A stretch of 64,000 nucleotides of DNA, taken from the NCBI RefSeq assembly GCF_024298765.1, contig NZ_CP101210.1. One strand, written 5' to 3'. Shown piece by piece: positions 1 to 64,000 of the stretch (positions are counted from its first letter, which is position 1; every line of letters begins with the position of its first letter). Both the position numbers and the translations under genes were made by a program. Origin of the DNA: Escherichia coli (GTDB lineage Bacteria > Pseudomonadota > Gammaproteobacteria > Enterobacterales > Enterobacteriaceae). The notes under the pieces are model-generated. The model did not search any database, had not been told where the DNA came from, and saw only the letters and a list, made by a program, of their open reading frames with translations.

Positions 1-326
1 CGATCGGCTTCTACCGTACCAGGGTTCGCTTCCATAGTAATTTCTGCATCCGCTGCCAGCGGCAAACGCGCACGCACGCCGTCCAGCAGCGTTTGCATCG
101 CCGGGCCGGAAAGCAGGCTCGGCGTACCACCGCCAATAAAGATTGTCTTTACTTCACGGCCCTGAGCGTAAGCCACATCGTTGTCCAGATCGTTAAGCAG
201 ATGCTGAACATAATCGTCGTGCGGCACTTCTCCTTTCAACGCGTGAGAGTTGAAATCGCAGTACGGGCATTTCTGTACGCACCACGGGATGTGAATGTAG
301 AGACTCAGCGGCGGTAATTTAACCAT
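1..326 (-). CDS. hemW: Radical SAM heme chaperone HemW (YggW), N-terminal part; gene runs off the left edge of the window
   Basis: Reverse-strand translation from ATG at 326 reads [28 protein letters not shown] with the CxxxCxxC radical-SAM motif; start overlaps the rdgB stop by 8 nt. Not in ORF track because it is truncated. Confidence 0.85.
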
Positions 327-912
327 TACGTAAAGCGTCCAGCAGCAGTTTCAACGCCTGACCACGGTGGGAAATGGCGCTCTTTTCTTCGCGGGTCAGT
401 TCGGCAGCGGTTTTCCCTTCGGAAGGAACGAAGAAAATTGGATCATAACCAAAGCCACCAGTACCCGCTGGTTCACGAGTAATCACACCCGGCCAGCTGC
501 CGTGGCACACCAGCGGAGTGGGATCTTCCGCGTGACGCAGATATACCAGCACGCAGTGGAAACGTGCCTGACGTTGGTCGTCCGGTACGTCTTTCAGTGT
601 TTCCAGCAATTTTTGCAGATTCTTTTGATCGGTCGCGTCTTCACCGGAATAACGCGCGGAGTAAATTCCCGGCGCACCGCCAAGTACATCTACCGCCAGA
701 CCGGAGTCGTCGGCAATTGCCGGTAAACCGGTCACTTTTGCCGCATGGCGCGCTTTCAGAATCGCGTTTTCGATAAAGGTCAGGCCGGTTTCTTCAGCGG
801 AATCTACGCCGAGGTCTGTTTGGGCCACGATATCAAGACCGAAGTCGCTAAGCAGCGACGCCAGCTCACGCACTTTACCGGCATTGCCGGTTGCGAGGAC
901 AACTTTTTGCAT
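319..912 (-). CDS. rdgB: dITP/XTP pyrophosphatase RdgB (197 aa)
   Basis: ORF 319..1008 contains [16 protein letters not shown]...; start trimmed to the internal Met giving 197 aa, matching recalled RdgB. Confidence 0.9.
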
Positions 913-919
913 AGGATAC

Positions 920-1210
920 CTAATTAAGTAACGCCGCGATTTCTGGCGGGATTTGTTGCGGATTAATGATTTTAATTTGTTTGTGGCGGCCAAGTTCGCC
1001 TTTTTCAATCACCACCTGGCTTTTGGCAACCCGGAATTGCTTACCGAGAAACTTCACCAGATGGCTGTTGGCCTGGCCGTCAACCGGCGGCGCGGTTATG
1101 GCGACTTTTACCTCGTCGCCATGTAAACCGACAATAGAATCACGGCTGGCTTTCGGCTGAATATAGAGCCGTAAAACCAGACCGTCATCATTAATTGTTA
1201 CGGCACTCAT
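920..1210 (-). CDS. yggU: DUF167 protein YggU (96 aa)
   Basis: ORF 920..1222; start placed at the Met of [10 protein letters not shown]..., which forms an ATGA overlap with the yggT stop. The 100-aa alternative start at 1222 is possible. Confidence 0.75.
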
Positions 1211-1773
1211 AACGCCATCCACAGCCCCGGCAGCAGCATGTTTCCGGTTGCCTGTAATACTTCTGCGACACCCATATTGATGACATACAACAGCAGAACG
1301 AGGATCATCGGCGAGAAATCAATCCCACCCATTGCCGGTAGCAGGCGGCGAATCGGGCGCAGCAGCGGATCGGCCAGCTGAATCAGCACGTATTCAATCG
1401 GGCTACGCCCCTGGCTTACCCAGCTCATAATCGCCATCACCAGCAGGACCCAGAAAATCAGCAGGCCGATGGTTTTCAGCAGAATCAGTAAACCGGCAAT
1501 CCAAATGATTGGCAGAAAGGTCACCACTTTAAACAGCACGATGGCTTTGATGAAACTGAGAATGTACGCAACCAGCAGTGAGGCGCTGTCAATGGGCCCC
1601 ATTGCCGGAATAACGCGGCGCAGTGGCCCGATAATTGGCTGCGTTACCTTCACTACAAACTGTGAGAAGGGGTTGTAAAAATCACAATGAGCCCACTGCA
1701 TCCAGATGCGTAATAACAGCACCATGGTATACAGCTCAATGACCGTTGAAAGCAGGAAAGTCAACGTATTCAT
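1207..1773 (-). CDS. yggT: YggT family inner-membrane protein (188 aa)
   Basis: ORF 1207..1773; hydrophobic multi-TM translation; position between yggS and yggU. Confidence 0.9.
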
Positions 1774-1790
1774 GGCGTTCCTTTAATTCC

Positions 1791-2495
1791 TTATTTTTTA
1801 GAGTAATCACGCGCACCAAAAATTGCAGTGCCGATACGAACCATCGTGCTACCTGCCGCAATGGCGGCTTCCATATCGTCCGACATTCCCAGAGAGAGCG
1901 TGTCGATATGCGGGTAGCGTGTTTTCAGTCCGGCAAATGCTACAGCCATTTGGCGTGCAACTTCAAACTGCCTTACATATTCTGACTCAGGTGCAGGGAT
2001 TGCCATCAGCCCGCGCAGACGTAAACGCGGTAGTTCAGCGACCGCAGCTGCCAGCTCGTCCAGTTCAGCCAGTTGAATCCCGGACTTACTGTTTTCATCA
2101 CTAATATTAATTTGAATCAGTACGTTAAGAGGGGGAAGTTCTGCCGGGCGCTGATCGTTGAGGCGGGTAGCAATGCGCAAACGGTCGATGGTATGACACC
2201 AGTCGAAATGCTCTGCCACCAGGCGGCTTTTATTAGACTGCAACGGGCCAATAAAATGCCATTCTAATCCTGTTACGCCCAGTTCCTGAAAGTGGCGAAT
2301 TTTATCTACCCCTTCCTGAACGTAGTTTTCACCAAATTGACGCTGCCCGGCATCAATGGCTTCTGCGATGGCGCTCGCAGGTTTTGTTTTACTGACTGCA
2401 AGCAGCGTAATTTCTTCTGGAGAACGGCCGCAACGCGTTGCAGCCGCTGAGATTTTGTCCCGGACCTGTGCCAGGTTATGCGCAATATCGTTCAT
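1791..2495 (-). CDS. yggS: PLP-homeostasis protein YggS (234 aa)
   Basis: ORF 1791..2495; translation MNDIAHNLAQVRDKI...LAVSKTKP matches recalled YggS. Confidence 0.9.
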   Translation of the reverse strand: MNDIAHNLAQVRDKISAAATRCGRSPEEITLLAVSKTKPASAIAEAIDAGQRQFGENYVQEGVDKIRHFQELGVTGLEWHFIGPLQSNKSRLVAEHFDWCHTIDRLRIATRLNDQRPAELPPLNVLIQINISDENSKSGIQLAELDELAAAVAELPRLRLRGLMAIPAPESEYVRQFEVARQMAVAFAGLKTRYPHIDTLSLGMSDDMEAAIAAGSTMVRIGTAIFGARDYSKK

Positions 2496-2512
2496 TTTCC
2501 GAGGATCTTAGT

Positions 2513-3493
2513 ATGAATATGGAAGAAATTGTGGCCCTTAGTGTAAAGCATAACGTCTCGGATCTACACCTGTGCAGCGCCTGGCCCGCACGATGGCGTA
2601 TTCGCGGGCGAATGGAAGCTGCGCCGTTTGATGCGCCGGACGTCGAAGAGCTACTGCGGGAGTGGCTGGATGACGATCAGCGGGCAATATTGCTGGAGAA
2701 TGGTCAGCTGGATTTTGCCGTGTCGCTGGCGGAAAACCAGCGATTGCGTGGCAGTGCGTTCGCGCAACGGCAAGGCATTTCGCTGGCGTTACGGCTGTTA
2801 CCTTCGCACTGCCCGCAGCTCGAACAGCTTGGCGCACCAGCGGTATTGCCGGAATTACTCAAGAGCGAGAATGGCCTGATTCTGGTGACGGGGGCGACGG
2901 GGAGTGGCAAATCTACCACGCTGGCGGCGATGGTTGGCTATCTCAATCAACATGCCGATGCGCATATTCTGACGCTGGAAGATCCTGTCGAATATCTCTA
3001 TGCAAGCCAGCGATGTTTGATCCAGCAGCGGGAAATCGGTTTGCATTGTATGACGTTCGCATCGGGATTGCGGGCTGCATTGCGGGAAGATCCTGATGTG
3101 ATTTTGCTCGGAGAGCTGCGTGACAGCGAGACAATCCGTCTGGCGCTGACGGCGGCAGAAACCGGGCATTTGGTGCTGGCAACATTACATACGCGTGGTG
3201 CGGCGCAGGCAGTTGAGCGACTGGTAGATTCATTTCCGGCGCAGGAAAAAGATCCCGTGCGTAATCAACTGGCAGGTAGTTTACGGGCGGTGTTGTCACA
3301 AAAGCTGGAAGTGGATAAACAGGAAGGACGCGTGGCGTTGTTTGAATTGCTGATTAACACACCCGCGGTGGGGAATTTGATTCGTGAAGGGAAAACCCAC
3401 CAGTTACCGCATGTTATTCAAACCGGGCAGCAGGTGGGGATGATAACGTTTCAGCAGAGTTATCAGCAGCGGGTGAAAGAAGGGCGCTTGTGA
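2513..3493 (+). CDS. yggR: PilT-like type IV pilus retraction ATPase homologue YggR (326 aa)
   Basis: ORF 2438..3493 trimmed to MNMEEIVALSV; Walker A GATGSGKST present; divergent from yggS. Confidence 0.85.
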   Translation: MNMEEIVALSVKHNVSDLHLCSAWPARWRIRGRMEAAPFDAPDVEELLREWLDDDQRAILLENGQLDFAVSLAENQRLRGSAFAQRQGISLALRLLPSHCPQLEQLGAPAVLPELLKSENGLILVTGATGSGKSTTLAAMVGYLNQHADAHILTLEDPVEYLYASQRCLIQQREIGLHCMTFASGLRAALREDPDVILLGELRDSETIRLALTAAETGHLVLATLHTRGAAQAVERLVDSFPAQEKDPVRNQLAGSLRAVLSQKLEVDKQEGRVALFELLINTPAVGNLIREGKTHQLPHVIQTGQQVGMITFQQSYQQRVKEGRL

Positions 3494-3524
3494 CGTTGCT
3501 GTGTCTGATACGAATTGTAAATAT

Positions 3525-3620
3525 GCCCGATGCGCAAGCTTATCGGGCCTACAAGGGAAGCGTAACTTTGAATTCGCACTCACTGTAGGTTGGATAAGGC
3601 GTTTACGCCGCATCCAACAT
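3525..3620. repeat. REP/BIME-type palindromic repeat pair in the yggR-ruvX spacer
   Basis: gcccgatgcgcaagcttatcgggcctaca and gtaggttggataaggcgtttacgccgcatccaaca resemble enterobacterial REP palindromic units. Confidence 0.55.
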
Positions 3621-3666
3621 GAAACAACGAGCACATTGTCAGAAATCTGTGCGCTAGTAAATCGCC

Positions 3667-4083
3667 TTAATATCCCTGCTCGAAATAACTTTCGAGAATG
3701 ATAACCGCAGAGGCAGAGTCAACTTTGCCTTTGTTGAGCGCCCGATAGCCGCCCTGTTCAAACAGACCGGAACGTGCTTCTACGGTGCTAAGACGTTCGT
3801 CATGGAGCTTTACTTCAACACCGAAACGGCCATGAATACGGTTGGCAAATTTACGCGCTCTGGCAGTCAATGGTTGCTCGGTGCCGTCCATATTCAGCGG
3901 CAAACCGACGATGATTTCGTCCGGCTGCCACTCTTTCAGTAAACGTTCGATGAGGTTCCAGTCCGGCGTACCGTCCTGTGCTTTAATTGCAGGCAAAGGG
4001 CGAGCGGTGCCGGTAATGCGTTGGCCGACCGCTACGCCAATGCTTTTGGTGCCGAAGTCGAAGGCGAGTAAGGTTCCACTCAT
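3667..4083 (-). CDS. ruvX: Holliday-junction resolvase-like / pre-16S rRNA nuclease RuvX (YqgF, 138 aa)
   Basis: ORF 3667..4209 trimmed to [20 protein letters not shown]; ATGA overlap with the yqgE stop. Confidence 0.9.
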
Positions 4084-4646
4084 CAGGCGTGCCCTGCCAC
4101 ACCAGGCATGGTGAGAATATCCACACCAATCAGTTTTGCCGCCTCGCGCCAGCGGTCGGCAATCGGCGTTTTGAACAGAATATTCAGATCTGCCGGGGCC
4201 GTTAGCCATGCGTTATCGAGAATTTCTTGTTCCAGTTGGCCTTTCTCCCAGGAGGAGTAACCCAGCGCGACCAGAACATCGGCTGGCTGCTTAGGAGTTC
4301 CTATCGTTTCCAGGACATCGCGGGAAGTGGTCACCACAGTGTTATCAGAAATACGGATGCTGGAGGCAAAGCGTGACGGCGGGGTATGCAAAATAAACCC
4401 ACGATCTTCTGCCAGCGGGCCACCAAGCATAACGGGCTTATCCAGACGAATGGCAGGATCGCGCGGTTCTGGCGTAATTTTTAACTTTTCCAGAATTCCT
4501 TCGACCTGCAGATTTTCCAGCGGCTTATTAATAATCAGCCCCATTGCGCCATCGGGATTATGCTCGCAAATGTAAACAACTGAGCGGCGGAAAAGCGGAT
4601 CCTGGAGAGCAGGCATGGCAATAAGAAAGTGATGCTGTAAATTCAT
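4083..4646 (-). CDS. yqgE: UPF0301/DUF179 protein YqgE (187 aa)
   Basis: ORF 4083..4718 trimmed to [17 protein letters not shown]. Confidence 0.85.
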
Positions 4647-4754
4647 TGTCAGAGGTTCTGTTTCCTGGTTCAAAAAAGCAACAGCGCCCAGTATGCGGGG
4701 AAAGATGGGCGCTGTCACTCTTAGTCTTTATGGGCTCCGTCCCGCGGAGGTTAT

Positions 4755-5705
4755 TTAAGATTTCTGCAAACGTGCTTCGATGGCATCCATTAACATTCCG
4801 GTGATCGATACCGGAAATTCCGCCTCGATCTCACGAACGCAGGTTGGGCTGGTAACATTAATTTCGGTCAGACGATCACCAATGATATCCAGCCCCACAA
4901 AGATTAGCCCTTTGGCTTTTAGCGTAGGGCCAACACGGCGGGCAATTTCCCAGTCGCTTTCCGTCAGTGGACGTGGTTCCCCACGACCACCGGCAGCCAG
5001 GTTACCACGGGTTTCGCCCCCCTGCGGAATACGCGCCAGGCAATACGGCACCGGCTCGCCATCCACTACCAGCACGCGTTTGTCGCCATCTTTAATGGCT
5101 GGCAGGTAATTTTGCGCCATGCAGTAGCGAGTGCCATGCTCAGTCAGGGTTTCGGCAATCACGCCGAGGTTTGGATCACCTTCTTTCACGCGGAAAATCG
5201 ACGCGCCGCCCATACCGTCCAGCGGCTTAAGAATGATGTCGCTGTGTTTTTCCCAGAAAGCTTTTAGCTGCGCTTTATTGCGTGTGACCAGCGTTTCTGG
5301 TGTTAAGTCAGAGAACCAGGCAGTGAACAGTTTTTCGTTACAATCGCGCAGGCTCTGCGGCTTGTTAACGATCAGCGTCCCTTTATCTTCGGCACGTTCC
5401 AGAATATAGGTCGCGTAGATAAACTCGGTATCAAACGGCGGGTCTTTACGCATCAGGATCACATCGAGATCGGCCAGCGGCAGATCCTGCTCACCCGTGA
5501 ACTCGTACCATTTATCGTAGTTCTGTTCGACGCTCAAAGTACGGGTACGAGCGCGAGCCTCACCATTGATCAAATAGAGATCGGCCATCTCCATATAGTG
5601 AAGTTCGTAACCACGACGCTGTGCTTCCAGCAACATAGCGAAACTGGAATCTTTCTTGATGTTGATGTTTGCGATGGGGTCCATCACGATGCCGAGCTTG
5701 ATCAT
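4755..5705 (-). CDS. gshB: Glutathione synthetase GshB (316 aa)
   Basis: ORF 4755..5705; translation MIKLGIVMDPIANINIKKDSSF... matches recalled GshB. Confidence 0.95.
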   Translation of the reverse strand: MIKLGIVMDPIANINIKKDSSFAMLLEAQRRGYELHYMEMADLYLINGEARARTRTLSVEQNYDKWYEFTGEQDLPLADLDVILMRKDPPFDTEFIYATYILERAEDKGTLIVNKPQSLRDCNEKLFTAWFSDLTPETLVTRNKAQLKAFWEKHSDIILKPLDGMGGASIFRVKEGDPNLGVIAETLTEHGTRYCMAQNYLPAIKDGDKRVLVVDGEPVPYCLARIPQGGETRGNLAAGGRGEPRPLTESDWEIARRVGPTLKAKGLIFVGLDIIGDRLTEINVTSPTCVREIEAEFPVSITGMLMDAIEARLQKS

Positions 5706-5717
5706 TATTCTTCTCCG

Positions 5718-6449
5718 TTAGCCCAAATCGCCAAAACGCACTTGTAGCGCGGTAATGGCGGTGAGCGCAGTTGTCTCAGTACGCAAAACGCGAGGTCCCA
5801 ACAGGATATCAGTAAATTGATAGCGGGCAGTCATGGCAATTTCATCTGCCGATAAACCGCCTTCCGGGCCAATCAGCAGGCGGACGCGTTCGACCGGTAA
5901 CGGCAACGTATTGATGCTGTTACTGGCGCGCGGGTGAAGATTCAGTTTCAGTCCTTCATCCTGCTCTGCACACCAGGCTTCCAGATCCATCGCTGGACGG
6001 ATTTCCGGCACCCGGTTACGGCCACACTGCTCACAGGCAGCAATTGCAATCTTCTGCCACTGCTGGAGCTTCTTGTTCAGACGTTCACTATCCAGTTTAA
6101 CGCCGCAGCGCTCAGAAAAAAGTGGCGTAATGAGGCTTACACCGAGTTCGATCGATTTCTGGATAGTAAATTCCATTTTTTCACCACGCGACATCACCTG
6201 ACCGAGGTGAATATGCAGCGGAGATTCACGATCGTCGAGTTGGCCTTCCAGCACTTTCACTTCCACGCTTTTTTTACTGGCGCTGGTAATTTCGGCGTCA
6301 AAGACCTGGTTGCTGCCGTCAAACAATTGCAACGCCTGTCCCGGCCCCATGCGCAGTACGCGCCCGATATGGTTGGCGGCATCTTCGCAAAGCGCGATGT
6401 GAGAATGGCTGGTTAGTGGTTCAGGATGATAAATGCGGGGGATACGCAT
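5718..6449 (-). CDS. rsmE: 16S rRNA m3U1498 methyltransferase RsmE (243 aa)
   Basis: ORF 5718..6476 trimmed to [12 protein letters not shown]. Confidence 0.85.
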
Positions 6450-6528
6450 AGTTAAAAATCCGCGTCGTCTCCCCACGCGGTTGTACGCGTGGGGTAGGGG
6501 TTAACAAAAAGAATCCCGCTAGTGTAGG

Positions 6529-7236
6529 TTAGCTCTTTCGCGCCTGGCAAGCGCGTTGCACATACGGGTTATGATTGCCCTGCACCTTCGCGATGCGTTC
6601 ATCACGCTCGCACTCCCAGTCGGTAACTGGATACATCTTGTCCCATGCGTTGAACAGCTGCGTTTGCTGACGAGAGAGTGTCAGGTTGTATTGGTCACGC
6701 ATATAGAAGTAGGTGCGCGCAATGGCACCGCGTGCACGCGCTGGTGGCTCGGCAACTTTTTCTTTGAAATCGACCTTCATGGCGCATTGACCGTACTGGC
6801 CTTCACCGCCATTCCACTGGCTGTACATAAAGTTGCCGCGATCGCCATTCACCTCACCGACTGACGGCTGCAGGTTATGCATATCGCTTTCCATCTTGCG
6901 ATAGACCGGATCTTTGGCGCAATTTTTACGTCCACCGTCCTGCCAGCACTGGCGCTGGTGACCGAATTGCCAGGCAGGAACGACGTGTTCCCACTCTACG
7001 CGGCTGGCACGGTTTTCATTTTTTCGCACCTGATAGCCGCACGATTGCAGATCAACAACGCCTTTTTTGCCCTGCCAGTTAATTTTACATCCGCAATAAA
7101 ACGTACCGGGCGCGTCAGCGTGGACTTTTACCGCTGCGGCTTTCGCCTGAGAAAAACTATTGATACCTTCGGCCAACGCCGGGCCGGAAAATGCTGCGCT
7201 CAGTACCACCGCAGCAATAGACAAATAACGGTACAT
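6529..7236 (-). CDS. endA: Periplasmic endonuclease I EndA (235 aa)
   Basis: ORF 6529..7239; signal peptide followed by the conserved endonuclease I sequence. Confidence 0.9.
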
Positions 7237-7330
7237 CACTTACTCCGTGTTAAAACGAGCCAGCAACGTAGCGAAAGTTGTTTTGGTATGCAATCAGCCA
7301 GATCAGGAAAGTTCCTGATAGTTCAGGTGG

Positions 7331-7828
7331 TTATTTCGCAACCAGCTGTTCGCCGCAGTGAACACAGCGATAGACGGCTTCGCCACGAACTACGCGATTA
7401 TGGCGGCGTACGGTAAGCTGATGTTCCTGGCACTTACAGCGGTAGGGGAAGGTGTTGCGGCGCACGGATTGCAGTTCAAACTGATGCGTACGACGGGCGG
7501 GAACGCCCAGCACGCTTTCCATCATCCACTTCCACTCTTTGCCATGTGGTGCTACGCGGCCGAAATGTTTCCATACCAGCAAATGTGCCAGTTCGTGCGG
7601 CACCACTTCTTCAATAAAGGCTTCACTGTTTTCCAACAGCAAAACGGGATTGAGGCGAATTTCATAGCTTTCCAGCCAGGCTGTTCCGGCAGAGGTTCCG
7701 CGCTGGGTGTAAGAGAGTTTTGGCTCCGGGTAGTTACGCCCTAGCTTCAGGTTCGCCTGGGCGAGTTTTTCCCGCAGGCGACGCATAACGGCCTGTTGGA
7801 GGGCGATAGGGAGACGGGATGTTTTCAT
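7331..7828 (-). CDS. sprT: SprT-like zinc metalloprotease-fold protein (165 aa)
   Basis: ORF 7331..7882 trimmed to [14 protein letters not shown]; HELAH motif and C-terminal Cys pairs. Confidence 0.85.
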
Positions 7829-7904
7829 AGCGGCAGAGGATAGAGCGAAGAAAAGATGACTGCAAGAGGTGGCTTCCTCCACGACGGGAGGAAGCCTGAG
7901 GAGA

Positions 7905-9299
7905 TTAATCGTGAGCGCCGATTTCGCGCAGTTTACGACCTTTCATCAGATTACGTTCAATATGTTCCAGCGAAACATGTTTGGTTTCCGGCACCAGCCA
8001 CAATGTCAGCAGGATAAACAGTACGTTCAGAGCCGCATACACCCAGAAGGTGTTGGCGTTACCCAGCGTGTTGAGCATGGTCAGGAACGTTGCGCCAACG
8101 ATCATGTTGGCAATCCAGTTGGTGGCGGTGGAGCAGGTGATGCCAAAATCGCGGCCTTTCAGCGGCTGAATTTCGGAGCACAGTACCCAAATCAGCGGAC
8201 CGGCACTCATGGCAAAGCCAACAATAAACATCAGCAGCATGGCGATGGCGAAATACTGCGCCGACGGAGAGTGGATACCGATATGCATCATTGTACCGAG
8301 TACGCCCATGCCAGCAGCCATCACCAGGAAGCCCAGCGTTAGCGTTGGTTTACGTCCCCAGCGGTCAACAAGGCCGATTGCGATAAAGGTGGCAAGTACG
8401 TTGGTCAGGCCGACAATCACTGTCCCCCACATTTGCTCGGTAGTGTTGGTATAACCCGCCAGTTCGAAGATTTTCGGCGCGTAATACATGATGACGTTCA
8501 TCCCGGTGAATTGCTGCATTACCTGCAACAGTACGCCAAGGAACACCGCGCGGCGGAAGTTGCTGTTCTCTTTAAACAGCGCCCAGCCACTCTGTTTAAC
8601 CTGCAAACTTTCACGGATTTCATCCAGTTCGTGTTTCGCTTCCGCGCTGGTGTCACGCAGGCGTAGCAGCACGCGTTCGGCATCAACAAAACGGCGTTTG
8701 GCGGCAAACCAACGTGGGCTGTCTGGCAGGAAGAAGACACCAATCAGCAGCAAAATTGCCGGGATGATAATCACACCCAGCATCCAGCGCCATGCACCGG
8801 TGTAGCTGAAGGCGGTATCAGAAAGATAAGCGCCGAGGATCCCGATAGTGATCATCAACTGATACATCGAGATCATACTGCCGCGAATTTTTTCCGGCGC
8901 AATTTCAGAGAGGTACAGCGGTGCGGTATAAGAGGCCACACCCACCGCCAGCCCCAGCAGAACGCGCGAAAGAATCAGTACTTCAACGTTTGGCGCAGCC
9001 GCAGAGAACAGTGAACCGGCAACAAACAGGATTGCGCCGATCATCAGGCTCTTTTTGCGCCCGAGTTTAAAGGAGAGCCAGCCGCTGCCCACCGCACCGA
9101 CTGCCGCACCGAACATCATGGAGCTTACGACCCATTCTTGCGTGTGCGAAGTAATCTGGAATTCATCTGCAATAAACGGCAGTGCGCCAGCAATTACACC
9201 GATATCCAGGCCAAAGAGTAATCCCGCCAGAGCAGCAAGGAAGCAGACGAAAAACGTCATTGCCTTGTTTGACCGCCCCTGTTTTTTAGCGTCAGGCAT
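7905..9299 (-). CDS. galP: Galactose:H+ symporter GalP (MFS, 464 aa)
   Basis: ORF 7905..9311 trimmed to [24 protein letters not shown]; 12-TM sugar porter. Confidence 0.9.
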
Positions 9300-9683
9300 G
9301 ATGCCCTCCAATATGGTTATTTTTTATTGTGAATTAAGATAGGTGAGTACGACGTAAAAAGATGTGAAGCAAATCACATCAGTGTAATCGCTTACACTAA
9401 CATTTATCTTGGTTATGATTTAAGTGCATGAAAATAATTGAGTTATATCATCATAGATTAAACGCTGTTATCTGCAATTAAGACTTTACTGAAAAGAAAT
9501 GTAACAACTGTGAAAACTGAATAATAATATGAAAATATTACAAATATTTGGCTGGTGTGGTTGGTGTAATCGGTTTCAGTAATGATGATAATTTGCGGTA
9601 AAACGTGTTGAGGAAGAATGATGTTATTGTGCGGGCGGTTTTTTTGCCGGATGCGGCGTGAATGTCTATCCACCGCGGTGAGG

Positions 9684-9714
9684 TAAAAGAAAAAGGCCAG
9701 CGCGAGGCTGGCCT
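9684..9714 (-). terminator. Rho-independent terminator of metK
   Basis: Minus-strand hairpin ggccagcctcgcgctggcc followed by a T-run, just 3' of the metK stop. Confidence 0.6.
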
Positions 9715-9735
9715 TTGAAAGCAGGTGAAGAAAGA

Positions 9736-10890
9736 TTACTTCAGACCGGCAGCATCGCGCAGCAGCTGCGCTTTGTCGGTTTTTTCCCACGGGAAATGTT
9801 CGCGACCAAAGTGACCGTATGCTGCGGTTTCTTTGTAGATCGGGTGCAGCAGATCCAGCATCTGAATCAGACCGTATGGACGCAGGTCAAAGAACTCACG
9901 TACCAGCAGAGTCAGTTGTTCAGAAGGCACTTTCTCGGTACCGAAAGTTTCCACCATGATGGAAGTCGGTTCAGCCACGCCAATTGCGTAGGAAACCTGA
10001 ATTTCACAACGATCGGCCAGGCCAGCAGCAACGATGTTTTTCGCGACATAACGTGCTGCGTACGCTGCGGAACGGTCCACTTTTGATGGATCTTTACCAG
10101 AGAATGCACCACCACCGTGACGTGCCATGCCGCCGTAGGTATCAACGATAATTTTACGACCAGTCAGACCGCAGTCACCCATCGGGCCACCGATAACAAA
10201 ACGACCGGTCGGGTTGATGAAGAATTTGGTGGCAGAAGTCAGCCATTCAGCGGGCAGAATCGGCTTGATGATCTCTTCCATTACCGCTTCTTGCAGCGAT
10301 TTCTGGTCGATCTCTTCAGAGTGCTGAGTGGAAAGCACGACAGCATCAATGCCAACGATTTTGCCGTCGTCATACTGGAAAGTCACCTGGCTTTTCGCGT
10401 CCGGGCGCAGCCACGGCAGAGTGCCGTTTTTACGCACTTCAGCCTGACGCTGTACCAGACGGTGTGCATAGGTGATAGGCGCTGGCATCAGCACGTCGGT
10501 TTCATTGGTTGCGTAGCCAAACATCAGACCCTGGTCACCCGCGCCCTGTTCCAGCGGATCGGCACGGTCAACGCCCTGGTTGATGTCAGGAGACTGTTTG
10601 CCGATAGCGCTCAGAACCGCACAGGAGTTAGCGTCAAAGCCCATGTCGGAATGCACATAGCCAATTTCGCGAACGGTGTTACGGGTGATCTCTTCGATGT
10701 CTACCCAGGCGCTGGTGGTGATTTCGCCGCCAACTAAAACCATGCCGGTTTTTACGTAGGTTTCGCAAGCAACGCGTGCTTTCGGATCCTGTTCGAGGAT
10801 CGCGTCTAAAACGGCATCAGAGATTTGGTCAGCAATTTTGTCAGGATGCCCTTCAGAGACGGACTCGGACGTAAAAAGGTGTTTTGCCAT
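9736..10890 (-). CDS. metK: S-adenosylmethionine synthetase MetK (384 aa)
   Basis: ORF 9736..10902 trimmed to [18 protein letters not shown]. Confidence 0.95.
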
Positions 10891-10930
10891 ATTTAATATC
10901 ACCTAAAGAGAATTTGGTTAGCTCAAACTG

Positions 10931-11197
10931 TTGTGTGGATTTTCTGTGGTAGCGGATCCTACCACGACTCTGCAGGTTAAAAACACTGGCAGTCTGAGTG
11001 TTAATCGGTATGGATGGATTAACATCTGGATGGCTATTTTAGGTCAATTCTTCACCCGATTTCCACTTTTTTTTGAATCGTGTCTCATTCTGTTAAAAAC
11101 GTGGCTGGAAATTTTTCCTGACAATGCTGGCATTCTGCGTATTTATCTTTTGCAATTTTCTGCCATTGTGGGGTATAAAACGCGGCGCGCGGCTTAA
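10931..11197 (+). CDS. yqgD: Small hypothetical ORF at the position of K-12 yqgD; coding status doubtful
   Basis: 88-aa ORF in the metK upstream region; position only, no recognisable domain. Confidence 0.25.
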
Positions 11198-11409
11198 ATA
11201 AAAAGCACACGACGTTTCTTTCGTGTTGCCACTTCCAGCCGGGTTGAAAACAGAGTTTTGGCTTGTGGGTTCGTCTTAACAGGCGGCCGTGGAGGTGATA
11301 CGAAATAATGAACCGTTGTCTGCTGCTTAACCTGTCTCACCGTTCTGGTGAAGATTCGTTCCCCGCACTCTGCATCTCTGCTTTGCATACCTGCCGATGT
11401 TATACCCAT
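11194..11409 (-). CDS. yqgC: Small hypothetical ORF at the position of K-12 yqgC; coding status doubtful
   Basis: 71-aa ORF; position only. Confidence 0.25.
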
Positions 11410-11544
11410 CTCGGCGCTTCTCAGGATTCAAGAGCTGGTTACAGCTACTGAGGACTGAACAAGGGCGCTCTTGTAAAAACAAGAGTTTTCTCGTGGTTTC
11501 GCCGAACTGTCACACTTACGTTCGGTTATGTGCTTAATAATGTT

Positions 11545-11676
11545 ATGAAAAAGAAACCGGTTGCGCAGTTGGAGCGTCAGCATTCACTGCTGGAAAATCC
11601 ATGTGCTTATGGGTTGTTATCGCAGTTCCAGGCTGCGATAGTCGTTAACTGTTTTACACTTAATAAAATAATTTGA
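11545..11676 (+). CDS. yqgB: Small protein YqgB (43 aa) just upstream of speA
   Basis: atgaaaaagaaaccggttgcgcag... translates [43 protein letters not shown], matching recalled YqgB; below the ORF-track size cut-off. Confidence 0.6.
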
Positions 11677-11684
11677 GGTTCGCT

Positions 11685-13661
11685 ATGTCTGACGACATGT
11701 CTATGGGTTTGCCTTCGTCAGCGGGCGAACACGGTGTACTACGCTCCATGCAGGAGGTTGCAATGAGCTCCCAGGAAGCCAGCAAGATGCTGCGTACTTA
11801 CAATATTGCCTGGTGGGGCAATAACTACTATGACGTTAACGAGCTGGGCCACATTAGCGTGTGCCCGGACCCGGACGTCCCGGAAGCTCGCGTCGATCTC
11901 GCGCAGTTAGTGAAAACTCGTGAAGCACAGGGCCAGCGTCTGCCTGCACTGTTCTGTTTCCCACAGATCCTGCAGCACCGTTTGCGTTCTATTAACGCCG
12001 CGTTCAAACGTGCGCGGGAATCCTACGGCTATAACGGCGATTACTTCCTCGTTTATCCGATCAAAGTTAACCAGCACCGCCGCGTGATTGAGTCCCTGAT
12101 TCATTCGGGCGAACCGCTGGGCCTGGAAGCCGGTTCCAAAGCGGAGTTGATGGCGGTGCTGGCACATGCTGGCATGACCCGTAGCGTCATCGTCTGCAAC
12201 GGTTATAAGGACCGCGAATATATCCGCCTGGCATTAATTGGCGAGAAGATGGGCCACAAGGTCTATCTGGTCATTGAGAAGATGTCAGAAATTGCCATTG
12301 TGCTGGATGAAGCAGAACGTCTGAATGTCGTTCCTCGTCTGGGCGTGCGTGCACGTCTGGCTTCGCAGGGCTCGGGTAAATGGCAGTCCTCCGGCGGGGA
12401 AAAATCGAAGTTCGGCCTGGCGGCGACTCAGGTACTGCAACTGGTTGAAACCCTGCGTGAAGCCGGGCGTCTCGACAGCCTGCAACTGCTGCACTTCCAC
12501 CTCGGTTCGCAGATGGCTAATATTCGCGATATCGCGACAGGCGTTCGTGAATCCGCGCGTTTCTATGTGGAACTGCACAAGCTGGGCGTCAATATTCAGT
12601 GCTTCGACGTTGGCGGCGGTCTGGGCGTGGACTATGAAGGCACCCGTTCGCAGTCCGACTGTTCGGTGAACTACGGCCTCAATGAATACGCCAACAACAT
12701 CATCTGGGCGATTGGTGATGCGTGTGAAGAAAATGGTCTGCCACATCCGACGGTAATCACCGAGTCGGGTCGTGCGGTGACTGCGCATCACACCGTGCTG
12801 GTGTCGAATATCATCGGCGTGGAACGTAACGAATACACGGTGCCGACCGCGCCTGCAGAAGACGCACCGCGCGCCCTGCAAAGCATGTGGGAAACCTGGC
12901 AGGAGATGCACGAACCGGGAACTCGTCGTTCTCTGCGTGAATGGTTACACGACAGCCAGATGGATCTGCACGATATTCATATCGGCTACTCTTCCGGCAC
13001 CTTTAGCCTGCAAGAACGTGCATGGGCAGAACAACTCTATCTGAGCATGTGCCATGAAGTGCAGAAGCAACTGGATCCGCAAAACCGTGCGCATCGTCCG
13101 ATTATCGACGAGCTGCAGGAACGTATGGCTGACAAAATGTACGTCAACTTCTCGCTGTTCCAGTCGATGCCGGACGCATGGGGGATCGACCAGTTGTTCC
13201 CGGTTCTGCCGCTGGAAGGGTTGGATCAAGTGCCGGAGCGCCGCGCTGTGCTGCTGGATATTACCTGTGATTCTGACGGTGCTATTGATCACTACATCGA
13301 TGGTGATGGTATTGCCACGACAATGCCAATGCCGGAGTACGATCCAGAGAATCCGCCGATGCTCGGTTTCTTCATGGTCGGCGCATATCAGGAGATCCTC
13401 GGCAACATGCACAACCTGTTCGGTGATACCGAAGCGGTTGACGTGTTCGTCTTCCCTGACGGCAGCGTAGAAGTAGAACTGTCTGACGAAGGCGATACCG
13501 TGGCGGATATGCTGCAATATGTACAGCTCGATCCGAAAACGTTGTTAACCCAGTTCCGTGATCAAGTGAAGAAAACCGATCTTGATGCTGAACTGCAACA
13601 ACAGTTCCTTGAAGAGTTCGAGGCAGGTTTGTACGGTTATACCTATCTTGAAGATGAATAA
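11685..13661 (+). CDS. speA: Biosynthetic arginine decarboxylase SpeA (658 aa)
   Basis: ORF 11673..13661 trimmed to [19 protein letters not shown]. Confidence 0.95.
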
Positions 13662-13678
13662 TTAAGATTATTCCGCTG

Positions 13679-13720
13679 GCGGGTCGATTTATTTACGTAA
13701 ATCGGCCCGCTTTCTTTTTA
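13679..13720 (+). terminator. Rho-independent terminator after speA
   Basis: 13-bp stem gcgggtcgattta / taaatcggcccgc, loop tttacg, then tttcttttta. Confidence 0.6.
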
Positions 13721-13806
13721 TATATTCTTAAAAATAATTTAGCTGCTTTTCTTATTAAATAATCTCCCTACAATCGCTGCATTAATTAAATGCAGAGGGA
13801 ACGGTT

Positions 13807-14538
13807 ATGAAAAAAGGGAAAGTACGTAGCGCGTTGATAGCATTAGCCGTGCTGCTGGCCGGTTGTTCCAGTAATGCGCAGTATAATAGCAGTGCATCAG
13901 GCAATGTCGGCACCGCCTGGGGTGGGGATGTGCACTCAACGGTTCAGGGCGTATCTGCTGAGCGAGCTTGGCGCGATCCGGCAGAGATGATCGTTATTAG
14001 TTATTCGACGACTGTTCCTTCGGGCTACGACCGCGTTTATAGCATTCGTATTAACGAACTTGAATATGCTATTCGCGATGGTAATTTTAATTCTCTACCT
14101 ATTACGCGGGTTTATGATTCGTCAAATAATGAACCACGCTATATTGTCCATGCCAGAGTAGGAATGAATTATCAATTATATGTCCGCAATTACAGTCGTA
14201 ACACCAACTACGAGATCGTTGCTACGGTTGATGGCCTGGATGTGCTGAACGGCAAGCAAGGTTCGCTGAATAACAACGGCTATATTGTGAATGCCGGAGA
14301 TTCGTTAGCGATTAAAGGATTCCGCAAAGATAAACATACCGAAGCGGCTTTTCAGTTCGCCAACGTTGCTGATTCCTACGCAGCCAATTCGGCGCAAGGC
14401 GATGTGCGTAATACCGGTGTAATCGGCTTTGCCGCCTTTGAATTACAAGGCCCGGCGCAAAACGCGCTGCCGCCGTGCTCTGGACAAGCCTTTCCGGCAG
14501 ATAACAATGGCTATGCGCCGCCACCGTGTCGGAAATAG
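13807..14538 (+). CDS. Putative outer-membrane lipoprotein of unknown function (243 aa); candidate accessory gene
   Basis: ORF begins MKKGKVRSALIALAVLLAGCSS: a signal peptide with lipobox LLAG|C and Ser at +2. Mature part is Asn/Ser/Tyr/Gly-rich with two C-terminal Cys. Central portion looks AT-rich. Its own SD (gagggaa) and flanking terminators. Confidence 0.7.
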   Translation: MKKGKVRSALIALAVLLAGCSSNAQYNSSASGNVGTAWGGDVHSTVQGVSAERAWRDPAEMIVISYSTTVPSGYDRVYSIRINELEYAIRDGNFNSLPITRVYDSSNNEPRYIVHARVGMNYQLYVRNYSRNTNYEIVATVDGLDVLNGKQGSLNNNGYIVNAGDSLAIKGFRKDKHTEAAFQFANVADSYAANSAQGDVRNTGVIGFAAFELQGPAQNALPPCSGQAFPADNNGYAPPPCRK

Positions 14539-14603
14539 CAACCTCGCTTGATGCCTCGCCCATTTAAGGCGATAATTAGCACAAAATTGTGTTTCGCAAA
14601 TCC

Positions 14604-14646
14604 AACCCTTCCTCGTCGGGCCTAACGACGCGGAAGGGTTTTTTTA
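14604..14646 (+). terminator. Rho-independent terminator between the lipoprotein ORF and speB
   Basis: Hairpin cccttcctcgtcg...cgacgcggaaggg followed by ttttttta. Confidence 0.55.
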
Positions 14647-14673
14647 TATCGACTTTGTAATAGGAGTCCATCC

Positions 14674-15594
14674 ATGAGCACCTTAGGTCATCAATACGAT
14701 AACTCACTGGTTTCCAACGCCTTTGGTTTTTTACGCCTGCCGATGAACTTCCAGCCGTATGACAGCGATGCTGACTGGGTGATTACTGGCGTGCCGTTCG
14801 ATATGGCCACTTCTGGCCGTGCGGGGGGGCGCCACGGTCCGGCAGCGATCCGTCAGGTTTCGACGAATCTGGCCTGGGAACACAACCGCTTCCCGTGGAA
14901 TTTCGACATGCGTGAGCGCCTGAACGTGGTGGACTGCGGTGATCTGGTATATGCCTTCGGCGATGCCCGTGAGATGAGCGAGAAGCTGCAGGCACACGCC
15001 GAGAAGCTGCTGGCTGCCGGTAAGCGTATGCTCTCCTTCGGTGGTGACCACTTTGTTACGCTGCCGCTGCTGCGTGCTCATGCGAAGCATTTCGGCAAAA
15101 TGGCGCTGGTACACTTTGACGCCCACACCGATACCTATGCGAACGGTTGTGAATTTGACCACGGCACCATGTTCTATACCGCGCCGAAAGAAGGTCTGAT
15201 CGACCCGAATCATTCCGTGCAGATTGGTATTCGTACCGAGTTTGATAAAGACAACGGCTTTACCGTGCTGGACGCCTGCCAGGTGAACGATCGCAGCGTG
15301 GATGACGTTATCGCCCAGGTGAAACAGATTGTGGGTGATATGCCGGTTTACCTGACCTTTGATATCGATTGCCTGGACCCTGCATTTGCACCAGGCACCG
15401 GTACGCCGGTAATTGGCGGCCTGACCTCCGATCGCGCCATTAAACTGGTACGCGGCCTGAAAGATCTCAACATCGTTGGGATGGACGTAGTGGAGGTGGC
15501 TCCGGCATACGATCAGTCGGAAATCACCGCTCTGGCAGCGGCGACGCTGGCGCTGGAGATGCTGTATATTCAGGCGGCGAAAAAGGGCGAGTAA
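14674..15594 (+). CDS. speB: Agmatinase SpeB (306 aa)
   Basis: ORF 14674..15594; translation [23 protein letters not shown]... matches recalled SpeB. Confidence 0.95.
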
Positions 15595-15631
15595 GCGCCA
15601 GATAAGAGGCGCACGGGTGATGTGCCATTAA

Positions 15632-15668
<37 letters not shown>

Positions 15669-15684
15669 TCGGCACTACCTGGCT

Positions 15685-16443
15685 TTACTTAACTCCATCC
15701 GCGCTCATACGATCGCGAATATGCTGGGCGCGTTCGGCGGATGCAGGATGGTCGTCAAACATTGAGCTTTGGCGGCCTTCTTCCAGTTTCGCCAGTTTTT
15801 CAAAGCTGGTGGCAAGACCTGCCGGGCTGATACCGCGTTGGCGCAGCAAATCGTAGGAGTAATCATCGGCCTCTGATTCCTGACGTTGGGTAAATTGCGA
15901 ATTGACTAGCTTTTCGCCCAGGTCTCCCAGTTGTGATTGTGACAAACTGCCGACAATTCCGCCTGCAGAGGCTGCCGCAACGCGAATTGCGTTTGTACCA
16001 AGTGCTACCTGCATTCCTTTCTTCACATGGCCTAATGCCACGTGCCCCATTTCGTGACCGAGCACCGCTTCGACTTCGTTATCCGTCATCATATCCATCA
16101 GCCCGCTATAGACGCGGATACAGCCGTTAGCCATTGCAAAGGCGTTCACATCCTTCGCCATATACACTTTGTAATTCACCGGCTGACCGTTGATATTGTT
16201 GCCTAGCGCATTGGCAATAGTTGTCAGACGTTTAGCGTATTCGCTATTGGCTGGCGCAATCGTCGCCTTGCTGTCCATCTCCTGACATGCCTGATCGCTC
16301 AGGGTTTTCACCTGCGCATCACTCAAACTGTAAGCCTGAAAAGCTTCCGCTCCTGATGAGAGCAGTCCGTTGGAGTCCATATTCTGGCAACCGGTCAGTA
16401 CCGTTGCCACGCTCATTGCTACCAATAAGGCGCGAATTTTCAT
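15685..16443 (-). CDS. loiP: Outer-membrane metalloprotease LoiP (YggG, M48 family, 252 aa)
   Basis: ORF 15685..16662 trimmed to MKIRALLVAMSVATVLTGC (lipobox); HEMGH zinc motif. Confidence 0.85.
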   Translation of the reverse strand: MKIRALLVAMSVATVLTGCQNMDSNGLLSSGAEAFQAYSLSDAQVKTLSDQACQEMDSKATIAPANSEYAKRLTTIANALGNNINGQPVNYKVYMAKDVNAFAMANGCIRVYSGLMDMMTDNEVEAVLGHEMGHVALGHVKKGMQVALGTNAIRVAAASAGGIVGSLSQSQLGDLGEKLVNSQFTQRQESEADDYSYDLLRQRGISPAGLATSFEKLAKLEEGRQSSMFDDHPASAERAQHIRDRMSADGVK

Positions 16444-16720
16444 GTTTTCTCTTCCGCACAAGGTCAGGATTATTCTAAAAATGCGCCGTTTGCAGGTGAA
16501 TCGACGCTCAGTCTCAGTATAAGGAAAAGCGCAGCGGACGGGCGAGCAGATTGCGCAACATGCGAGCATGATCCAGAGATTTCTGAAGCGGCAAAAGGAT
16601 GTTCCATGTACATGACGCGCGGCTTGCGGTAAATTGTTGGCAAATTTTCCGGCGTAGCCCAAAACGCGCTGTCGTCAAGTCGTTAAGGGCGTGCCCTTCA
16701 TCATCCGATCTGGAGTCAAA

Positions 16721-18712
16721 ATGTCCTCACGTAAAGAGCTTGCCAATGCTATTCGTGCGCTGAGCATGGACGCAGTACAGAAAGCCAAATCCGGTCACCC
16801 GGGTGCCCCTATGGGTATGGCTGACATTGCCGAAGTCCTGTGGCGTGATTTCCTGAAACACAACCCGCAGAATCCGTCCTGGGCTGACCGTGACCGCTTC
16901 GTGCTGTCCAACGGCCACGGCTCCATGCTGATCTACAGCCTGCTGCACCTCACCGGTTACGATCTGCCGATGGAAGAACTGAAAAACTTCCGTCAGCTGC
17001 ACTCTAAAACTCCGGGCCACCCGGAAGTGGGTTACACCGCTGGCGTGGAAACCACTACAGGTCCGCTGGGTCAGGGTATTGCCAACGCAGTCGGTATGGC
17101 GATTGCAGAAAAAACGCTGGCGGCGCAGTTTAACCGTCCGGGCCACGACATCGTCGACCACTACACCTACGCCTTCATGGGCGACGGCTGCATGATGGAA
17201 GGCATCTCCCACGAAGTTTGTTCTCTGGCGGGTACGCTGAAGCTGGGTAAACTGATTGCGTTCTACGATGACAACGGTATCTCTATCGATGGTCACGTTG
17301 AAGGCTGGTTCACCGACGACACCGCAATGCGTTTCGAAGCTTACGGCTGGCACGTTATTCGCGGCATCGACGGTCATGACGCGGCATCCATCAAACGCGC
17401 AGTAGAAGAAGCGCGCGCAGTGACTGACAAACCGTCCCTGCTGATGTGCAAAACCATCATCGGTTTCGGTTCCCCGAACAAAGCCGGTACGCACGACTCC
17501 CACGGTGCGCCGCTGGGCGACGCTGAAATTGCCCTGACCCGCGAACAGCTGGGCTGGAAATATGCACCGTTCGAAATCCCGTCTGAAATCTATGCTCAGT
17601 GGGATGCGAAAGAAGCAGGCCAGGCGAAAGAATCCGCATGGAACGAGAAATTCGCTGCTTACGCGAAAGCTTATCCGCAGGAAGCCGCTGAATTTACCCG
17701 CCGTATGAAAGGCGAAATGCCGTCTGACTTCGACGCCAAAGCGAAAGAGTTCATCGCTAAACTGCAGGCTAACCCGGCGAAAATCGCCAGCCGTAAAGCG
17801 TCTCAGAATGCGATTGAAGCGTTCGGCCCGCTGTTGCCGGAATTCCTCGGCGGCTCTGCTGACCTGGCACCGTCTAACCTGACCCTGTGGTCTGGTTCTA
17901 AAGCAATCAACGAAGATGCTGCGGGTAACTACATCCACTACGGTGTTCGCGAGTTCGGTATGACCGCGATTGCTAACGGTATCTCCCTGCACGGTGGCTT
18001 CCTGCCGTACACCTCCACCTTCCTGATGTTCGTGGAATACGCACGTAACGCCGTACGTATGGCTGCGCTGATGAAACAGCGTCAGGTGATGGTTTACACC
18101 CACGACTCCATCGGTCTGGGCGAAGATGGCCCGACTCACCAGCCGGTTGAGCAGGTCGCTTCACTGCGCGTGACCCCGAACATGTCCACATGGCGTCCGT
18201 GTGACCAGGTTGAATCCGCGGTCGCGTGGAAATACGGCGTTGAGCGTCAGGACGGCCCGACTGCGCTTATCCTCTCCCGTCAGAACCTGGCGCAGCAGGA
18301 ACGTACTGAAGAGCAGCTGGCAAACATCGCGCGCGGTGGTTATGTGCTGAAAGACTGTGCCGGTCAGCCGGAACTGATCTTCATCGCGACCGGTTCTGAA
18401 GTTGAACTGGCGGTTGCTGCCTACGAAAAACTGACTGCTGAAGGCGTGAAAGCGCGCGTGGTTTCCATGCCGTCTACCGACGCGTTCGACAAGCAGGATG
18501 CGGCTTACCGTGAGTCTGTACTGCCGAAAGCGGTTACTGCACGCGTTGCGGTGGAAGCGGGTATTGCTGACTACTGGTACAAGTATGTTGGCCTGAACGG
18601 TGCTATCGTCGGCATGACCACCTTCGGTGAATCTGCTCCGGCAGAGCTGCTGTTTGAAGAGTTCGGCTTCACCGTTGACAACGTTGTTGCGAAAGCGAAA
18701 GCGCTGCTGTAA
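16721..18712 (+). CDS. tktA: Transketolase 1 TktA (663 aa)
   Basis: ORF 16691..18712 trimmed to [19 protein letters not shown]. Confidence 0.95.
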
Positions 18713-18734
18713 TCGGTAAGATGCTTTGTGAGAA

Positions 18735-18759
18735 GGGCCGCGAAAGCGGCCCTTTTTTT
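18735..18759 (+). terminator. Rho-independent terminator of tktA
   Basis: gggccgcgaaagcggccc followed by ttttttt; the T-run overlaps the stop codon of the convergent SPFH gene. Confidence 0.65.
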
Positions 18760-19666
18760 ACTTAGTAGAGATAAACGGAACTGTACTGCCGGGGATCATG
18801 GTATCGGGTAGCTTACCGTCCCAACGCTCAGCAGTGGTGAGGGCAACAAGTCCGGGATTATCCCGCAGAGCTTCACCGCGCAGGCGGATCGCTTCTGCTT
18901 CAGCCGCACTTTTTAAACGAATAGTTTCAGCCTCTGCCGCGCCTCTTACGCGAATAGTCTCAGCTTCTGCTTTGGCTGCCGCCAGTTTACTGTCTGCTTC
19001 AGCCTGGGCCTGAGTTACTGCTATTTGCGCCTGGATTTTCTCTGTTTCCAGATTTTGCTTACGTGTGGCAATGGCGACTTCTGCTTTCATTCGATCTTCA
19101 ATCGATTTTTCATAAGCGTCAGAAAAATCAATATTTTCAATCTGGACACCATCAATCACCACCGGGCCAACAACGGCTTTACGCATTGCATTTTGCAGAT
19201 CCTGAACCAGTTTTGTACGATCCTGTACCGCGCTGATGGCGGTATATTGGCCGAAAACGTTCTCCAGTTGAGTTGGCAGCTGGCGGACGATCAGACGCTC
19301 TTTTAAAGATTCAATGGTGTTGTAGGTTGTATAAACTGCGCCAGCTTCTGAAGGTTTAATGTGGAAGCTGACTGATACTGTCATTTGTGCCGGTTGCTGG
19401 TCGCGGCTGTAGGCCTGTAATCCCTGATAAACCACAGCCTGATTACGCGTGGAAATTTTCTCCACGCTTTCCATAAAAGGGATCTTAAAACCCAGACCCG
19501 GCTCGGCAACTTTTACGATTTTTCCGTAGCGCAGCAAAATGCCGCGTTCACCTTCATTAACGGTGTAATACGAGAGAAATGGCAGCACAACCACGGCAAG
19601 CACGCCAATGACGATAGCAATAGATTTTTGTGGGCGAAATGAGGTTATTGAAACAGGTGCTTTCAT
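18758..19666 (-). CDS. SPFH/band-7 (prohibitin/HflC-like) membrane protein with C-terminal repeat-containing coiled coil (302 aa); candidate accessory gene
   Basis: ORF 18758..19666 with SD aaggaag 7 nt upstream; N-terminal TM helix (IAIVIGVLAVVVLPF) followed by an SPFH-like region; C-terminal AEAETIRVRGA/AEAETIRLKSA/AEAEAIRLRGE repeats. Confidence 0.8.
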   Translation of the reverse strand: MKAPVSITSFRPQKSIAIVIGVLAVVVLPFLSYYTVNEGERGILLRYGKIVKVAEPGLGFKIPFMESVEKISTRNQAVVYQGLQAYSRDQQPAQMTVSVSFHIKPSEAGAVYTTYNTIESLKERLIVRQLPTQLENVFGQYTAISAVQDRTKLVQDLQNAMRKAVVGPVVIDGVQIENIDFSDAYEKSIEDRMKAEVAIATRKQNLETEKIQAQIAVTQAQAEADSKLAAAKAEAETIRVRGAAEAETIRLKSAAEAEAIRLRGEALRDNPGLVALTTAERWDGKLPDTMIPGSTVPFISTK

Positions 19667-20043
19667 GACAATCTTCCTTGAGTAAAGTGTGGGAATATGT
19701 CACATGAGGTGAGGAGAAAACAGCCTACAGGTGAGAATTCAGAATCTATAAAGGGGTATAGCGAAAAAACATTGCATTAAAAAAGTATGTTTTCGGACAT
19801 TCAATAAATAAATGGCGATATGTATCACAAATACAACAACAATCAAAATGTTGATTTTGTGATAAACATAACAAATACAAAGTTGACTTTAAAAATATCA
19901 ATTTCATTTTGTTGTTATTTAAAGTTTTATTATTTTTGTTCATGGGGTTTTTCTTCTCGCGTACCCAATTGCTTTCATTAAACCGCACGAGTATTTTATT
20001 TTTACCGCCGGACGGTACCCTAAAAATAAAATAAGGATAATTT

Positions 20044-20487
20044 ATGCGGCTTATTGATTATTTTCCAGAATCATCAATCTCAGTTATACATTCAGCAAAA
20101 GATTGGCAGGAAGCTATCGATTTCTCGATGGCATCATTGCTGGATAAAAACTATATCAGCGAGAATTACATTCAGGCAATTAAAGATTCCACCATTAACA
20201 ATGGCCCTTATTATATTCTCGCACCAGGCGTGGCAATGCCTCATGCGCGACCGGAATGTGGGGCGCTTAAAACCGGGATGTCTTTGACATTACTTGAACA
20301 AGGTGTTTATTTTCCGGGGAATGACGAACCAATTAAATTACTCATCGGACTCTCTGCTGCCGATGCCGATTCGCACATTGGCGCTATTCAGGCGTTAAGT
20401 GAATTACTGTGCGAAGAAGAAATACTCGAACAACTCTTAACAGCATCATCAGAAAAACAATTAGCGGACATTATCAGCCGCGGATAA
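20044..20487 (+). CDS. cmtB: Mannitol-type PTS EIIA component CmtB (147 aa)
   Basis: ORF 20044..20487; translation matches recalled CmtB. Confidence 0.85.
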   Translation: MRLIDYFPESSISVIHSAKDWQEAIDFSMASLLDKNYISENYIQAIKDSTINNGPYYILAPGVAMPHARPECGALKTGMSLTLLEQGVYFPGNDEPIKLLIGLSAADADSHIGAIQALSELLCEEEILEQLLTASSEKQLADIISRG

Positions 20488-20514
20488 TTACTCTCTCCTC
20501 TACAGGATAATATT

Positions 20515-21903
20515 ATGGAAAACAAGTCTGCTCGTGCAAAGGTCCAGGCTTTTGGGGGCTTTTTGACGGCAATGGTCATCCCCAATATTGGTGCTTTTAT
20601 TGCCTGGGGTTTTATTACTGCGTTATTTATTCCCACCGGTTGGCTGCCTAACGAACATTTCGCCAAAATTGTCGGCCCGATGATTACCTATTTATTGCCC
20701 GTGATGATTGGTTCTACCGGTGGTCATCTGGCCGGCGGTAAACGCGGCGCGGTCATGGGCGGAATAGGTACTATTGGTGTGATCGTCGGCGCAGAGATCC
20801 CGATGTTCCTTGGCTCAATGATTATGGGGCCGCTCGGTGGTCTGGTGATTAAATATATCGACAAGGCGCTGGAAAAGCGGATCCCTGCTGGTTTTGAGAT
20901 GGTTATCAATAACTTCTCATTAGGTATCGTGGGGATGCTCCTTTGTCTGCTGGGTTTTGAAGTGATCGGCCCTGCGGTGTTAATTGCCAATACTTTCGTC
21001 AAAGAGTGTATTGAGGCGCTGGTACATGCGGGTTATCTGCCTTTGCTGTCAGTCATCAATGAACCGGCGAAAGTGCTTTTCCTTAATAATGCGATCGATC
21101 AGGGCGTCTATTACCCGTTGGGGATGCAACAGGCTTCAGTTAACGGTAAATCCATCTTCTTTATGGTGGCGTCCAACCCTGGGCCTGGCTTAGGACTGTT
21201 GCTGGCGTTTACTTTGTTTGGTAAAGGGATGAGTAAACGTTCTGCGCCCGGGGCGATGATTATTCACTTCCTCGGTGGGATCCACGAACTGTATTTCCCG
21301 TATGTGCTGATGAAGCCGCTGACCATTATTGCCATGATTGCGGGCGGTATGTCTGGCACCTGGATGTTTAACTTACTGGACGGTGGTCTGGTGGCTGGTC
21401 CAAGTCCGGGGTCTATCTTTGCTTACCTGGCACTGACGCCGAAAGGCTCGTTCCTGGCGACAATTGCCGGTGTTACGGTAGGTACCCTGGTGTCCTTTGC
21501 TATCACTTCCGTAATACTGAAGATGGAAAAAACGGTGGAAACGGAGAGCGAAGATGAGTTTGCTCAGTCAGCCAATGCGGTTAAGGCGATGAAACAAGAG
21601 GGTGCATTCTCGTTAAGCCGGGTTAAGCGAATCGCCTTTGTTTGCGATGCGGGGATGGGCTCCAGCGCGATGGGCGCAACCACCTTCCGTAAACGTCTGG
21701 AAAAAGCGGGGCTGGCAATTGAAGTAAAACATTACGCGATAGAAAACGTGCCTGCGGATGCGGATATCGTCGTTACTCACGCCAGTCTGGAAGGGCGCGT
21801 GAAACGTGTGACGGATAAACCACTGATATTGATTAATAACTATATTGGCGATCCAAAACTCGACACTTTATTTAATCAATTAACCGCTGAACATAAACAC
21901 TGA
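20515..21903 (+). CDS. cmtA: Mannitol-type PTS EIICB component CmtA (462 aa)
   Basis: ORF 20515..21903; polytopic membrane protein with a C-terminal EIIB-like region. Confidence 0.9.
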   Translation: MENKSARAKVQAFGGFLTAMVIPNIGAFIAWGFITALFIPTGWLPNEHFAKIVGPMITYLLPVMIGSTGGHLAGGKRGAVMGGIGTIGVIVGAEIPMFLGSMIMGPLGGLVIKYIDKALEKRIPAGFEMVINNFSLGIVGMLLCLLGFEVIGPAVLIANTFVKECIEALVHAGYLPLLSVINEPAKVLFLNNAIDQGVYYPLGMQQASVNGKSIFFMVASNPGPGLGLLLAFTLFGKGMSKRSAPGAMIIHFLGGIHELYFPYVLMKPLTIIAMIAGGMSGTWMFNLLDGGLVAGPSPGSIFAYLALTPKGSFLATIAGVTVGTLVSFAITSVILKMEKTVETESEDEFAQSANAVKAMKQEGAFSLSRVKRIAFVCDAGMGSSAMGATTFRKRLEKAGLAIEVKHYAIENVPADADIVVTHASLEGRVKRVTDKPLILINNYIGDPKLDTLFNQLTAEHKH

Positions 21904-21917
21904 TTACAGAGGTAAAA

Positions 21918-23195
21918 ATGAAAACCAAAGTTGCTGCTATTTATGGCAAGCGGGATGTCCGTCTGCGCGAATTTGAGCTGCCAGAAATTACCGATAATGA
22001 ACTGTTAGTGAATGTAATTTCTGACAGCGTTTGTTTATCCACCTGGAAAGCGGCGTTACTCGGTAGTGAACATAAACGCGTACCCGACGATTTAGAAAAT
22101 CATCCGGTCATTACCGGGCATGAATGTGCCGGGGTTATTGTTGAAGTGGGTAAAAATCTCACCGACAAATATAAAAAAGGCCAGCGTTTTGTATTGCAAC
22201 CGGCGATGGGGTTACCAAGCGGATATTCAGCGGGCTACAGCTACGAATATTTTGGCGGTAACGCCACCTATATGATTATTCCCGAAATCGTCATTAATTT
22301 GGGCTGCGTATTACCGTATCACGGCTCTTATTTTGCTGCGGCGTCACTGGCAGAGCCTATGTGCTGCATTATTGGCGCTTATCATGCCAATTATCACACC
22401 ACGCAATATGTTTATGAGCATCGCATGGGCGTTAAACCTGGCGGCAATATTGCGCTGCTGGCATGTGCTGGTCCGATGGGCATTGGCGCTATCGATTATG
22501 CTATTAACGGCGGCATACAACCGTCGCGGGTGGTGGTGGTCGATATCGACGACAAACGCCTGGCGCAGGTACAAAAGCTGCTGCCGGTGGAACTGGCGGC
22601 CAGTAAAGGCATTGAGCTGGTGTATATGAATACCAAAGGGATGAGCGATCCGGTCCAGACGCTGCGGGCGCTGACGGATGATGCCGGATTTGATGACGTA
22701 TTTGTCTATGCAGCGGTGCCTTCAGTCGTCGAGATGGCTGATGAATTACTGGCGGAAGATGGCTGCCTGAACTTCTTTGCCGGGCCGACGGATAAAAACT
22801 TCAAAGTGCCGTTTAATTTCTACAACGTCCATTACAACAGAACGCATGTCGTCGGTACGTCCGGCGGTTCAACGGACGACATGAAAGAGGCGATTGCGCT
22901 TAGCGCCACAGGGCAGTTGCAGCCGTCGTTTATGGTGACCCATATCGGTGGGCTGGATGCGGTGCCAGAAACCGTGCTCAATCTGCCGGATATCCCAGGC
23001 GGTAAAAAACTCATTTATAACGGCGTGACCATGCCGCTCACTGCCATTGCCGATTTTGCCGAAAAAGGCAAAACCGATCCGCTGTTTAAAGAGTTGGCGC
23101 GGCTGGTTGAGGAAACGCACGGCATCTGGAATGAACAGGCCGAGAAATATCTGCTGGCACAATTTGGCGTTGATAGCGGGGAGGCCGCGCAATGA
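21918..23195 (+). CDS. yggP: Zn-dependent alcohol/polyol dehydrogenase-like protein YggP (425 aa)
   Basis: ORF 21918..23195; MDR-family features (GHECAG). Confidence 0.85.
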   Translation: MKTKVAAIYGKRDVRLREFELPEITDNELLVNVISDSVCLSTWKAALLGSEHKRVPDDLENHPVITGHECAGVIVEVGKNLTDKYKKGQRFVLQPAMGLPSGYSAGYSYEYFGGNATYMIIPEIVINLGCVLPYHGSYFAAASLAEPMCCIIGAYHANYHTTQYVYEHRMGVKPGGNIALLACAGPMGIGAIDYAINGGIQPSRVVVVDIDDKRLAQVQKLLPVELAASKGIELVYMNTKGMSDPVQTLRALTDDAGFDDVFVYAAVPSVVEMADELLAEDGCLNFFAGPTDKNFKVPFNFYNVHYNRTHVVGTSGGSTDDMKEAIALSATGQLQPSFMVTHIGGLDAVPETVLNLPDIPGGKKLIYNGVTMPLTAIADFAEKGKTDPLFKELARLVEETHGIWNEQAEKYLLAQFGVDSGEAAQ

Positions 23196-24157
23196 TGTCC
23201 CTGGCGTGGCCATTATTTCGCGTTACGGAACAGGCAGCGTTGGCTGCCTGGCCGCAAACCGGATGTGGCGACAAAAATAAAATTGATGGCCTGGCGGTCA
23301 CCGCGATGCGCCAGGCATTAAACGACGTCGCTTTTCGTGGACGAGTGGTTATCGGCGAGGGAGAGATTGACCATGCGCCGATGCTGTGGATTGGCGAAGA
23401 GGTGGGCAAAGGCGATGGGCCAGAAGTCGATATCGCGGTTGACCCGATTGAAGGCACGCGGATGGTGGTGATGGGGCAGAGCAATGCGCTGGCGGTCATG
23501 GCTTTCGCCCCACGGGGCAGCCTGTTACATGCGCCCGATATGTATATGAAAAAGCTGGTTGTTAATCGACTGGCTGCCGGGGCGATAGATCTGTCTTTGC
23601 CTCTGGCGGACAACTTGCGTAACGTGGCGCGGGCGTTAGGTAAACCGCTGGACAAGCTGCGTATGGTTACGCTGGATAAACCGCGCCTGAGTGCCGCAAT
23701 TGAGGAAGCAACACAGCTGGGCGTGAAGGTTTTTGCCCTGCCGGATGGCGATGTCGCCGCCAGCGTGCTGACCTGCTGGCAGGATAATCCTTACGATGTG
23801 ATGTACACCATCGGCGGTGCGCCAGAAGGCGTGATTTCTGCCTGTGCCGTTAAAGCATTAGGCGGGGATATGCAGGCCGAGCTGATTGACTTTTGTCAGG
23901 CTAAAGGGGATTACACGGAAAATCGGCAGATTGCAGAGCAGGAGCGCAAGCGTTGCAAGGAAATGGGCGTTGACGTTAACCGTGTGTACTCGCTCGATGA
24001 ACTGGTGAGGGGGAACGATATCCTCTTTAGCGCTACGGGCGTGACGGGCGGCGAGTTGGTGAACGGAATCCAACAGACGGCGAATGGGGTGCGGACGCAG
24101 ACATTACTGATCGGCGGCGCGGACCAAACGTGTAATATAATAGACTCCCTGCATTGA
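23192..24157 (+). CDS. yggF: Class II (GlpX-type) fructose-1,6-bisphosphatase YggF (321 aa)
   Basis: ORF 23192..24157; ATGA overlap with the yggP stop. Confidence 0.85.
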   Translation: MMSLAWPLFRVTEQAALAAWPQTGCGDKNKIDGLAVTAMRQALNDVAFRGRVVIGEGEIDHAPMLWIGEEVGKGDGPEVDIAVDPIEGTRMVVMGQSNALAVMAFAPRGSLLHAPDMYMKKLVVNRLAAGAIDLSLPLADNLRNVARALGKPLDKLRMVTLDKPRLSAAIEEATQLGVKVFALPDGDVAASVLTCWQDNPYDVMYTIGGAPEGVISACAVKALGGDMQAELIDFCQAKGDYTENRQIAEQERKRCKEMGVDVNRVYSLDELVRGNDILFSATGVTGGELVNGIQQTANGVRTQTLLIGGADQTCNIIDSLH

Positions 24158-24178
24158 TGGTGATCTATCGGAAGACCA

Positions 24179-24688
24179 ATGGCGACGCTGACAGAAGATG
24201 ATGTGCTTGAGCAACTGGATGCACAGGACAATTTATTTTCATTTATGAAAACTACGCATTCTATTTTGCTCCAGGGGATACGCCAGTTTCTGCCGTCGCT
24301 GTTTGTCGATAATGATGAAGAGATCGTCGAATATGCAGTGAAGCCGTTACTCGCCCAAAGCGGCCCGCTTGACGATATTGATGTTGCACTGCGTTTGATT
24401 TATGCGCTGGGGAAAATGGATAAATGGCTGTACGCCGATATCACGCATTTTTCCCAGTTCTGGCATTACCTGAACGAACAGGATGAAATGCCCGGATTTG
24501 CCGATGACATGACCTGGGATTTTATCAGCAACGTCAATAGCATAACCCGCAATGCGACGCTCTATGACGCGTTGAAAGCGATGAAGTTCGCCGATTTCGC
24601 CGTCTGGTCAGAGGCGCGTTTTAGCAGGATGGTCAAAACGGCGCTGACGCTGGCAGTAACGACCACCTTAAAGGAATTAACGCCGTGA
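24179..24688 (+). CDS. yggD: MtlR-like transcriptional regulator YggD (169 aa)
   Basis: ORF 24179..24688; position in the cmt cluster. Confidence 0.8.
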   Translation: MATLTEDDVLEQLDAQDNLFSFMKTTHSILLQGIRQFLPSLFVDNDEEIVEYAVKPLLAQSGPLDDIDVALRLIYALGKMDKWLYADITHFSQFWHYLNEQDEMPGFADDMTWDFISNVNSITRNATLYDALKAMKFADFAVWSEARFSRMVKTALTLAVTTTLKELTP

Positions 24689-25398
24689 AAATTGAATTAA
24701 CGGTGAATGGGCTGAAGATACAGGCACAGTACCAGAACGAAGAGATTGAAAATGTACATAAACCGTTGCTGCACATGTTGGCGGCCTTACAGACGGTAAA
24801 TCCGCAGCGGCGTACGGTGGTTTTTCTTTGCGCTCCGCCGGGGACGGGTAAATCTACCCTAACCACCTTCTGGGAATATCTCGCGCAACAAGACCCGGAG
24901 CTGCCCGCTATTCAGACGCTGCCGATGGATGGTTTTCATCATTACAATAGCTGGCTGGATGCGCATCAATTGCGCCCCTTCAAAGGCGCACCAGAGACAT
25001 TTGACGTTGCGAAACTGGCGGAAAATCTGCGCCAGGTAATGGAAGGGGATTGTACGTGGCCGCAGTACGATCGACAAAAGCATGATCCTGTTGAAGATGC
25101 GTTGCACGTTACCGCACCACTCGTCATCGTCGAAGGAAACTGGCTATTATTGGATGATGAAAAGTGGCAGGAGTTGGCATCTTTCTGCGATTTTTCTATT
25201 TTTATTCATGCACCTGCTCAAATTCTGCGGGAGCGCTTGATTAGTCGTAAAATTGCGGGAGGATTATCGCGGCAAGAAGCCGAAGCTTTTTATGCCCGAA
25301 CCGATGGTCCCAATGTCGAGCGTGTGCTGGTGAATAGTCGTCAGGCCAATCTGATATTAGAGATGACCGAAGAAGGCAGATATCACTTCAAAAGCTGA
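24685..25398 (+). CDS. yggC: P-loop kinase-like protein YggC (237 aa)
   Basis: ORF 24685..25398 (GTG start); Walker A GTGKST. Confidence 0.8.
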   Translation: MKIELTVNGLKIQAQYQNEEIENVHKPLLHMLAALQTVNPQRRTVVFLCAPPGTGKSTLTTFWEYLAQQDPELPAIQTLPMDGFHHYNSWLDAHQLRPFKGAPETFDVAKLAENLRQVMEGDCTWPQYDRQKHDPVEDALHVTAPLVIVEGNWLLLDDEKWQELASFCDFSIFIHAPAQILRERLISRKIAGGLSRQEAEAFYARTDGPNVERVLVNSRQANLILEMTEEGRYHFKS

Positions 25399-25682
25399 CA
25401 ATTTATTCCAGTTATTGCAGGGGTATTATTACGCCAGCCTGGAATAAAGCTCCCTACAAAAGGGGATAAAAGTGTGATGTAAGTCAGATAAATGTCTTCT
25501 TCGGCTGGACAATCATTCCTTTTATTCCACGTTTCGCTTATCCTAGCTGAAGCGTTTCAGTCGATTAAATGTTCGACAATTAACCAATCAGTCGCAGTTT
25601 GCGACAGGTAAGGTTTCCCCGGACGATTTGCTGGATTACTCTGTCTGGCAAATTTGCTCAGGGAAAACCTTGCAGGAGATCT

Positions 25683-26702
25683 ATGACCGTACGCGTAGCG
25701 ATAAATGGCTTCGGTCGCATCGGGCGTAATGTGGTTCGTGCTTTGTATGAATCCGGACGCCGGGCGGAAATTACCGTGGTGGCAATCAACGAACTGGCGG
25801 ATGCTGCGGGCATGGCGCATTTGTTGAAATATGACACCAGCCATGGCCGTTTTGCATGGGAAGTACGACAGGAACGCGATCAACTTTTTGTTGGTGATGA
25901 CGCCATCCGTGTATTGCATGAACGTTCACTGCAATCGCTCCCCTGGCGTGAACTTGGCGTTGATGTAGTCCTCGACTGCACCGGCGTATATGGCTCCCGC
26001 GAGCATGGCGAAGCGCATATTGCCGCCGGGGCCAAAAAAGTGCTCTTTTCACATCCTGGCAGTAACGATCTCGACGCGACCGTTGTTTACGGCGTCAATC
26101 AGGATCAACTTCGTGCGGAACACCGCATCGTTTCTAACGCTTCCTGTACCACGAATTGCATAATTCCCGTCATCAAATTGTTAGATGATGCGTACGGTAT
26201 TGAGTCCGGCACTGTGACCACAATTCACTCCGCCATGCACGATCAACAGGTTATTGATGCATACCATCCTGACCTGCGTCGCACCCGGGCAGCCAGCCAG
26301 TCGATCATTCCGGTCGATACTAAACTGGCCGCCGGTATCACACGATTTTTTCCGCAATTTAACGATCGCTTTGAAGCGATTGCGGTACGTGTGCCAACCA
26401 TAAATGTGACGGCAATCGATTTAAGCGTGACGGTGAAGAAACCTGTAAAAGCCAATGAAGTCAACCTGTTGCTGCAAAAAGCAGCACAAGGTGCATTTCA
26501 TGGTATAGTTGACTATACGGAATTGCCGTTGGTCTCTGTAGATTTTAACCACGATCCGCACAGTGCCATTGTCGATGGCACCCAAACCCGGGTTAGTGGC
26601 GCACACCTGATCAAAACGTTGGTCTGGTGCGATAACGAATGGGGCTTTGCTAACCGAATGCTCGACACGACGTTAGCTATGGCTACTGTTGCTTTCAGGT
26701 AA
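25683..26702 (+). CDS. epd: D-erythrose-4-phosphate dehydrogenase Epd (339 aa)
   Basis: ORF 25599..26702 trimmed to [15 protein letters not shown]; GAPDH family. Confidence 0.9.
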
Positions 26703-26751
26703 GACGCAAGCAGCGTCTGCAAAACTTTTAGAATCAACGAGAGGATTCACC

Positions 26752-27915
26752 ATGTCTGTAATTAAGATGACCGATCTGGATCTTGCTGGGAAACGTGTAT
26801 TTATCCGTGCGGATCTGAACGTACCAGTAAAAGACGGGAAAGTAACCAGCGACGCGCGTATCCGTGCTTCTCTGCCGACCATCGAACTTGCCCTGAAACA
26901 AGGCGCAAAAGTGATGGTAACTTCCCACCTGGGTCGTCCTACCGAAGGCGAGTACAACGAAGAATTCTCTCTGCTGCCGGTTGTTAACTACCTGAAAGAC
27001 AAACTGTCTAACCCGGTTCGTCTGGTTAAAGATTACCTCGACGGCGTTGACGTTGCTGAAGGTGAACTGGTTGTTCTGGAAAACGTTCGCTTCAACAAAG
27101 GCGAGAAGAAAGACGACGAAACCCTGTCCAAAAAATACGCTGCACTGTGTGACGTGTTCGTAATGGACGCATTCGGTACTGCTCACCGCGCGCAGGCTTC
27201 TACTCACGGTATCGGTAAATTCGCTGACGTTGCGTGCGCAGGCCCGCTGCTGGCAGCTGAACTGGACGCGCTGGGTAAAGCACTGAAAGAACCTGCTCGC
27301 CCGATGGTGGCTATCGTTGGTGGTTCTAAAGTATCTACCAAACTGACCGTTCTGGACTCCCTGTCTAAAATCGCTGACCAGCTGATTGTTGGTGGTGGTA
27401 TCGCTAACACCTTTATCGCGGCACAAGGCCACGATGTGGGTAAATCCCTGTACGAAGCTGATCTGGTTGACGAAGCAAAACGTCTGCTGACCACCTGCAA
27501 CATCCCGGTTCCGTCTGATGTTCGTGTAGCAACTGAGTTCTCTGAAACTGCACCGGCTACCCTGAAATCTGTTAACGATGTGAAAGCTGACGAGCAGATC
27601 CTGGATATCGGTGATGCTTCCGCTCAGGAACTGGCTGAAATCCTGAAGAATGCGAAAACCATTTTGTGGAACGGTCCGGTTGGCGTGTTCGAATTCCCGA
27701 ACTTCCGCAAAGGTACTGAAATCGTGGCTAACGCTATCGCAGACAGCGAAGCGTTCTCCATCGCTGGCGGCGGCGACACTCTGGCAGCAATCGACCTGTT
27801 CGGCATTGCTGACAAAATCTCCTACATCTCCACTGGCGGCGGCGCATTCCTCGAATTCGTGGAAGGTAAAGTACTGCCTGCAGTAGCGATGCTCGAAGAG
27901 CGCGCTAAGAAGTAA
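26752..27915 (+). CDS. pgk: Phosphoglycerate kinase Pgk (387 aa)
   Basis: ORF 26689..27915 trimmed to [25 protein letters not shown]. Confidence 0.95.
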
Positions 27916-28128
27916 AAAATCACAGGGCAGGGAAACCTGCCCTTGTTGCAGCGCGCTTTTAAAGCACGCACTTTTTCATACTCTAAATAATTCGAGTTGC
28001 AGGAAGGCGACAAGAGAGTGAATCCCATGAGCTTACATAAGTAAGTGACTGGGGTGAGCGAACGCAGACGCAGCACATGCAACTTGAAGTATGACGAGTA
28101 TAAGGCCCGACGATACAGGACAAGAGAC

Positions 28129-29208
28129 ATGTCTAAGATTTTTGATTTCGTAAAACCTGGCGTAATCACTGGTGATGACGTACAGAAAGTTTTCCAGGTA
28201 GCAAAAGAAAACAACTTCGCACTGCCAGCAGTAAACTGCGTCGGTACTGACTCCATCAACGCCGTGCTGGAAACCGCTGCTAAAGTTAAAGCGCCGGTTA
28301 TCGTTCAGTTCTCCAACGGTGGTGCTTCCTTTATCGCTGGTAAAGGCGTGAAATCTGACGTTCCGCAGGGTGCTGCTATCCTGGGCGCGATCTCTGGTGC
28401 GCATCACGTTCACCAGATGGCTGAACATTATGGTGTTCCGGTTATCCTGCACACCGACCACTGCGCGAAGAAACTGCTGCCGTGGATCGACGGTCTGCTG
28501 GACGCGGGTGAAAAACACTTCGCAGCTACCGGCAAGCCGCTGTTCTCTTCTCACATGATCGACCTGTCAGAAGAATCTCTGCAAGAGAACATCGAAATCT
28601 GCTCTAAATACCTGGAGCGCATGTCCAAAATCGGCATGACTCTGGAAATCGAACTGGGTTGCACCGGTGGTGAAGAAGACGGCGTGGACAACAGCCACAT
28701 GGACGCTTCTGCACTGTACACCCAGCCGGAAGACGTTGATTATGCGTATACCGAGCTGAGCAAAATCAGCCCGCGTTTCACCATCGCAGCGTCCTTCGGT
28801 AACGTACACGGTGTTTACAAGCCGGGTAACGTTGTTCTGACTCCGACTATCCTGCGCGACTCTCAGGAATATGTTTCTAAGAAACACAACCTGCCGCACA
28901 ACAGCCTGAACTTCGTATTCCACGGTGGTTCCGGTTCTACTGCTCAGGAAATCAAAGACTCCGTAAGCTACGGCGTAGTGAAAATGAACATTGATACCGA
29001 TACCCAATGGGCAACCTGGGAAGGCGTTCTGAACTACTACAAAGCGAACGAAGCTTACCTGCAGGGTCAGCTGGGTAACCCGAAAGGCGAAGATCAGCCG
29101 AACAAGAAATACTACGATCCGCGCGTATGGCTGCGTGCAGGTCAGACTTCTATGATCGCTCGTCTGGAAAAAGCATTCCAGGAACTGAACGCGATCGACG
29201 TTCTGTAA
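28129..29208 (+). CDS. fbaA: Class II fructose-bisphosphate aldolase FbaA (359 aa)
   Basis: ORF 28045..29208 trimmed to MSKIFDFVKPGVITGDD. Confidence 0.95.
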   Translation: MSKIFDFVKPGVITGDDVQKVFQVAKENNFALPAVNCVGTDSINAVLETAAKVKAPVIVQFSNGGASFIAGKGVKSDVPQGAAILGAISGAHHVHQMAEHYGVPVILHTDHCAKKLLPWIDGLLDAGEKHFAATGKPLFSSHMIDLSEESLQENIEICSKYLERMSKIGMTLEIELGCTGGEEDGVDNSHMDASALYTQPEDVDYAYTELSKISPRFTIAASFGNVHGVYKPGNVVLTPTILRDSQEYVSKKHNLPHNSLNFVFHGGSGSTAQEIKDSVSYGVVKMNIDTDTQWATWEGVLNYYKANEAYLQGQLGNPKGEDQPNKKYYDPRVWLRAGQTSMIARLEKAFQELNAIDVL

Positions 29209-29232
29209 GTCATTCCTTTCTGCTTATCTCAA

Positions 29233-29256
29233 GGCCCGCTCTGCGGGTCTTTTTTT
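29233..29256 (+). terminator. Rho-independent terminator after fbaA
   Basis: Hairpin cccgctctgcggg followed by tcttttttt. Confidence 0.6.
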
Positions 29257-29398
29257 CGCCAAAAGCAAGGTGATGCAGATGAGAAATCTGTGATCTATTT
29301 GGCAAAATTATGCTTTATTGTTTACCCTTGTCAGACTGCCCGTCATAAGGCGGCGGAGTGTATTTCTCCATTTTGAGTCAGTTGAAAAGGAATATTGA

Positions 29399-30259
<861 letters not shown>

Positions 30260-30267
30260 TCAACGCT

Positions 30268-30300
30268 GAGGCCAGATAATACTCTCTGGCCTCTCTCTTA
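30268..30300 (+). terminator. Putative terminator after mscS
   Basis: Hairpin gaggccagataatactctctggcctc followed by a T-rich tract. Confidence 0.45.
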
Positions 30301-30397
30301 TTAGTTTTTCTGATTGCCAATTAATATTATCAATTTCCGCTAATAACAATCCCGCGATATAGTCTCTGCATCAGATACTTAATTCGGAATATCCAAC

Positions 30398-31033
30398 GTG
30401 TTTTCTTATTACTTTCAAGGTCTTGCACTTGGGGCGGCTATGATCCTACCGCTCGGTCCACAAAATGCTTTTGTGATGAATCAGGGCATTCGTCGTCAGT
30501 ACCACATTATGATTGCCTTACTTTGCGCTATCAGCGATTTGGTCCTGATTTGCGCCGGGATTTTTGGTGGCAGCGCGTTATTGATGCAGTCGCCGTGGTT
30601 GCTGGCGCTGGTCACCTGGGGCGGCGTAGCCTTCTTGCTGTGGTATGGTTTTGGCGCTTTTAAAACAGCGATGAGCAGTAATATTGAGTTAGCCAGTGCC
30701 GAAGTCCTGAAGCAAGGCAGATGGAAAATTATCGCCACCATGCTGGCAGTGACCTGGCTGAATCCGCATGTTTACCTGGATACTTTTGTTGTACTGGGCA
30801 GTCTTGGCGGGCAACTTGATGTGGAACCAAAACGTTGGTTTGCGCTCGGGACAATTAGCGCCTCTTTCCTGTGGTTCTTTGGTCTGGCTATTCTCGCAGC
30901 CTGGCTGGCACCGCGCCTGCGCACGGCAAAATCACAGCGCATTATCAATCTGGTAGTGGGATGTGTTATGTGGTTTATTGCCTTGCAGCTGGCGAGAGAC
31001 GGTATTGTTCATGCACAAGCCTTGCTCAGTTAG
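30398..31033 (+). CDS. argO: Arginine exporter ArgO (LysE family, 211 aa)
   Basis: ORF 30398..31033 (GTG start); translation [23 protein letters not shown]. Confidence 0.85.
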
Positions 31034-31125
31034 GCGCTATCTGATGGAAAAATAAAACAGAGGCGCTAAGCTTGCCTCCAGAGGTCCTGAATTTTAGGCA
31101 AGTCAATTAACACGGAGAGACTAAC

Positions 31126-31866
31126 GTGAAGTTCAAAGTTATCGCCCTGGCGGCATTAATGGGTATTAGCGGGATGGCAGCGCAGGCTAACGAATTGCCG
31201 GATGGACCGCATATTGTCACCTCCGGTACGGCAAGCGTGGATGCGGTGCCAGACATTGCCACTCTTGCGATTGAAGTCAACGTGGCCGCGAAGGATGCCG
31301 CTACTGCCAAGAAACAGGCGGATGAGCGCGTCGCACAATACATTTCCTTCCTTGAACTCAATCAGATCGCGAAAAAAGATATCAGCTCAGCGAACTTACG
31401 CACCCAGCCAGATTATGATTATCAGGATGGTAAAAGTATCCTGAAAGGCTACCGTGCTGTGAGAACGGTGGAAGTCACGCTCCGTCAGTTAGACAAACTG
31501 AATTCCTTGCTGGATGGCGCGCTGAAGGCGGGTCTTAACGAAATTCGTTCTGTATCGCTGGGCGTGGCGCAGCCGGATGCCTATAAAGACAAAGCGCGTA
31601 AGGCAGCGATTGATAACGCGATTCATCAGGCGCAGGAACTGGCGAACGGCTTTCATCGTAAACTGGGGCCGGTATATAGTGTGCGCTACCATGTTTCCAA
31701 CTATCAGCCCAGCCCAATGGTGCGGATGATGAAAGCCGATGCCGCGCCGGTGTCCGCCCAGGAAACTTACGAGCAGGCCGCTATTCAGTTTGATGATCAG
31801 GTCGATGTGGTCTTCCAGTTAGAACCTGTGGATCAACAACCCGCTAAAACACCTGCAGCACAATAA
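31126..31866 (+). CDS. yggE: DUF541/SIMPL-family periplasmic protein YggE (246 aa)
   Basis: ORF 31126..31866 (GTG start); signal peptide. Confidence 0.85.
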   Translation: MKFKVIALAALMGISGMAAQANELPDGPHIVTSGTASVDAVPDIATLAIEVNVAAKDAATAKKQADERVAQYISFLELNQIAKKDISSANLRTQPDYDYQDGKSILKGYRAVRTVEVTLRQLDKLNSLLDGALKAGLNEIRSVSLGVAQPDAYKDKARKAAIDNAIHQAQELANGFHRKLGPVYSVRYHVSNYQPSPMVRMMKADAAPVSAQETYEQAAIQFDDQVDVVFQLEPVDQQPAKTPAAQ

Positions 31867-32033
31867 TATTTGTAGCCCGACGTATTCGTCGGGCTAATGC
31901 CTTTACCCGATATTGCCTCCTTTTTCTGTAATTTTCTGTAAAACCATGACGTAATCACCTATCTTTGCTCGCGGTTTCATCAAGGATAGGCTGACTGAAA
32001 CGGTTAAGCGGACAAGGATGCGGGGGAGGGGGT

Positions 32034-32930
32034 ATGGACATTTTTATTTCGAAAAAGATGCGCAATTTCATTTTATTAGCGCAAACCAATAATATTGCCC
32101 GGGCGGCAGAAAAAATCCATATGACAGCTTCGCCATTTGGTAAAAGCATTGCCGCGCTGGAAGAACAAATTGGCTATACGCTATTTACCCGCAAAGATAA
32201 TAATATCAGCCTCAATAAAGCCGGACAGGAACTGTATCAAAAACTGTTCCCGGTTTATCAACGGCTTTCTGCGATTGATAATGAAATCCATAACTCAGGG
32301 CGTCGTTCACGAGAAATTGTGATTGGCATAGATAATACTTATCCGACAATTATTTTCGATCAGTTGATTAGTCTCGGAGATAAGTATGAAGGCGTGACCG
32401 CCCAGCCAGTTGAGTTCAGCGAAAATGGCGTTATCGATAATCTTTTTGACCGTCAGTTAGATTTTATTATCTCCCCACAGCATGTATCTGCACGAGTTCA
32501 GGAACTGGAAAACCTGACTATCAGTGAACTACCGCCGCTGCGATTGGGCTTTCTCGTTTCTCGTCGTTATGAAGAGCGACAAGAGCAAGAGTTGCTTCAG
32601 GAGCTACCCTGGCTACAAATGCGCTTTCAGAACCGGGCTAACTTCGAAGCAATGATTGATGCGAATATGCGTCCTTGTGGGATCAATCCCACCATTATTT
32701 ATCGTCCCTACAGTTTTATGGCCAAAATCAGCGCCGTGGAGCGCGGACATTTTCTGACGGTGATCCCGCATTTTGCCTGGCGACTGGTGAATCCGGCAAC
32801 GCTGAAATATTTTGATGCGCCGCACAGGCCGATGTATATGCAGGAATATCTTTATTCAATCAGAAATCATCGTTATACCGCCACGATGCTTCAGCATATT
32901 GCTGAAGATCGTGACGGGACGAGTCATTAA
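32034..32930 (+). CDS. ygfI: LysR-family transcriptional regulator YgfI (298 aa)
   Basis: ORF 32034..32930; N-terminal HTH; stop codon overlaps the convergent scpC stop. Confidence 0.8.
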   Translation: MDIFISKKMRNFILLAQTNNIARAAEKIHMTASPFGKSIAALEEQIGYTLFTRKDNNISLNKAGQELYQKLFPVYQRLSAIDNEIHNSGRRSREIVIGIDNTYPTIIFDQLISLGDKYEGVTAQPVEFSENGVIDNLFDRQLDFIISPQHVSARVQELENLTISELPPLRLGFLVSRRYEERQEQELLQELPWLQMRFQNRANFEAMIDANMRPCGINPTIIYRPYSFMAKISAVERGHFLTVIPHFAWRLVNPATLKYFDAPHRPMYMQEYLYSIRNHRYTATMLQHIAEDRDGTSH

Positions 32931-34405
32931 CCCAGCATCGAGCCGGTTGCAATTAAATTACGGTGTAAGTCGAAGACGTGGCTAAGATCGTGGTGAATAT
33001 GTCCGCCGGGCGCATTTTCCAGATAGCGATGCAGATAATCCCGATACATAGGATGTGCACAATTATCAATGATAGTGCGGGCGCGTTGAAGCGGGGAAAG
33101 ACCACGCAGATCGGCGATGCCTTGTTCGGTGATGATCACTTTGACGCTGTGTTCGCTGTGATCAACATGGCTGCACATTGGCACGACGGTTGAGATCTTG
33201 CCTTCTTTAGCAATCGACGGGGCCATAAAGATCGACAGATACGCGTTGCGTTCAAAATCACCGCTGCCACCGATGCCGTTCATCAGATCGACCCCGGCTA
33301 CGTGCGTTGAGTTGGCATGCCCGTAAATATCAAACTCCAGGCCGACGTTCAGAGCGATGACGCCCAGACGACGGATGATTTCCGGGTTATTGGAAATCTC
33401 CTGCGGACGCAACACAATGCGGCTGGCAAAGTAATCCATATTGTCGTAAATCTTGCGCAGGGAATCGGCCGAGATAGTCAGGCTGGAGGCGCTGGCCCCG
33501 CTGATTTTGCCCGTTTCCAGTAAATGCACCACCGATTCCTGTAGCACTTCCGAATACATCATAAACGGAGGAATTTCCGGATTTTCCCCCAGACGCGCCA
33601 TTACCGCATTATTGATGTTGCCTACGCCACTTTGCAGCGGCAGAAATTCCGGCGGAATACGCCCATGCGCCATTTCCTGCAACAAGAACGTGACCACGTT
33701 ATCGGCAATCTGCTGGCACATGGGATTTTGCTTATCCAGCATATTACCGGCGTCAGGCAAGTTGGTTTCCACGACGGCGACAATCTTTTTCGGATCGATT
33801 TGCACATAGCGGGTACCGACGCGATCCATTGCATGGAAGATCGACACGCTATTGCGCCGCGGTGGCGCGCCAGGAATCACAATATCTGCCAGTTCTGCAA
33901 CGCGCGGATCGTGATAGTGATTGAGTTCAATGATCACTTTCTTCGCCCGCAGCAGCCAGGTCGGCGCATTACCGATCCCGCTGGTTAACCAGACTCGACC
34001 ATCCGGTGCCAGTGCCGATGCTTCAATGACGGCAACATCAATGTCGCCGAAGAAACCGTAATTGACCATTTGCGCCACTTCGCTCAAATGCAGGTCAACG
34101 AAACTCACCGCGCCCTGATTGATCTTTTTACGTAAACCGGACGATGTTTGATATGGCGCACGCCAGGAAACAGCATCGGCGTCAGAAAGTACATCGTCAG
34201 CGGCGGCGCTGATTGACGCCCCCGTCAGCAGGCGAATTTGATACGGCTTTTTGGCCTCATGCTGTTCGTTAGCTCTGCGGGCAATCGCGTTGGGTAAGGC
34301 TTTCGGCGAACCCGCTGGGGTAAAGCCGCTAAATGCCACCATGTCGTTATGCTGGATAATTTCTGCCGCTTCATCGGCGGTCATCCTTGTCCACTGAGTT
34401 TCCAT
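32927..34405 (-). CDS. scpC: Propionyl-CoA:succinate CoA-transferase ScpC (YgfH, 492 aa)
   Basis: ORF 32927..34405; last gene of the sbm operon. Confidence 0.9.
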   Translation of the reverse strand: METQWTRMTADEAAEIIQHNDMVAFSGFTPAGSPKALPNAIARRANEQHEAKKPYQIRLLTGASISAAADDVLSDADAVSWRAPYQTSSGLRKKINQGAVSFVDLHLSEVAQMVNYGFFGDIDVAVIEASALAPDGRVWLTSGIGNAPTWLLRAKKVIIELNHYHDPRVAELADIVIPGAPPRRNSVSIFHAMDRVGTRYVQIDPKKIVAVVETNLPDAGNMLDKQNPMCQQIADNVVTFLLQEMAHGRIPPEFLPLQSGVGNINNAVMARLGENPEIPPFMMYSEVLQESVVHLLETGKISGASASSLTISADSLRKIYDNMDYFASRIVLRPQEISNNPEIIRRLGVIALNVGLEFDIYGHANSTHVAGVDLMNGIGGSGDFERNAYLSIFMAPSIAKEGKISTVVPMCSHVDHSEHSVKVIITEQGIADLRGLSPLQRARTIIDNCAHPMYRDYLHRYLENAPGGHIHHDLSHVFDLHRNLIATGSMLG

Positions 34406-34428
34406 TTTAACTCCTTCGTTCGCAGGGA

Positions 34429-35214
34429 TTAATGACCAACGAAATTAGGTTTACGTTTTTCGAGGAAAGCGTTCATCCCTTCCTGGTAATCTTCGCTGTC
34501 ATAAACCGCGCGGCGCATCCCCTGAATACGTTCAAATTCATCGGAGTTCATGGTGTGCGCTTCGCCCAGTACACGCAGCTCTTCTTTGATAACGGCAATG
34601 GCTAACGGCGCTTTCTCAGAGATGTGGTGCGCCATTTGTAAGGTGAAATCTTCCAGTTCTTCCACTTCCACAACATGGTTGAGGATGCCGACAGCCAGCG
34701 CGCGCTGGGCTGTGATTGGCGAAGCGGTAAAAATCAGCTCTTTGACAATGTGGAAGCCCGCGTCGCGGGTCAGGTTGTGAATGCCGACCAGGTTATACGG
34801 GACGCCGAGGTTTACAGGTGTCATTGAGAAGGTTGAGGTACTGGCGGCGATGATCAGATCGGAACTCATGATCATTTCAAATGCGCCACCCCAGACACTA
34901 CCTTCCACCATCGAAATGATCGGTTTCGGGAATTTTTGGATCATGCGGGTGATTTGACGCAACGGATCATCATAGGAGAGCGGATCGCGACCGCCAGACG
35001 GCAGTTCGTGAATATCGTGACCTGCGGAGAAGACTTTGGAACCACTCGGCGCGCGCAAAATGATACAGCGAATTTCCGGCCGGTTGAGATCGCTTAATGC
35101 CTGCATAAGATCATCAATAAAGACTTTACTTAAGGCATTAAGTTTGCGGCCATAGTTAAACTCAATGACCGCCACTTTGTTGATAGTGACAACGTTCACA
35201 TACTGATAAGACAT
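34429..35214 (-). CDS. scpB: Methylmalonyl-CoA decarboxylase ScpB (YgfG, crotonase family, 261 aa)
   Basis: ORF 34429..35256 trimmed to MSYQYVNVVTINKVAVIEFNYGR. Confidence 0.85.
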   Translation of the reverse strand: MSYQYVNVVTINKVAVIEFNYGRKLNALSKVFIDDLMQALSDLNRPEIRCIILRAPSGSKVFSAGHDIHELPSGGRDPLSYDDPLRQITRMIQKFPKPIISMVEGSVWGGAFEMIMSSDLIIAASTSTFSMTPVNLGVPYNLVGIHNLTRDAGFHIVKELIFTASPITAQRALAVGILNHVVEVEELEDFTLQMAHHISEKAPLAIAVIKEELRVLGEAHTMNSDEFERIQGMRRAVYDSEDYQEGMNAFLEKRKPNFVGH

Positions 35215-35224
35215 AAAAATTCCT

Positions 35225-36220
35225 TTAATCAAAATATTGCGTCTGGATAAATTCACTGAGCTGCCGCAGGCCGGTGCGCGGTGAGAGCGTATTGTTTTTG
35301 ACTGCTAAAAGCGTCTGGCGGTAATAGCGATCGAAATCTTCATTCGCGAACAGGCGATTCAGTACTTCTTCTTCGGTCTGCTTACGCAGCCATTCCACCG
35401 ATTGTTGTTGCCGCACTTGTTGTAATCGACCACTGGCAGTTAGCGCGGTTTTGAAGTCGATGATGGCGTGCCAGATCTCATCGATTCCACGTTTTTCCAG
35501 TGCGCTACAAGTCAGAACCCGTGGCTGCCATTCGTCGTATTTACGTCGCAGAATATGCAGGGCACTCTCGTACATATGCCGGGCAATGGCGACATTGGTA
35601 TGGTTATCGCCATCGTCTTTGTTGATAACGATCAGATCTGCCACTTCCATCAGCCCCTTTTTAATGCCCTGCAGATCATCGCCGCCACCGGCAATTTGCA
35701 ACGAGATAAAACAGTCCACCATGCGGGCGACTTCCGTTTCTGACTGCCCGACGCCAACCGTTTCGACAATCACTACGTCATAACCCGCCGCTTCGCATAA
35801 CAGCATTAATTCCCGCGCTCGCTGACTGGCACCGCCCAGATGGCCGGAGGAGGGTACCGGGCGAATAAACGCCGCCTCGGCACGCGCCAGGTCATTCATG
35901 CGGGTTTTATCCCCGAGAATGCTACCGCCAGTGACCGGGCTGCTGGGATCGACCGCAATAACAGCAACCTTTAATCCCTCACGAATCAACAACATGCCAA
36001 AGGCTTCAAGAAAGGTACTTTTCCCCGCGCCGGGTGTGCCGGTAACGCCCAGTCGCAGGGCGTTACCACAGAACGGCATAATGGCGTCAAGCAGCTGAGT
36101 ACTTAGCGCCTGATGACGCGGGTGACGGCTTTCCACCAACGTCATGGCCTGGGCGAGCGTGGCACGCTCACCATGACGTAAGCGGCGAATACTTTCTGCC
36201 AGCGTGGCTTCATTAATCAT
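35225..36220 (-). CDS. argK: MeaB/ArgK-type G3E GTPase (YgfD, 331 aa), mutase chaperone
   Basis: ORF 35225..36220; P-loop [12 protein letters not shown]; start overlaps the scpA stop by 8 nt. Confidence 0.9.
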
Positions 36221-38357
36221 GATGCTGGCTTATCAGATTCAGTACGTCGCGCACGCTATCGAGCATAGGTGTACCTGGACCATAAATCGCCGCCACGCCG
36301 CGCTCTTGCAGGAAGGCGTAATCCTGCGGCGGAATGACGCCACCCGCGACCACGCAGATATCTTTGCGTCCCCATTTTTTCAGCGCTTCGACCAGTTCTG
36401 GGATCAGCGTTTTATGACCGGCAGCCAGTGAGGATGCGCCCACTACGTGAACGTCGTTTTCTACGGCCAGGCGGGCGATCTCTTCAGGTGTAGAGAACAT
36501 CGGGCTTAAATCTACGTCGAAACCGAGATCGGAATAGGCGCTGGCGATCACTTTCGCGCCGCGATCGTGCCCATCCTGGCCCATTTTGGCGATCAGAATG
36601 CGCGGGCGACGACCATTGTCGGCAAGGAACTGCTCCGTTTGCGCAACAATGGCATCGAACTCGGCGGCCGATTTCTCAGACTGATGATAGCTTTGCGCAA
36701 TCACGCCGGTAACACACTGGCTTGGCACCAGATAACGGTCGAAAGCGGCTTCCAGCGCATCGGAAATTTCACCCAGGGTGGCGCGAACGCGAGCAGCATT
36801 AACAGCGGCAGCCAGCAGGTTTTCGTTATGCTGTGCGGCGTGAGTCAGGGCGTTCAACGCGGCGGTTACGGCGGCATCATCACGGGTGGCGCGAATGCGT
36901 TCCAGCGAAGCAATTTGCTCGTTACGCACCATCACGTTGTCGATCTCAAGTACATCGGTTTCGTCTTCGTGATCCAGTTTGTACTTGTTGACACCAACGA
37001 TGACACGCTTGCCCTGGTCGATCAGCGACTGTTCGCGCGCTGAGGCCTCTTCGATCATTCGTTTTGGCAGACCTGCTTCGATCGCTTTCGCCATGCCACC
37101 GGCTTCGTCGATCTGTTGGATAATAGCTCTGGCTTGTTTGACGATTTGATCGGTCAGCGACTCAATGTAATAGGATCCGGCCAGTGGATCGACGGTGCGG
37201 CAGAGTTCTGATTCTTCCTGAATGATGATCTGGGTATTGCGGGCAATGCGTGCTGAGAAATCGGTAGGCAAACCAAGCGCTTCATCAAAGGCGTTGGTAT
37301 GCAGTGACTGAGTACCGCCCAGCGTTGCAGCCAGTGCTTCAATGGTGGTGCGGATAACGTTGTTATACGGATCCTGTTCAGTCAGGCTCCAGCCTGAGGT
37401 CTGGCAGTGGGTACGCAGCGCCAGTGATTTCGGATCCTGTGCGCCAAATCCACTGACCGCTTCGCTCCATAAATAACGTGCCGCACGCAACATGGCGACG
37501 TTCATAAACAGATCCATGCCAATGCCGAAGAAGAACGACAGGCGAGGAGCGAAGTCATCAATTTTCAGCCCGGCGGAGATTGCTGCTTTGATGTACTCAA
37601 TCCCATCAGCGAGCGTAAATGCTACCTGCTGCACGCAGTTGGCACCCGCTTCACCCATATGGTAACCGCTGATACTGATGGTATTAAATCGCGGCATGTT
37701 GCCGGAACACCAGGCGATGATGTCGGCGATAATACGCATTGACGGTTTTGGCGGGTAAATATAGGTGTTGCGGCAAAGATACTCTTTGAGGATATCGTTT
37801 TGAATGGTGCCGGTCAGTTTATCGGGTGTAACGCCTTGCTCTTCTGCGGCGACAATATAAAACGCCAGTACTGGTAGCACTGCGCCATTCATGGTCATCG
37901 AAACCGACATTTTATCCAGCGGGATCTGGTCGAACAGAACTTTCATATCTTCCACGGTGTCGATAGCGACGCCCGCTTTGCCGACGTCGCCCGCCACGCG
38001 TGGGTTATCGGAGTCGTAGCCACGGTGGGTGGCAAGGTCAAACGCAACGGAAAGACCTTTTTGCCCGGCGGCCAGGTTACGGCGATAAAAAGCGTTGGAC
38101 TCTTTTGCTGTTGAAAAACCAGCATACTGACGGATGGTCCACGGTTGGGCGGTATACATAGTGGCACGCGGGCCACGAACGTAGGGCGGCAAACCAGGAA
38201 GGGTACCTGTCACCTCCAGATTATCGAGATCGGCTTCGGTATACAGCGGCTTGATGGCGATCCCTTCCGCGGTTTGCTGAACCAGCGAGTCGACAGTTTT
38301 CTCCCGACGGCTCAATTCCTTGTTGGCAAGCTGTTGCCACTCCTGCACCTTAGACAT
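36213..38357 (-). CDS. scpA: B12-dependent methylmalonyl-CoA mutase ScpA (Sbm, 714 aa)
   Basis: ORF 36213..38378 trimmed to [20 protein letters not shown]. Confidence 0.9.
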
Positions 38358-38560
38358 TATTTGCTCCGTAAAACGCAATCAAAATGAGGGTATTTGCGCT
38401 TACGGTGAGCTTTTTACGTGGGTTTGTCGCCAGCAAAAAAAATGCATTCAGACGTCGTTTTTTGCCGCCTGAGATTTGTCTATTTTGTGATGTGATTCAA
38501 GGAATACAAAAAGAAGTGAGGATAACGCCTGATATGTGCTATCAGGCATTATTTGATGGA

Positions 38561-39454
38561 TTAATCCTGACGAAGGACTTTGTGACCATAATCAAGCAAC
38601 GCATCAGTGACTTTACGCATCATGCGGCTTTCAGGAGCAAAGCGGTGCCAGTAGAGCATCCGTCGTTGAAATAGCCCAGGCGTTAAGTCAATCAGTTCAC
38701 CGCTGGCCAGCTCTTTCTCGATTTGCAGGTGCGGGATCATACAGCAGGTGGTGCCCTGGCGAGCAAGTTGCACGAACGCTTCTGAAGAATTAACGATATG
38801 GCAGGGTACGCTGCCAGGAGGCAGATCGAAGTTTTGCTGCAAAAAGGCCTGGTGCATATCGTCAAGATGGTCAAAGGCGACCACAGGTGCTTTCAATAAT
38901 GCCGAACGCGTTACGCCGTTAGGGAAATATTTTTCGGCAAACGGTTTTGAGCTGACGAACAGATAGTCGAGCGCACCGAGCTTATCGACAAGACAGCTCG
39001 GCAGCGCCTGATGTTGAATACTCACCGCGCCGACCACTTCGCCGCGGCGCAGACGTTCCTGAGTGCGGGTTTCATCTTCTACCTGCAAGTTGAGGCGGAT
39101 AGGCGAATCAGCTAACACAGGAGCCAGCGCCGGAAGCAACCACGTCGCCAGACTGTCAGCGTTGACCGCCAGTGAAAGCAGCAGCGGAGTTGAACCGGTT
39201 TGTTCATCGCCCAGCCACTCTTCTTCCAGTAACTCCACCTGGCGTAGCAGTGCCAGCAGTTTTTGCCCTTGTTCTGTCGGGCGCGGTGGTACGGTACGCA
39301 CCAACAGCGGCTGCCCGAACATATTTTCCAGTTGCTTAATGCGCTGTGAGACGGCTGATTGTGTAATGCACAGCTTTTGTGCCGCGCGCTCAAATCCTCG
39401 TTCACGTATCACCGCATCCAGTGCCTGTAATGTTCTGTAGTCCGGGCGTTTCAT
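38561..39454 (-). CDS. argP: LysR-family regulator ArgP (IciA, 297 aa)
   Basis: ORF 38561..39664 trimmed to [28 protein letters not shown]. Confidence 0.85.
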
Positions 39455-39835
39455 TGCTGTTGTCTGCTCCTGGTAAATGCTTTTTCCTGCACTATGACAC
39501 AATTTTGTGTCAGGTTGCATATACCGAAGTCGTTGGCGGGTAACATTTGTATCAGTGGTTAACGCGCAGCTTAAAAGATCAGGGATTTGCGCTAATGCAT
39601 TTCGCTCAGCGAGTTCGCGCCCTGGTTGTGTTGAATGGCGTGGCGTTATTGCCTCTGTTCGCATCGTGGAGCGGCATACCCAGACCGTTGTATGCTTTAT
39701 TTGCGGGGCGAAAGGGGATGCCCGCCATTGCGCGATATTTTATGGATGAGTTAACCACCCGGCTTGCCAACGGGGTCTGAATCGCTTTTTTTGTATATAA
39801 TGCGTGTGAAATTTCATACCACAGGCGAAACGATC

Positions 39836-40495
39836 ATGACGCAGGATGAATTGAAAAAAGCAGTAGGATGGGCGGCACTTCAGTATGTTCAGCCCGGCAC
39901 CATTGTTGGTGTAGGTACAGGTTCCACCGCCGCACACTTTATTGACGCGCTCGGCACGATGAAAGGCCAGATTGAAGGGGCCGTTTCCAGTTCAGATGCT
40001 TCCACTGAAAAACTGAAAAGCCTCGGCATTCACGTTTTTGATCTCAACGAAGTCGACAGCCTTGGCATCTACGTTGATGGCGCAGATGAAATCAACGGCC
40101 ACATGCAGATGATCAAAGGCGGCGGCGCGGCGCTGACCCGTGAAAAAATCATTGCCTCGGTTGCGGAAAAATTTATCTGTATTGCAGACGCATCCAAGCA
40201 GGTTGATATTCTGGGCAAATTCCCGCTGCCAGTAGAAGTTATCCCGATGGCACGTAGTGCAGTGGCGCGCCAGCTGGTGAAACTGGGCGGTCGTCCGGAA
40301 TACCGCCAGGGCGTGGTGACCGATAACGGCAACGTGATCCTCGACGTCCACGGCATGGAAATCCTTGACCCGATAGCGATGGAAAACGCCATAAATGCGA
40401 TTCCTGGCGTGGTGACTGTTGGCTTGTTTGCTAACCGTGGCGCGGACGTTGCGCTGATTGGCACACCTGACGGTGTCAAAACAATTGTGAAATGA
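39836..40495 (+). CDS. rpiA: Ribose-5-phosphate isomerase A RpiA (219 aa)
   Basis: ORF 39764..40495 trimmed to [18 protein letters not shown]. Confidence 0.9.
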
Positions 40496-40750
40496 TCTGA
40501 CGGGGGAACCTCCCCCGTTAAAAAAATTCTCTTCATTAAATTTGGTGACATGTGTCACGTTTTTACCTGGCTATTGTCGATTGCTCTAAATAAACCCTCT
40601 AAACCAGCATATTCATCCAAGAAATACCTTTGCGTGATATTTCCTCAACATCGCGACGCAAACGTTCATATTGCCGCAATATTATTTTTTGATATGTTGA
40701 AAGGCGGATGCAAATCCGCACACAACATTTCAAAAGACAGGATTGGGTAA

Positions 40751-41983
40751 ATGGCAAAGGTATCGCTGGAGAAAGACAAGATTAAGTTTCTGCTGGTAGA
40801 AGGCGTGCACCAAAAGGCGCTGGAAAGCCTTCGTGCAGCGGGTTACACCAACATCGAATTTCACAAAGGCGCGCTGGATGATGAACAATTAAAAGAATCC
40901 ATCCGCGATGCCCACTTCATCGGCCTGCGATCCCGTACCCATCTGACTGAAGACGTGATCAACGCCGCAGAAAAACTGGTCGCTATTGGCTGTTTCTGTA
41001 TCGGAACAAACCAGGTTGATCTGGATGCGGCGGCAAAACGCGGGATCCCGGTATTTAACGCACCGTTCTCAAATACGCGCTCTGTTGCGGAGCTGGTGAT
41101 TGGCGAACTGCTGCTGCTATTGCGCGGCGTGCCGGAAGCCAATGCTAAAGCGCATCGTGGCGTGTGGAACAAACTGGCGGCGGGTTCTTTTGAAGCGCGC
41201 GGCAAAAAGCTGGGTATCATCGGCTACGGTCATATTGGTACGCAATTGGGCATTCTGGCTGAATCGCTGGGAATGTATGTTTACTTTTATGATATTGAAA
41301 ACAAACTGCCGCTGGGCAACGCCACTCAGGTACAGCATCTTTCTGACCTGCTGAATATGAGCGATGTGGTGAGTCTGCATGTACCAGAGAATCCGTCCAC
41401 CAAAAATATGATGGGCGCGAAAGAGATTTCGCTAATGAAACCCGGCTCGCTGCTGATTAATGCTTCGCGCGGTACTGTGGTGGATATTCCAGCGCTGTGT
41501 GACGCGCTGGCGAGCAAACATCTGGCGGGGGCGGCAATCGACGTATTCCCGACTGAACCGGCGACCAATAGCGATCCATTTACCTCTCCGCTGTGTGAAT
41601 TTGACAACGTCCTTCTGACGCCACACATTGGCGGTTCGACTCAGGAAGCGCAGGAGAATATCGGCTTGGAAGTTGCGGGTAAATTGATCAAGTATTCTGA
41701 CAATGGCTCAACGCTCTCTGCGGTGAACTTCCCGGAAGTCTCGCTGCCACTGCACGGTGGGCGTCGTCTGATGCACATCCACGAAAACCGTCCGGGCGTG
41801 CTAACTGCGCTCAACAAAATTTTTGCCGAGCAGGGCGTCAACATCGCCGCGCAATATCTACAAACTTCCGCCCAGATGGGTTATGTAGTTATTGATATTG
41901 AAGCCGACGAAGACGTTGCCGAAAAAGCGCTGCAGGCAATGAAAGCTATTCCGGGTACCATTCGCGCCCGTCTGCTGTACTAA
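40751..41983 (+). CDS. serA: D-3-phosphoglycerate dehydrogenase SerA (410 aa)
   Basis: ORF 40751..41983; translation MAKVSLEKDKIKFLLVEGVHQ. Confidence 0.95.
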   Translation: MAKVSLEKDKIKFLLVEGVHQKALESLRAAGYTNIEFHKGALDDEQLKESIRDAHFIGLRSRTHLTEDVINAAEKLVAIGCFCIGTNQVDLDAAAKRGIPVFNAPFSNTRSVAELVIGELLLLLRGVPEANAKAHRGVWNKLAAGSFEARGKKLGIIGYGHIGTQLGILAESLGMYVYFYDIENKLPLGNATQVQHLSDLLNMSDVVSLHVPENPSTKNMMGAKEISLMKPGSLLINASRGTVVDIPALCDALASKHLAGAAIDVFPTEPATNSDPFTSPLCEFDNVLLTPHIGGSTQEAQENIGLEVAGKLIKYSDNGSTLSAVNFPEVSLPLHGGRRLMHIHENRPGVLTALNKIFAEQGVNIAAQYLQTSAQMGYVVIDIEADEDVAEKALQAMKAIPGTIRARLLY

Positions 41984-42004
41984 TTCCCCTTCTCTGAAAA
42001 TTAA

Positions 42005-42035
42005 CGGGCAGGTCACTGACTTGCCCGTTTTTTTA
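42005..42035 (+). terminator. Rho-independent terminator of serA
   Basis: Hairpin cgggcaggtcactgacttgcccg followed by ttttttt. Confidence 0.65.
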
Positions 42036-42169
42036 TCCCTTCTCCACACCGTTGCCGCATTGCGCATTCTACTTTGCGAGTCTGCTCCAGAAAATAAATC
42101 AAAGTCAGATCAATGCGTTGTGTTTATTTAATGGGGATTTACGATGGCAGGGCAGCATGGGGCTGTAAC

Positions 42170-42310
42170 GGTAAAGCCCTCACCGAAGCGAGGGCTTGAA
42201 GGAGAAGGGTTATGATGCGACTTGTCATCATACTGATTGTACTGTTACTCATAAGTTTCCCAGCTTATTAACAGTCAGTCTCAGGGGAGGAGTCATCCTC
42301 CCTTACCCTT
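42170..42310 (-). ncRNA. sibC: SibC antisense sRNA (antitoxin of ibsC); ends approximate
   Basis: Minus-strand sigma70-like promoter (TTGACA-17 nt-TAATTT) at 42318..42346 reads antisense across ibsC; minus-strand hairpin at about 42160..42190 could be its terminator. Boundaries inferred, not measured. Confidence 0.5.
42212..42271 (+). CDS. ibsC: Type I toxin IbsC-like small hydrophobic peptide (19 aa)
   Basis: ggagaagggtt SD then atgatgcgacttgtcatcatactgattgtactgttactcataagtttcccagcttattaa, translating MMRLVIILIVLLLISFPAY; serA-ygfA intergenic position matches the known ibsC/sibC locus. Confidence 0.6.
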   Translation: MMRLVIILIVLLLISFPAY

Positions 42311-42317
42311 ACTCACT

Positions 42318-42346
42318 AAATTAGGTTAAAGAATCAACGATGTCAA
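42318..42346 (-). promoter_or_regulatory. Putative sigma70 promoter of sibC
   Basis: Minus-strand ttgaca (plus 42341..42346), 17-nt spacer, taattt (plus 42318..42323). Confidence 0.4.
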
Positions 42347-42371
42347 TCAGGGCGATGCAGGTGTGTCGCCC

Positions 42372-42920
42372 TCACCACTCCCAGACTTTCGACGGTGTAA
42401 CCACCGCAGGAAGAGGGATATCCCACTCTTCAACGGGGAGTTTTTCCACTAACTGACAATCATGCGCATAACCCACCGGTTGCATTTTATAGTGCTGCCA
42501 GTTTTGTAAGGTCCGATCATAAAAACCACCGCCCATTCCCAGGCGCTGACCGTACTCATCAAAGGCGACCAGCGGTGTGATCAACACGTCTAATCGGGAA
42601 AGGGGTAGCACGTCACGCACATCCAGTTTTGGCTCATGGATCTTCAACCTGTTCATCACCAGTTCGCTTTGCGGATGGTAATTCAGGAACAGCAAATTAC
42701 CGGCACTGAAGGGATGCAAAACTGGAAGATATACGCGCTTACCGGCGCGCCAGAGTTGTTCTATGAGTGGCAGGGTGTCGAGTTCGCCATCAAAAGAGAG
42801 GAATACAGCGACCGTATGTGCCATCACCACCGGGGGATAAGTCATCATCCGGGTAGCGGCTTGTTGACCCATTTCCTGCTGTTGTTCCGGCGTTAACGCA
42901 CGACGACGTTGCCGAATCAT
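42372..42920 (-). CDS. ygfA: 5-formyltetrahydrofolate cyclo-ligase YgfA (182 aa)
   Basis: ORF 42372..43118 trimmed to MIRQRRRALTPEQQQEMGQQ; the ORF-track extension runs into ssrS and is not coding. Confidence 0.85.
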   Translation of the reverse strand: MIRQRRRALTPEQQQEMGQQAATRMMTYPPVVMAHTVAVFLSFDGELDTLPLIEQLWRAGKRVYLPVLHPFSAGNLLFLNYHPQSELVMNRLKIHEPKLDVRDVLPLSRLDVLITPLVAFDEYGQRLGMGGGFYDRTLQNWQHYKMQPVGYAHDCQLVEKLPVEEWDIPLPAVVTPSKVWEW

Positions 42921-42993
42921 TTTGCGGATTTCTTGTCGGGATAATGTCAGTGGGAGTTCTGGTAGTTGCGTCATGGCTGGTGCCAGATAAGAA

Positions 42994-43178
42994 GGAAATC
43001 TCCGAGATGCCGCCGCAGGCTGTAACCCTTGAACCCTTGGTTCAAGGTGAATGTGTCGTCGCAGTTTTAAGGCTTCTCGGACGGACCGAGCATGCTCACC
43101 AACCGCGGAGCGCCACATTCTTGTGGTATGAAATATCGGCTCAGGGGACTGGCCCGCTTGCGAACATCTCAGAGAAAT
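42994..43178 (-). ncRNA. ssrS: 6S RNA (SsrS), RNA polymerase-binding regulatory RNA
   Basis: Minus strand reads AUUUCUCUGAGAUGUUCGCAAGCGGGCCAGUCCCCUGAGCCGAUAUUUCAUACCACAAGAAUGUGGCGCUCCGCGG..., matching recalled E. coli 6S RNA; immediately upstream of ygfA. Confidence 0.85.
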
Positions 43179-43219
43179 TTTGTCTTCACGGTTACTCTAC
43201 CACAGTAAACCGAAAAGTG

Positions 43220-43615
<396 letters not shown>

Positions 43616-43716
43616 CTATAGCTACCCTGATGAGAAGAGACAAGCCCTTTTCTGGTCCACCAGGGCCCAAAGTGGTAGCATATCATGAATATTCCTCCCT
43701 TTGACGACGAATGCTT

Positions 43717-44295
43717 ATGTCTATACAGAACGAAATGCCTGGTTACAACGAAATGAACCAGTATCTGAACCAACAAGGGACGGGTCTGACCCCTGCTGAG
43801 ATGCATGGTTTAATCAGCGGGATGATATGTGGCGGTAACGATGACAGCTCATGGCTGCCGCTACTTCACGACCTGACGAACGAAGGCATGGCTTTCGGTC
43901 ATGAGCTGGCACAGGCACTGCGTAAAATGCACTCTGCCACCAGCGATGCCCTGCAGGATGACGGCTTCCTTTTTCAGCTTTATCTGCCTGATGGCGATGA
44001 TGTCAGCGTTTTCGATCGGGCTGATGCGCTGGCAGGTTGGGTCAATCACTTCCTGCTTGGTCTTGGCGTTACGCAACCGAAGCTGGACAAAGTGACCGGA
44101 GAAACCGGTGAAGCCATCGACGATCTGCGTAACATCGCGCAGCTGGGCTACGACGAAGACGAAGATCAGGAAGAGCTTGAAATGTCGCTTGAAGAGATCA
44201 TCGAATACGTTCGTGTTGCCGCGCTGTTATGCCACGACACCTTTACTCATCCGCAACCGACCGCGCCAGAAGTACAAAAACCGACTCTACACTAA
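43717..44295 (+). CDS. ygfB: UPF0149 protein YgfB (192 aa)
   Basis: ORF 43711..44295 trimmed to [17 protein letters not shown]. Confidence 0.8.
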
Positions 44296-44320
44296 AAACA
44301 AAAAACGTAAGGAGAGTGTT

Positions 44321-45646
44321 ATGAGTGAGATATCCCGGCAAGAGTTTCAGCGTCGCCGTCAGGCCCTGGTGGAGCAAATGCAACCCGGCAGCGCCGCGCT
44401 GATTTTTGCTGCACCAGAAGTAACACGTAGCGCCGACAGCGAATACCCCTATCGTCAGAACAGTGACTTCTGGTACTTCACCGGCTTTAACGAACCGGAA
44501 GCGGTGCTGGTGCTGATTAAAAGCGACGACACTCATAACCACAGCGTTTTGTTTAACCGCGTTCGCGACCTGACGGCAGAGATCTGGTTTGGTCGTCGCT
44601 TAGGCCAGGATGCCGCGCCAGAGAAACTGGGCGTTGACCGCGCACTGGCATTCAGCGAAATCAATCAGCAACTTTATCAACTGCTTAATGGTCTGGATGT
44701 GGTTTATCACGCTCAGGGCGAATATACCTATGCTGATGAAATCGTGAACAGCGCGCTGGAAAAGCTGCGTAAAGGCTCGCGACAGAATCTCACTGCCCCG
44801 GCTACGATGATCGACTGGCGTCCTGTTGTTCATGAAATGCGCCTGTTCAAATCACCAGAAGAGATTGCCGTACTTCGCCGCGCGGGTGAAATCACCGCAC
44901 TGGCGCATACCCGGGCGATGGAAAAATGCCGTCCGGGGATGTTCGAGTACCATCTGGAAGGCGAAATTCACCACGAGTTTAACCGCCACGGTGCGCGTTA
45001 CCCTTCCTATAACACCATTGTTGGCAGCGGTGAAAACGGCTGCATTTTGCACTACACCGAAAACGAGTGTGAACTGCGTGACGGTGATCTGGTGTTGATT
45101 GACGCGGGTTGTGAATACAAAGGTTACGCTGGCGACATTACCCGCACCTTCCCGGTCAACGGCAAATTCACTCAGGCTCAGCGTGAAATCTATGACATTG
45201 TGCTGGAGTCTCTTGAAACCAGCCTGCGCCTGTATCGTCCGGGAACTTCCATGCAGGAAGTCACTGGTGAAGTGGTGCGTATCATGGTTAGCGGCCTGGT
45301 AAAACTCGGCATCCTGAAGGGTGATGTTGATGAACTGATCGCTCAGAACGCCCATCGTCCTTTCTTTATGCATGGCCTTAGCCACTGGTTAGGACTGGAT
45401 GTCCATGACGTTGGCGTTTATGGTCAGGATCGCTCGCGCATTCTGGAACCGGGGATGGTACTGACCGTAGAGCCTGGTCTGTATATCGCGCCGGATGCGG
45501 ATGTGCCAGAACAATATCGCGGTATCGGCATTCGTATTGAAGACGACATTGTGATTACCGAAACCGGCAACGAAAACCTCACCGCCAGCGTGGTGAAAAA
45601 GCCGGAAGAAATCGAAGCGTTGATGGCTGCTGCGAGAAAGCAATGA
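44321..45646 (+). CDS. pepP: Xaa-Pro aminopeptidase PepP (441 aa)
   Basis: ORF 44108..45646 trimmed to MSEISRQEFQRRRQALVEQM with SD aaggagag upstream. Confidence 0.9.
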   Translation: MSEISRQEFQRRRQALVEQMQPGSAALIFAAPEVTRSADSEYPYRQNSDFWYFTGFNEPEAVLVLIKSDDTHNHSVLFNRVRDLTAEIWFGRRLGQDAAPEKLGVDRALAFSEINQQLYQLLNGLDVVYHAQGEYTYADEIVNSALEKLRKGSRQNLTAPATMIDWRPVVHEMRLFKSPEEIAVLRRAGEITALAHTRAMEKCRPGMFEYHLEGEIHHEFNRHGARYPSYNTIVGSGENGCILHYTENECELRDGDLVLIDAGCEYKGYAGDITRTFPVNGKFTQAQREIYDIVLESLETSLRLYRPGTSMQEVTGEVVRIMVSGLVKLGILKGDVDELIAQNAHRPFFMHGLSHWLGLDVHDVGVYGQDRSRILEPGMVLTVEPGLYIAPDADVPEQYRGIGIRIEDDIVITETGNENLTASVVKKPEEIEALMAAARKQ

Positions 45647-46821
45647 GCGTAATCATCGTCGGTGGCGGCATGGCGGGCGCGACGCTGGCGCTGGCTATTT
45701 CCCGGTTAAGTCACGGGGCGCTGCCGGTACATTTGATTGAAGCGACTGCGCCAGAGTCACATGCTCATCCGGGCTTTGATGGACGAGCGATAGCGCTGGC
45801 GGCGGGTACCTGTCAGCAACTGGCGCGCATCGGCGTCTGGCAATCTCTGGCTGATTGCGCAACCGCCATCACTACCGTGCATGTCAGCGATCGTGGTCAT
45901 GCCGGATTCGTCACCCTCGCCGCAGAAGATTACCAACTGGCGGCGCTGGGGCAGGTTGTCGAATTGCATAATGTCGGGCAACGGCTGTTTGCATTGCTGC
46001 GCAAAGCACCTGGCGTAACGCTGCATTGTCCTGATCGCGTGGCTAACGTTGCCCGTACTCAGAGTCACGTTGAAGTGACGCTGGAGAGTGGCGAGACGCT
46101 GACGGGCTGCGTGCTGGTAGCCGCTGATGGCACCCATTCAGCGTTAGCCACCGTGTGCGGCGTTGACTGGCAGCAGGAGCCTTACGAACAACTGGCTGTG
46201 ATTGCCAACGTTGCGACTTCCGTTGCGCATGAAGGGCGCGCTTTTGAACGCTTTACACAATATGGCCCGCTGGCGATGTTGCCGATGTCTGACGGACGCT
46301 GTTCGCTGGTCTGGTGTCATCCACTGGAACGGCGCGAAGAGGTACTGTCTTGGAGCGACGAGAAGTTTTGCCGTGAACTCCAGTCGGCCTTTGGTTGGCG
46401 ACTTGGGAAAATTACCCACGCTGGTAAACGCAGTGCTTATCCGCTGGCGTTAACCCGCGCCGCCAGACCTATTACCCATCGTACCGTGCTGGTGGGCAAT
46501 GCGGCGCAAACTCTGCACCCGATTGCCGGGCAAGGGTTCAACCTCGGTATGCGAGATGTCATGAGCCTTGCGGAAACCCTGACTCAGGCGCAGGAGCGCG
46601 GAGAAGACATGGGTGATTACGGCGTATTGTGCCGTTATCAGCAGCGTCGACAGCGCGATCGCGAAGCAACCATCGGCGTCACGGACAGCCTTGTACATCT
46701 TTTTGCCAACCGTTGGGGGCCGCTGGTTGTCGGGCGCAACATCGGGCTGATGGCAATGGAATTATTCACCCCAGCACGCGATGTGCTGGCGCAGCGCACC
46801 CTCGGGTGGGTGGCGCGTTGA
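45643..46821 (+). CDS. ubiH: 2-octaprenyl-6-methoxyphenol hydroxylase UbiH (392 aa)
   Basis: ORF 45643..46821; FAD-binding GGGMAG; ATGA overlap with the pepP stop. Confidence 0.9.
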   Translation: MSVIIVGGGMAGATLALAISRLSHGALPVHLIEATAPESHAHPGFDGRAIALAAGTCQQLARIGVWQSLADCATAITTVHVSDRGHAGFVTLAAEDYQLAALGQVVELHNVGQRLFALLRKAPGVTLHCPDRVANVARTQSHVEVTLESGETLTGCVLVAADGTHSALATVCGVDWQQEPYEQLAVIANVATSVAHEGRAFERFTQYGPLAMLPMSDGRCSLVWCHPLERREEVLSWSDEKFCRELQSAFGWRLGKITHAGKRSAYPLALTRAARPITHRTVLVGNAAQTLHPIAGQGFNLGMRDVMSLAETLTQAQERGEDMGDYGVLCRYQQRRQRDREATIGVTDSLVHLFANRWGPLVVGRNIGLMAMELFTPARDVLAQRTLGWVAR

Positions 46822-46843
46822 AGGCGGTTTTAAGGAATAAACA

Positions 46844-48046
46844 ATGCAAAGTGTTGATGTAGCCATTGTTGGCGGCGGCATGGTGGGGCTGGCGGTTGCC
46901 TGCGGCTTGCAGGGTAGCGGCTTACGCGTTGCCGTACTGGAGCAGCGCGTACCGGAACCTCTGGCGGCGGATGCACCACCACAACTGCGCGTTTCGGCTA
47001 TCAATGCCGCCAGCGAAAAATTACTCACCCGTCTTGGCGTCTGGCAGGACATTCTCTCTCGTAGGGCCAGTTGTTATCACGGTATGGAAGTGTGGGACAA
47101 AGACAGTTTTGGTCACATTTCGTTTGACGATCAAAGCATGGGCTATAGCCATCTTGGGCATATCGTTGAAAACTCGGTGATTCACTACGCGCTGTGGAAC
47201 AAAGCGCAGCAGTCGTCAGATATCACTCTGTTGGCCCCCGCAGAATTACAGCAGGTCGCCTGGGGAGAAAATGAAACCTTCCTGACGTTGAAAGATGGCA
47301 GTATGTTAACGGCGCGTCTGGTGATTGGCGCGGACGGCGCTAATTCCTGGTTGCGCAACAAAGCCGATATTCCGCTGACTTTCTGGGATTATCAGCATCA
47401 CGCGCTGGTAGCGACCATTCGCACGGAAGAACCGCATGATGCGGTGGCGCGGCAGGTTTTTCATGGCGAAGGCATTCTGGCCTTTTTGCCGCTTAGCGAT
47501 CCGCATCTTTGCTCGATTGTCTGGTCACTGTCGCCAGAGGAAGCGCAGCGGATGCAGCAGGCAGGCGAAGACGAATTTAATCGCGCGTTAAATATCGCTT
47601 TTGATAATCGCCTGGGCTTATGCAAGGTTGAAAGTGAGCGCCTGGTGTTCCCGCTAACGGGGCGTTATGCGCGCCAGTTTGCCGCACACCGTCTGGCGCT
47701 GGTGGGCGACGCCGCGCATACTATTCACCCGCTGGCGGGGCAGGGGGTAAATCTCGGCTTTATGGATGCTGCAGAGCTGATTGCTGAACTGAAACGGTTG
47801 CATCGTCAGGGTAAAGACATCGGGCAGTACATTTACCTGCGTCGCTATGAGCGTAGCCGTAAGCACAGTGCGGCGCTGATGCTGGCTGGTATGCAGGGAT
47901 TCCGCGATCTGTTTTCCGGTACCAATCCGGCGAAAAAATTGCTGCGTGATATTGGTTTAAAACTGGCCGACACGCTTCCTGGCGTTAAACCACAACTTAT
48001 CCGCCAGGCAATGGGATTAAACGATTTGCCTGAATGGCTGCGTTAA
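46844..48046 (+). CDS. ubiI: 2-octaprenylphenol hydroxylase UbiI (VisC, 400 aa)
   Basis: ORF 46844..48046; FAD-binding GGGMVG. Confidence 0.9.
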   Translation: MQSVDVAIVGGGMVGLAVACGLQGSGLRVAVLEQRVPEPLAADAPPQLRVSAINAASEKLLTRLGVWQDILSRRASCYHGMEVWDKDSFGHISFDDQSMGYSHLGHIVENSVIHYALWNKAQQSSDITLLAPAELQQVAWGENETFLTLKDGSMLTARLVIGADGANSWLRNKADIPLTFWDYQHHALVATIRTEEPHDAVARQVFHGEGILAFLPLSDPHLCSIVWSLSPEEAQRMQQAGEDEFNRALNIAFDNRLGLCKVESERLVFPLTGRYARQFAAHRLALVGDAAHTIHPLAGQGVNLGFMDAAELIAELKRLHRQGKDIGQYIYLRRYERSRKHSAALMLAGMQGFRDLFSGTNPAKKLLRDIGLKLADTLPGVKPQLIRQAMGLNDLPEWLR

Positions 48047-48089
48047 AAATTTCTCCTCTGTTGTTTATTTGATACCCATCACACTTTCA

Positions 48090-48117
48090 TCTCCCGGTTT
48101 TTTCGCCGGGAGATTTT
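48090..48117 (+). terminator. Rho-independent terminator after ubiI
   Basis: Stem tctcccgg/ccgggaga with a T-rich loop, then tttt. Confidence 0.5.
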
Positions 48118-48129
48118 CCTCATTTGAAA

Positions 48130-48493
48130 TAAACTAATTTCACCTCCGTTTTCGCATTATATTTTCTAATGTCATGATTTTTTGATTTAGTGTTTTTTGA
48201 CATTTTTTTAGTTCTTAATATTGCATTAATCAAATTAACTTTCTCATCTGTTTATCTTTATATAGAGATTTGTTCATTTTTTGGTTTTTTATTCTGTTGC
48301 GATTTTTGCATTTTTTAACCATAAGCTAATGTGATGATCAATTTTACCTTATGGTTAACAGTCTGTTTCGGTGGTAAGTTCAGGCAAAAGAGAACGATTG
48401 CGTTGGGGACCGGGAGTGGCTCCGATGCTGGGTTTCGTGGTGATAATTTCGCCATGGAAAAGTTGTCAGCCCCGCTTATTCAATGAGGACAAG
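48130..48493 (+). promoter_or_regulatory. AT-rich gcvTHP promoter/control region
   Basis: About 360 bp of AT-rich sequence upstream of gcvT containing CTAAT...ATTAG-like motifs (e.g. ctaatgtcatgattttttgatttag at about 48166..48190) of the kind bound by GcvA; assignment from position and established gcv regulation. Confidence 0.4.
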
Positions 48494-49588
48494 ATGGCAC
48501 AACAGACTCCTTTGTACGAACAACACACGCTTTGCGGCGCTCGCATGGTGGATTTCCACGGCTGGATGATGCCGCTGCATTACGGTTCGCAAATCGACGA
48601 ACATCATGCGGTACGTACCGATGCCGGAATGTTTGATGTGTCACATATGACCATCGTCGATCTTCGCGGCAGCCGCACTCGGGAGTTTCTGCGTTATCTG
48701 CTGGCGAACGATGTGGCGAAACTCACCAAAAGCGGCAAAGCCCTTTACTCGGGGATGTTGAATGCCTCTGGCGGTGTGATAGATGACCTCATCGTCTACT
48801 ACTTTACTGAAGATTTCTTCCGCCTCGTTGTTAACTCCGCCACCCGCGAAAAAGACCTCTCCTGGATTACCCAACACGCTGAACCTTTCGGCATCGAAAT
48901 TACCGTTCGTGATGACCTTTCCATGATCGCCGTACAAGGGCCGAATGCGCAGGCAAAAGCTGCCACACTGTTTAATGACGCCCAGCGTCAGGCGGTGGAA
49001 GGGATGAAACCGTTCTTTGGCGTGCAGGCGGGCGATCTGTTTATTGCCACCACTGGTTATACCGGTGAAGCGGGCTATGAAATTGCGCTGCCCAATGAAA
49101 AAGCGGCGGATTTCTGGCGCGCGCTGGTGGAAGCGGGCGTTAAGCCATGCGGCCTGGGCGCGCGTGACACGCTGCGTCTGGAAGCGGGTATGAATCTTTA
49201 TAGTCAGGAGATGGACGAAACCATCTCTCCTTTAGCCGCCAATATGGGCTGGACTATCGCCTGGGAACCGGCAGATCGTGACTTCATCGGTCGTGAAGCC
49301 CTGGAAGTGCAGCGTGAGCATGGCACAGAAAAACTGGTTGGTCTGGTGATGACCGAAAAAGGCGTGCTGCGTAATGAACTGCCGGTACGCTTTACCGATG
49401 CGCAGGGCAACCAGCATGAAGGCATTATCACCAGCGGTACTTTCTCCCCGACGCTGGGTTACAGCATTGCGCTGGCGCGCGTGCCGGAAGGTATTGGTGA
49501 AACAGCGATTGTACAAATTCGCAACCGTGAAATGCCGGTTAAAGTGACGAAACCTGTTTTTGTGCGTAACGGTAAAGCCGTCGCGTGA
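48494..49588 (+). CDS. gcvT: Glycine cleavage T protein GcvT (364 aa)
   Basis: ORF 48371..49588 trimmed to [21 protein letters not shown]. Confidence 0.95.
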
Positions 49589-49611
49589 TTTACTTTTTTG
49601 GAGATTGATTG

Positions 49612-50001
49612 ATGAGCAACGTACCAGCAGAACTGAAATACAGCAAAGAACACGAATGGCTGCGTAAAGAAGCCGACGGCACTTACACCGTTGGTATCAC
49701 CGAACATGCCCAGGAGCTGTTAGGCGATATGGTGTTTGTTGACCTGCCGGAAGTGGGCGCAACGGTTAGCGCGGGCGATGACTGCGCGGTTGCCGAATCA
49801 GTAAAAGCGGCGTCAGACATTTATGCGCCAGTAAGCGGTGAAATCGTGGCGGTAAACGACGCACTGAGCGATTCCCCGGAACTGGTGAACAGCGAACCGT
49901 ATGCAGGCGGCTGGATCTTTAAAATCAAAGCCAGCGATGAAAGCGAACTGGAATCACTGCTGGATGCGACCGCATACGAAGCATTGTTAGAAGACGAGTA
50001 A
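49612..50001 (+). CDS. gcvH: Glycine cleavage H protein GcvH (129 aa)
   Basis: ORF 49609..50001 trimmed to [20 protein letters not shown]. Confidence 0.95.
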
Positions 50002-50119
50002 CGGCTTTATTCCTCTTCTGCGGGAGAGGATCAGGGTGAGGAACTTTTACGCCTCACCCTCACTCTCTTCGCAAGGAGAGAGGTTCACAATTCACTGCAC
50101 GTTTCAGGAACCATCGCTC

Positions 50120-52993
50120 ATGACACAGACGTTAAGCCAGCTTGAAAACAGCGGCGCTTTTATTGAACGCCATATCGGACCGGACGCCGCGCAACAGCAA
50201 GAAATGCTGAATGCCGTTGGCGCACAATCGTTAAACGCGCTGACCGGCCAGATTGTGCCGAAAGATATTCAGCTTGCGACCCCGCCGCAGGTTGGCGCAC
50301 CGGCGACCGAATACGCCGCGCTGGCGGAACTCAAGGCTATTGCCAGTCGCAATAAACGCTTCACGTCTTACATCGGCATGGGTTACACCGCCGTGCAGCT
50401 ACCGCCGGTTATTCTGCGTAACATGCTGGAAAATCCGGGCTGGTATACCGCGTATACTCCGTATCAACCTGAAGTCTCCCAGGGCCGCCTTGAAGCACTG
50501 CTCAACTTCCAGCAGGTAACGCTGGATTTGACCGGGCTGGATATGGCCTCTGCCTCTCTTCTGGACGAGGCCACTGCTGCCGCCGAAGCAATGGCGATGG
50601 CGAAACGCGTCAGCAAACTGAAAAATGCCAACCGCTTCTTCGTTGCTTCTGACGTTCATCCGCAAACGCTCGATGTGGTCCGTACTCGTGCTGAAACCTT
50701 TGGTTTTGAAGTGATTGTCGATGACGCGCAAAAAGTGCTCGACCATCAGGACGTCTTCGGCGTGCTGTTACAGCAGGTTGGCACAACCGGTGAAATCCAC
50801 GACTACACTGCGCTCATCAGCGAACTGAAATCACGCAAAATTGTGGTCAGTGTCGCCGCCGATATTATGGCGCTGGTGCTGTTAACTGCGCCGGGTAAAC
50901 AGGGCGCGGATATTGTCTTTGGTTCGGCGCAACGCTTCGGTGTGCCGATGGGCTACGGTGGCCCACACGCAGCATTCTTTGCGGCGAAAGATGAATACAA
51001 ACGCTCAATGCCGGGCCGTATTATCGGTGTATCGAAAGATGCAGCTGGCAATACCGCTCTGCGCATGGCGATGCAGACTCGCGAGCAACATATTCGCCGT
51101 GAGAAAGCGAACTCCAACATTTGTACTTCCCAGGTACTGCTGGCAAACATCGCCAGCCTGTATGCCGTTTATCACGGCCCGGTTGGCCTGAAACGTATCG
51201 CTAACCGCATCCACCGTCTGACCGATATCCTGGCGGCGGGCCTGCAACAAAAAGGTCTGAAACTGCGTCATGCGCACTATTTCGACACTTTGTGTGTGGA
51301 AGTGGCAGACAAGGCGGGCGTACTGGCGCGTGCCGAAGCGGCTGAAATCAACCTGCGTAGCGATATCCTGAACGCGGTTGGGATCACCCTTGATGAAACC
51401 ACCACGCGTGAAAACGTGATGCAGCTTTTCAGCGTACTGCTGGGGGATAACCACGGCCTGGACATCGACACGCTGGACAAAGACGTGGCTCACGACAGCC
51501 GCTCTATTCAGCCTGCGATGCTGCGCGACGACGAAATCCTCACCCATCCGGTGTTTAATCGCTACCACAGCGAAACCGAAATGATGCGCTATATGCACTC
51601 GCTGGAGCGTAAAGATCTGGCGCTGAATCAGGCGATGATCCCGCTGGGTTCCTGCACCATGAAACTGAACGCCGCCGCCGAGATGCTCCCAATCACCTGG
51701 CCGGAATTTGCCGAACTGCACCCGTTCTGCCCGCCGGAGCAGGCCGAAGGTTATCAGCAGATGATTGCGCAGCTGGCTGACTGGCTGGTGAAACTGACCG
51801 GTTACGACGCCGTTTGTATGCAGCCGAACTCTGGCGCACAGGGCGAATACGCGGGCCTGCTGGCGATTCGTCATTATCATGAAAGCCGCAACGAAGGGCA
51901 TCGTGATATCTGCCTGATCCCGGCTTCTGCGCACGGAACTAACCCCGCTTCTGCACATATGGCAGGAATGCAGGTGGTGGTTGTGGCGTGTGATAAAAAC
52001 GGCAACATCGATCTGACTGATCTGCGCGCGAAAGCGGAACAGGCGGGCGATAACCTCTCCTGTATCATGGTGACCTATCCTTCCACCCACGGCGTGTATG
52101 AAGAAACGATCCGTGAAGTGTGTGAAGTCGTGCATCAGTTCGGCGGTCAGGTTTACCTTGATGGCGCGAACATGAACGCCCAGGTCGGCATCACCTCACC
52201 GGGCTTTATTGGCGCGGACGTCTCGCACCTTAACCTGCATAAAACTTTCTGCATTCCGCACGGTGGCGGCGGCCCTGGTATGGGACCGATCGGCGTGAAA
52301 GCGCATCTGGCACCGTTTGTGCCAGGTCATAGCGTGGTACAAATTGAAGGCATGTTAACCCGTCAGGGCGCGGTTTCTGCGGCACCGTTCGGTAGCGCAT
52401 CCATTCTGCCAATCAGCTGGATGTACATCCGCATGATGGGCGCAGAAGGGCTGAAAAAAGCAAGCCAGGTGGCAATTCTTAACGCCAACTATATTGCCAG
52501 CCGCCTGCAGGATGCCTTCCCGGTGCTGTATACCGGTCGCGACGGTCGCGTGGCGCACGAATGTATTCTCGATATTCGCCCGCTGAAAGAAGAAACCGGC
52601 ATCAGCGAACTGGATATTGCCAAGCGTCTGATCGACTACGGTTTCCACGCGCCGACCATGTCGTTCCCGGTGGCGGGTACGCTGATGGTTGAACCGACTG
52701 AATCTGAAAGCAAAGTGGAACTGGATCGCTTTATCGACGCGATGCTGGCTATCCGCGCAGAAATTGACCAGGTGAAAGCCGGTGTCTGGCCGCTGGAAGA
52801 TAACCCGCTGGTGAACGCGCCGCACATTCAGAGCGAACTGGTCGCCGAGTGGGCGCATCCGTACAGCCGTGAAGTTGCGGTATTCCCGGCAGGCGTGGCA
52901 GACAAATACTGGCCGACAGTGAAACGTCTGGATGATGTTTACGGCGACCGTAACCTGTTCTGCTCCTGCGTACCGATTAGCGAATACCAGTAA
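50120..52993 (+). CDS. gcvP: Glycine dehydrogenase (decarboxylating) GcvP (957 aa)
   Basis: ORF 50036..52993 trimmed to [22 protein letters not shown]. Confidence 0.95.
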
Positions 52994-53015
52994 TTCACTG
53001 ATTCGACTATCTTCT

Positions 53016-53038
53016 AAAGGCGCTTCGGCGCCTTTTTA
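53016..53038 (+). terminator. Rho-independent terminator after gcvP
   Basis: aaaggcgcttcggcgccttttta. Confidence 0.6.
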
Positions 53039-53117
53039 GCTTGTTAATAAAGTGCGCTTTGTGTGTCGGATGAAGCGTAAATATAAACTCCTGGAGTTCA
53101 ATATATGACAGGAGCGC

Positions 53118-53147
53118 CAGGCCTGATGAGCGGGGCGCATCAGGCAC
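53118..53147. repeat. REP-like palindrome in the gcvP-bglA spacer
   Basis: gcctgatgagcggggcgcatcaggc. Confidence 0.45.
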
Positions 53148-53156
53148 ATCGGGTAA

Positions 53157-54617
<1,461 letters not shown>

Positions 54618-54634
54618 TTACAGGAAATAGTACC

Positions 54635-54946
54635 ATGCAGCCAAACGACATCACTTTTTTTCAACGTTTCCAGGATGACATTCTGGCTGGGCGTAAAACC
54701 ATCACCATCCGCGACGAGTCTGAATCGCACTTCAAAACGGGTGATGTGCTTCGTGTCGGGCGTTTTGAAGATGACGGTTATTTTTGCACGATTGAAGTCA
54801 CCGCAACCTCAACCGTAACGCTGGATACACTGACGGAAAAACATGCAGAGCAGGAAAATATGACCCTGACTGATCTGAAAAAGGTCATTACCGATATCTA
54901 TCCCGGTCAGACACAGTTTTATGTGATTGAATTTAAATGCCTTTAA
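54635..54946 (+). CDS. yqfB: ASCH-domain protein YqfB (103 aa)
   Basis: ORF 54635..54946; translation [21 protein letters not shown]. Confidence 0.8.
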
Positions 54947-55106
54947 ATTGAACTCACGCCTGTTAGTTGAAATTTCGCATTTAATTTCATGATTTTTCGG
55001 AGATTAGTCTCAAATCAGAATTTATTTTAGCTAACAGGTGTTCACTGGAACTATTCTCAGTTACGCTGGAGAGGTATACATGTGCGTGTACGTTTCTCCG
55101 GAGTAA

Positions 55107-55769
<663 letters not shown>

Positions 55770-55845
55770 TGGGTGTGCCTTTGTAGGCCTGAAAAGACAC
55801 ACCCTTGTCGCATCAGGCGATAAATGCATGATGCGACACAGAGAT

Positions 55846-56826
55846 TTACTCTTCGAGTGAATACGGCAGCGGCTCGATATGCAATGTATTCGCATCGTCA
55901 CGCACGCGGAAGATGCTGTCCGGTTCCATATCGTTATTCATGACGACCTGTACCACGACCTGACCATCTTCCAGTTTTACCGCAGCCAGCACGGTTCCGG
56001 TACGACGCCAGTTCTCGCCCATTTTCAGCTCTAAGTCTTCACCGGCTTCCGGCAGTCGGCTGGCGCTACCCGTCAGCAACCAGAGCGCGCGTTTGTTGGC
56101 ACCACGGAATTTAGCTCGCGCCACCATCTCTTGTCCGGTATAGCAGCCTTTTTTAAAGCTAATGCCGCCCAGCGCCTGGAGGTTGGTCGCCTGTGGGATA
56201 AACTGCCCGCTGTTGGCGGCATCAATCACCGGGAAACCCGCTTCAATGTTTAATGCCAGCCACTGTTGGCTATTGTTCAGTTCCGCTTCACCGCGCAGTT
56301 TATCGGTCAGCATATTGGCAGTGGCTTCATCGGTTACGATCAGGAAACGTTCTGCAGGGTGTTCAAACCATAGCAAAGTGGTCGCGCCTTCTTTAACTAC
56401 CTGTTTTTCTTTCGAAGGCAGTTCACTAAAGATATTTGCCAGCGCGGCGCGCGCCTGAAAACCGGCAACACCAAGCAGCACACGCTCATCGTCCGGCGCG
56501 ATGGTCACTTTAGAGAACACCGCATATTTTTTCAGTTCAGTCAGCTGCGGTTCACGCACACTGCGCCGTTCAATCCATGCAAAGCCATCGCCGTCGCGGA
56601 ACAGACGTAAATTGCTCCACATTTTACCTTTGGCGTCGCAATGGGCGGCGAGCAGATGCTGATTTTCTGTCATCTGGCTGACATCTGCTGTCACCTGACC
56701 CTGCATATATTTTTCGCTGTCCGCGCCAGTAATGGTGGCAAGCGCCCAGTCATCAAGCGTTATCAGCGTCAGCGGTAAACGGGCAGACGCCGTAGGCTGA
56801 CGGGGAGGAAAAGGTGTAAAAGCCAT
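55846..56826 (-). CDS. ygfZ: Folate-binding Fe-S cluster repair protein YgfZ (326 aa)
   Basis: ORF 55846..56826; translation [27 protein letters not shown]. Confidence 0.9.
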
Positions 56827-57066
56827 AATAGAGTCCTGAGTTGCTTAACGGCGTATTAATGACTAATGGTAAAAGAGCTATGAGGCAATGCAAGTGCTTT
56901 CACTACGCGATCTGTGCCTTCTGATATGCTTTGCGAGGCGACTTCCAAAAAAATGAAGCCCTTGAATTGTTGTGAATTAATTTCGCGATCGCGATTGTGT
57001 TTACTGATATTCCCGTAAAAGAAGTCGAAAAACACGTTACAATAGCCGGGTACTGGATTTTCGTGA

Positions 57067-57733
<667 letters not shown>

Positions 57734-57772
57734 AGATGACGGCAAAGCATATGTGCTAAGCCGTCAGTGACA

Positions 57773-58294
57773 TCAGGCGTAATGCTCTGCCATTTCGTTG
57801 AGGATTTGCTCGCACCAGCTCTGAATACGCTCGTCGCTAAGGTCATACTGGTTAGTTTCATCCAGCGCCAGACCCACGAACAGTTGCCCGTCAGCAATCA
57901 CCGGTTTCGGGCTGGTAAATTCATATCCTTCCGTTGGCCAGTAGCCGACGAACTTCACGCCTTTGGTCGAGAGTTTGTCATGCAGCATACCGAGCGCATC
58001 GAGGAACCACTCGCCGTATCCCAGTTGATCGCCAAGCCCATACAGCGCAACAATTTTACCTTCGAGGTTCAGGTCGTCGAGCTGATCCCAGACGGCTTCC
58101 CAGTCTTCCTGGATTTCGCCAAAATCCCAGGTCGGGATACCCAGAATGAGCACATCGTACTGCTCCATTAATTTCGGGGAGTCGTCCTTGAGGTTATGTA
58201 AGGTCACCAGTTCTGGGCCGATAATATCGCGGATTTTTTCTGCCGCCATTTCGGTGTAACAGGTGCTGGAACCGTAAAAAAGACCCATATTCAT
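57773..58294 (-). CDS. fldB: Flavodoxin 2 FldB (173 aa)
   Basis: ORF 57773..58294; translation [23 protein letters not shown]. Confidence 0.9.
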
Positions 58295-58405
58295 AACGTA
58301 AGCTTCTCGATTCTGCTGTGGCTTTTGCGGCTAGTGTATCAGAATCGCTTTAGTCACGGCACAATAAGGCATAATGGATCAAATGAGTGACCATAAGGGG
58401 CGCAA

Positions 58406-59302
58406 GTGAAACAGGATCTGGCACGCATCGAGCAGTTTCTTGATGCTCTGTGGCTGGAAAAAAATCTGGCTGAAAATACGTTGAACGCTTACCGTCGCGA
58501 TCTGTCAATGATGGTGGAGTGGTTGCATCACCGCGGGTTGACGCTGGCGACGGCGCAAAGTGACGATTTGCAGGCATTACTGGCAGAACGGCTGGAGGGC
58601 GGGTATAAAGCCACCAGCTCAGCGCGTTTGCTGAGTGCAGTGCGCCGATTGTTCCAGTATCTTTATCGCGAAAAGTTTCGTGAAGATGATCCCAGTGCGC
58701 ATCTCGCTTCACCGAAATTGCCCCAGCGTTTGCCAAAAGATTTAAGCGAAGCGCAGGTCGAACGTTTATTACAGGCACCATTAATTGATCAGCCACTGGA
58801 GCTACGCGATAAAGCCATGCTTGAAGTGTTGTATGCTACCGGACTGCGTGTCTCTGAACTGGTCGGGCTGACAATGAGTGATATCAGCCTGCGTCAGGGC
58901 GTGGTGCGGGTCATTGGTAAAGGCAACAAAGAGCGCCTGGTGCCGTTAGGTGAAGAGGCGGTTTACTGGCTGGAAACCTATCTGGAACATGGGCGTCCGT
59001 GGCTGTTGAATGGTGTGTCAATTGACGTGTTGTTTCCCAGCCAGCGTGCGCAGCAGATGACGCGACAGACCTTCTGGCACCGCATTAAACATTATGCCGT
59101 GCTGGCGGGTATCGACAGCGAAAAGCTGTCACCGCATGTGTTGCGTCACGCTTTTGCCACTCACTTATTAAATCATGGTGCGGATTTGCGCGTGGTGCAG
59201 ATGCTACTGGGCCACAGCGATCTCTCCACCACGCAAATTTATACGCATGTCGCTACCGAGCGTCTGCGGCAACTTCATCAACAGCATCACCCGCGGGCGT
59301 GA
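58406..59302 (+). CDS. xerD: Chromosome dimer-resolution tyrosine recombinase XerD (298 aa)
   Basis: ORF 58406..59302 (GTG start); C-terminal RHAFATHLL...GHSDLSTTQIYTHV catalytic region. Housekeeping recombinase, not a mobile-element integrase. Confidence 0.9.
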   Translation: MKQDLARIEQFLDALWLEKNLAENTLNAYRRDLSMMVEWLHHRGLTLATAQSDDLQALLAERLEGGYKATSSARLLSAVRRLFQYLYREKFREDDPSAHLASPKLPQRLPKDLSEAQVERLLQAPLIDQPLELRDKAMLEVLYATGLRVSELVGLTMSDISLRQGVVRVIGKGNKERLVPLGEEAVYWLETYLEHGRPWLLNGVSIDVLFPSQRAQQMTRQTFWHRIKHYAVLAGIDSEKLSPHVLRHAFATHLLNHGADLRVVQMLLGHSDLSTTQIYTHVATERLRQLHQQHHPRA

Positions 59303-59326
59303 TGTCTGAAAAGAACAGGAAAATTT

Positions 59327-60037
59327 ATGAAGAAAGGTTTTATGTTATTTACCTTGTTGGCAGCGTTTTCAGGCTTTGTTCAGGCTGATGACGCGGCAAT
59401 TCAACAAACGTTAGCCAAAATGGGCATCAAAAGCAGCGATATTCAGCCCGCGCCCGTAGCTGGCATGAAGACAGTTCTGACTAACAGCGGTGTGTTGTAC
59501 ATCACCGATGATGGTAAACATATCATTCAGGGGCCAATGTATGACGTTAGTGGCACGGCTCCGGTCAATGTCACCAATAAGATGCTGTTAAAGCAGTTGA
59601 ATGCGCTTGAAAAAGAGATGATCGTTTATAAAGCGCCGCAGGAAAAACACGTCATCACCGTGTTTACTGATATTACCTGTGGTTACTGCCACAAACTGCA
59701 TGAGCAAATGGCAGACTATAACGCGCTGGGGATCACCGTGCGTTATCTTGCTTTCCCGCGCCAGGGGCTGGACAGCGATGCAGAGAAAGAAATGAAAGCT
59801 ATCTGGTGTGCGAAAGATAAAAACAAAGCGTTTGATGATGTGATGGCAGGTAAAAGCGTCGCACCAGCCAGCTGCGACGTGGATATTGCCGACCATTACG
59901 CACTTGGCGTCCAGCTTGGCGTTAGCGGTACTCCGGCAGTTGTGCTGAGCAATGGCACACTTGTTCCGGGTTACCAGCCGCCGAAAGACATGAAAGAATT
60001 CCTCGACGAACACCAAAAAATGACCAGCGGTAAATAA
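59327..60037 (+). CDS. dsbC: Periplasmic disulfide isomerase DsbC (236 aa)
   Basis: ORF 59327..60037; signal peptide and CGYC active site. Confidence 0.9.
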   Translation: MKKGFMLFTLLAAFSGFVQADDAAIQQTLAKMGIKSSDIQPAPVAGMKTVLTNSGVLYITDDGKHIIQGPMYDVSGTAPVNVTNKMLLKQLNALEKEMIVYKAPQEKHVITVFTDITCGYCHKLHEQMADYNALGITVRYLAFPRQGLDSDAEKEMKAIWCAKDKNKAFDDVMAGKSVAPASCDVDIADHYALGVQLGVSGTPAVVLSNGTLVPGYQPPKDMKEFLDEHQKMTSGK

Positions 60038-60042
60038 TTCGC

Positions 60043-61776
60043 GTGAAACAACAGATACAACTTCGTCGCCGAGAAGTCGATGAAACGGCCGACTTGCCCG
60101 CTGAATTGCCTCCCTTGCTGCGCCGTTTATATGCCAGCCGGGGTGTGCGTAGCGCGCAGGAACTGGAACGCAGTGTTAAAGGCATGCTGCCCTGGCAGCA
60201 ACTGAGCGGCGTCGAAAAGGCCGTTGAGATCCTTTACAACGCTTTTCGCGAAGGAACGCGGATTATTGTGGTCGGTGATTTCGACGCCGACGGTGCGACC
60301 AGCACGGCTCTAAGCGTGCTGGCGATGCGCTCGCTTGGTTGCAGCAATATCGACTACCTGGTTCCAAACCGTTTCGAAGACGGTTACGGCTTAAGTCCGG
60401 AAGTAGTCGATCAGGCTCATGCCCGTGGCGCGCAGTTAATTGTCACGGTGGATAACGGTATTTCCTCCCATGCGGGGGTTGAACACGCTCGTTCGTTGGG
60501 CATTCCGGTTATTGTTACCGATCACCATTTGCCAGGCGACACATTACCCGCAGCGGAAGCGATCATTAACCCTAACTTGCGCGACTGTAATTTCCCGTCG
60601 AAATCACTGGCAGGCGTGGGTGTGGCGTTTTATCTGATGCTGGCGCTGCGCACCTTTTTGCGCGATCAGGGCTGGTTTGATGAGCGCGGTATTGCAATCC
60701 CTAATCTGGCGGAGCTGCTGGATCTGGTGGCGCTGGGGACGGTGGCGGATGTAGTGCCACTGGACGCCAATAACCGCATTCTGACCTGGCAGGGGATGAG
60801 TCGCATCCGTGCCGGAAAGTGCCGTCCGGGGATTAAAGCGCTGCTGGAAGTGGCCAATCGCGATCCACAAAAACTCGCCGCCAGCGATTTAGGTTTTGCG
60901 CTGGGGCCACGTCTCAATGCTGCCGGGCGACTGGACGATATGTCCGTTGGCGTGGCGCTGTTGCTGTGCGACAACATCGGCGAAGCGCGCGTGCTGGCAA
61001 ATGAACTCGATGCGCTAAACCAGACGCGAAAAGAGATCGAACAGGGAATGCAAGTTGAAGCCCTGACCTTGTGCGAGAAACTGGAGCGCAGCCGCGACAC
61101 ACTACCCGGCGGGCTGGCAATGTATCACCCCGAATGGCATCAGGGCGTTGTCGGTATTCTGGCTTCGCGCATCAAAGAGCGTTTTCATCGTCCGGTTATC
61201 GCCTTTGCGCCAGCTGGTGATGGTACGCTGAAAGGTTCCGGTCGCTCCATTCAGGGGCTGCATATGCGTGATGCGCTGGAGCGATTAGACACACTCTACC
61301 CCGGCATGATGCTCAAGTTTGGCGGTCATGCGATGGCGGCGGGTTTGTCGCTGGAAGAGGATAAATTCGAACTCTTTCAACAACGGTTTGGCGAACTGGT
61401 TACGGAGTGGTTGGACCCTTCGCTATTGCAAGGCGAAGTGGTGTCGGACGGTCCGTTAAGTCCGGCCGAAATGACCATGGAAGTGGCGCAGCTGTTGCGC
61501 GATGCTGGCCCGTGGGGGCAGATGTTCCCGGAGCCGCTGTTTGATGGTCATTTTCGTCTGCTGCAACAGCGGCTGGTGGGCGAACGTCATTTGAAAGTCA
61601 TGGTCGAACCGGTCGGCGGCGGTCCACTGCTGGACGGGATTGCTTTTAATGTCGATACCGCCCTCTGGCCGGATAACGGCGTGCGCGAAGTGCAACTGGC
61701 TTACAGGCTCGATATCAACGAGTTTCGCGGCAACCGCAGCCTGCAAATTATCATCGACAATATCTGGCCAATTTAG
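60043..61776 (+). CDS. recJ: ssDNA-specific 5'-3' exonuclease RecJ (577 aa)
   Basis: ORF 60043..61776; DHH motifs (GDFDADG, DHH). Confidence 0.9.
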   Translation: MKQQIQLRRREVDETADLPAELPPLLRRLYASRGVRSAQELERSVKGMLPWQQLSGVEKAVEILYNAFREGTRIIVVGDFDADGATSTALSVLAMRSLGCSNIDYLVPNRFEDGYGLSPEVVDQAHARGAQLIVTVDNGISSHAGVEHARSLGIPVIVTDHHLPGDTLPAAEAIINPNLRDCNFPSKSLAGVGVAFYLMLALRTFLRDQGWFDERGIAIPNLAELLDLVALGTVADVVPLDANNRILTWQGMSRIRAGKCRPGIKALLEVANRDPQKLAASDLGFALGPRLNAAGRLDDMSVGVALLLCDNIGEARVLANELDALNQTRKEIEQGMQVEALTLCEKLERSRDTLPGGLAMYHPEWHQGVVGILASRIKERFHRPVIAFAPAGDGTLKGSGRSIQGLHMRDALERLDTLYPGMMLKFGGHAMAAGLSLEEDKFELFQQRFGELVTEWLDPSLLQGEVVSDGPLSPAEMTMEVAQLLRDAGPWGQMFPEPLFDGHFRLLQQRLVGERHLKVMVEPVGGGPLLDGIAFNVDTALWPDNGVREVQLAYRLDINEFRGNRSLQIIIDNIWPI

Positions 61777-61866
61777 CGTCATCTTCTCTATAAAAAAGAG
61801 CGTGGATTGGGTACAATCCCGCTCTTATCACCGCATTTTGACTAGCTCAATAAAAGAAATCAGACC

Positions 61867-62965
61867 ATGTTTGAAATTAATCCGGTAAATAATCGCATTC
61901 AGGACCTCACGGAACGCTCCGACGTTCTTAGGGGGTATCTTTGACTACGACGCCAAGAAAGAGCGTCTGGAAGAAGTAAACGCCGAGCTGGAACAGCCGG
62001 ATGTCTGGAACGAACCCGAACGCGCACAGGCGCTGGGTAAAGAGCGTTCCTCCCTCGAAGCCGTTGTCGACACCCTCGACCAAATGAAACAGGGGCTGGA
62101 AGATGTTTCTGGTCTGCTGGAACTGGCTGTAGAAGCTGACGACGAAGAAACCTTTAACGAAGCCGTTGCTGAACTCGACGCTCTGGAAGAAAAACTGGCG
62201 CAGCTTGAGTTCCGCCGTATGTTCTCTGGCGAATATGACAGCGCCGACTGCTACCTCGATATTCAGGCGGGGTCTGGCGGTACGGAAGCACAGGACTGGG
62301 CGAGCATGCTTGAGCGTATGTATCTGCGCTGGGCAGAATCGCGTGGTTTCAAAACTGAAATCATCGAAGAGTCGGAAGGTGAAGTGGCGGGTATTAAATC
62401 CGTAACGATCAAAATCTCCGGCGATTACGCTTATGGCTGGCTGCGTACAGAAACCGGCGTTCACCGCCTGGTGCGTAAGAGCCCGTTTGACTCCGGCGGT
62501 CGTCGCCACACGTCGTTCAGCTCCGCGTTTGTTTACCCGGAAGTTGATGATGATATCGATATCGAAATCAATCCGGCGGATCTGCGCATCGACGTTTATC
62601 GCGCATCTGGCGCGGGCGGTCAGCACGTTAACCGTACCGAATCTGCGGTGCGTATTACTCACATCCCAACCGGGATCGTGACCCAATGCCAGAACGACCG
62701 TTCCCAGCACAAGAACAAAGACCAGGCCATGAAGCAGATGAAAGCGAAGCTTTATGAACTGGAGATGCAGAAGAAAAATGCCGAGAAACAGGCGATGGAA
62801 GATAATAAATCCGACATCGGCTGGGGCAGCCAGATTCGTTCTTATGTCCTTGATGACTCCCGCATTAAAGATCTGCGTACCGGGGTAGAAACCCGCAACA
62901 CGCAGGCCGTGCTGGACGGCAGCCTGGATCAATTTATCGAAGCAAGTTTGAAAGCAGGGTTATGA
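61867..62965 (+). CDS. prfB: Peptide chain release factor 2 PrfB; requires programmed +1 frameshift, join(61867..61941, 61943..62965)
   Basis: Frame 0 reads [25 protein letters not shown] then an in-frame TGA at 61942..61944 within cttagggggtatctttgac; the +1 frame continues [12 protein letters not shown]... to 62965, and contains the GGQ motif. ORF track only reports the 3' part from 62084. Confidence 0.9.
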
Positions 62966-62974
62966 GGAACCAAC

Positions 62975-64000
62975 ATGTCTGAACAACACGCACAGGGCGC
63001 TGACGCGGTAGTCGATCTTAACAATGAACTGAAAACGCGTCGTGAGAAGCTGGCGAACCTGCGCGAGCAGGGGATTGCCTTCCCGAACGATTTCCGTCGC
63101 GATCATACCTCTGACCAATTGCACGCAGAATTCGACGGTAAAGAGAACGAAGAACTGGAAGCGCTGAACATCGAAGTCGCCGTTGCTGGCCGCATGATGA
63201 CCCGCCGTATTATGGGTAAAGCGTCTTTCGTTACCCTGCAGGATGTGGGTGGCCGCATTCAGCTGTACGTTGCCCGTGACGATCTGCCGGAAGGCGTTTA
63301 CAACGAGCAGTTCAAAAAATGGGACCTCGGCGATATCCTCGGCGCGAAAGGTAAACTGTTCAAAACCAAAACTGGCGAACTGTCTATCCACTGTACCGAG
63401 CTGCGTCTGCTGACCAAAGCACTGCGTCCGCTGCCGGATAAATTCCACGGCTTGCAGGACCAGGAAGCGCGCTATCGTCAGCGTTATCTGGATCTCATCT
63501 CTAACGATGAATCCCGCAACACCTTTAAAGTGCGCTCGCAGATCCTCTCTGGTATTCGCCAGTTCATGGTGAACCGCGGCTTTATGGAAGTTGAAACGCC
63601 GATGATGCAGGTGATCCCTGGCGGTGCCGCTGCGCGTCCGTTTATCACTCACCATAACGCGCTGGATCTCGACATGTACCTGCGTATCGCGCCGGAACTG
63701 TACCTCAAGCGTCTGGTGGTCGGTGGCTTCGAGCGTGTATTCGAAATCAACCGTAACTTCCGTAACGAAGGTATTTCCGTACGTCATAACCCAGAGTTCA
63801 CCATGATGGAACTCTATATGGCTTACGCAGATTACAAAGATCTGATCGAGCTGACCGAATCGCTGTTCCGTACTCTGGCACAGGATATTCTCGGTAAGAC
63901 GGAAGTGACCTACGGCGACGTGACGCTGGACTTCGGTAAACCGTTCGAAAAACTGACCATGCGTGAAGCGATCAAGAAATATCGCCCGGAAACCGACATG
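62975..64000 (+). CDS. lysS: Lysyl-tRNA synthetase LysS, N-terminal part; gene runs off the right edge of the window
   Basis: ATG at 62975 followed by [33 protein letters not shown], in frame to position 64000. Confidence 0.9.

Follow-up and report, generated by a model that had tools for sequence, protein, structure and literature searches.

The 377-bp spacer that separates cmtB from a divergent SPFH gene in Escherichia coli is very likely an old, vertically inherited, AT-rich and CRP-controlled regulatory region of the cmtBA-yggPFDC operon, which also serves the SPFH gene inserted beside it. A pair of CRP sites is the clearest functional signal in the spacer and had been missed by the original prediction, in which the region was read as an H-NS-bound promoter silencing a cryptic, xenogeneic cmt cluster. 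That CRP controls cmtB in K-12 has been published before; the present analysis adds a second CRP site, family-wide conservation, a two-allele structure and some conserved motifs. The region can be described as the CRP-dependent promoter of an old catabolic operon, and one that is probably modulated by H-NS. Coordinates of all features are collected in Table 1, where the window denotes the whole 64-kb stretch of DNA that was analysed.

Table 1. Features of the SPFH gene-cmtB spacer and of the flanking genes, in window coordinates
Feature	Position	Strand	Remarks
tkt	16691-18712	+	
SPFH/Band 7 (prohibitin-family) gene, accessory	18758-19666	-	Pfam PF01145, E = 3.5e-30
Divergent spacer, SPFH gene/cmtB	19667-20043		From ORFs and sequence; GC 0.310
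SPFH-side leader/promoter segment	19667-19784	-	GC 0.37; without counterpart in the K-12-type allele; blocks shared among SPFH-bearing Escherichia
Candidate extended -10 of the SPFH gene (TGaCATATT)	19695-19703	-	Putative promoter, start near 19688; invariant in 8 of 8 SPFH-bearing sequences, including E. albertii
Distal regulatory segment, fast-evolving	19785-19965		GC 0.26; alignable to the K-12-type allele, 52% identity
Invariant CAA	19802-19804		22 of 22 sequences; 9 bp outside CRP site 1, mirrors TTG 19883-19885
CRP-like site 1, GGCGATATGTATCACA	19814-19829		12.5 bits; centre 222.5 bp upstream of cmtB ATG; aligns with published K-12/ETEC CGTGTTGTAGATCACA
CRP-like site 2, TGTGATAAACATAACA	19858-19873		15.1 bits; centre 178.5 bp upstream of cmtB ATG; 44 bp from site 1
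Distal sigma-70 candidate TTGACT-16-CATTTT	19883-19910	+	Predicted start near 19917; best plus-strand score, weak; poor -10
aTTGTTAT block, possible operator	19911-19918		TG 19913-19914 invariant; in many species the right arm of ATAAC-N5-GTTAT (by eye in the alignment)
cmtB-proximal core	19966-20043	+	GC 0.33; identical in the window and K-12-type alleles
Proximal sigma-70 candidate TTGCTT-17-TATTTT	19969-19997	+	Predicted start near A20004; second-best score, weak
Perfect 13-bp inverted repeat, TATTTTATTTTTA (19992-20004) / TAAAAATAAAATA (20021-20033)	19992-20033		Variable GC-rich 16 nt between the arms; reaches Shine-Dalgarno AAGGA (20033-20037)
cmtB (PTS EIIA), first gene of cmtBA-yggPFDC	20044-20487	+	Pfam PF00359

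Locus layout and base composition

The gap lies exactly between the start codons of the SPFH gene and cmtB, as the original prediction had placed it, and RefSeq gives the same two genes. In strain 104, which is 100% identical over 18700-20100, the annotation there reads tkt, prohibitin-family protein and cmtB. Downstream of cmtB, cmtA, yggP, yggF, yggD (MltR family) and yggC follow intact on the plus strand, and the window CmtB differs from that of K-12 by two amino acids. The cmtB gene of E. coli 14EC017 (L001 2579-2995) carries a premature stop at codon 139, with 138 aa annotated versus 147 in K-12 and the window. The last gene of the operon, yggC (24685-25398), belongs to the nucleoside/nucleotide-kinase family and has weak similarity to uridine kinase, which is curious beside the published uridine induction of the cmt promoter.

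Mean GC content is 0.310 (31.0%) in the spacer versus 0.519 (51.9%) across the 64-kb window. Among all 377-bp windows this value ranks at the 0.3rd percentile, and the lowest value of the whole window, 0.292, falls inside this region. In the spacer, 11 A/T runs are 6 or more long and 15 A- or T-tracts are 4 or more long, bearing out the strong AT-richness and the A/T tracts on which the original prediction was built. Composition is uneven within the spacer, with the lowest GC in the middle 181 bp and higher values in the 118 bp on the SPFH side and the 78 bp next to cmtB (Table 1). Among the genes, AT content is raised weakly in cmtB (GC 0.42); cmtA (0.50), yggP (0.51), yggF (0.57) and the SPFH gene (0.48) do not share the well above-average AT content of the spacer.

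Only three places in the 64 kb fall to 30% GC or less over 200 bp, namely the cmt spacer, the metK-galP spacer (9301-9632) and the region upstream of gcvT (48038-48407). All three AT troughs hold strong CRP-type sites, each matching a published K-12 site. Since the AT extremes of the window all carry CRP sites, extreme AT-richness marks regulated promoters here and nothing more unusual. The sites in the other two troughs, at 9363 (TGTGAAGCAAATCACA) and 48068 (TTTGATACCCATCACA), are each identical to a published K-12 SELEX site.

Paired CRP sites and the cmtB promoter

CRP sites were scored with a position weight matrix derived from 105 ChIP-seq sites of Haycocks et al. 2015, from which the cmtB site was excluded and on which the median real site scores 13.0 bits. 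Both spacer sites match the 16-bp CRP core TGTGA-N6-TCACA as strongly as genuine sites do. Only six sites in the 64 kb score at least 12 bits, these two among them, and two sites this strong appeared in none of 5000 dinucleotide-preserving shuffles of the spacer. The same matrix recovers the published K-12 sites of the window at galP, epd, scpA, serA and gcvT.

The arrangement is conserved in orthologous promoters. In the K-12-type allele, CGTGTTGTAGATCACA and TGTAATATGCATCACG lie at the identical distances of -222.5 and -178.5, and a scan of 30 genomes of related genera placed CRP sites at about one or both of these positions in most of them, as in either E. coli allele. The same or nearby positions with 44-bp spacing occur in E. 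whittamii, E. albertii, Citrobacter, Salmonella arizonae/diarizonae, Silvania, Lelliottia, Raoultella and Superficieibacter; taken over the genera beyond E. coli, most have either the 44-bp pair or at least one site at or near the same position. In the cross-genus alignment the TGTGA/TCACA half-sites are kept amid N6 interiors and flanks that vary freely, which is the pattern expected under selection on a binding site. The CRP positions have thus stayed in place within DNA whose identity has otherwise fallen to about 50%. Two E. coli genomes depart from this arrangement and may represent natural regulatory variants: PMV-1 (phylogroup B2, L004) has lost a recognisable CRP site 2, and SCPM-O-B-8794 (L007) has no CRP-type site of at least 9 bits in its 380-bp spacer.

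According to published K-12 and ETEC reports, cmt promoter activity is CRP-dependent, glucose-repressed and uridine-inducible. CRP ChIP-seq in ETEC H10407 yielded a cmtB peak whose site, TGTGATCTACAACACG, is K-12 site 1 read on the opposite strand (Haycocks et al. 2015, PMC4287617). Genomic SELEX identified the same CRP site in the interval that separates cmtBA-yggPFDC from tktA (Shimada et al. 2011, PMC3105977), and in K-12 a crp mutation lowers the activity of the cmtB promoter (PMC3105977). A PcmtA-GFP reporter is likewise CRP-dependent, being lower in delta-crp, and is induced about 6-fold by uridine (Sci Adv 2025, PMC12412646). Deletion of cmtA raises the tobramycin MIC in MG1655 (PMC12412646), and cmtB is upregulated in EHEC in bovine gut contents relative to glucose medium (PMC6199705). 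An inducible promoter together with a delta-cmtA phenotype means that the operon is regulated and not silent, so that the description of cmt as cryptic or silenced does not fit. The CRP experiments concern the K-12/ETEC allele, which is 52% identical to the window allele distally; for the latter, CRP binding and dependence are predicted from conservation of the sites.

Two further regulators were considered between and around the CRP sites and rejected. In CytR-CRP promoters the tandem CRP sites are separated by about 52-53 bp and enclose CytR half-sites (TGCAA). CytR co-regulation, a candidate for the uridine induction, does not fit the cmt promoter, in which the CRP spacing is 44 bp in all lineages and the inter-site sequence is unconserved; a literature search found no paper linking CytR to cmt. 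The published uridine effect spans many CRP-dependent transporters and requires CRP, which makes an extra factor unnecessary. For IHF, two of the four exact matches to the consensus (WATCAANNNNTTR) in the window fall between the CRP sites, and four matches are within chance. These two overlap at 19841-19856 on opposite strands, arise from the palindrome CAAAATGTTGATTTTG, and belong to a motif that neither the K-12 allele nor the other genera conserve.

A strict promoter and terminator scan found none inside the spacer, and a weighted sigma-70 scan returned weak candidates only, such weakness in both sigma-70 elements being expected of an activator-dependent promoter. Conservation of these and other spacer motifs was read from a 22-sequence alignment. 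Upstream, the TTG at 19883-19885, 9 bp outside CRP site 2, and the A at 19906 are invariant. In the proximal core, TTG(C/A)TT at 19969-19974, GTATTTT with TATTTT at 19992-19997, GTACC and the Shine-Dalgarno region are conserved, and the 17-bp spacing between -35 and -10 is ungapped in all 22 sequences except that of E. albertii, where it is one base shorter. Relative to the candidate start at 19917 the CRP sites are centred at -51.5 and -95.5, and relative to that at 20004 at -138.5 and -182.5. Neither predicted start places them at a class I or class II position (-41.5, -61.5, -71.5, -92.5 and so on). Given these non-canonical distances for either start, CRP probably acts from a distance.

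Two cAMP-CRP sites 44 bp apart would tie transcription to catabolite de-repression. The weak conserved sigma-70 core downstream would most likely be TTGCTT-17-TATTTT with a start near 20004, the alternative being a start near 19917. Remote action of CRP would probably involve either DNA bending or the countering of H-NS on the 26%-GC stretch that runs from the sites to the core. H-NS would, in such a mechanism, lower the basal expression of a normal catabolic promoter and not silence foreign DNA.

The 13-bp inverted repeat before cmtB adds a further candidate element. Across 28 species, 93.8% of the cells in its arms are paired and one-sided changes are G-U compatible; no compensatory changes were seen in the arms in these species. 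RNAalifold found no consensus structure, and the single-sequence fold (z = -1.29) is no better than that of shuffled sequences. The repeat may be an operator that spans the -10 region to the ribosome-binding site, and the operon-specific regulator acting there could speculatively be the MltR/MtlR-family protein YggD. It may equally be a -10 region next to an A-rich translation leader, each conserved on its own account, as the lack of covariation would allow. The GC-rich centre forms short stems in most species, in shifting registers, and its covariation was not counted as evidence. An operator common with mtlA was also rejected, a counterpart of the repeat not being found upstream of K-12 mtlA.

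Two E. coli alleles and the age of the cmt region

E. coli has two deeply diverged cmt control-region alleles. Genomes without the SPFH gene, K-12, O157 and ETEC-type strains included, carry tkt, a 313-bp spacer and cmtB. Their high-identity match to the window starts at 19966 and, among the matches listed, amounts to 98.5-99.3% identity in alignments that run 135 bp into cmtB; identity of the proximal core to the K-12-type allele is 100% over the alignment columns up to the cmtB ATG. The distal segment is 43-56% identical between lineages; with 52% identity, the two E. coli alleles differ in it at least as much as E. coli differs from Citrobacter or Salmonella. The junction at 19965/19966 is abrupt, with a hyper-diverged block (about 52% between E. 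coli alleles, and also between E. coli and E. albertii) on one side and the conserved 78 bp on the other. Proteins flanking the distal segment are 87-99% identical (19785-19965 compared with L001 2319-2500 and with L008).

The SPFH gene is present in 1816 of 5426 complete E. coli genomes (about a third), as against 5407 of the 5426 for cmtB. Its occurrence at the tkt-cmtB locus is confined to Escherichia, where it is found in E. coli strains, in E. albertii and E. whittamii, and in two more lineages of the genus. Among the E. coli strains that carry it beside cmt are SE15 and ZH193, both of phylogroup B2, and SE15 has the same haplotype as the window. The comparison of genomes indicates that it is the sole accessory element, inserted between tkt and the cmt regulatory region; that accessory status is limited to this gene had been missed in the original prediction. 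CRP site 1 lies about 134 bp upstream of its candidate start. Homologues of 80-88% identity occur patchily elsewhere, in Klebsiella spallanzanii, Kluyvera, Phytobacter, Kosakonia and other Enterobacterales. The C-terminus of the protein bears imperfect 11-residue repeats (AEAETIRVRGA / AEAETIRLKSA / AEAEAIRLRGE), and homologues range in length from 201 to 311 aa. In some strains the stretch that links tkt to the 3' end of the SPFH gene is longer by 160-350 bases. The extra DNA of ECO_1_S (L002 1040-1400, at about 18713-18757) is a tandem duplication comprising a REP/BIME-like unit and a copy of the tkt terminator hairpin.

The cmt cluster has a different history. A CmtB scan of species-representative genomes showed tkt directly followed by cmtB, with an AT-rich spacer of 302-347 bp and GC of 0.29-0.39. 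This synteny extends over Citrobacter, Salmonella enterica subsp. arizonae/diarizonae, Raoultella, Lelliottia, Enterobacter, Silvania, Huaxiibacter and Superficieibacter; the upstream DNA covered at the Phytobacter locus was too short to reach tkt. Recent horizontal acquisition of cmt finds no support in the distribution of cmtB across E. coli and the many enterobacterial genera with the same synteny: a near-universal cmtB and a family-wide AT-rich spacer mean that the cluster is not recently acquired DNA. On comparative sequence grounds, the cmt cluster and its AT-rich promoter region are vertically inherited and ancient. The synteny, the near-universal presence of cmtB and the GC of cmtA, yggP and yggF (0.50-0.57) all speak against the label xenogeneic. 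Two public records (L028 and L034) look like contamination. One is a contig labelled Chryseobacterium sp. 18061 with an enterobacterial tkt-cmtB locus, the other a 297-bp contig labelled Alkalicoccobacillus porphyridii with 99% protein identity to E. coli CmtB.

Competing readings and comparable promoters

The spacer could chiefly serve to nucleate H-NS and thereby silence a cryptic cmt cluster of horizontal origin, perhaps along with the SPFH gene, a reading that appears unlikely. GC of 0.31 overall and 0.26 in the central 181 bp, the 15 A/T tracts, the very fast evolution of the distal region (52% identity between alleles) and the truly accessory nature of the SPFH gene are all in keeping with it. 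In S2 Table of Higashi et al. 2016, cmtBA-yggPFDC is flagged as an H-NS-bound unit (PMC4720273). The ChAP-seq in that study covered K-12, SE11 and SE15, the last of which has the window haplotype; the flag denotes promoter, intergenic or coding binding in at least one strain and is given at the level of the unit, without coordinates or strain (PMC4720273). The part of the original prediction that concerned H-NS binding gains support to this extent. The binding motif is not enriched: the spacer has one match with at most two mismatches to TCGATAAATT, the H-NS high-affinity motif, where 1.15 would be expected from shuffles. AA/TT phasing at 10.5 bp, which would indicate intrinsic curvature, was sought and is absent from the spacer. 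Taken alone, the spacer sequence is only permissive for H-NS, and binding is plausible. Silencing as the main function is further opposed by the synteny of cmt and its AT-rich spacer across enterobacterial genera, their near-universal presence in E. coli and the host-like GC of the cmt genes. Published reports describe a K-12 promoter that is active, CRP-dependent and inducible, and a deletion with a phenotype. The kept CRP half-sites show selection for regulated expression, which silencing alone leaves unexplained.

Two other explanations are very improbable. The AT-richness might be a by-product of weak constraint and AT-biased mutation, with only a short core promoter being functional, and most of the distal 181 bp is indeed substitution-saturated, at the 43-56% identity between lineages noted above. 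Against this stand the CRP half-sites, the CAA at 19802-19804, the TTG at 19883-19885 and the TG at 19913-19914, which are invariant in 22 sequences, the constant distance to the ATG, and a chance of less than 1/5000 of two CRP-grade sites. The spacer might otherwise encode a small RNA, a structured leader or a small protein. The 13-bp A-U hairpin is a perfect repeat with well-paired, G-U compatible arms, and the spacer contains three ORFs, of 41, 53 and 80 codons. A permissive Rfam search returned two chance-level hits only and no family match, RNAalifold and the count of compensatory changes were negative as described above, and a start near 20004 would leave the left repeat arm untranscribed. 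As for the ORFs, the 53-codon frame begins within CRP site 1 at an ATG that the K-12 allele lacks, and the spacer ORFs are unconserved, crossing regions of about 50% identity with indels. The preferred reading, a CRP-controlled regulatory region of the cmt operon, admits a more elaborate version that has only a slim chance of being right. It would be a symmetric nucleoprotein switch of the form CAA-N9-[CRP]-N28-[CRP]-N9-TTG, followed by an ATAAC-N5-GTTAT-type block and the 13-bp repeat over the core. Two CRP dimers, too remote for classical activation, would cooperate with an operon-specific factor, which could be the MtlR-family YggD, to open an H-NS-covered promoter, and in Escherichia the inserted SPFH gene would have taken over this switch.

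The closest known system is the K-12/ETEC cmtB promoter itself, which shares with the window the locus, the operon, the identical 78 bp, site 1 at 222.5 bp and a second CRP-like site 44 bp downstream. It differs in the distal 181 bp (52% identical), in the sequence of site 1 (GGCGATATGTATCACA in the window versus CGTGTTGTAGATCACA in K-12) and in the upstream neighbour, a divergent SPFH gene in the window and the end of tktA in K-12. The second CRP site and the cross-genus conservation go unmentioned in the accessible parts of the K-12 and ETEC reports (PMC3105977, PMC4287617, PMC12412646).

In the paralogous mannitol PTS operon mtlADR, too, several CRP sites lie well upstream of the ATG, and the operon includes a regulator of the MtlR family. 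Five CRP sites are said to have been mapped at mtl by Ramseier and Saier in 1995. In the ETEC ChIP-seq report, the yibI-mtlA region has two peaks with two CRP sites each (PMC4287617), and the sequence upstream of mtlA shows the CRP sites of that listing. Unlike the cmt spacer, the mtlA upstream region is not especially AT-rich by eye, is without the 13-bp repeat and has another arrangement.

At papI-papB, CRP has been proposed to relieve H-NS repression. In the AT-rich divergent spacer there, of about 400 bp, a CRP site reportedly sits at the centre, with either promoter over 100 bp away, as Forsman et al. are said to have described in 1992. The cmt CRP pair, about 134-178 bp from the candidate start of the SPFH gene and about 139-183 bp from that near 20004, is similarly placed, and by analogy CRP could counteract H-NS at cmt as well. 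The Lrp/Dam switch of papI-papB is not evident at the cmt spacer. Finally, the H-NS-bound, fast-diverging intergenic regions of Higashi et al. 2016, for example ybdO, resemble the cmt unit in that it too is flagged and that, between phylogroups, its upstream region has diverged much further than the genes on either side. The unit lies outside the horizontally transferred focus genes of that paper, which contains no locus-level description of cmt (PMC4720273).

The analysis corrects the plausible but misleading label of silenced foreign DNA, with little import beyond annotation. Because the control-region alleles are diverged and the SPFH gene is a neighbour in only one of them, K-12 promoter data may not transfer directly to SPFH-haplotype strains. 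This is of modest value to researchers working on cmtBA, lately implicated in aminoglycoside uptake, for whom targets for mutagenesis are offered by the second CRP site, itself conserved, by the invariant triplets that flank the CRP pair and by the inverted repeat next to the ribosome-binding site. In this window, extreme AT-richness is the mark of conserved, CRP-regulated promoters, those of galP, cmtB and gcvT.

Follow-up and report, generated by a model that had tools for sequence, protein, structure and literature searches.

The four-gene "sleeping beauty mutase" (sbm) operon of E. coli is a textbook system: two of its proteins have solved structures and metabolic engineers use it widely to obtain propionate, 1-propanol and odd-chain products. 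It was reportedly characterised biochemically by Haller et al. in 2000 (Biochemistry 39:4622). In propionate catabolism, the human, Methylobacterium MeaB and Propionibacterium MutAB systems convert methylmalonyl-CoA into succinyl-CoA, receiving their input from a carboxylase and an epimerase. A G-protein chaperone accompanies the mutase in human MUT/MMAA, in the Methylobacterium and Propionibacterium (1REQ) systems and in the locus described here. Propionibacterium MutAB is an alpha-beta heterodimer, while the present locus has a single mutase gene. Unlike in these other systems, this gene is grouped with genes for a decarboxylase and a CoA-transferase, and the predicted net direction is for that reason opposite to theirs.

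The window (the whole stretch of 64 kb that was analysed) contains what we identify, with a probability of about 0.93, as the intact chromosomal E. coli sbm operon scpA-argK-scpB-scpC, at positions 32927-38357 of the minus strand. No evidence contradicting this identification was found, and the operon is an ordinary one that has already been described. Gene identity, intactness, packing, synteny and purifying selection are all shown by this analysis.

Gene organization

The locus consists of the following features:

36213-38357, minus strand: scpA (sbm), adenosylcobalamin-dependent methylmalonyl-CoA mutase, 714 aa
35225-36220, minus strand: argK (ygfD/meaB), G3E-family GTPase chaperone of the mutase, 331 aa
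34429-35214, minus strand: scpB (ygfG), methylmalonyl-CoA decarboxylase with a crotonase fold, 261 aa
32927-34405, minus strand: scpC (ygfH), propionyl-CoA:succinate CoA-transferase, 492 aa
32034-32930, plus strand: ygfI (srsR), convergent LysR-family regulator, regarded as a neighbour of the system
38358-38560, minus strand: argP-scpA spacer, 203 bp, presumed leader and promoter region

The initial annotation described four intact, tightly packed genes, with argK overlapping scpA by 8 nt, scpB and argK 10 nt apart and a convergent ygfI overlapping the scpC stop. Coordinates, spacings and full-length frames all agree with this description. Mutase, MeaB-type GTPase, decarboxylase and CoA-transferase genes follow each other in this order on a single strand with minimal spacing, and the four ORFs are uninterrupted, each running from an ATG to a TAA without an internal stop (ORF list and translation check). 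When the spacings were recomputed, the scpA/argK overlap was 8 nt (ATGATTAA) and the argK-scpB gap 10 nt; the scpB-scpC gap, a value absent from the initial annotation, is 23 nt. The overlap of ygfI with scpC is 4 nt long (TTAA at 32927-32930), such that the stop codons of both genes interlock. According to the RefSeq annotations of strain 104 and K-12 BW25113, the locus sits between argP (upstream) and ygfI/srsR (convergent, downstream).

Such tight junctions, an overlap of 8 nt followed by gaps of 10 and 23 nt, suggest co-transcription of the four genes as a single predicted transcript. The argK start lies within the final codons of scpA and argK has no Shine-Dalgarno sequence, which suggests translational coupling of these two genes. 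It is very improbable that the ORFs are separately transcribed adjacent genes that form no operon. Such an arrangement could draw on minus-strand hairpins within the coding regions that were scored as terminator-like (such as those at 35193-35168 and 37882-37866), but the 15 sites do not exceed the expectation from shuffled sequence (9.8, sd 3.0) and all lie within ORFs, and internal terminators splitting the operon were rejected on these grounds. Spacings of -8, 10 and 23 nt also leave no room for internal promoters, the argK start in the scpA stop region implies coupling, and both PMC3850637 and PMC10832534 treat the scp genes as a four-gene operon.

One further structure was identified past the last gene of this putative transcript:

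32878-32917, minus strand: stem-loop that begins 10 nt past the scpC stop, in the last 15 srsR codons

It is made up of nested inverted repeats (32878-32887/32908-32917 and 32889-32896/32900-32907) and dominates the local fold of 32700-32930 on the minus strand. It has no neighbouring U-tract and was not among the hits of the terminator scan. This stem-loop is a weak candidate for the 3' end or a stabiliser of the scp transcript.

Identity of the proteins

Each of the four products scores above its curated NCBIfam cut-off (487-1251 bits), and the assignment of the four genes is far beyond chance. The domain search proposed in the initial annotation, carried out with Pfam and NCBIfam, gives each product a named function.

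ScpA has the TIM-barrel domain, C-terminal B12-binding domain, histidine ligand and equivalog score of a methylmalonyl-CoA mutase. It matches PF01642 (781 bits) and the B12-binding domain PF02310 in Pfam, and the equivalog model NF006944 (1251 bits, cut-off 876). Residues 595-600 (DGHDRG) match the DxHxxG cobalt-ligand motif. In a PDB sequence match, 702 residues align with human MUT (8GJU/2XIJ; E=2e-278), and comparison with the human MUT and MMAA structures (2XIJ, 8GJU, 2WWW) places ScpA end-to-end with MUT, with the cobalamin-binding loop common to both.

ArgK has the MeaB domain, the Walker A motif (GxxGxGK[ST]) and the NKxD motif of MeaB/MMAA-type G3E GTPases, with the P-loop GTPGAGKS at residue 61 and NKDD at residue 200. 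It scores 420 bits with PF03308 (MeaB; Pfam) and 494 bits with the equivalog model NF006958 (cut-off 329). ArgK is ~99% identical to PDB 2P67, an E. coli "LAO/AO transport system kinase", and is similar to Methylobacterium MeaB (2QM7, E=3e-90) and human MMAA (E=7e-76).

ScpB is identical to PDB 1EF8 across residues 1-261, making it equivalent to the characterised YgfG; it matches PF00378 (ECH_1; Pfam) and the equivalog model NF008506 (487 bits, cut-off 257). ScpC matches PF02550 and PF13336 in Pfam, and its best and most specific model is that of the YgfH subfamily (TIGR03458; 754 bits, cut-off 658.7). Its SEVLQ (residue 285) and GIGGSGDF (residue 377) motifs are both conserved. The protein aligns over its full length with 2NVV and with AarC structures (4EU3 and others), and also exceeds the cut-off of NF053853, a succinyl-CoA:acetate CoA-transferase model (602 bits, cut-off 500). 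By these model scores, ScpC is a CoA-transferase of the YgfH subfamily.

The product of the convergent gene, YgfI, matches the SrsR equivalog model NF047842 (635 bits, cut-off 425). Regulation of the scp genes by SrsR was considered and set aside: scpA, scpC, sbm, argK and ygfH are nowhere mentioned in the SrsR target paper (PMC9181523), and the adjacency is treated as coincidence or antisense overlap only.

Comparison with K-12 and other E. coli genomes

The window is E. coli chromosome. Over 7.7 kb it matches annotated E. coli chromosomes with 100% identity, among them that of strain 104, in which RefSeq places srsR, scpC, scpB, meaB, scpA and argP at exactly matching positions; the whole 64 kb is collinear with strain 104, with 3 mismatches. 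The K-12 sbm operon, scpA(sbm)-argK(ygfD)-scpB(ygfG)-scpC(ygfH) (b2917-b2920), has the same genes, order, strand, junction geometry and flanks, and its four products have the same lengths (714, 331, 261 and 492 aa).

The two alleles differ by 88 nucleotides in the four genes (~1.6%), of which 76 are synonymous and 12 non-synonymous, giving a pooled pN/pS of ~0.05 for the present lineage versus K-12. This substitution pattern shows purifying selection on the operon. The 12 amino acid differences comprise five in ScpA (N3K, H27Q, V537A, S565A and E665K), four in ArgK (Q16H, Y50F, T54A and H289R) and three in ScpC (N11D, T39N and V277E), none of which falls in a motif checked here; the ScpB and SrsR proteins match those of K-12 without substitution. 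Frameshifts and premature stops, named in the initial annotation as what would refute its reading, are absent from the residue-by-residue comparison with K-12. The argP-scpA spacer has two differences from K-12 in 203 bp. Only 79 of 5426 matching records have the present allele at 99% identity or more.

Intactness of this operon is not universal in E. coli. The full locus is found in 4275 of 5426 complete genomes, while 1114 (~21%) carry one identical ~4.3-kb deletion reaching from scpC into scpA. The window carries the undeleted form; relative to it, the deleted allele lacks 33081 to ~37338 (scpB and argK entirely, the greater part of scpC, and two-thirds of scpA at its 3' end) and has an additional 54-bp deletion at ~37378-37431. 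RefSeq annotates the scp remnants as pseudogenes. Examples include isolate NQ3 (NZ_CP024720.1) and an O127:H6 strain; the flanking genes and the argP-scpA spacer are as in the window. As the junction is the same in all 1114 genomes, a single old deletion event is indicated rather than repeated loss. A literature search for the phylogroup distribution of scpABC retrieved only unrelated "Scp" proteins.

Transcription signals upstream of scpA

The spacer contains a GGAG Shine-Dalgarno sequence at 38364-38367. The initial annotation had proposed looking for a promoter upstream of scpA in 38358-38560. A consensus scan of the minus strand of this region at a threshold of 9 matches out of 12 gave no sigma-70-like site, and a permissive scan (at least 8 of 12, spacer of 15-19) found nothing credible. 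The only candidates from the permissive scan overlap the scpA start codon, and no promoter is named here. There was no match to a cobalamin riboswitch at the Rfam gathering threshold across the window, nor at E-values up to 10 within 38200-38800. No other Rfam family scored usefully in the leader either; the best match, PYLIS_3 (20 bits versus a gathering score of 38), is considered irrelevant.

A stem-loop is present between the operon and argP:

38522-38552, minus strand: stem-loop after argP, with 13-nt arms (92% complementary) and a 5-nt loop, 9 nt past the argP stop

It folds with an energy of -18.6 kcal/mol (z-score -5.8 relative to shuffled sequence). With a U-run that starts only ~12 nt past the stem, it does not have the form of a canonical intrinsic terminator. 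This structure is probably the argP terminator, and would then be a partial insulator between argP and scpA.

The operon is probably expressed at a low level, given the lack of any recognisable sigma-70 promoter or riboswitch upstream and the hairpin between it and argP. The missing promoter and riboswitch matches fit the published picture of a silent or weak promoter: PMC3850637, citing Haller et al. 2000, describes the sbm genes as hardly expressed, with a weak or inactive promoter. PMC5459495 cites the operon in its reference list only, and a search for a link between RpoS and the scp operon returned nothing relevant. The one mildly odd observation is a pN/pS of ~0.05 together with a "silent" promoter.

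Proposed pathway

The characterised K-12 counterparts, either identical or no more than 0.7-1.2% different, supply a mechanism for the products. ScpC would transfer CoA from propionyl-CoA to succinate, so that succinyl-CoA is formed and propionate set free. ScpA, with adenosylcobalamin held by the histidine of DGHDRG, would convert succinyl-CoA into methylmalonyl-CoA, and ArgK/MeaB, a mutase-binding GTPase, would guard or load the cofactor. Decarboxylation of methylmalonyl-CoA by ScpB would yield propionyl-CoA and close the cycle, for a predicted net conversion of succinate into propionate and CO2. We infer flux through this pathway in vivo; it would depend on B12 import and, in the view of one paper, on an epimerase gene located elsewhere.

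The "complete pathway" label for the operon is debatable. All four genes named in the initial annotation are present, but the claim that they form a complete succinate-to-propionate route on their own is disputed. According to PMC5512728, the product of ScpA is the (R)-enantiomer, whereas such decarboxylases act on the (S)-form, and the operon, lacking an epimerase, "encodes an incomplete pathway". In PMC10832534, ScpA and ScpB are enough to make propionyl-CoA from succinyl-CoA in mineral medium, in a host said to have no epimerase. A methylmalonyl-CoA epimerase is absent both from the operon and from the window's 69 annotated features.

Role of the operon

It is possible, if rather doubtful, that the enzymes mainly serve another flux, such as disposal of methylmalonyl-CoA or propionyl-CoA produced by the catabolism of amino acids or odd-chain substrates, in which ScpC would be a general succinyl-CoA:acyl-CoA transferase. 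This would suit the finding that the operon boosts amino-acid degradation to propionate in rich medium and that glucose gave none without an added epimerase (PMC5512728), as well as the score of ScpC above the NF053853 cut-off and its full-length alignment with the acetate-specific AarC. However, the most specific model for ScpC remains that of the YgfH subfamily, ScpA and ScpB sufficed for propionyl-CoA synthesis in PMC10832534, and no sequence feature of the window discriminates between flux directions.

It is unlikely that the operon, intact in sequence, is a cryptic relic with no useful natural transcription that is heading for loss as in about one fifth of genomes. The lack of a sigma-70-like promoter in the upstream spacer, a stable hairpin past argP that would limit read-through, the description of the genes as "hardly expressed" in PMC3850637 and the deletion shared by 1114 of 5426 genomes are all in keeping with a relic. 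Neutral decay, however, predicts something other than a pooled pN/pS of ~0.05 versus K-12 and 5.4 kb free of stops and frameshifts, and the single shared junction speaks for one old event rather than for repeated loss. Less likely still is a real, condition-specific role in the gut, in which cells scavenging B12 would convert succinate into propionate. The 203-bp spacer would then hold a non-sigma-70 promoter or the site of action of an unknown activator, the transcript would run antisense into the srsR 3' end and couple both, and the genomes with the deletion (~21%) would be a lineage that gave up this niche. The deletion in 1114 of 5426 genomes weighs against physiological importance of the operon.

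For the reading preferred here, that of an intact sbm operon, the value lies in annotation: this strain holds the full, undamaged operon, unlike about one fifth of sequenced E. coli. It thus has the genetic capacity to make propionyl-CoA from succinyl-CoA in a B12-dependent way, provided that the operon is expressed and there is a supply of cobalamin.

Operon structure and intactness

ORFs were listed for 31000-40500 and trimmed to their annotated starts, after which the translations were checked. The four long minus-strand ORFs described in the initial annotation were all recovered.

Genes of the scp (sbm) operon and the convergent regulator gene. All four scp-operon reading frames run from ATG to TAA with no stop codon in between.
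36213-38357, minus: scpA, 714 aa; Pfam MM_CoA_mutase and B12-binding; NCBIfam NF006944 (score 1251, cut-off 876)
35225-36220, minus: argK, 331 aa; Pfam MeaB; NCBIfam NF006958 (494, cut-off 329)
34429-35214, minus: scpB, 261 aa; Pfam ECH_1; NCBIfam NF008506 (487, cut-off 257)
32927-34405, minus: scpC, 492 aa; Pfam AcetylCoA_hydro N-terminal and C-terminal domains; TIGR03458, YgfH subfamily (754, cut-off 658.7)
32034-32930, plus: ygfI (srsR), converging on scpC

Neither frameshifts nor premature stops were found and the gene lengths equal those of K-12 BW25113, bearing out the claim that the genes are intact. The tight packing described earlier was also recovered: the scpA-argK overlap is 8 nt, with the argK ATG inside ...CAT CAT GAT TAA of scpA, 10 nt separate argK from scpB, and ygfI does overlap scpC, the 4 bases TTAA at 32927-32930 being common to both. 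Because both genes use this TTAA, their stop codons interlock. The scpB-scpC gap is 23 nt. Shine-Dalgarno sequences precede scpA (GGAG), scpB (AGGA) and scpC (GGAG), while none was found before argK; together with the tight packing, this implies that the four genes would be carried on a single transcript, with scpA and argK translationally coupled.

Products and pathway

ScpA can be aligned with human methylmalonyl-CoA mutase over 702 residues (E-value: 2e-278), including the cobalamin loop. ArgK is ~99% identical to 2P67, ScpB is identical in sequence to 1EF8, and the whole of ScpC can be matched to 2NVV and the AarC structures. A motif check identified DGHDRG at residues 595-600 of ScpA, GTPGAGKS and NKDD in ArgK, His66 and Tyr140 in ScpB, and SEVLQ and GIGGSGDF in ScpC, residues expected to have the functional roles described in structural papers.

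To our knowledge, E. coli cannot synthesize cobalamin de novo, so the mutase would rely on imported corrinoid. Going by the K-12 enzymes characterized by Haller et al. (2000), as summarized in PMC3850637, ScpC would transfer CoA from propionyl-CoA to succinate, ScpA with adenosylcobalamin would convert succinyl-CoA into methylmalonyl-CoA, ArgK/MeaB would act as the G-protein chaperone of the mutase, and ScpB would decarboxylate methylmalonyl-CoA to propionyl-CoA. The initial annotation called this system complete. That is correct for the operon; the pathway may be incomplete. No epimerase is present among the annotated features anywhere in the 64-kb window. ScpA and ScpB are described as sufficient in PMC10832534, where the host is said to lack an epimerase.

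Flanking regions

Two predicted structures flank the operon:
38522-38552: stem-loop of 13 bp, 9 nt past the argP stop (-18.6 kcal/mol, z-score -5.8)
32878-32917: strong nested inverted repeat just past the convergent scpC stop, inside the final 15 srsR codons

A consensus promoter scan of 38358-38560 on the minus strand gave no site, and the sole matches from a looser scan of this interval overlap the scpA start codon. No Rfam family, in particular no cobalamin riboswitch, was matched upstream of scpA. The upstream stem-loop is probably the argP terminator, though its U-run is displaced. The downstream repeat has no U-tract, so we can only guess that it may be a 3'-end structure common to the two converging transcripts. 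The scp genes are not mentioned in a paper on SrsR targets.

Genomic context

Many E. coli chromosomes match the 7.7 kb from 32000 to 39700 at 100% identity, and the whole window is collinear with 1782200-1846199 of strain 104 (NZ_CP029164.1), with three mismatches. The RefSeq gene order in strain 104 is srsR, scpC, scpB, meaB, scpA, argP, with coordinates corresponding exactly to the window genes. The locus is an already known, well-characterized operon on an ordinary E. coli chromosome, which the initial annotation had interpreted rightly.

Other features of the window
13807-14538, plus: 243-aa ORF in the ~1-kb speA-speB spacer; annotation: hypothetical or membrane protein; no Pfam match
18758-19666, minus: SPFH/Band 7 gene ("prohibitin family"), an insertion separating tkt from cmtB
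39595-39780, plus: small ORF in the argP-rpiA spacer, annotated merely as hypothetical
42196-42346, minus: Sib antitoxin RNA between serA and fau (Rfam RF00113, 136 bits)
42212-42271, plus: annotated ibsC type I toxin gene, opposite the Sib RNA
42995-43178, minus: 6S RNA gene ssrS (Rfam RF00013, 140 bits)
61867-62965, plus: prfB with programmed +1 frameshift, for which the identical strain 104 record gives a joined CDS

A 1.3-kb probe over the 243-aa ORF was at least 80% covered in 3542 of 5426 genomes; elsewhere speA and speB are nearly adjacent. The corresponding figure for a 1.55-kb probe over the SPFH/Band 7 gene was just 1816 of the 5426 complete E. coli genomes, with identities from 100% to ~92%. 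Compared with K-12, the 39595-39780 ORF lacks 45 bp and has a further 1-bp indel; its K-12 counterpart is a gene fragment annotated as "LysR substrate-binding domain-containing protein". Position 42996, at the ssrS 3' end, is one of the three differences from strain 104.

Distribution and conservation

Of the 5426 complete E. coli genomes, all but one match the scp locus (5425), with at least 80% coverage in just 4275. Genomes below this level mostly show a ~44% match, with remnants annotated as pseudogenes. By alignment, the deleted allele lacks window positions 33081 to ~37338 (~4.3 kb), joining the scpC 3' end to the 5' third of scpA; in isolate NQ3 (NZ_CP024720.1), L003:2567-2605 corresponds to window 33080/37339 and 37378-37431. 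The junction lies at an imperfect 15-nt repeat (TCAATGATAGTGCGG / TCAATGGTGGTGCGG), and a second deletion of 54 bp (window 37378-37431) is flanked by GGATCCTGT. A 141-bp junction probe was at least 80% covered in 1114 of the 5426 genomes (~21%), including an O127:H6 strain. One identical junction in so many genomes points to a single ancestral event, and we infer that the lineage carrying it is phylogroup B2. NQ3 also has an internal stop in srsR, beside its deleted scp locus.

The window carries the undeleted, majority form in an uncommon allele, only 79 records being at least 99% identical to it. Relative to BW25113, the four genes show 88 nucleotide differences (76 synonymous, 12 non-synonymous) and 12 amino acid differences, none of them in ScpB. 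With a pooled pN/pS of ~0.05 (Nei-Gojobori; four genes against K-12), the scp genes look, from sequence comparison, to have been kept by selection.

What the first reader, a model, noticed from the sequence alone, without database searches (positions are those of the whole stretch)
42150..42350. ibsC/sibC type I toxin-antitoxin locus in the serA-ygfA spacer, with a Pro variant of the toxin
A 19-codon ORF with a good SD encodes MMRLVIILIVLLLISFPAY, a hydrophobic Ibs-type membrane toxin. A strong-looking minus-strand promoter (TTGACA-17-TAATTT) would transcribe an antisense RNA across it, the SibC arrangement. ORF callers miss this locus. My recollection of K-12 IbsC is ...ISFSAY, so the Pro here may be a strain variant.
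Basis: partly seen in the sequence, partly recalled or inferred. Interest (0 to 1): 0.4.

Follow-up and report, generated by a model that had tools for sequence, protein, structure and literature searches.

The report
Known ibsC/sibC toxin-antitoxin locus
This is the well-known E. coli ibsC/sibC toxin-antitoxin pair in its usual place between serA and fau, and its proline "variant" is a common natural allele, found in about half of complete E. coli genomes, so the finding is correct but ordinary.

Summary
The observation and the interpretation both hold. Window 42212..42271 (+) encodes MMRLVIILIVLLLISFPAY behind an AAGGAG Shine-Dalgarno. The opposite strand gives a full-length Rfam SIB_RNA hit (136.5 bits, gathering score 56, E 4e-29). 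The peptide passes Pfam Ibs_toxin (47.3 bits, cut-off 27).

The locus lies between serA and fau (ygfA), next to ssrS, as ibsC/sibC does in K-12, and is 97.5% identical to K-12 over about 400 nt. Transferring the K-12 annotation puts SibC at 42310..42170 (-), 141 nt.

K-12 IbsC does end in SFSAY. Pro is not rare, though:
- The CCA allele is in 2789 of 5426 complete E. coli genomes.
- K-12's AGC is in 2165.
- A GGA (Gly) allele is in 1841, apparently mostly strains with two tandem copies here.
- RefSeq already lists the Pro peptide as IbsC (WP_071525914.1).

The one added point is that codon 17 differs from K-12 at all three bases. It lies opposite SibC +49..+51 in the P5 apical loop. This is the TRD1 triplet that Han et al. 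(2010) mutated, together with TRD2, to retarget SibC to ibsD. TRD2 here is the same as in K-12.

Verdict: already known, low interest.

The parts
42212..42271 (+). ibsC coding sequence, 19 codons plus stop: MMRLVIILIVLLLISFPAY
   Evidence: Translation. Pfam PF13956 Ibs_toxin 47.3 bits against a cut-off of 27, covering profile positions 1-19. The identical DNA in E. coli strain 104 is annotated as IbsC, WP_071525914.1.
42199..42204 (+). Shine-Dalgarno AAGGAG of ibsC, 7 nt upstream of the ATG
   Evidence: Read. It is complementary to the SibC TRD2 core C107UCCUUC113 defined by Han et al. 2010 (PMC2943612).
42152..42310 (+). ibsC mRNA, 159 nt. Coordinates are inferred by transfer from the K-12 mapping, not measured here.
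   Evidence: Han et al. 2010 report a 159-nt ibsC mRNA with an 18-nt 5' overhang beyond the SibC 3' end, and G50/G51/G53 pairing with SibC C110/C109/C107. Position 42152 satisfies both. The predicted fold is -63.1 kcal/mol, z -5.0, nearly the same as K-12.
42118..42145 (+). Putative ibsC promoter TTGTGT (42118..42123), 16-nt spacer, TACGAT (42140..42145). Inferred and weak.
   Evidence: Position relative to the transferred TSS at 42152. The generic scanner did not report it. The sequence is identical to K-12.
42170..42310 (-). SibC antitoxin RNA, 141 nt, antisense to the whole ibsC ORF and its ribosome-binding site
   Evidence: K-12 sibC (b4446) coordinates 3056851..3056991 relative to ibsC 3056890..3056949, transferred through an indel-free alignment. 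Rfam SIB_RNA 136.5 bits. Fold -55.3 kcal/mol, z -4.9, with the same MFE structure as K-12 SibC.
42318..42346 (-). sibC promoter: -35 TTGACA (42346..42341), 17-nt spacer, -10 TAATTT (42323..42318)
   Evidence: Read. It matches Rfam model positions 1-29, since the model includes the promoter. The K-12 SibC 5' end maps 7 nt downstream. A sigma-S ChIP-seq peak was reported at the K-12 sibC promoter (PMC4447067).
42174..42197 (-). SibC 3' terminator hairpin (P7): AAGCCCUC-GCUUCGGU-GAGGGCUU, followed by UACC
   Evidence: Perfect 8-bp inverted repeat. Predicted hairpin in the fold. The K-12 SibC 3' end maps to 42170.
42243..42265 (-). SibC TRD1 (+46..+68), including the 8-nt P5 apical loop (+48..+55, 42256..42263)
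   Evidence: Domain limits from Han et al. 2010. Positions 48-55 are unpaired in the MFE fold.
42260..42262 (.). The variable triplet: CCA (Pro17) on the ibsC strand, UGG at SibC +49..+51. K-12 has AGC (Ser) and GCU.
   Evidence: All three bases differ from K-12. Han et al. changed K-12 G49CU51 to UGC when retargeting SibC to ibsD.
42196..42212 (-). SibC TRD2 (+99..+115), antisense to the ibsC Shine-Dalgarno and start region; identical to K-12
   Evidence: Domain limits from Han et al. 2010. Zero mismatches to K-12 SibC.
42285..42302 (.). P2 hairpin of SibC (+9..+26), which on the other strand is the 3' hairpin of the ibsC mRNA. The loop is UGAC here and UUGC in K-12.
   Evidence: Folds. Two adjacent loop differences from K-12.

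Best explanation
This is the E. coli chromosomal type I toxin-antitoxin pair ibsC/sibC, the ortholog of K-12 b4665/b4446, in its usual place between serA and fau (ygfA).

How it works, taken from the K-12 literature and not tested here:
- A weak promoter near 42118..42145 makes a roughly 159-nt ibsC mRNA. It encodes a 19-residue hydrophobic peptide that depolarises the inner membrane when overproduced.
- From the opposite strand, TTGACA-17-TAATTT drives the 141-nt SibC RNA (42310..42170). SibC is complementary to the whole ORF and its ribosome-binding site.
- SibC makes first contact through two single-stranded elements. TRD1 is the P5 apical loop, opposite codons 16-18. TRD2 is the J1/7 segment, opposite the Shine-Dalgarno.
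- Pairing then spreads, blocks translation and exposes the duplex to RNase III.

The allele in this window has CCA (Pro) at codon 17 where K-12 has AGC (Ser). Because the antitoxin is encoded on the opposite strand, the same three bases put UGG instead of GCU in the P5 loop of SibC, so toxin and antitoxin stay matched. It is a common natural allele and probably the ancestral one, not a novelty.
For: Shown here:
- Rfam SIB_RNA full-length hit, 136.5 bits against 56, E 4e-29.
- Pfam Ibs_toxin, 47.3 bits against 27.
- ORF and Shine-Dalgarno are intact.
- Synteny serA-ibsC-fau-ssrS-zapA matches K-12 and other E. coli.
- 5424 of 5426 complete E. coli genomes match at least 80% of the 401-nt region.
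- SibC folds into the same MFE structure as K-12 SibC (-55.3 kcal/mol, z -4.9). All five differences from K-12 fall in two apical loops, three in P5 and two in P2.
- TRD2 is identical to K-12.
- The exact 31-mer around CCA is present in 2789 genomes, always once per genome. AGC is in 2165 and GGA in 1841.
- The identical 60-mer is in 939 genomes.
- RefSeq names the same peptide IbsC, WP_071525914.1.
- Pro occupies residue 17 of K-12 IbsE and the aligned position (residue 16 of 18) of IbsB. Pro17 also occurs in Kluyvera, Citrobacter and E. albertii Ibs copies.

From the literature:
- Mechanism, TRD1/TRD2 and the G49CU51 triplet (PMC2943612).
- Membrane depolarisation and toxicity (PMC8309996).
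- RNase III involvement (PMC4147584).
Against: Nothing in the sequence argues against it. Several things remain untested here:
- No transcript, toxicity or repression data exist for this allele.
- The -10 TAATTT is a poor consensus match, and the generic promoter scan reported no site.
- The ibsC promoter and mRNA ends are transferred from K-12 by alignment.
- NCBIfam gave no hit for the padded 20-aa query.
- The primary papers on Ibs toxicity (Fozo 2008, Mok 2010) were not held in the library, so whether Pro17 keeps IbsC toxic rests only on Pro being natural at that position in paralogs.
Confidence: 0.95

Rival explanations
1. The triplet change is a functional specificity switch. UGG in the P5 loop would make this SibC/ibsC pair partly orthogonal to the K-12 (GCU) and Gly-allele (UCC) pairs. 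Whole-triplet replacement would then be selected so that duplicated copies can coexist without cross-talk, or to shift cross-talk toward ibsD.
For: - The triplet is exactly the one Han et al. changed (G49CU51 to UGC) when making SibC repress ibsD.
- All three bases differ between alleles, and at least four alleles (CCA, CCG, AGC, GGA) segregate at this one codon while the stems are invariant.
- In two-copy strains the two copies carry different triplets, GGA and CCA.
- Residue 17 is the hypervariable residue across Enterobacteriaceae Ibs copies: A, P, Q, H, S, T, G.
- This allele's TRD1 is closer to K-12 SibD (2 mismatches) than K-12 SibC is (4 mismatches).
Against: - Han et al. found that either TRD alone suffices. 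A SibC with TRD1 swapped but TRD2 intact still repressed ibsC.
- TRD2 here is identical to K-12, and differs by only one base between the tandem copies of strain D1. The alleles at this locus should therefore still cross-repress.
- In the window there is only one copy, so nothing at this locus needs discriminating.
- The paralogs of the window's own genome were not available.
Confidence: 0.25
2. Pro17 weakens or abolishes toxicity, so this is a decaying or attenuated copy kept only as a small-RNA gene.
For: - Proline near the C-terminal end of a short transmembrane helix could disturb it.
- A review of Mok et al. states that residues 6-19 are needed for IbsC toxicity.
- The locus is dispensable. 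O157:H7 TR01 has lost the whole repeat, and 39 genomes lack the 60-mer.
Against: - The ORF, Shine-Dalgarno, both promoters and all stems are intact and identical to K-12 outside the loops.
- Pro is natural at this position in K-12 IbsE, annotated as a toxic peptide, and at the aligned position in IbsB. It also occurs in several other genera.
- The allele is found in about half of E. coli genomes with no disrupted ORFs among those sampled.
- The Pfam score is well above the cut-off.
Confidence: 0.07
3. The single-copy Pro allele is a secondary product of recombination, either a deletion between two tandem copies or gene conversion from a neighbouring copy, rather than an old allele.
For: - About 1860 genomes carry two matching places, and in strain D1 these are two tandem copies at this locus.
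- The window shares the CCA triplet with D1 copy 2 but the P2 loop (UGAC) with D1 copy 1. Flanking markers are reshuffled among strains, which looks mosaic.
Against: - The window lacks the changes found in only one D1 copy: copy 1 TRD2 C113U and codon 13 CTG; copy 2 codon 5 GCC and CACAG. No single crossover explains it.
- A separate GTDB Escherichia species representative (MOD1-EC7003, L035) has a single copy with CCA at the same locus, which favours CCA and a single copy being old.
Confidence: 0.2

Closest known systems
E. coli K-12 ibsC/sibC (b4665/b4446), Ibs-Sib type I toxin-antitoxin family (Fozo et al. 2008; Han et al. 2010)
   Same: - Same genomic position, serA-[ibsC/sibC]-fau-ssrS.
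- Same lengths: 19 codons and a 141-nt antisense RNA.
- 97.5% identity over 398 of the 401 nt queried, with no indels in the pairwise alignment.
- Identical Shine-Dalgarno, identical -35 and -10 hexamers on both strands, identical stems and TRD2.
- Identical predicted SibC fold.
   Different: - Codon 17 is CCA (Pro) instead of AGC (Ser), so SibC +49..+51 is UGG instead of GCU in the TRD1 loop.
- The P2 loop is UGAC instead of UUGC.
- There is one base change in the sibC promoter spacer, at 42327.
- The UUCA (YUNR) motif noted by Han et al. in the ibsC mRNA loop becomes UUCC here.
The fau-proximal Ibs/Sib copy of two-copy E. coli strains (e.g. strain D1, WP_001387035.1; O157:H7-type strains)
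   Same: Same CCA triplet and identical TRD1 and TRD2, and the same right-hand flank to fau.
   Different: - Those strains carry a second, serA-proximal copy with GGA (Gly17).
- D1 copy 2 also has Ala5 and two other base differences.
- The window has a single copy.
K-12 paralogs ibsD/sibD and ibsE/sibE (yqiK-hldE spacer) and ibsA/B (yegL-mdtA spacer)
   Same: Same family and architecture. IbsE also has Pro at residue 17, and IbsB has Pro at the aligned position, residue 16 of 18.
   Different: - 34-57 mismatches or gaps over the 141 nt.
- Different TRD2, with 8-11 differences.
- Different genomic sites.

Membership tests
Sib RNA (Rfam RF00113, SIB_RNA) | Covariance-model score at or above the curated gathering score | tested here: met
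   136.5 bits against 56, full model 1-147, E 4e-29.
Sib RNA (Rfam RF00113, SIB_RNA) | Encoded antisense to, and spanning, the whole ibs ORF and its ribosome-binding site | tested here: met
   SibC at 42310..42170 (-) covers the Shine-Dalgarno at 42199..42204 and the ORF at 42212..42271.
Sib RNA (Rfam RF00113, SIB_RNA) | Own promoter and terminator hairpin giving an RNA of about 140 nt | tested here: met
   TTGACA-17-TAATTT and a perfect 8-bp terminal hairpin are in the sequence. The 141-nt length comes from transferring the K-12 ends. The generic promoter scan did not call the site.
Sib RNA (Rfam RF00113, SIB_RNA) | TRD1 in the P5 apical loop and TRD2 in a single-stranded junction before the terminator (Han et al. 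2010) | tested here: met
   In the MFE fold, +48..+55 is an 8-nt loop and +107..+113 is unpaired. The structure is the same as K-12.
Sib RNA (Rfam RF00113, SIB_RNA) | The antisense RNA is actually transcribed and accumulates | not testable with these tools
   No expression data for this strain. For K-12, northern blots and sigma-S ChIP are reported.
Ibs toxin (Pfam PF13956) | Profile score at or above the gathering score over the whole 19-residue profile | tested here: met
   47.3 bits against 27, profile 1-19. The query was padded with one upstream in-frame codon to reach the 20-aa minimum.
Ibs toxin (Pfam PF13956) | Hydrophobic peptide of 18-19 residues with the MMxxVIIL...SFx(A/T)Y pattern and a Shine-Dalgarno | tested here: met
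   MMRLVIILIVLLLISFPAY with AAGGAG 7 nt upstream. Compared with 33 family members.
Ibs toxin (Pfam PF13956) | Overproduction is toxic and depolarises the membrane | not testable with these tools
   Reported for K-12 IbsC (Ser17). Not known for Pro17 at this locus.
ibsC/sibC ortholog (as opposed to another Ibs/Sib paralog) | Location between serA and fau (ygfA), and closest sequence to K-12 sibC | tested here: met
   Synteny. There are 5 differences from K-12 SibC against 34-57 from SibA, B, D and E.
Type I toxin-antitoxin system | The RNA antitoxin represses toxin synthesis by base pairing with the toxin mRNA | not testable with these tools
   Perfect complementarity is given by the cis arrangement. 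Repression is shown only for K-12.

The most novel reading that the evidence does not exclude
The three bases of ibsC codon 17, which are also SibC +49..+51 in the TRD1 kissing loop, form a naturally polymorphic recognition triplet. It appears to be replaced as a unit (CCA, CCG, AGC, GGA at this one locus in E. coli). Because the pair is cis-encoded, each replacement changes a toxin residue and the antitoxin recognition loop together. Selection on RNA-RNA discrimination, for example between the two tandem copies carried by about a third of strains, would then be what drives the amino-acid variability of the toxin at residue 17, and at residues 3-4 opposite the P6 loop.
Probability: 0.3. Interest if true: 0.35.

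Novelty: already known. Interest (0 to 1): 0.12.

Why it matters
As a locus it adds nothing new. ibsC/sibC has been characterised since 2008, Rfam and Pfam both recognise it, and RefSeq already lists this exact peptide as IbsC.

The modest value lies in annotation and in one observation:
- Most RefSeq E. coli records annotate ibsC but not the overlapping sibC RNA.
- The K-12 reference allele (Ser17, GCU loop) is not the commonest state in the species.
- The experimentally defined TRD1 discriminator triplet turns out to be the most polymorphic spot of the locus in natural E. coli, together with one-or-two copy-number variation. This gives a ready-made natural allele series for testing how cis-antisense pairs diverge in specificity.

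Tried and rejected
- My first translation, starting at 42213, was one base off. Corrected to 42212.
- The generic sigma-70 scan found no promoter on either strand in 41900..42500. I do not read this as absence. The -10 elements are weak matches (3 of 6), and the K-12 transcript ends fit the hexamers.
- The listing of cluster members refuses peptides under 20 aa, so cluster counts for the 19-mer could not be obtained. Allele counts were made instead with exact 31-mer megablast queries.
- I tried to fetch the ibsD/E paralogs of a genome carrying the window's allele (strain 104) by guessing coordinates from K-12 spacing. The region held glc/gsp genes and an island, with no Ibs. Abandoned, so within-genome cross-talk was judged only against K-12 paralogs and from the CCA 31-mer occurring once per genome.
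- Fozo et al. 2008 (PMC2597788), Fozo 2012 and Mok et al. 2010 (PMC3009890) are not held. Their content is cited only through reviews.
- NCBIfam gave no hit for the padded 20-aa query.
- The genome contigs pattern fixed 35 bases, so conservation at those positions is by construction. Only variability at the N positions is informative.
- Considered and rejected a pseudogene or relic reading (everything is intact) and a chance ORF (Rfam and Pfam scores, synteny).

Full report
**Observation.** The region reads as the first-stage reader described it.
- Window 42212..42271 (+) is ATGATGCGACTT...TTCCCAGCTTATTAA and translates to MMRLVIILIVLLLISFPAY*. An earlier attempt at 42213 was out of frame.
- AAGGAG lies at 42199..42204, 7 nt upstream of the ATG.
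- On the minus strand, TTGACA (42346..42341) and TAATTT (42323..42318) are separated by 17 nt.
- The generic promoter scanner reported nothing here, because TAATTT matches TATAAT at only three positions.
- The ORF has 19 codons, below the 20-aa floor of the ORF listing, so it is absent.

**Is it more than chance?** Yes.
- Rfam's SIB_RNA model (RF00113) matches 42196..42346 (-) over its full length at 136.5 bits against a gathering score of 56, E 4e-29. It is the only Sib match in the 64-kb window.
- The Rfam model starts at the -35 hexamer and stops before the terminator, so its coordinates are not those of the RNA.
- The peptide, padded with one in-frame upstream codon to reach the tool's 20-aa minimum, scores 47.3 bits against Pfam PF13956 Ibs_toxin (cut-off 27) across the whole 19-position profile. 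NCBIfam returned nothing for that query.

**Identity and context.**
- The flanking ORFs are serA (40751..41983, +) and fau, formerly ygfA (42372..42974, -). ssrS/6S RNA follows at 42995..43178 (-).
- This is exactly the K-12 arrangement, where the curated record NC_000913.3 annotates sibC (b4446, 3056851..3056991) overlapping ibsC (b4665, 3056890..3056949) between fau and serA.
- The 401-nt stretch 42000..42400 matches over at least 80% of its length in 5424 of 5426 complete E. coli genomes. It is 100% identical to strain 104 and 97.5% identical to K-12 over 398 nt, with no indels in the pairwise alignment.
- Transferring the K-12 ends places SibC at 42310..42170 (-), 141 nt. Its 5' end is 7 nt downstream of TAATTT. 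Its 3' end follows a perfect 8-bp hairpin at 42174..42197.
- Han et al. (2010, PMC2943612) describe a 159-nt ibsC mRNA whose 5' end overhangs the SibC 3' end by 18 nt, and whose G50, G51 and G53 pair with SibC C110, C109 and C107. Both conditions put the ibsC start at 42152, downstream of a weak TTGTGT-16-TACGAT. This step is inference by transfer.

**The Pro 'variant'.** Pro is not unusual, though. Exact 31-mers centred on codon 17 need a 28-nt perfect word, so they count alleles:

| Codon 17 | Residue | Genomes of 5426 |
|---|---|---|
| CCA | Pro | 2789 (always one place per genome) |
| AGC | Ser (K-12) | 2165 |
| GGA | Gly | 1841 |

- A CCG (Pro) allele also exists, in strain MS8345.
- About 1860 genomes give two matching places, close to the 1841 genomes with the GGA allele. 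Only strain D1 was opened, and it carries two tandem ibs/sib copies between serA and fau: the serA-proximal copy with GGA and the fau-proximal copy with CCA.
- Fozo et al. 2010 report seven Ibs genes in O157:H7 Sakai against five in K-12 (PMC2887945; PMC2943612). An extra copy at this locus would fit that count.
- The 60-mer 42232..42291 is identical in 939 genomes, and all six sampled at 100% identity were single-copy. The window's configuration, one copy with Pro, is therefore common.
- RefSeq already names the peptide IbsC, WP_071525914.1.
- The Rfam consensus at this triplet is uGg, the antisense of CCA.
- In a scan of species-representative genomes, a separate GTDB Escherichia species representative (MOD1-EC7003, L035) has a single copy with CCA at the same serA-fau site. 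A Citrobacter (MGH106, L038) has GCA there. Pro is thus probably ancestral in Escherichia and K-12's Ser derived.

**What the triplet is at the RNA level.** This is the one point worth adding.
- Codon 17 differs from K-12 at all three bases, CCA against AGC.
- It lies opposite SibC +49..+51, which is UGG here and G49C50U51 in K-12.
- Han et al. defined two independent target-recognition domains: TRD1 (+46..+68, the P5 loop) and TRD2 (+99..+115, antisense to the translation-initiation region).
- They retargeted SibC to ibsD by changing precisely G49CU51 to UGC in TRD1, and C107UCCUUC113 in TRD2.
- In the predicted fold, this SibC adopts the same structure as K-12 SibC (-55.3 kcal/mol for both; z -4.9 and -5.5). 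The triplet sits in the 8-nt apical loop +48..+55.
- The only other differences inside the RNA are two adjacent bases in the P2 tetraloop. All five differences from K-12 are therefore in loops and none in stems.
- TRD2 is identical to K-12.
- Han et al. found that either TRD alone suffices for repression, so the Ser and Pro alleles should still cross-repress. That is inference.

**Family-wide pattern.** Across 33 Ibs ORFs from Escherichia, Citrobacter, Salmonella, Hafnia, Kluyvera and others, residue 17 takes A, P, Q, H, S, T or G. Residues 3-4 also vary. These codons lie opposite Sib loops P5 and P6. The search pattern fixed 35 bases, so only the variability at free positions is informative.

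**Mechanism.** This comes from the literature on K-12 and is not tested here.
- Ibs overproduction depolarises the membrane and kills the cell, and Sib RNA expression represses this (PMC8309996; PMC2943612).
- Pairing starts at TRD1 and TRD2 and spreads.
- Translation is blocked, and the duplex is probably processed by RNase III (PMC4147584).
- Sigma-S RNA polymerase binds the K-12 sibC promoter (PMC4447067).

**Rivals.**
- An attenuated or decaying copy is unlikely. Everything outside the loops is identical to K-12, and Pro is natural at this position in IbsE, in IbsB at the aligned position, and in other genera.
- A secondary origin by recombination between tandem copies cannot be excluded, since markers are mosaic among strains. 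However, the window lacks the changes found in only one D1 copy, and an outgroup shares the single-copy CCA state.
- A true specificity switch is the most interesting reading. It is weakened by the unchanged TRD2.

**Verdict.** The finding is correct in observation and interpretation, and it describes an already known, well-characterised locus carrying a common allele. Interest is low.

Noticed in passing
window 42995..43178 (-): ssrS (6S RNA) lies just beyond fau. Rfam RF00013 scores 139.7 bits against a gathering score of 46.4. This is the expected neighbour, as in K-12.
   Followed up: partly
L004 (E. coli strain D1) 1047..1187 and 1439..1579: About a third of complete E. coli genomes give two matching places for this region. 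In strain D1 these are two tandem ibs/sib copies between serA and fau, Gly17/GGA then Pro17/CCA. The two Sib RNAs differ by 3 nt in TRD1 but only 1 nt in TRD2, so by the published 'either TRD suffices' rule they should cross-repress.
   Followed up: partly
L010 (E. coli O157:H7 TR01) 2482..2688: The whole ibs/sib repeat is cleanly deleted, leaving a serA-fau spacer of 207 nt instead of 388 nt. Thirty-nine of 5426 genomes lack the 60-mer, so the locus is dispensable.
   Followed up: partly
window 42256..42263: The Pro allele turns the UUCA (YUNR) motif, which Han et al. noted in the ibsC mRNA loop, into UUCC. The SibC loop keeps a YUNR (CUGG here, CUGA in K-12). This was read off the sequences; its effect on kissing kinetics is unknown.
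   Followed up: no
window 42218..42223 and 42260..42262; loci L012-L039: The Ibs residues that vary across Enterobacteriaceae (3, 4 and 17) are the ones encoded opposite the Sib apical loops P6 (+86..+93) and P5 (+48..+55). This suggests toxin variability follows RNA-level divergence. The search pattern biases this comparison.
   Followed up: partly
L001, L002, L004 (RefSeq PGAP-style records) against L003 (NC_000913.3): The PGAP-style RefSeq records annotate the ibsC CDS but not the overlapping sibC ncRNA. Only the curated K-12 record lists sibC.
   Followed up: yes
window 42003..42029 (+): A strong intrinsic terminator hairpin (12 pairs, then a T7 run) lies 20 nt after the serA stop codon. 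This is the serA terminator. It separates serA transcription from the ibsC promoter region.
   Followed up: no
window 42372..43118 (-): The longest ORF in the fau frame (248 aa) runs upstream across ssrS. RefSeq records start fau at 42974 (200 aa) and NC_000913.3 shorter still (182 aa). This is a start-codon annotation discrepancy only.
   Followed up: no
window 19191..19229: The only tandem repeat in the window is a weak one (period 21, 1.9 copies, score 55). No tRNA genes occur in the 64 kb.
   Followed up: no

Follow-up and report, generated by a model that had tools for sequence, protein, structure and literature searches.

How far does the coding sequence of fau (ygfA) reach towards the 6S RNA gene that precedes it, and does any protein-coding frame enter the RNA itself? 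The question arises from a 64,000-nucleotide stretch of Escherichia coli DNA (hereafter the window; positions are numbered from its first letter), in which the ORF list holds a 248-aa open reading frame on the minus strand (42372..43118). An earlier note, made from the sequence alone, had reported this ORF correctly. It also proposed that the first 66 codons overlap the 6S RNA and are spurious, that the real YgfA starts at 42920, and that ygfA is co-transcribed with the RNA directly upstream of it.

The annotated records give the window locus the ordinary E. coli gene order: ygfB, zapA, ssrS, fau (ygfA), ibsC/sibC and serA. Of 5426 complete E. coli genomes, 5425 contain the 1451-nt region at 95–100% identity. 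Upstream lies zapA (109 aa; 43220..43549, minus strand), which is present in the ORF list and the annotated records and matches PF05164 (E 8.7e-21). The downstream neighbour is the annotated sibC antitoxin RNA region (42196..42346, minus strand; RF00113, 136.5 bits; threshold 56), and opposite to it the plus strand carries the annotated ibsC toxin ORF of 19 codons (ATGATGCGACTTGTC..., 42212..42271). The two form a type I toxin–antitoxin pair placed between fau and serA. Scanning the whole window at the Rfam gathering threshold returned two matches only, 6S RNA (RF00013) and SIB_RNA (RF00113). This is the textbook 6S locus of E. coli, already known, and it holds no new biology.

The RF00013 match covers the full length of the model (positions 1–187 of 187) and scores 139.7 bits (E 2.3e-28), against a curated threshold of 46.4 bits. 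It places the 184-nt ssrS RNA at 42995..43178 on the minus strand, the same place as in the PGAP annotation and directly upstream of fau, as proposed. The limits previously given, 42994..43178, hold to within one base; the Rfam match begins at 42995, and the K-12 ssrS annotation corresponds to 42996..43178, that is, it ends one base earlier than the match. Alignment to K-12 ssrS showed 183 of 184 bases to be identical. The sole difference, at 42996 (6S nucleotide 183; T/U in the window, C in K-12), lies in the unpaired 3′ tail and adjoins the 6S processing end. C is the base at the equivalent position in the best-matching E. coli genomes and in every one of the 32 other enterobacterial 6S sequences; among 5424 complete E. 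coli genomes, just 4 carry the T variant when it is searched as an exact 61-mer. That 42995..43178 is 6S RNA is beyond reasonable doubt.

The fold of this RNA is upheld by covariation. In an alignment of 33 enterobacterial sequences, the consensus fold has 57 pairs, eight of which show compensatory double changes, for example columns 74–117 (CG in 13, UA in 11) and 78–113 (UA in 23, CG in 8). These changes maintain the rod-like architecture of closing stem, central bubble and terminal stem-loop. We also compared 80 species-level Enterobacteriaceae loci around ygfA, in which 6S was placed by BLAST and the coordinates were confirmed by covariance model in eight. In 79 of these, 6S precedes ygfA; across the 79 species it aligns without gaps at a mean identity to the window of 96.1%, against 72% for the adjoining coding sequence. 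The exception is Superficieibacter electus (L064), where 6S is absent within 1.3 kb upstream of ygfA and the ssrS–ygfA linkage is broken. In that locus the end of a 325-aa ORF (252..1229) overlaps the ATG of ygfA (1226..1828), and the upstream "MT..." start is kept. 6S RNA mimics open promoter DNA and sequesters the sigma70 RNA polymerase holoenzyme. The linkage of 6S and ygfA is conserved in gamma-proteobacteria (PMC4064990, PMC2848244), and the RNA binds the sigma70 holoenzyme and serves as template for pRNA synthesis (PMC3299989, PMC2848244). Given its identity to K-12 6S, the window RNA would be expected to do the same in both respects.

The protein encoded after the RNA exceeds the curated cut-offs of three family profiles: PF01812 (160.6 bits, E 5.4e-47; cut-off 27), TIGR02727 (177 bits; cut-off 84.9) and NF007661 (443.6 bits; cut-off 343). 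It also contains GMGGGFYDR, an instance of the G-x-G-G-G-[FY]-Y-D-R loop, which is invariant in the ygfA protein alignment. [quoted passage not shown] The genetic evidence comes from the K-12 gene: in a ygfA deletion strain 5-formyl-THF accumulates and glycine is unusable as sole nitrogen source (PMC3223725, PMC9426524).

Two in-frame ATGs are candidates for the start of this gene. The first, at 42974, lies 21 nt past the 3′ end of 6S and opens a frame of 200 aa plus stop (42372..42974, minus strand). The second (42918..42920, minus strand) lies 54 nt further downstream, encodes Met19 of the 200-aa form, and is the start in the 182-aa model of K-12 (coding sequence of 549 nt) and UniProt. The K-12 equivalents of the two positions are 3056187 and 3056241, respectively. 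An in-frame ATG is indeed present at 42920, where the earlier note had set the start of YgfA; however, the family profiles, conservation of the upstream ATG, the codon pattern, Arg17 and the PGAP annotation all point to 42974, which is very probably the true start. PF01812 and TIGR02727 both align from profile position 1 at ORF residue 61, equivalent to Arg13 of the 200-aa form, and so begin six residues before Met19. NF007661, a profile of 198 positions, aligns from ORF residue 52 over positions 2–198. PGAP annotates fau as 603 nt and 200 aa (WP_001318026.1) from the ATG equivalent to 42974, and the 200-aa sequence is present on at least 1000 contigs.

The conserved first methionine in protein alignments is partly a product of gene callers, a point addressed by analysing start codons at the DNA level in 81 Enterobacteriaceae sequences. 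An ATG lies between 6S and Arg13 in 80 of the 81. Its distance from Arg13 is exactly 10 residues in 74 of them and 12 residues in Escherichia; in the window, 42974 is the sole in-frame ATG, GTG or TTG from the 3′ end of 6S to Arg13. Codons 13–18 (RQEIRK; 42921..42938, minus strand), with which helix 1 and the Pfam and TIGRFAM profiles begin, lie upstream of the K-12 start, and here the relatives differ from the window by 109/13/233 at the three codon positions. Six synonymous codons serve for Arg13 (CGA 39, CGG 9, AGA 11, CGT 10, CGC 11, AGG 1), CAA (45) or CAG (35) for Gln14, and CGC (52), CGT (28) or CGG (1) for Arg17. This concentration of change at synonymous sites indicates translation in frame upstream of 42920; protein-level selection acts on codons 13–18. 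Codons 2–12 (42939..42971), in turn, form a poorly conserved N-terminal tail that is predicted to be disordered, and a two-codon Escherichia insertion (Leu-Thr) relative to the 198-aa orthologues falls within them.

The wider family agrees with the upstream start. A set of 131 diverse full-length representatives, drawn from 50%-identity clusters, has R in the Arg17 column in 129 cases, R or K in column 13 in 106, and L or I in column 16 in 120. At the Met19 column, by comparison, most have Q, T or H, and only one of the 131 begins at or past it. The [KR]-x-x-[LI]-R helix motif is complete in the 200-aa form (RQEIR, residues 13–17) and incomplete in the 182-aa form. An AlphaFold2 model of moderate quality (mean pLDDT 69), built from a shallow alignment and consulted for the helix boundary alone, has helix 1 at residues 13–26 and shows no structure for residues 1–12 (pLDDT under 50 for residues 1–9). 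The 182-aa form would lack the opening two turns of this helix and, with them, the family-invariant Arg17.

Ribosome-binding signals fail to tell the two starts apart, because neither ATG has a Shine–Dalgarno (SD) motif. The SD strengths of the candidate fau starts are −1.5 and −0.7 kcal/mol, compared with −7.1 kcal/mol for zapA, and none of the 81 relatives reaches −6 kcal/mol. Our literature search found no experimental N-terminus for Fau: the N-terminomics supplements hold no ygfA, fau or b2912 entry, and the gene goes unmentioned in the text of a Ribo-RET preprint. Initiation at 42974 predicts the N-terminal peptide MTQLPELPLTLSR, or TQLPELPLTLSR after loss of Met, and initiation at 42920 predicts MIRQR.... 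A ygfA start-codon mutant, M2, was reportedly made by Trotochaud and Wassarman in 2004.

Two other readings of the start deserve weighing against initiation at 42974. Under the K-12 model, which the earlier note shared, Fau starts at 42920 and the 75 nt after 6S are an untranslated leader, which would be conserved for roles at the RNA level, Rho loading or processing for example. In its favour, this 182-aa protein is retained in the curated K-12 record and in UniProt (5FCL_ECOLI), the missing SD motif is common to both starts, and the tract after 6S is C-rich and G-poor, as Rho loading would favour. Yet only 8 of the 81 Enterobacteriaceae have ATG at the codon aligned with 42920, and none has GTG or TTG; in the others the codon is CAG, CTG, CTC, TTA and so on, and most species are therefore unable to start there. 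The synonymous changes in codons 13–18, the six Arg13 codons among them, the invariance of Arg17 in the wider family, and the profiles and solved structures that begin before Met19 all speak against an untranslated leader, and we regard this model as improbable. A double start in Escherichia, with a 182-aa isoform made alongside the 200-aa enzyme, is similarly unlikely. Such a pair would fit the in-frame ATG at codon 19 in Escherichia, Pseudocitrobacter and Citrobacter amalonaticus, and the lack of an SD motif at both sites, neither of which is clearly favoured; against it, the internal ATG is unconserved, and the short form would be left without Arg13, Arg17 and half of helix 1. The K-12/UniProt model of Fau is very probably truncated at its N-terminus. 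Plasmid-borne "E. coli ygfA" is reported to complement a ygfA deletion (PMC3223725); should the clone have encoded the 182-aa form, residues 1–18 would be dispensable under overexpression.

A start at 42974 also changes what is to be explained about the 248-aa ORF. Relative to the 42920 start, the ORF has 66 extra codons (248 − 182), made up of 124 nt in 6S, a 20-nt spacer and 54 nt. Not all 66 overlap the RNA, as had been claimed: the overlap (43118..42995) amounts to 124 nt, or about 41 codons. Nor is the whole extension spurious, since its last 18 codons (42974..42921), opening with the in-frame ATG at 42974, behave as genuine coding sequence. What remains is a 48-codon extension (42975..43118, minus strand) comprising the 124 nt of 6S and the spacer. 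Within the overlap, relatives differ from the window by 180/156/157 at the three codon positions, showing no codon periodicity, whereas 120 codons of the genuine gene give 1864/823/5474. An in-frame stop occurs inside 6S in 64 of the 80 related loci and after 6S in 13, and thus in 77 altogether; the frame is open through the whole of 6S in three, all Escherichia (E. coli, E. albertii). Pfam and NCBIfam searches found no model covering ORF residues 1–48. The ATG at 43118 has no SD motif (+0.3 kcal/mol) and sits within a 6S helix (alignment columns 59–65 paired with 124–130). These data argue decisively against the 248-aa ORF being real and the 6S region being dual-function, coding as well as non-coding, a reading to which we assign almost no probability. 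In its favour, E. coli and E. albertii keep the frame open across 6S, and gene callers report the 248-aa product. With periodicity absent and stops frequent, the reading is effectively refuted and was rejected. The extension into 6S is almost certainly spurious; the 248-aa ORF is a chance open frame across an RNA gene, specific to Escherichia.

Transcription of the unit would begin at promoter-like sites just upstream of 6S. A consensus scan identified a proximal site for ssrS (P1; 43194..43223, minus strand) consisting of ATGACA, an 18-nt spacer and TG-n-TAGAGT. The transcription start that it implies, at about 43187, precedes the mature 5′ end of 6S by 9 nt, in agreement with the reported P1 start. 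By eye, we located a putative distal site (P2) within zapA (TTGCAA, 17-nt spacer, TAGAGT; 43410..43438, minus strand), which matches 8 of 12 consensus positions and falls under the threshold of the scan. The start implied here, at about 43402 (−224), presumably corresponds to that of Kim and Lee (2004), and the site is a plausible candidate for the distal ssrS promoter P2. The −10 hexamer TAGAGT is common to both sites, of which the distal falls within the coding sequence of zapA. Between 6S and the fau ATG, the consensus scan found neither promoter-like nor terminator-like sites. The terminator scan returned a single site, inside fau (42545..42530), which is not above chance expectation.

The spacer between the 3′ end of 6S and the fau ATG (42975..42994, minus strand) is 20 nt long, pyrimidine-rich and devoid of an SD motif. 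Its length is 15–30 nt in most of the 80 relatives, and C makes up 0.37 of it, T 0.31 and G 0.12. Longer spacers of 57–126 nt occur in L029, L053, L055, L058 (Klebsiella), L051, L070, L071, L073 (Raoultella), L063 and L072; the sequence inserted in L029 (1199..1300) is AT-rich. The uniform lack of an SD motif in 81 sequences suggests that initiation of fau is SD-independent and probably weak. The spacer is also the first part of a C-rich, G-poor, rut-like tract of 90 nt (42905..42994, minus strand), which extends over the first ~23 codons of fau; with the start at 42974, these codons make the tract translated sequence. The tract contains C at 0.33 and G at 0.16 in the window (mean of 80 relatives, 0.34 and 0.15), as against 0.29 and 0.28 over the next 450 nt in the 80 relatives. 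This is the composition expected of a rut site, and the tract may act in Rho loading.

Rho termination at ssrS–ygfA is said to have been described by Chae in 2011. Published work on the pair bears out that ssrS and ygfA are co-transcribed, as the earlier note had held, and reports that formation of the 6S 3′ end is Rho-dependent and takes place within ygfA (PMC2848244, PMC3299989, PMC4064990). We propose the following order of events. Transcripts from the promoter-like sites would carry 6S, the pyrimidine-rich spacer and then the ATG at 42974, from which the 200-aa 5-formyltetrahydrofolate cyclo-ligase would be made. Weak, SD-less initiation at this ATG would leave the C-rich tract open to Rho on most transcripts. 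Those terminated by Rho would yield 6S after 3′ trimming, and Fau would be produced only from transcripts that are read through or translated. It is conceivable, though on balance doubtful, that inefficient initiation at 42974 competes directly with Rho and thereby sets the ratio of 6S-only to Fau read-through transcripts. We hold with good confidence that the stretch is the E. coli ssrS–fau (6S RNA–ygfA) dual-function transcription unit, with fau beginning at 42974.

The practical value of these findings lies in annotation. The locus is a clean and quantified case in which protein-only gene calling swallows a regulatory RNA, as had been suspected: the exact 248-aa product is called on 49 public contigs, and its cluster of 2588 members is represented by a 248-aa sequence. 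Comparative evidence also contradicts the start codon of the K-12 reference, and the automated PGAP call appears to be right. Since PGAP already carries the favoured start, the sole friction is with the curated 182-aa model of K-12 and UniProt. Expressing "YgfA" according to the K-12 annotation would give a protein without the family-invariant arginine, and when Rho termination "at the start of ygfA" is interpreted, that start belongs 54 nt earlier.

Compared with known systems, the locus in the window most closely resembles the ssrS–fau unit of K-12 (b2911–b2912), sharing the order zapA, ssrS, fau, sibC/ibsC, serA, 98.8% identity over 1451 nt and a 6S RNA one base apart. Unlike K-12 Fau, the window protein has the two substitutions L68Q and M164T (200-aa numbering), and the K-12 record sets the fau start 54 nt further downstream than the evidence supports. 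The PGAP/NCBIfam Fau (NF007661; WP_001318026.1) has the same start at 42974 and the same length of 200 aa, with no difference of substance. Relative to the 198-aa orthologues, Escherichia Fau carries an extra LT in its variable N-terminal tail. Solved cyclo-ligases, namely human MTHFS (3hxt), the Bacillus anthracis enzyme (2jcb), B. subtilis YqgN (1ydm) and the Aquifex aeolicus protein (1sou), match the domain end to end, with similarity that is only distant (E 7e-23 to 7e-16). Their own N-termini align from window residues 12–14 of the 200-aa form, and Arg13 and Arg17 stand opposite Lys10 and Arg14 of human MTHFS and the first residues of the bacterial structures. The 12-residue tail of the window protein (MTQLPELPLTLS) is predicted to be disordered and has no counterpart in these structures. 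Human Lys10 and Arg14 reportedly have a role in ATP binding (UniProt; Wu et al. 2009).

Follow-up and report, generated by a model that had tools for sequence, protein, structure and literature searches.

On sequence grounds, the three hairpins in the spacer between gcvH and gcvP of Escherichia coli are a degenerate, decayed head-to-head (inverted) dimer of the dispersed repeat called BoxC, PIT or TMECO, and not an RNA specific to the gcv operon. This decayed copy has probably been co-opted as an intra-operon 3'-end element. The explanation that best accounts for the evidence as a whole, and that we consider likely, is that the dimer forms the 3' end of a gcvTH transcript inside the operon and lowers gcvP relative to gcvT and gcvH.

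The gcvH-gcvP spacer and its predicted fold

The window, that is, the whole stretch of E. coli DNA that was analysed (64 kb), is 100% identical in this region to strains FDAARGOS_497 and UPEC69. An initial annotation of this DNA had described three back-to-back inverted repeats in the 118-nt spacer. All three are present and the coordinates were right, with tcctct/agagga at 50011-16 and 50025-30, gggtgagg/cctcaccc at 50034-41 and 50052-59, and ctctct/agagag at 50063-68 and 77-82. The features of the region are listed in Table 1.

Table 1. Features of the gcvH-gcvP region, in window positions; hairpins and their energies are predicted.
Feature	Position	Strand	Description
gcvH CDS (upstream cistron)	49612..50001	+	129 aa; ORF list and sequence, RefSeq annotation of identical strain
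gcvH-gcvP spacer	50002-50119		118 nt; gcvH stop at 50001, gcvP ATG at 50120
BoxC inverted dimer (degenerate)	50007..50085	+	unit 1 on + strand, ~50011-50042; unit 2 on - strand, ~50051-50083
Hairpin A	50011..50030	+	stem 50011-18 / 50023-30, 8 bp including one G.U; loop UGCG; -12.6 kcal/mol
Hairpin B	50033..50060	+	stem 50033-41 / 50052-60, 9 bp, G+C-rich; 10-nt loop; -15.7 kcal/mol
Hairpin A'	50063..50082	+	stem 50063-70 / 50075-82, 8 bp including one G.U; -12.2 kcal/mol
Term-seq 3' end equivalent	50064	+	U63 of spacer; RNA ends ...CCUCACCCUCACU-3', 4 nt past hairpin B
gcvP leader	50083..50119	+	TTCACAATTCACTGCACGTTTCAGGAACCATCGCTC; Shine-Dalgarno AGGA 50106-50109; outside repeat
gcvP CDS (downstream cistron)	50120..52993	+	ORF list and sequence, RefSeq annotation of identical strain

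Predicted folding supports the suggestion that the repeats form a structured RNA. The MFE structure of the spacer alone consists of exactly three adjacent hairpins, A, B and A', at -44.3 kcal/mol, with a z score of -4.26 against dinucleotide shuffles (mean -29.9 +/- 3.4), none of 200 shuffles being equally stable; with its flanks included, the spacer folds at a z score of -3.66. Of the three, hairpin B has the lowest energy and should be present in virtually all predicted structures, its in-context pair probability being ~1.0 as against ~0.74 each for A and A'. An alternative fold, in which the 3' arm of A and the 5' arm of A' pair as one long nested hairpin, takes up ~0.25 of the predicted ensemble. 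The motif GGGTGAGG-N10-CCTCACCC occurs once in the window and in none of 100 shuffles, and the loop of hairpin A' is of the GNRA type, GCAA in the window and GUAA in K-12.

The gcvP leader, downstream of the repeat, is invariant in the seven E. coli haplotypes described below, and its 3' part (~50091-50119, roughly 30 nt, ATTCACTGCACGTTTCAGGAACCATCGCTC) is nearly invariant across the spacers of Enterobacteriaceae. A weak hairpin predicted at ~50091-50110 in this leader overlaps the Shine-Dalgarno AGGA at 50106-50109, in a stretch so conserved that no covariation test is possible. Upstream of the operon, a small ORF lies on the minus strand at ~48120-48203, between ubiI and gcvT and opposite gcvT; it corresponds to yqfI in K-12 (27 aa) and is annotated as 'hypothetical protein' in the window-identical strain.

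Relation to the BoxC/PIT/TMECO repeat family

The BoxC / PIT / TMECO repeat was reportedly described by Bergler in 1992 and by Hoyne and Maher in 2000. A unit consists of a pyrimidine block, a loop, a purine block, three nucleotides (N3) and a second purine block; in an inverted pair, the first two blocks of each unit form the outer hairpins A and A', and the two third blocks pair together in the central and strongest hairpin, B. The gcvH-gcvP spacer carries one unit on each strand with the third blocks facing each other, as at five K-12 loci, whose inverted pairs adopt the same palindromic fold of three blocks. The spacer also aligns collinearly with the K-12 dimers at hrpB-mrcB, fepB-entC, gcvP-ygfF and alx-sstT and with Enterobacter dimers.

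A covariance model (R1) trained on five BoxC dimers from unrelated loci (hrpB-mrcB, fepB-entC, gcvP-ygfF, alx-sstT and flgG-flgH) scored 30.9 bits at 50007-50085 (E 2.2e-5), which was its sole significant match in the 64 kb, the next match being unrelated and having an E value of 2.2; when run in nine other species, the model matched the gcvH-gcvP spacer only. Likewise, the top two window matches of an nhmmer profile built from the 23 published K-12 TMECOs were the two halves of the spacer, in opposite orientation (50020-50041 on the + strand, E 0.012; 50083-50053 on the - strand, E 4.1).

The copy has departed considerably from the canonical repeat. There were no exact matches in the window to the strict TMECO consensus, CCCTCNCCC-N3-6-GGGNGAGGG-N3-GGGNGAGGG. 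The unit on the + strand reads TCCTCTTCT-GC-GGGAGAGGA-TCA-GGGTGAGGA and differs from the strict consensus at 5 of 27 specified positions; a rough gapless comparison of the blocks gave 18 mismatches in 54, a count inflated by a 1-nt register shift. Because it fails the strict consensus, the gcv copy is filed here as a decayed derivative and not as a canonical copy. The pairing of a type A with a type B loop found in K-12 dimers is absent from the gcv dimer, whose loops are TCA and TGA. A TTA loop is present in strain E21 and in a divergent Escherichia (L003), and the latter has an intermediate, more canonical form of the element with TTA/TAA linkers.

That the family is multi-copy, intergenic and dispersed was seen when the Enterobacter copy from the orthologous slot was used as the query: each E. 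coli genome had a median of 19 matches to it (maximum 34), and none of its listed top matches overlaps an annotated feature. A blastn search of 5,426 E. coli genomes with the gcv copy from E. coli returned a single copy, namely itself, a result that is misleading given how far this copy has decayed and how large the database is. The published K-12 list holds 23 strict TMECO copies, of which ten form five inverted pairs (Holder et al. 2015, PMC4666352); the gcv copy is not among the 23, the nearest entries being TMECO 10 and TMECO 11 just downstream of gcvP, and no repeat_region is annotated at the spacer in the K-12 RefSeq record. BoxC itself is known, and the recognition of this spacer as a decayed BoxC dimer is new relative to the literature examined.

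Several observations were made on other copies of the family. In K-12 (L001:403-668, minus strand), the gcvP terminator is followed by the canonical inverted dimer TMECO 10+11 and then by ygfF. In the window strain (52994-53156), the dimer and ygfF are both missing and gcvP is directly followed by bglA (minus strand), in keeping with reports that BoxC loci are unstable; the window strain has a REP-like palindrome, gcctgatgagcggggcgcatcaggc, at ~53121-53145. Some E. coli strains also have BoxC arrays in other intercistronic spacers, as in phnK-phnL of strain 2013C-4282 and in flgG-flgH of strain Z1323CEC0003, the latter being a 328-nt array of several BoxC units in both orientations.

An RNA 3' end at the base of the central hairpin

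A Term-seq 3' end, classed as 'orphan', is listed at K-12 position 3049097 on the minus strand (Adams et al. 2021, PMC7815308, Supplementary file 1). It was called in each of the three growth conditions, scoring 412,219, 171,112 and 34,570; the terminal terminator of gcvP has a score of 36,065 in the first condition and is uncalled in the other two (PMC7815308). The strongest score at 3049097 is ~11 times that of the gcvP terminator, on a scale of Term-seq scores that are not calibrated abundances, and the end ranks with the stronger mRNA ends listed in the vicinity. Checking the register of the printed 61-mers on the gcvP terminator fixed the 3' end at window position 50064, and the K-12 and window sequences are identical at the 3' end, with their differences confined to loops. 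Public Term-seq data thus place a mapped RNA 3' end at the base of a hairpin within the operon. The initial annotation had raised the possibility that the spacer sets the gcvP:gcvH ratio or is an RNase processing or protection site, and a strong, condition-independent 3' end 4 nt after hairpin B fits these proposals.

Neither a 3' end after hairpin A' nor a Rho-termination region at 30488xx-30491xx is listed in the Adams table (PMC7815308). No site in the spacer appeared among the sites listed in an RNase III data set, and gcv is not mentioned in the main text of the SMRT-Cappable-seq study.

The spacer is not the only place where a BoxC hairpin and an RNA 3' end coincide. At five other K-12 BoxC copies a Term-seq 3' end lies downstream of the BoxC hairpin, at 847200(-), 632098(+), 3781065(+), 3959467(-) and 4231270(-), with a distance of 3-4 nt at four of the copies and ~10 nt at 632098. 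The 3' ends themselves are in public tables; their coincidence with BoxC hairpins is new relative to the literature examined. ERIC copies in K-12 also have Term-seq 3' ends (127845+ and 3071314-). These individual sites, which carry no enrichment statistic, suggest that palindromic repeats of enterobacteria may be general markers of RNA 3' ends.

Two further Term-seq 3' ends were observed near the start of the operon, in coordinates carried over from K-12 on the assumption of no indels. One, an 'orphan', lies ~56 nt upstream of the gcvT start (window ~48438; K-12 3050723, minus strand), and the other is internal, 65 nt into gcvT (window ~48559; K-12 3050602, minus strand). Both score high (~80,000-105,000), which hints that transcripts may be terminated early or processed in the leader of gcvT.

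Other classes of element considered

The spacer does not belong to the other classes of element with which it was compared. A scan for terminators and promoters over 49400-50400 found nothing on the + strand. A canonical intrinsic terminator was rejected: the hairpins are present, there is no U-tract after any of them, and the tail after hairpin B reads CACUCUCUU. An internal promoter for gcvP is unsupported by the empty + strand scan. The spacer was also not recognised as a glycine riboswitch or other known structured RNA, the best Rfam match being whalefall-1 at 19.8 bits (E 0.14) against a gathering score of 37. Finally, the suggestion of a 'REP-like insertion' in the initial annotation was right in kind, the element being a palindromic repeat, but it is not REP itself: the REP/BIME consensus GCCGGATG...CTTATCCGGCCTAC is missing from the E. 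coli spacer, and is present in the spacers of Citrobacter and Lelliottia.

Variation within E. coli and between species

The element was found in 5425 of 5426 complete E. coli genomes, with 93.6-100% identity. Among seven sampled haplotypes, 5 of 22 unpaired positions are variable as against 1 of 50 paired positions (Fisher p = 0.009, in a small sample), and the sole change in a paired position converts a G.U pair to A-U. The allele of strain TW10590 diverges most among those seen in E. coli (93.6% identity): six nucleotides, CCTCAC, are tandemly duplicated in the 3' arm of its hairpin B (equivalent to window 50052-50059), so that its spacer measures 124 nt.

For comparison between species, gcvH loci were fetched from 80 GTDB species, a set that does not include Salmonella, Klebsiella or other Escherichia species, and their spacers were extracted; repeat types were assigned to each spacer by eye, the regex classification being crude. 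In 79 species, the median length of the gcvH-gcvP spacer is 113 nt, compared to 25 nt for the gcvT-gcvH spacer, which stays short and repeat-free. The gcvH-gcvP spacer is hypervariable, with lengths of 23-230 nt, but keeps a fixed 3' end, the gcvP leader. Of the gcvH-gcvP spacers, 77 are 40 nt or longer, and 70% of these fold at z < -2 (median -2.76).

The contents of this slot are BoxC, REP, ERIC or terminators made of a hairpin and a T-run. In Enterobacter and its relatives a clean A-B-A' module is present (CCCTCTCCC-loop-GGGAGAGGG, GGGGTGAGGG-loop-CCCTCACCCC, CCCTCTCCC-loop-GGGAGAGGG); REP/BIME units occur in the spacers of Citrobacter, Lelliottia and Kluyvera, and ERIC in those of C. youngae, Kluyvera and Serratia inhibens. 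In Dickeya, Serratia, Photorhabdus, Providencia and Pantoea the spacer has a terminator-like G+C hairpin with a T-run after it. In Dickeya dadantii, internal termination after gcvH has been measured at 71-76%, which its authors describe as in accordance with studies of E. coli (PMC9239193), and a measured internal termination site at this place likewise fits the proposals of a processing site and of a set gcvP:gcvH ratio. Unlike the other 76 species, Erwinia psidii, E. mallotivora and E. endophytica have a 23-nt spacer that is free of hairpins. The turnover of terminators, REP, ERIC and BoxC in a single operon slot is new relative to the literature examined.

Comparison of the pairing had been named as a check in the initial annotation. 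Pairing is retained across Escherichia and the Enterobacter-group species; in a family whose DNA is itself palindromic, this conservation alone is insufficient to prove selection at the RNA level. An RNAalifold analysis of 11 gcv-slot copies returned a nested consensus with nine 'compensatory' pairs, and these were not counted as RNA covariation, both for the same reason and because the MAFFT alignment was frame-shifted in the repetitive blocks.

Proposed mechanism and alternatives

In the mechanism that we propose, the decayed BoxC dimer would be transcribed within the gcvTHP mRNA, hairpin B would mark the major RNA 3' end 4 nt downstream, and gcvP would be reached solely by read-through transcripts. 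With the major 3' end after hairpin B, gcvT-gcvH transcripts would be expected to outnumber full-length gcvTHP transcripts, so that the level of gcvP would fall below those of gcvT and gcvH, and GcvP would be lowered relative to GcvH. The initial annotation had offered a set expression ratio, an RNase site and a repeat insertion as separate options; the evidence supports a combination of the three.

The 3' end may be formed by hairpin B in either of two ways. By the first route, non-canonical, partial termination would take place just past hairpin B and the tail would then be trimmed; by the second, an endonucleolytic cleavage would be followed by 3'-to-5' trimming that stalls at hairpin B. 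An event directly at the junction of B and A' is slightly favoured, because no 3' end is called after A', and non-canonical termination or cleavage at this junction followed by trimming to +4 appears to fit the data best. An exonuclease arriving from downstream would be expected to stall first at A', where no 3' end is listed, and this counts against the mechanism. The 23-nt, hairpin-free spacers of the three Erwinia species also count against it, in that the feature is dispensable in some lineages. In its summary of earlier work, PMC4666352 describes PIT elements as having neither promoter nor terminator activity and no effect in vivo; this, together with the missing U-tract, speaks against canonical termination. 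That neither a Rho region nor, among the sites listed, an RNase III site coincides with the 3' end also counts against the mechanism.

The main rival reading is a neutral one: a BoxC dimer would have come to rest in a permissive gap between constrained sequences and be decaying there as a relic, with the 3' end as the unselected by-product of a stable hairpin. The degeneracy of the copy, with its failure to match the strict TMECO consensus, speaks for such an origin, as do the 30 years in which no function has been demonstrated for the family. In other genera unrelated repeats sit in the slot, BoxC loci are known for their high variability (PMC4666352), and the canonical K-12 dimer after gcvP is simply missing in the window strain. 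Against a decaying relic, the element is fixed in E. coli, its variation is limited to the loops and the stems are retained, and the 3' end is strong and seen in every condition. A true terminator is retained at the same place in distant relatives, and the neighbouring gcvT-gcvH spacer has stayed short and free of repeats. On balance, a purely neutral relic is judged unlikely, although it is the alternative to be taken most seriously.

A role at the DNA level, in which an intrastrand triplex of the purine-rich strand (or a cruciform) stalls polymerases or promotes recombination and the RNA hairpins are incidental, appears highly improbable. Triplex formation by TMECO oligonucleotides has been seen in vitro, as has stalling of primer extension, and local variability is raised at TMECO loci (PMC4666352); the slot is, moreover, hypervariable between genera. 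However, in vivo DMS footprinting gave no support for a triplex even for canonical copies (PMC4666352), the locus is not variable within E. coli, and the broken G-runs of the gcv copy should weaken a triplex and leave Watson-Crick hairpins intact.

We give equally little credence to a dedicated riboregulator, in which a switch between the three-hairpin and nested folds, or the binding of a ligand, sRNA or protein, tunes read-through into gcvP: two competing folds are predicted (~0.74 and ~0.25), stable tetraloop types are present (GNRA in A', and UUCG in the A hairpins of L003 and Enterobacter), and the termination probability in Dickeya varies (71 +/- 22%, in which the authors could not separate noise from weak regulation; PMC9239193), but no Rfam family matches above its gathering score, ambiguity between two folds is automatic in every BoxC dimer, the sequence is a dispersed repeat that has been swapped for unrelated repeats in related genera, and the 3' end is present in all three growth conditions.

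The co-opted dimer thus stays the preferred reading. A bolder extension of it, which is put forward tentatively and towards which we lean to scepticism, is that BoxC/PIT/TMECO repeats may be modules that form or stabilise 3' ends at the RNA level, as REP does, and that terminators, REP, ERIC and BoxC may have been swapped repeatedly in the gcvH-gcvP slot under selection for less gcvP mRNA than gcvTH mRNA.

Significance and comparison with known systems

A conspicuous structure in a textbook operon is explained by these data as a domesticated or tolerated copy of a dispersed repeat, and not as a bespoke regulatory RNA. The explanation joins two bodies of public data that were unconnected in the literature examined, namely the BoxC/TMECO catalogue and the genome-wide maps of RNA 3' ends. 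If the hairpin is causal, the element would provide the first plausible cellular role for BoxC, a repeat to which no function has been assigned from 1992 onwards, and selfish palindromes and true terminators would appear as interchangeable parts that set the ratios of enzyme subunits within an operon. For annotation, catalogues that rely on a strict consensus overlook decayed, possibly functional copies.

The gcv copy shares with canonical BoxC/PIT/TMECO repeats the order of the blocks (a pyrimidine block, a short loop and two purine blocks 3 nt apart), the inverted-dimer layout seen at five K-12 loci and an intergenic location, and canonical copies hold the orthologous slot in Enterobacter species. 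It differs in its second loops, which are TCA and TGA in place of type A (TTA) or type B (CCG), and in its broken G-runs (GGGAGAGGA, GGGTGAGGA and TCCTCTTCT). The predicted folds differ as well, the gcv copy favouring three hairpins and canonical dimers one long nested hairpin. Two further differences from canonical BoxC are the position of the gcv copy within an operon and the very strong RNA 3' end found at it.

REP/BIME elements are intercistronic stabilisers of mRNA 3' ends, for example between malE and malF, with the upstream cistrons expressed above the downstream one. The gcv element is like them in being a palindromic repeat inside an operon with an RNA 3' end at the base of a hairpin; the exonuclease-barrier mechanism of REP/BIME is, for the gcv element, only a candidate. 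ERIC (IRU), another enterobacterial palindromic repeat, occupies the same spacer in Citrobacter youngae, Kluyvera and Serratia inhibens; it is ~127 bp long and has another consensus, and the E. coli spacer contains nothing like it. Another parallel is the internal, partial intrinsic terminator of Dickeya dadantii, which lies at the same position in the operon and yields gcvTH as well as read-through gcvTHP transcripts (PMC9239193); the E. coli element differs from it in having no T-run and in its origin as a dispersed repeat.

What the first reader, a model, noticed from the sequence alone, without database searches (positions are those of the whole stretch)
52994..53156. No ygfF-like gene between gcvP and bglA
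In my recollection of K-12 a short-chain dehydrogenase gene (ygfF, about 250 aa) sits between bglA and gcvP. Here the two stops are only 163 bp apart, occupied by a terminator and a REP-like palindrome. Together with the two insertions this points to a non-K-12 lineage; a REP at the junction could mark the deletion or insertion breakpoint.
Basis: partly seen in the sequence, partly recalled or inferred. Interest (0 to 1): 0.3.

Follow-up and report, generated by a model that had tools for sequence, protein, structure and literature searches.

The report
Common ygfF-less gcvP–bglA allele
This E. coli strain lacks the small dehydrogenase gene ygfF that K-12 carries between gcvP and bglA; this is an ordinary, very common strain-to-strain difference (about 43% of complete E. 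coli genomes) left by an old gene loss next to a repetitive palindrome.

Summary
gcvP (+) stops at 52993 and bglA (-) at 53157, leaving 163 bp with no gene. The spacer holds the gcvTHP terminator hairpin (53016-53039), a decayed BIME-1 repeat (53066-53120) and one intact REP palindrome (53121-53145).

Among 5,426 complete E. coli genomes:
- 3,053 carry ygfF.
- 2,349 carry this gene-less spacer: 423 are the window's own variant and about 1,950 a variant ~86% identical (B2 NRG 857C, O157:H7).
- 17 carry a third allele, in which an outer-membrane-protein gene replaces ygfF.

bglA-ygfF-gcvP adjacency occurs in about 15 Enterobacteriaceae species, two Erwiniaceae and a cryptic Escherichia lineage. 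Absence is therefore a loss, not a K-12 insertion.

The last 20 nt of the spacer (right REP arm plus 11 nt) match the end of the ygfF-bglA spacer of ygfF-bearing Escherichia. The REP is thus the ancestral bglA-side hairpin, and the deletion junction lies at or inside it. I infer REP-REP recombination with a BIME upstream of ygfF; no ancestral allele was found.

Ordinary accessory-gene polymorphism: low interest.

The parts
50120..52993 (+). gcvP (glycine decarboxylase), last gene of gcvTHP; stop codon at 52991-52993
   Evidence: ORF list; TIGR00461, 1840 bits; annotated as gcvP in the 100%-identical record NZ_CP033850
52994..53156 (.). 163-bp gene-less gcvP-bglA spacer, the ygfF-less allele
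   Evidence: Sequence. No YgfF-like coding. No Rfam family at E<=1. The same spacer type covers >=80% of the query in 2,349 of 5,426 genomes.
53016..53039 (+). Intrinsic terminator of gcvTHP: hairpin AAAGGCGC/TTCG/GCGCCTTT followed by TTAG (the T-run overlaps the 3' arm). Homology with the K-12 allele ends here (left breakpoint).
   Evidence: The 46-nt stretch 53005-53050 containing it folds at -13.7 kcal/mol. It is identical in the K-12 allele and conserved in Citrobacter, Kluyvera and Kosakonia directly upstream of ygfF. The pattern scan missed it.
53040..53065 (.). 26-nt flank CTTGTTAATAAAGTGCGCTTTGTGTG, shared with the OMP-bearing allele but not with the K-12 ygfF allele
   Evidence: blastn and alignments
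53066..53120 (+). Decayed left part of a BIME-1. It comprises the first half of a Y-type REP (53066-53080, TCGGATGAAGCGTAA), a gap of ~15-20 columns against the intact elements, and an L-motif remnant AGTTCAATATATGACAG (53095-53111).
   Evidence: Aligns with the canonical K-12 BIME-1 between mscS and fbaA and with the BIME-1 of the OMP and N96 alleles. The L motif matches 14 of 17 positions.
53121..53145 (-). REP palindrome (Z-type, GCCTGATG...CATCAGGC) at the 3' end of bglA. The inferred deletion junction lies in or at its right arm (about 53136-53146).
   Evidence: Unique pattern match in the window. The 56-nt minus-strand stretch 53105-53160 containing it folds at -17.8 kcal/mol. Dispersed family, median 32 places per genome. 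Right arm plus flank is homologous to the ygfF-bglA spacer of L091.
53146..53156 (.). 11 nt ACATCGGGTAA between the REP and the bglA stop, retained from the ancestral ygfF-bglA spacer
   Evidence: Over the 20 nt ending at the bglA stop (right REP arm plus these 11 nt), 17 of 20 match the cryptic-Escherichia ygfF allele L091; 1 of 300 shuffles scored as high.
53157..54590 (-). bglA (6-phospho-beta-glucosidase A), convergent with gcvP; stop codon at 53157-53159
   Evidence: NF011589, 1150 bits; annotation of the identical record

Best explanation
The 163-bp interval is the common ygfF-less allele of the E. coli gcvP-bglA junction. Ancestrally, across Enterobacteriaceae and in Escherichia itself, the gcvTHP terminator was followed directly by ygfF and then by a REP-type hairpin abutting the convergent bglA stop. 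YgfF is a short-chain dehydrogenase (SDR) with glucose 1-dehydrogenase activity in vitro. In the lineage of this allele a deletion removed the ygfF ribosome-binding site, the whole ORF and its short 3' flank. What remains is the intact gcvTHP terminator, about 80 bp of a decayed BIME-1 (half a Y-REP plus the L motif), and a REP whose right arm and next 11 nt are the original bglA-side sequence. The most likely mechanism (inferred, not shown) is recombination between the Z-REP of a BIME-1 that sat between the terminator and ygfF and the like-oriented REP downstream of ygfF; the two share GCATC(A/C)GGCA. The neighbours look unharmed: gcvP keeps its terminator and bglA keeps its 3' hairpin. The only predicted consequence is loss of YgfF.
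For: Shown:
- K-12 has ygfF here.
- The alleles are nearly complementary among 5,426 genomes: ygfF 3,053, gene-less spacer 2,349, OMP allele 17, total 5,419.
- bglA-ygfF-gcvP adjacency occurs in Citrobacter, Pseudocitrobacter, Kluyvera, Enterobacter, Pluralibacter, Kosakonia, Siccibacter, Phytobacter, Pseudescherichia, Erwinia psidii and Pantoea stewartii.
- It also occurs in an unclassified Escherichia whose gcvP and bglA are about 95-96% identical to E. coli and whose ygfF is 93.1% identical to K-12's. ygfF diverges faster than its flanks throughout (Citrobacter youngae: 75% against 86%), so this fits vertical descent.
- No YgfF relative between 90% and 85% identity was listed outside Escherichia/Shigella.
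- The left breakpoint is exactly after the terminator.
- The right end GCATCAGGCACATCGGGTAA|TTA matches L091's GCATCCGGCACATCAGCTAA|TCA in the same register.
- Outgroups carry a GCCGGATG...CATCCGGCA hairpin at that place.
- The spacer aligns with a canonical BIME-1 from elsewhere in K-12.
- ygfF alleles of the N96 and L091 type carry BIME-1 copies between gcvP and ygfF.
- The REP is a member of a dispersed family.
Against: - No extant allele with the exact predicted precursor was found (a BIME-1 in Y-L-Z orientation upstream of ygfF). In N96 and L091 the BIME-1 is inverted relative to the window, so an extra inversion or an unsampled ancestor must be assumed.
- The homologies around the junction are short (10-20 nt), and REPs resemble one another by family membership.
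- The spacer is about 14% diverged between the two gene-less variants while the flanking genes differ by 1-4%. The history therefore includes recombination that I did not resolve.
- Phylogroups were not assigned.
- E. fergusonii and Salmonella were not in the sample returned.
Confidence: 0.85

Rival explanations
1. The gene-less spacer was made by deleting the outer-membrane-protein (OMP) cassette from the third allele (gcvP, BIME-1, AT-rich region, 298-aa Phenol_MetA_deg OMP gene, hairpin, bglA) rather than directly from a ygfF allele.
For: The window spacer is collinear with the first ~160 bp of the OMP-allele spacer; the 26-nt post-terminator flank is near-identical and the BIME-1 stretch is homologous but more diverged. 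The window's last 400 bp of bglA are 99.8% identical to those of the OMP-allele strain LD67-1. The OMP gene is decaying in E. coli, with a stop at codon 46 in LD67-1. WB61 appears to carry a further deletion here, though its sequence has Ns at the junction. The OMP allele is old: it occurs in E. albertii and in a ~95%-divergent Escherichia, with the OMP gene 94.8% identical, similar to its flanks.
Against: The 10-11 nt between the REP and the bglA stop in both gene-less variants match the ygfF-bglA spacer of L091, not the OMP-bglA spacer, which is a different hairpin (GTTACCCGCC...GGCGGGTAAC). By my estimate the chance of 8-9 matches in 10 is about 4e-4. The REP is intact in the window but internally deleted in both OMP alleles, so the window cannot descend from those forms. 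More likely both derive from a common BIME-bearing ygfF ancestor.
Confidence: 0.12
2. The window shows the ancestral state, and ygfF was inserted into the K-12 (A/B1) lineage by horizontal transfer.
For: ygfF-bearing reference strains seen here are K-12, O111:H8 and O121. B2 (NRG 857C, F11), O157:H7 and O145:H28 lack it. E. albertii lacks ygfF at this site.
Against: The same bglA-ygfF-gcvP order occurs in more than 20 loci from other genera and in a cryptic Escherichia. In outgroups the gcvP terminator sits directly upstream of the ygfF start, as in the N96 allele. ygfF divergence tracks flank divergence. No near-identical donor outside Escherichia was listed.
Confidence: 0.03
3. The missing gene is an assembly or sampling artefact of this window.
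For: None specific. One other genome (HH97) has an error-ridden ygfF region that looks like a deletion to megablast.
Against: The window is 100% identical to a finished chromosome over the 1,201 bp tested (52500-53700). The same spacer occurs in 423 genomes at >=95% identity and in about 1,950 more at ~86%.
Confidence: 0.01

Closest known systems
E. coli K-12 MG1655 bglA (b2901) - ygfF (b2902) - gcvP (b2903) interval
   Same: The flanking genes, their convergent orientation and the gcvTHP terminator are the same. The flanks are 97.4-97.6% identical.
   Different: K-12 has 1,020 bp (3,045,102-3,046,121) where the window has 117 bp (53040-53156). The K-12 segment is a 266-bp gcvP-ygfF spacer holding the G-rich hairpin/G-quadruplex repeats listed in PMC5100583 (the first 46 bp, through the terminator, are shared with the window), then ygfF, then a 56-bp spacer with a CCGGATGCAAC...GTTGCATCCGG hairpin.
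BIME-1 (Y-REP, L motif with IHF site, Z-REP), e.g. the K-12 element between mscS and fbaA at 3,070,001-3,070,110
   Same: The order and orientation match (Y half, L motif TTCAATATAT, Z-REP). The location is extragenic, between convergent genes.
   Different: The window copy is decayed. The second half of the Y-REP and the start of L are missing, the L motif has 3 of 17 mismatches including the TTG of the IHF-like site, and only the Z-REP is an intact palindrome.
REP-associated rearrangement and REP-targeted insertion (established knowledge: REPs as substrates for recombination; IS621 and related IS110-family elements insert into REPs)
   Same: The junction lies at a REP. The same intergenic BIME in another strain (2017-02-2CC) carries an IS621 insertion. 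The repeat region appears duplicated (N96, L091), inverted between alleles, and possibly deleted further in WB61.
   Different: The recombination event itself is inferred from comparison of alleles. No precursor allele or experimental evidence is available.
Third allele: Phenol_MetA_deg (PF13557) outer-membrane 'transporter' gene between gcvP and bglA in E. albertii, a divergent Escherichia (L004) and 17 E. coli
   Same: It shares the terminator, the 26-nt flank and the BIME-1 with the window allele.
   Different: It carries a ~1.24-kb cassette (AT-rich upstream region, 897-bp OMP gene, non-REP hairpin) where the window has 11 nt.

Membership tests
REP (repetitive extragenic palindrome) | Imperfect palindrome of ~25-35 nt with arms GCC(G/T)GATG ... 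CATC(C/A)GGC | tested here: met
   53121-53145 is GCCTGATGAGCGGGGCGCATCAGGC with 8-bp perfect arms. It is the only match in the window; 0.01 expected.
REP (repetitive extragenic palindrome) | Dispersed in many copies per genome, in extragenic positions | tested here: met
   A 45-nt query hits 14-47 (median 32, capped at 40 pieces) places per genome in 5,425 genomes. It lies between two stop codons.
BIME-1 | Two REPs (Y and Z) in inverted orientation flanking an L motif | tested here: inconclusive
   The Z-REP is intact, the Y-REP is reduced to its first ~15 nt, and the L motif matches 14 of 17 positions. The spacer aligns along a canonical K-12 BIME-1 with a gap of ~15 columns.
BIME-1 | IHF binding to the L motif | not testable with these tools
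   The sequence has TATATGAC where the canonical copy has TATATTGC. Binding would need a gel-shift or ChIP experiment.
Intrinsic (Rho-independent) terminator | G+C-rich hairpin followed by a T-run at the 3' end of an operon | tested here: met
   8-bp stem (5 G-C pairs), TTCG loop, T5. The 46-nt stretch 53005-53050 containing it folds at -13.7 kcal/mol, z = -2.7. It is conserved in several genera. The consensus scan reported 0 sites, probably because its A-U pairs absorb the T-run.
ygfF / SDR glucose 1-dehydrogenase subgroup | A ~247-aa adh_short ORF between gcvP and bglA | tested here: not met
   No such ORF exists. tblastn of YgfF against the whole window gives no hit at E<=1e-3.
Derived deletion allele (loss) as opposed to ancestral absence | The gene is present at the orthologous site in outgroups and in sister lineages | tested here: met
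   About 15 Enterobacteriaceae loci have ygfF immediately between bglA and gcvP, as do 2 Erwiniaceae loci. In 5 further Enterobacteriaceae loci the trio is interrupted by a 3-4-kb insertion. A cryptic Escherichia also has the gene at this site.

The most novel reading that the evidence does not exclude
The gcvP-bglA junction may be an old multi-allelic site in the genus Escherichia. Three mutually exclusive states occur: ygfF, a MetA-like outer-membrane-protein gene, or nothing. Under this reading all three were generated and reshuffled by one small repeat module, a BIME-1 bracketed by copies of the palindromic gcvTHP terminator. The gene-less allele would arise by REP-REP recombination, and the alleles would then move between lineages by homologous recombination in the flanking genes. 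That would make it a compact natural example of REP/BIME-driven gene replacement.
Probability: 0.3. Interest if true: 0.3.

Novelty: already known. Interest (0 to 1): 0.12.

Why it matters
It matters little in itself. The result shows that the absence of ygfF is a real, lineage-typical and very common E. coli polymorphism caused by gene loss. It is not an anomaly of this window and not a K-12 insertion. Practically, YgfF (reported as a glucose 1-dehydrogenase in vitro, PMC10645960; accepted as a correct prediction in PMC12506659) is dispensable in nearly half of sequenced E. coli, including B2 and O157:H7 strains. This is relevant when its physiological role is discussed from K-12 data alone. 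The locus is also a tidy teaching example of how REP/BIME repeats and a palindromic terminator mark the edges of gene gain and loss.

Tried and rejected
- The consensus terminator scan found nothing in 52800-53400. I rejected this as a negative because folding shows a textbook hairpin plus T-run.
A looser arm pattern and a population search established REP membership instead.
- Rfam at E<=1 found nothing in 52700-53500, so there is no known sRNA or riboswitch.
- The 53-aa ORF at 53105-53266 starts inside the spacer. Its ATG is absent from the B2/O157 spacer variant and it runs antisense into bglA. I rejected it as a gene.
- I looked for a ygfF remnant in the 117 bp by sensitive local alignment to the K-12 allele. 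Nothing exceeded shuffles beyond the terminator.
- I first read the bglA codon AAT (Asn, third from the end) as a derived marker of the gene-less alleles. The outgroups (Citrobacter, L091) also have it, so it is ancestral.
- Phylogroup assignment of the window failed. UMN026 (NC_011751.1) is not in the collection under that accession, and strain names among the 423 window-type genomes were not diagnostic.
- HH97 looked like an independent ygfF deletion (H70), but its ygfF region is only ~74% identical to K-12's and looks like sequencing or assembly noise.
- I searched for the predicted precursor allele among divergent YgfF proteins (P0074, P0079, P0082, P0085). Two are N96-type or a tandem version of it; the other two, judged by spacer length or bglA identity only, look K-12-like.

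Full report
**Observation.**
- In the window, gcvP (+) ends with TAA at 52991-52993. bglA lies on the minus strand at 53157-54590, with its stop at 53157-53159.
- Both identities are secure: TIGR00461 at 1840 bits and NF011589 at 1150 bits. A 100%-identical finished chromosome, E. coli FDAARGOS_497, annotates them the same way.
- The interval 52994-53156 is 163 bp and contains no YgfF-like coding sequence. tblastn of YgfF against all 64 kb finds nothing.
The 46-nt stretch 53005-53050 containing it folds at -13.7 kcal/mol, z = -2.7.
- The simple consensus scan reported no terminator. I attribute this to its A-U pairs consuming the T-run.
- The 'REP-like palindrome' is GCCTGATGAGCGGGGCGCATCAGGC at 53121-53145. 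It is the only such pattern in the window, against 0.01 expected.
- A 45-nt query around it hits a median of 32 places per genome across 5,425 E. coli genomes. It is therefore a true member of the REP family.
- Rfam finds no RNA family in the region.

- Yes. MG1655 has bglA b2901, ygfF b2902 and gcvP b2903, with 1,066 bp between the stops.
- Aligning the two forms shows identity through the gcvP terminator (window 53039) and again from the bglA stop onward. Between them, 117 bp in the window replace 1,020 bp in K-12.
- The whole window is collinear with K-12 3,034,149-3,097,592 in reverse orientation, at 96.4-98.4% identity. It has two window-only segments. 'Non-K-12 lineage' is correct.

**How common is it?** Among 5,426 complete E. 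coli genomes (counts at >=80% query coverage):

| State | Genomes | Source |
|---|---|---|
| ygfF present | 3,053 | |
| Window-type gene-less spacer | 2,349 | |
| Third allele (OMP gene) | 17 | |
| Total accounted for | 5,419 | |

- The states are thus essentially mutually exclusive.
- The gene-less spacer comes in two forms. The window's own form occurs in 423 genomes at >=95% identity, including O145:H28 and APEC O2-211.
- A form about 86% identical occurs in about 1,950 genomes, including B2 strain NRG 857C and O157:H7.
- ygfF-bearing strains include K-12, O111:H8 and O121.
- I could not assign phylogroups systematically.

**Direction of the event.**
- A scan of one genome per species with BglA returned 80 loci; tblastn mapped YgfF, GcvP and BglA on the best-matching 37 of them.
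- bglA-ygfF-gcvP are immediate neighbours in Citrobacter (4 species), Pseudocitrobacter (2), Kluyvera, Enterobacter, Pluralibacter (2), Pseudescherichia, Kosakonia, Siccibacter and Phytobacter. The same holds in Erwinia psidii and Pantoea stewartii.
- In five more loci the same trio is interrupted by a 3-4-kb insertion.
- In most of these outgroups the gcvP terminator sits directly in front of the ygfF ribosome-binding site, and a GCCGGATG...CATCCGGCA hairpin lies between ygfF and the bglA stop.
- An 'unclassified Escherichia' (L091) has gcvP and bglA about 95-96% identical to E. coli. It also has gcvT-gcvH-gcvP-ygfF-bglA, with ygfF 93.1% identical to K-12's.
- ygfF diverges faster than its flanks throughout (Citrobacter youngae: 75% against 86%). 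This pattern fits vertical descent.
- The protein search listed Escherichia/Shigella YgfF at 90-100% identity and then nothing until 85%. There is no sign of a recent foreign donor.
- ygfF is therefore ancestral and the window shows a loss.
- Independent losses or decay also occur elsewhere: Enterobacter sp. Bisph1 has a ~290-bp spacer and MAG CTSoil_132 has a truncated ygfF.

**What the 117 bp are.**
- The right end of the spacer is GCATCAGGCACATCGGGTAA followed by the bglA stop. It matches the end of L091's ygfF-bglA spacer, GCATCCGGCACATCAGCTAA, in the same register (17 of 20; 1 of 300 shuffles scored as high).
- Both gene-less variants show this match. So the REP's right arm and the next 11 nt are the original bglA-side sequence, and the REP occupies the position of the ancestral hairpin.
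- The left part (53040-53120) has no counterpart in the K-12 allele.
- That left part aligns with a canonical BIME-1 from an unrelated K-12 locus, between mscS and fbaA. It contains the first half of a Y-REP, a gap of ~15 columns, and an L-motif remnant (14 of 17).
- Together with the REP at 53121-53145 in the Z position, the spacer reads as terminator plus decayed BIME-1.

**A third allele.**
- E. albertii carries a 298-aa signal-peptide protein in place of ygfF. So do a ~95%-divergent genome labelled E. coli (L004) and 17 E. coli genomes.
- The protein belongs to Pfam family Phenol_MetA_deg, is annotated 'transporter', and looks like an outer-membrane beta-barrel.
- Its left spacer shares the terminator, the 26-nt flank and the BIME-1 with the window. 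It then continues into an AT-rich region, the gene and a non-REP hairpin.
- In E. coli LD67-1 the gene has a stop at codon 46.
- WB61 appears to have a further deletion, from the last codons of gcvP into the gene; its sequence has Ns at that junction.
- The window's last 400 bp of bglA are 99.8% identical to those of LD67-1.

**Model.**
- The N96-type ygfF allele occurs in 108 genomes with ygfF 90-95% identical to K-12's. It has a BIME-1 plus flanks bracketed by two copies of the palindromic terminator, and L091 has this unit in tandem.
- That BIME-1 with its flank aligns along its whole length with the OMP-allele BIME-1, but in the opposite orientation. The alignment includes GTTTGACATCAGTG against GTTTGTATCAGTG, which is not part of the K-12 mscS BIME flank.
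- The simplest reconstruction is an ancestor with this layout: gcvP, terminator, BIME-1 (Y-L-Z), terminator remnant, ygfF, REP, bglA.
- Recombination between the Z-REP and the like-oriented REP downstream of ygfF (shared GCATC(A/C)GGCA) gives exactly the window's structure.
- Replacement of ygfF and its REP by the OMP cassette gives the third allele.
- This is inference. The precursor was not found among the divergent ygfF alleles I could reach, and the homologies are short.
- The alternative, that the gene-less allele came from the OMP allele by deletion, is disfavoured. The 11-nt flank next to bglA matches the ygfF allele and not the OMP allele. The window's REP is also more intact than those of the OMP alleles.

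**Function.**
- The gcvTHP terminator is intact and conserved.
- The REP hairpin at the bglA 3' end is intact; the 56-nt minus-strand stretch 53105-53160 containing it folds at -17.8 kcal/mol.
- From established knowledge, REPs can protect upstream mRNA from 3' exonucleases. This was not tested here.
- The only predicted consequence is absence of YgfF. That enzyme was reported as a glucose 1-dehydrogenase in vitro (PMC10645960), and the assignment was accepted as correct in a critical re-analysis (PMC12506659).
- The G-rich hairpin/G-quadruplex repeats listed between ygfF and gcvP in K-12 (PMC5100583) are absent from the window.

**Verdict.**
- This is an ordinary, widespread presence/absence polymorphism.
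- None of the 15 papers in the library that mention ygfF appeared, from titles and abstracts, to address its presence or absence across strains. The kind of feature is nonetheless entirely familiar.
- Interest is low.

Noticed in passing
L004:7482-8378 (-); L005 (E. albertii) 2690-2895; L086:1501-2397: A third allele of the gcvP-bglA junction exists. A 298-aa signal-peptide protein of Pfam family Phenol_MetA_deg (annotated 'transporter') replaces ygfF in E. albertii, in a ~95%-divergent 'E. coli' and in 17 complete E. coli genomes. In LD67-1 it has a stop at codon 46.
   Followed up: partly
L088:1268-1500 (N96) and L091:3596-4000: In a divergent ygfF allele (108 genomes, ygfF 90-95% identical to K-12's), the palindromic gcvTHP terminator is duplicated on both sides of a ~170-bp BIME-1-containing unit. 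A cryptic Escherichia has this unit twice in tandem, giving three terminator copies. The unit is inverted relative to the BIME-1 of the window and OMP alleles.
   Followed up: partly
L097:3780-4760 (E. coli 2017-02-2CC): An IS621 (IS110-like) transposase gene is inserted in the gcvP-ygfF spacer of an N96-type allele, the spacer that holds the BIME-1. This fits that element's known preference for REP targets.
   Followed up: no
L087:1960-2169 (E. coli WB61): A further deletion appears to run from the last codons of gcvP into the OMP gene, leaving 120 bp of it. gcvP is annotated as a pseudogene. The sequence contains N characters at the junction, so it may be partly an assembly problem.
   Followed up: no
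window 13662-14596: A window-only segment between speA and speB replaces ~60 bp of K-12. It holds a 243-aa ORF (13807-14538, +) with a lipoprotein-like N-terminus (…LLAGCSS) and no Pfam match.
   Followed up: partly
window 18714-19965: A window-only segment between tktA and cmtB replaces ~235 bp of K-12. It holds a 302-aa Band_7/SPFH-domain protein (18758-19666, -; PF01145, E = 3.5e-30).
   Followed up: partly
L020 (Enterobacter sp. Bisph1) 7432-7722; L017 (MAG CTSoil_132) 7485-7952: Independent loss or decay of ygfF occurs at the same junction in other Enterobacteriaceae: a ~290-bp gene-less spacer in one, and a ygfF truncated to residues 99-247 in the other.
   Followed up: no
L096:466-1301 (E. 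coli HH97): The ygfF region of this 'complete' genome is only ~74% identical to K-12's and full of G/C-run noise. Megablast sees only a 45-bp remnant. It looks like an assembly-quality problem, not biology.
   Followed up: yes
window 53157-53165 and homologues (alignment A4): The third-from-last codon of bglA is AAT (Asn) in the gene-less alleles, the cryptic Escherichia and Citrobacter. It is AAG (Lys) in the K-12, N96, OMP-allele, L004 and E. albertii forms. This is the only difference between the window and LD67-1 in the last 400 bp of bglA, which hints at a recombination boundary right at the junction.
   Followed up: partly
window 3539-3598, 15653-15666, 55783-55796: Other REP-tail matches (CTTATCMGGCCTAC, <=2 mismatches) occur in the window: 5 found against 0.4 expected. 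They include an inverted pair at 3539-3598.
   Followed up: no
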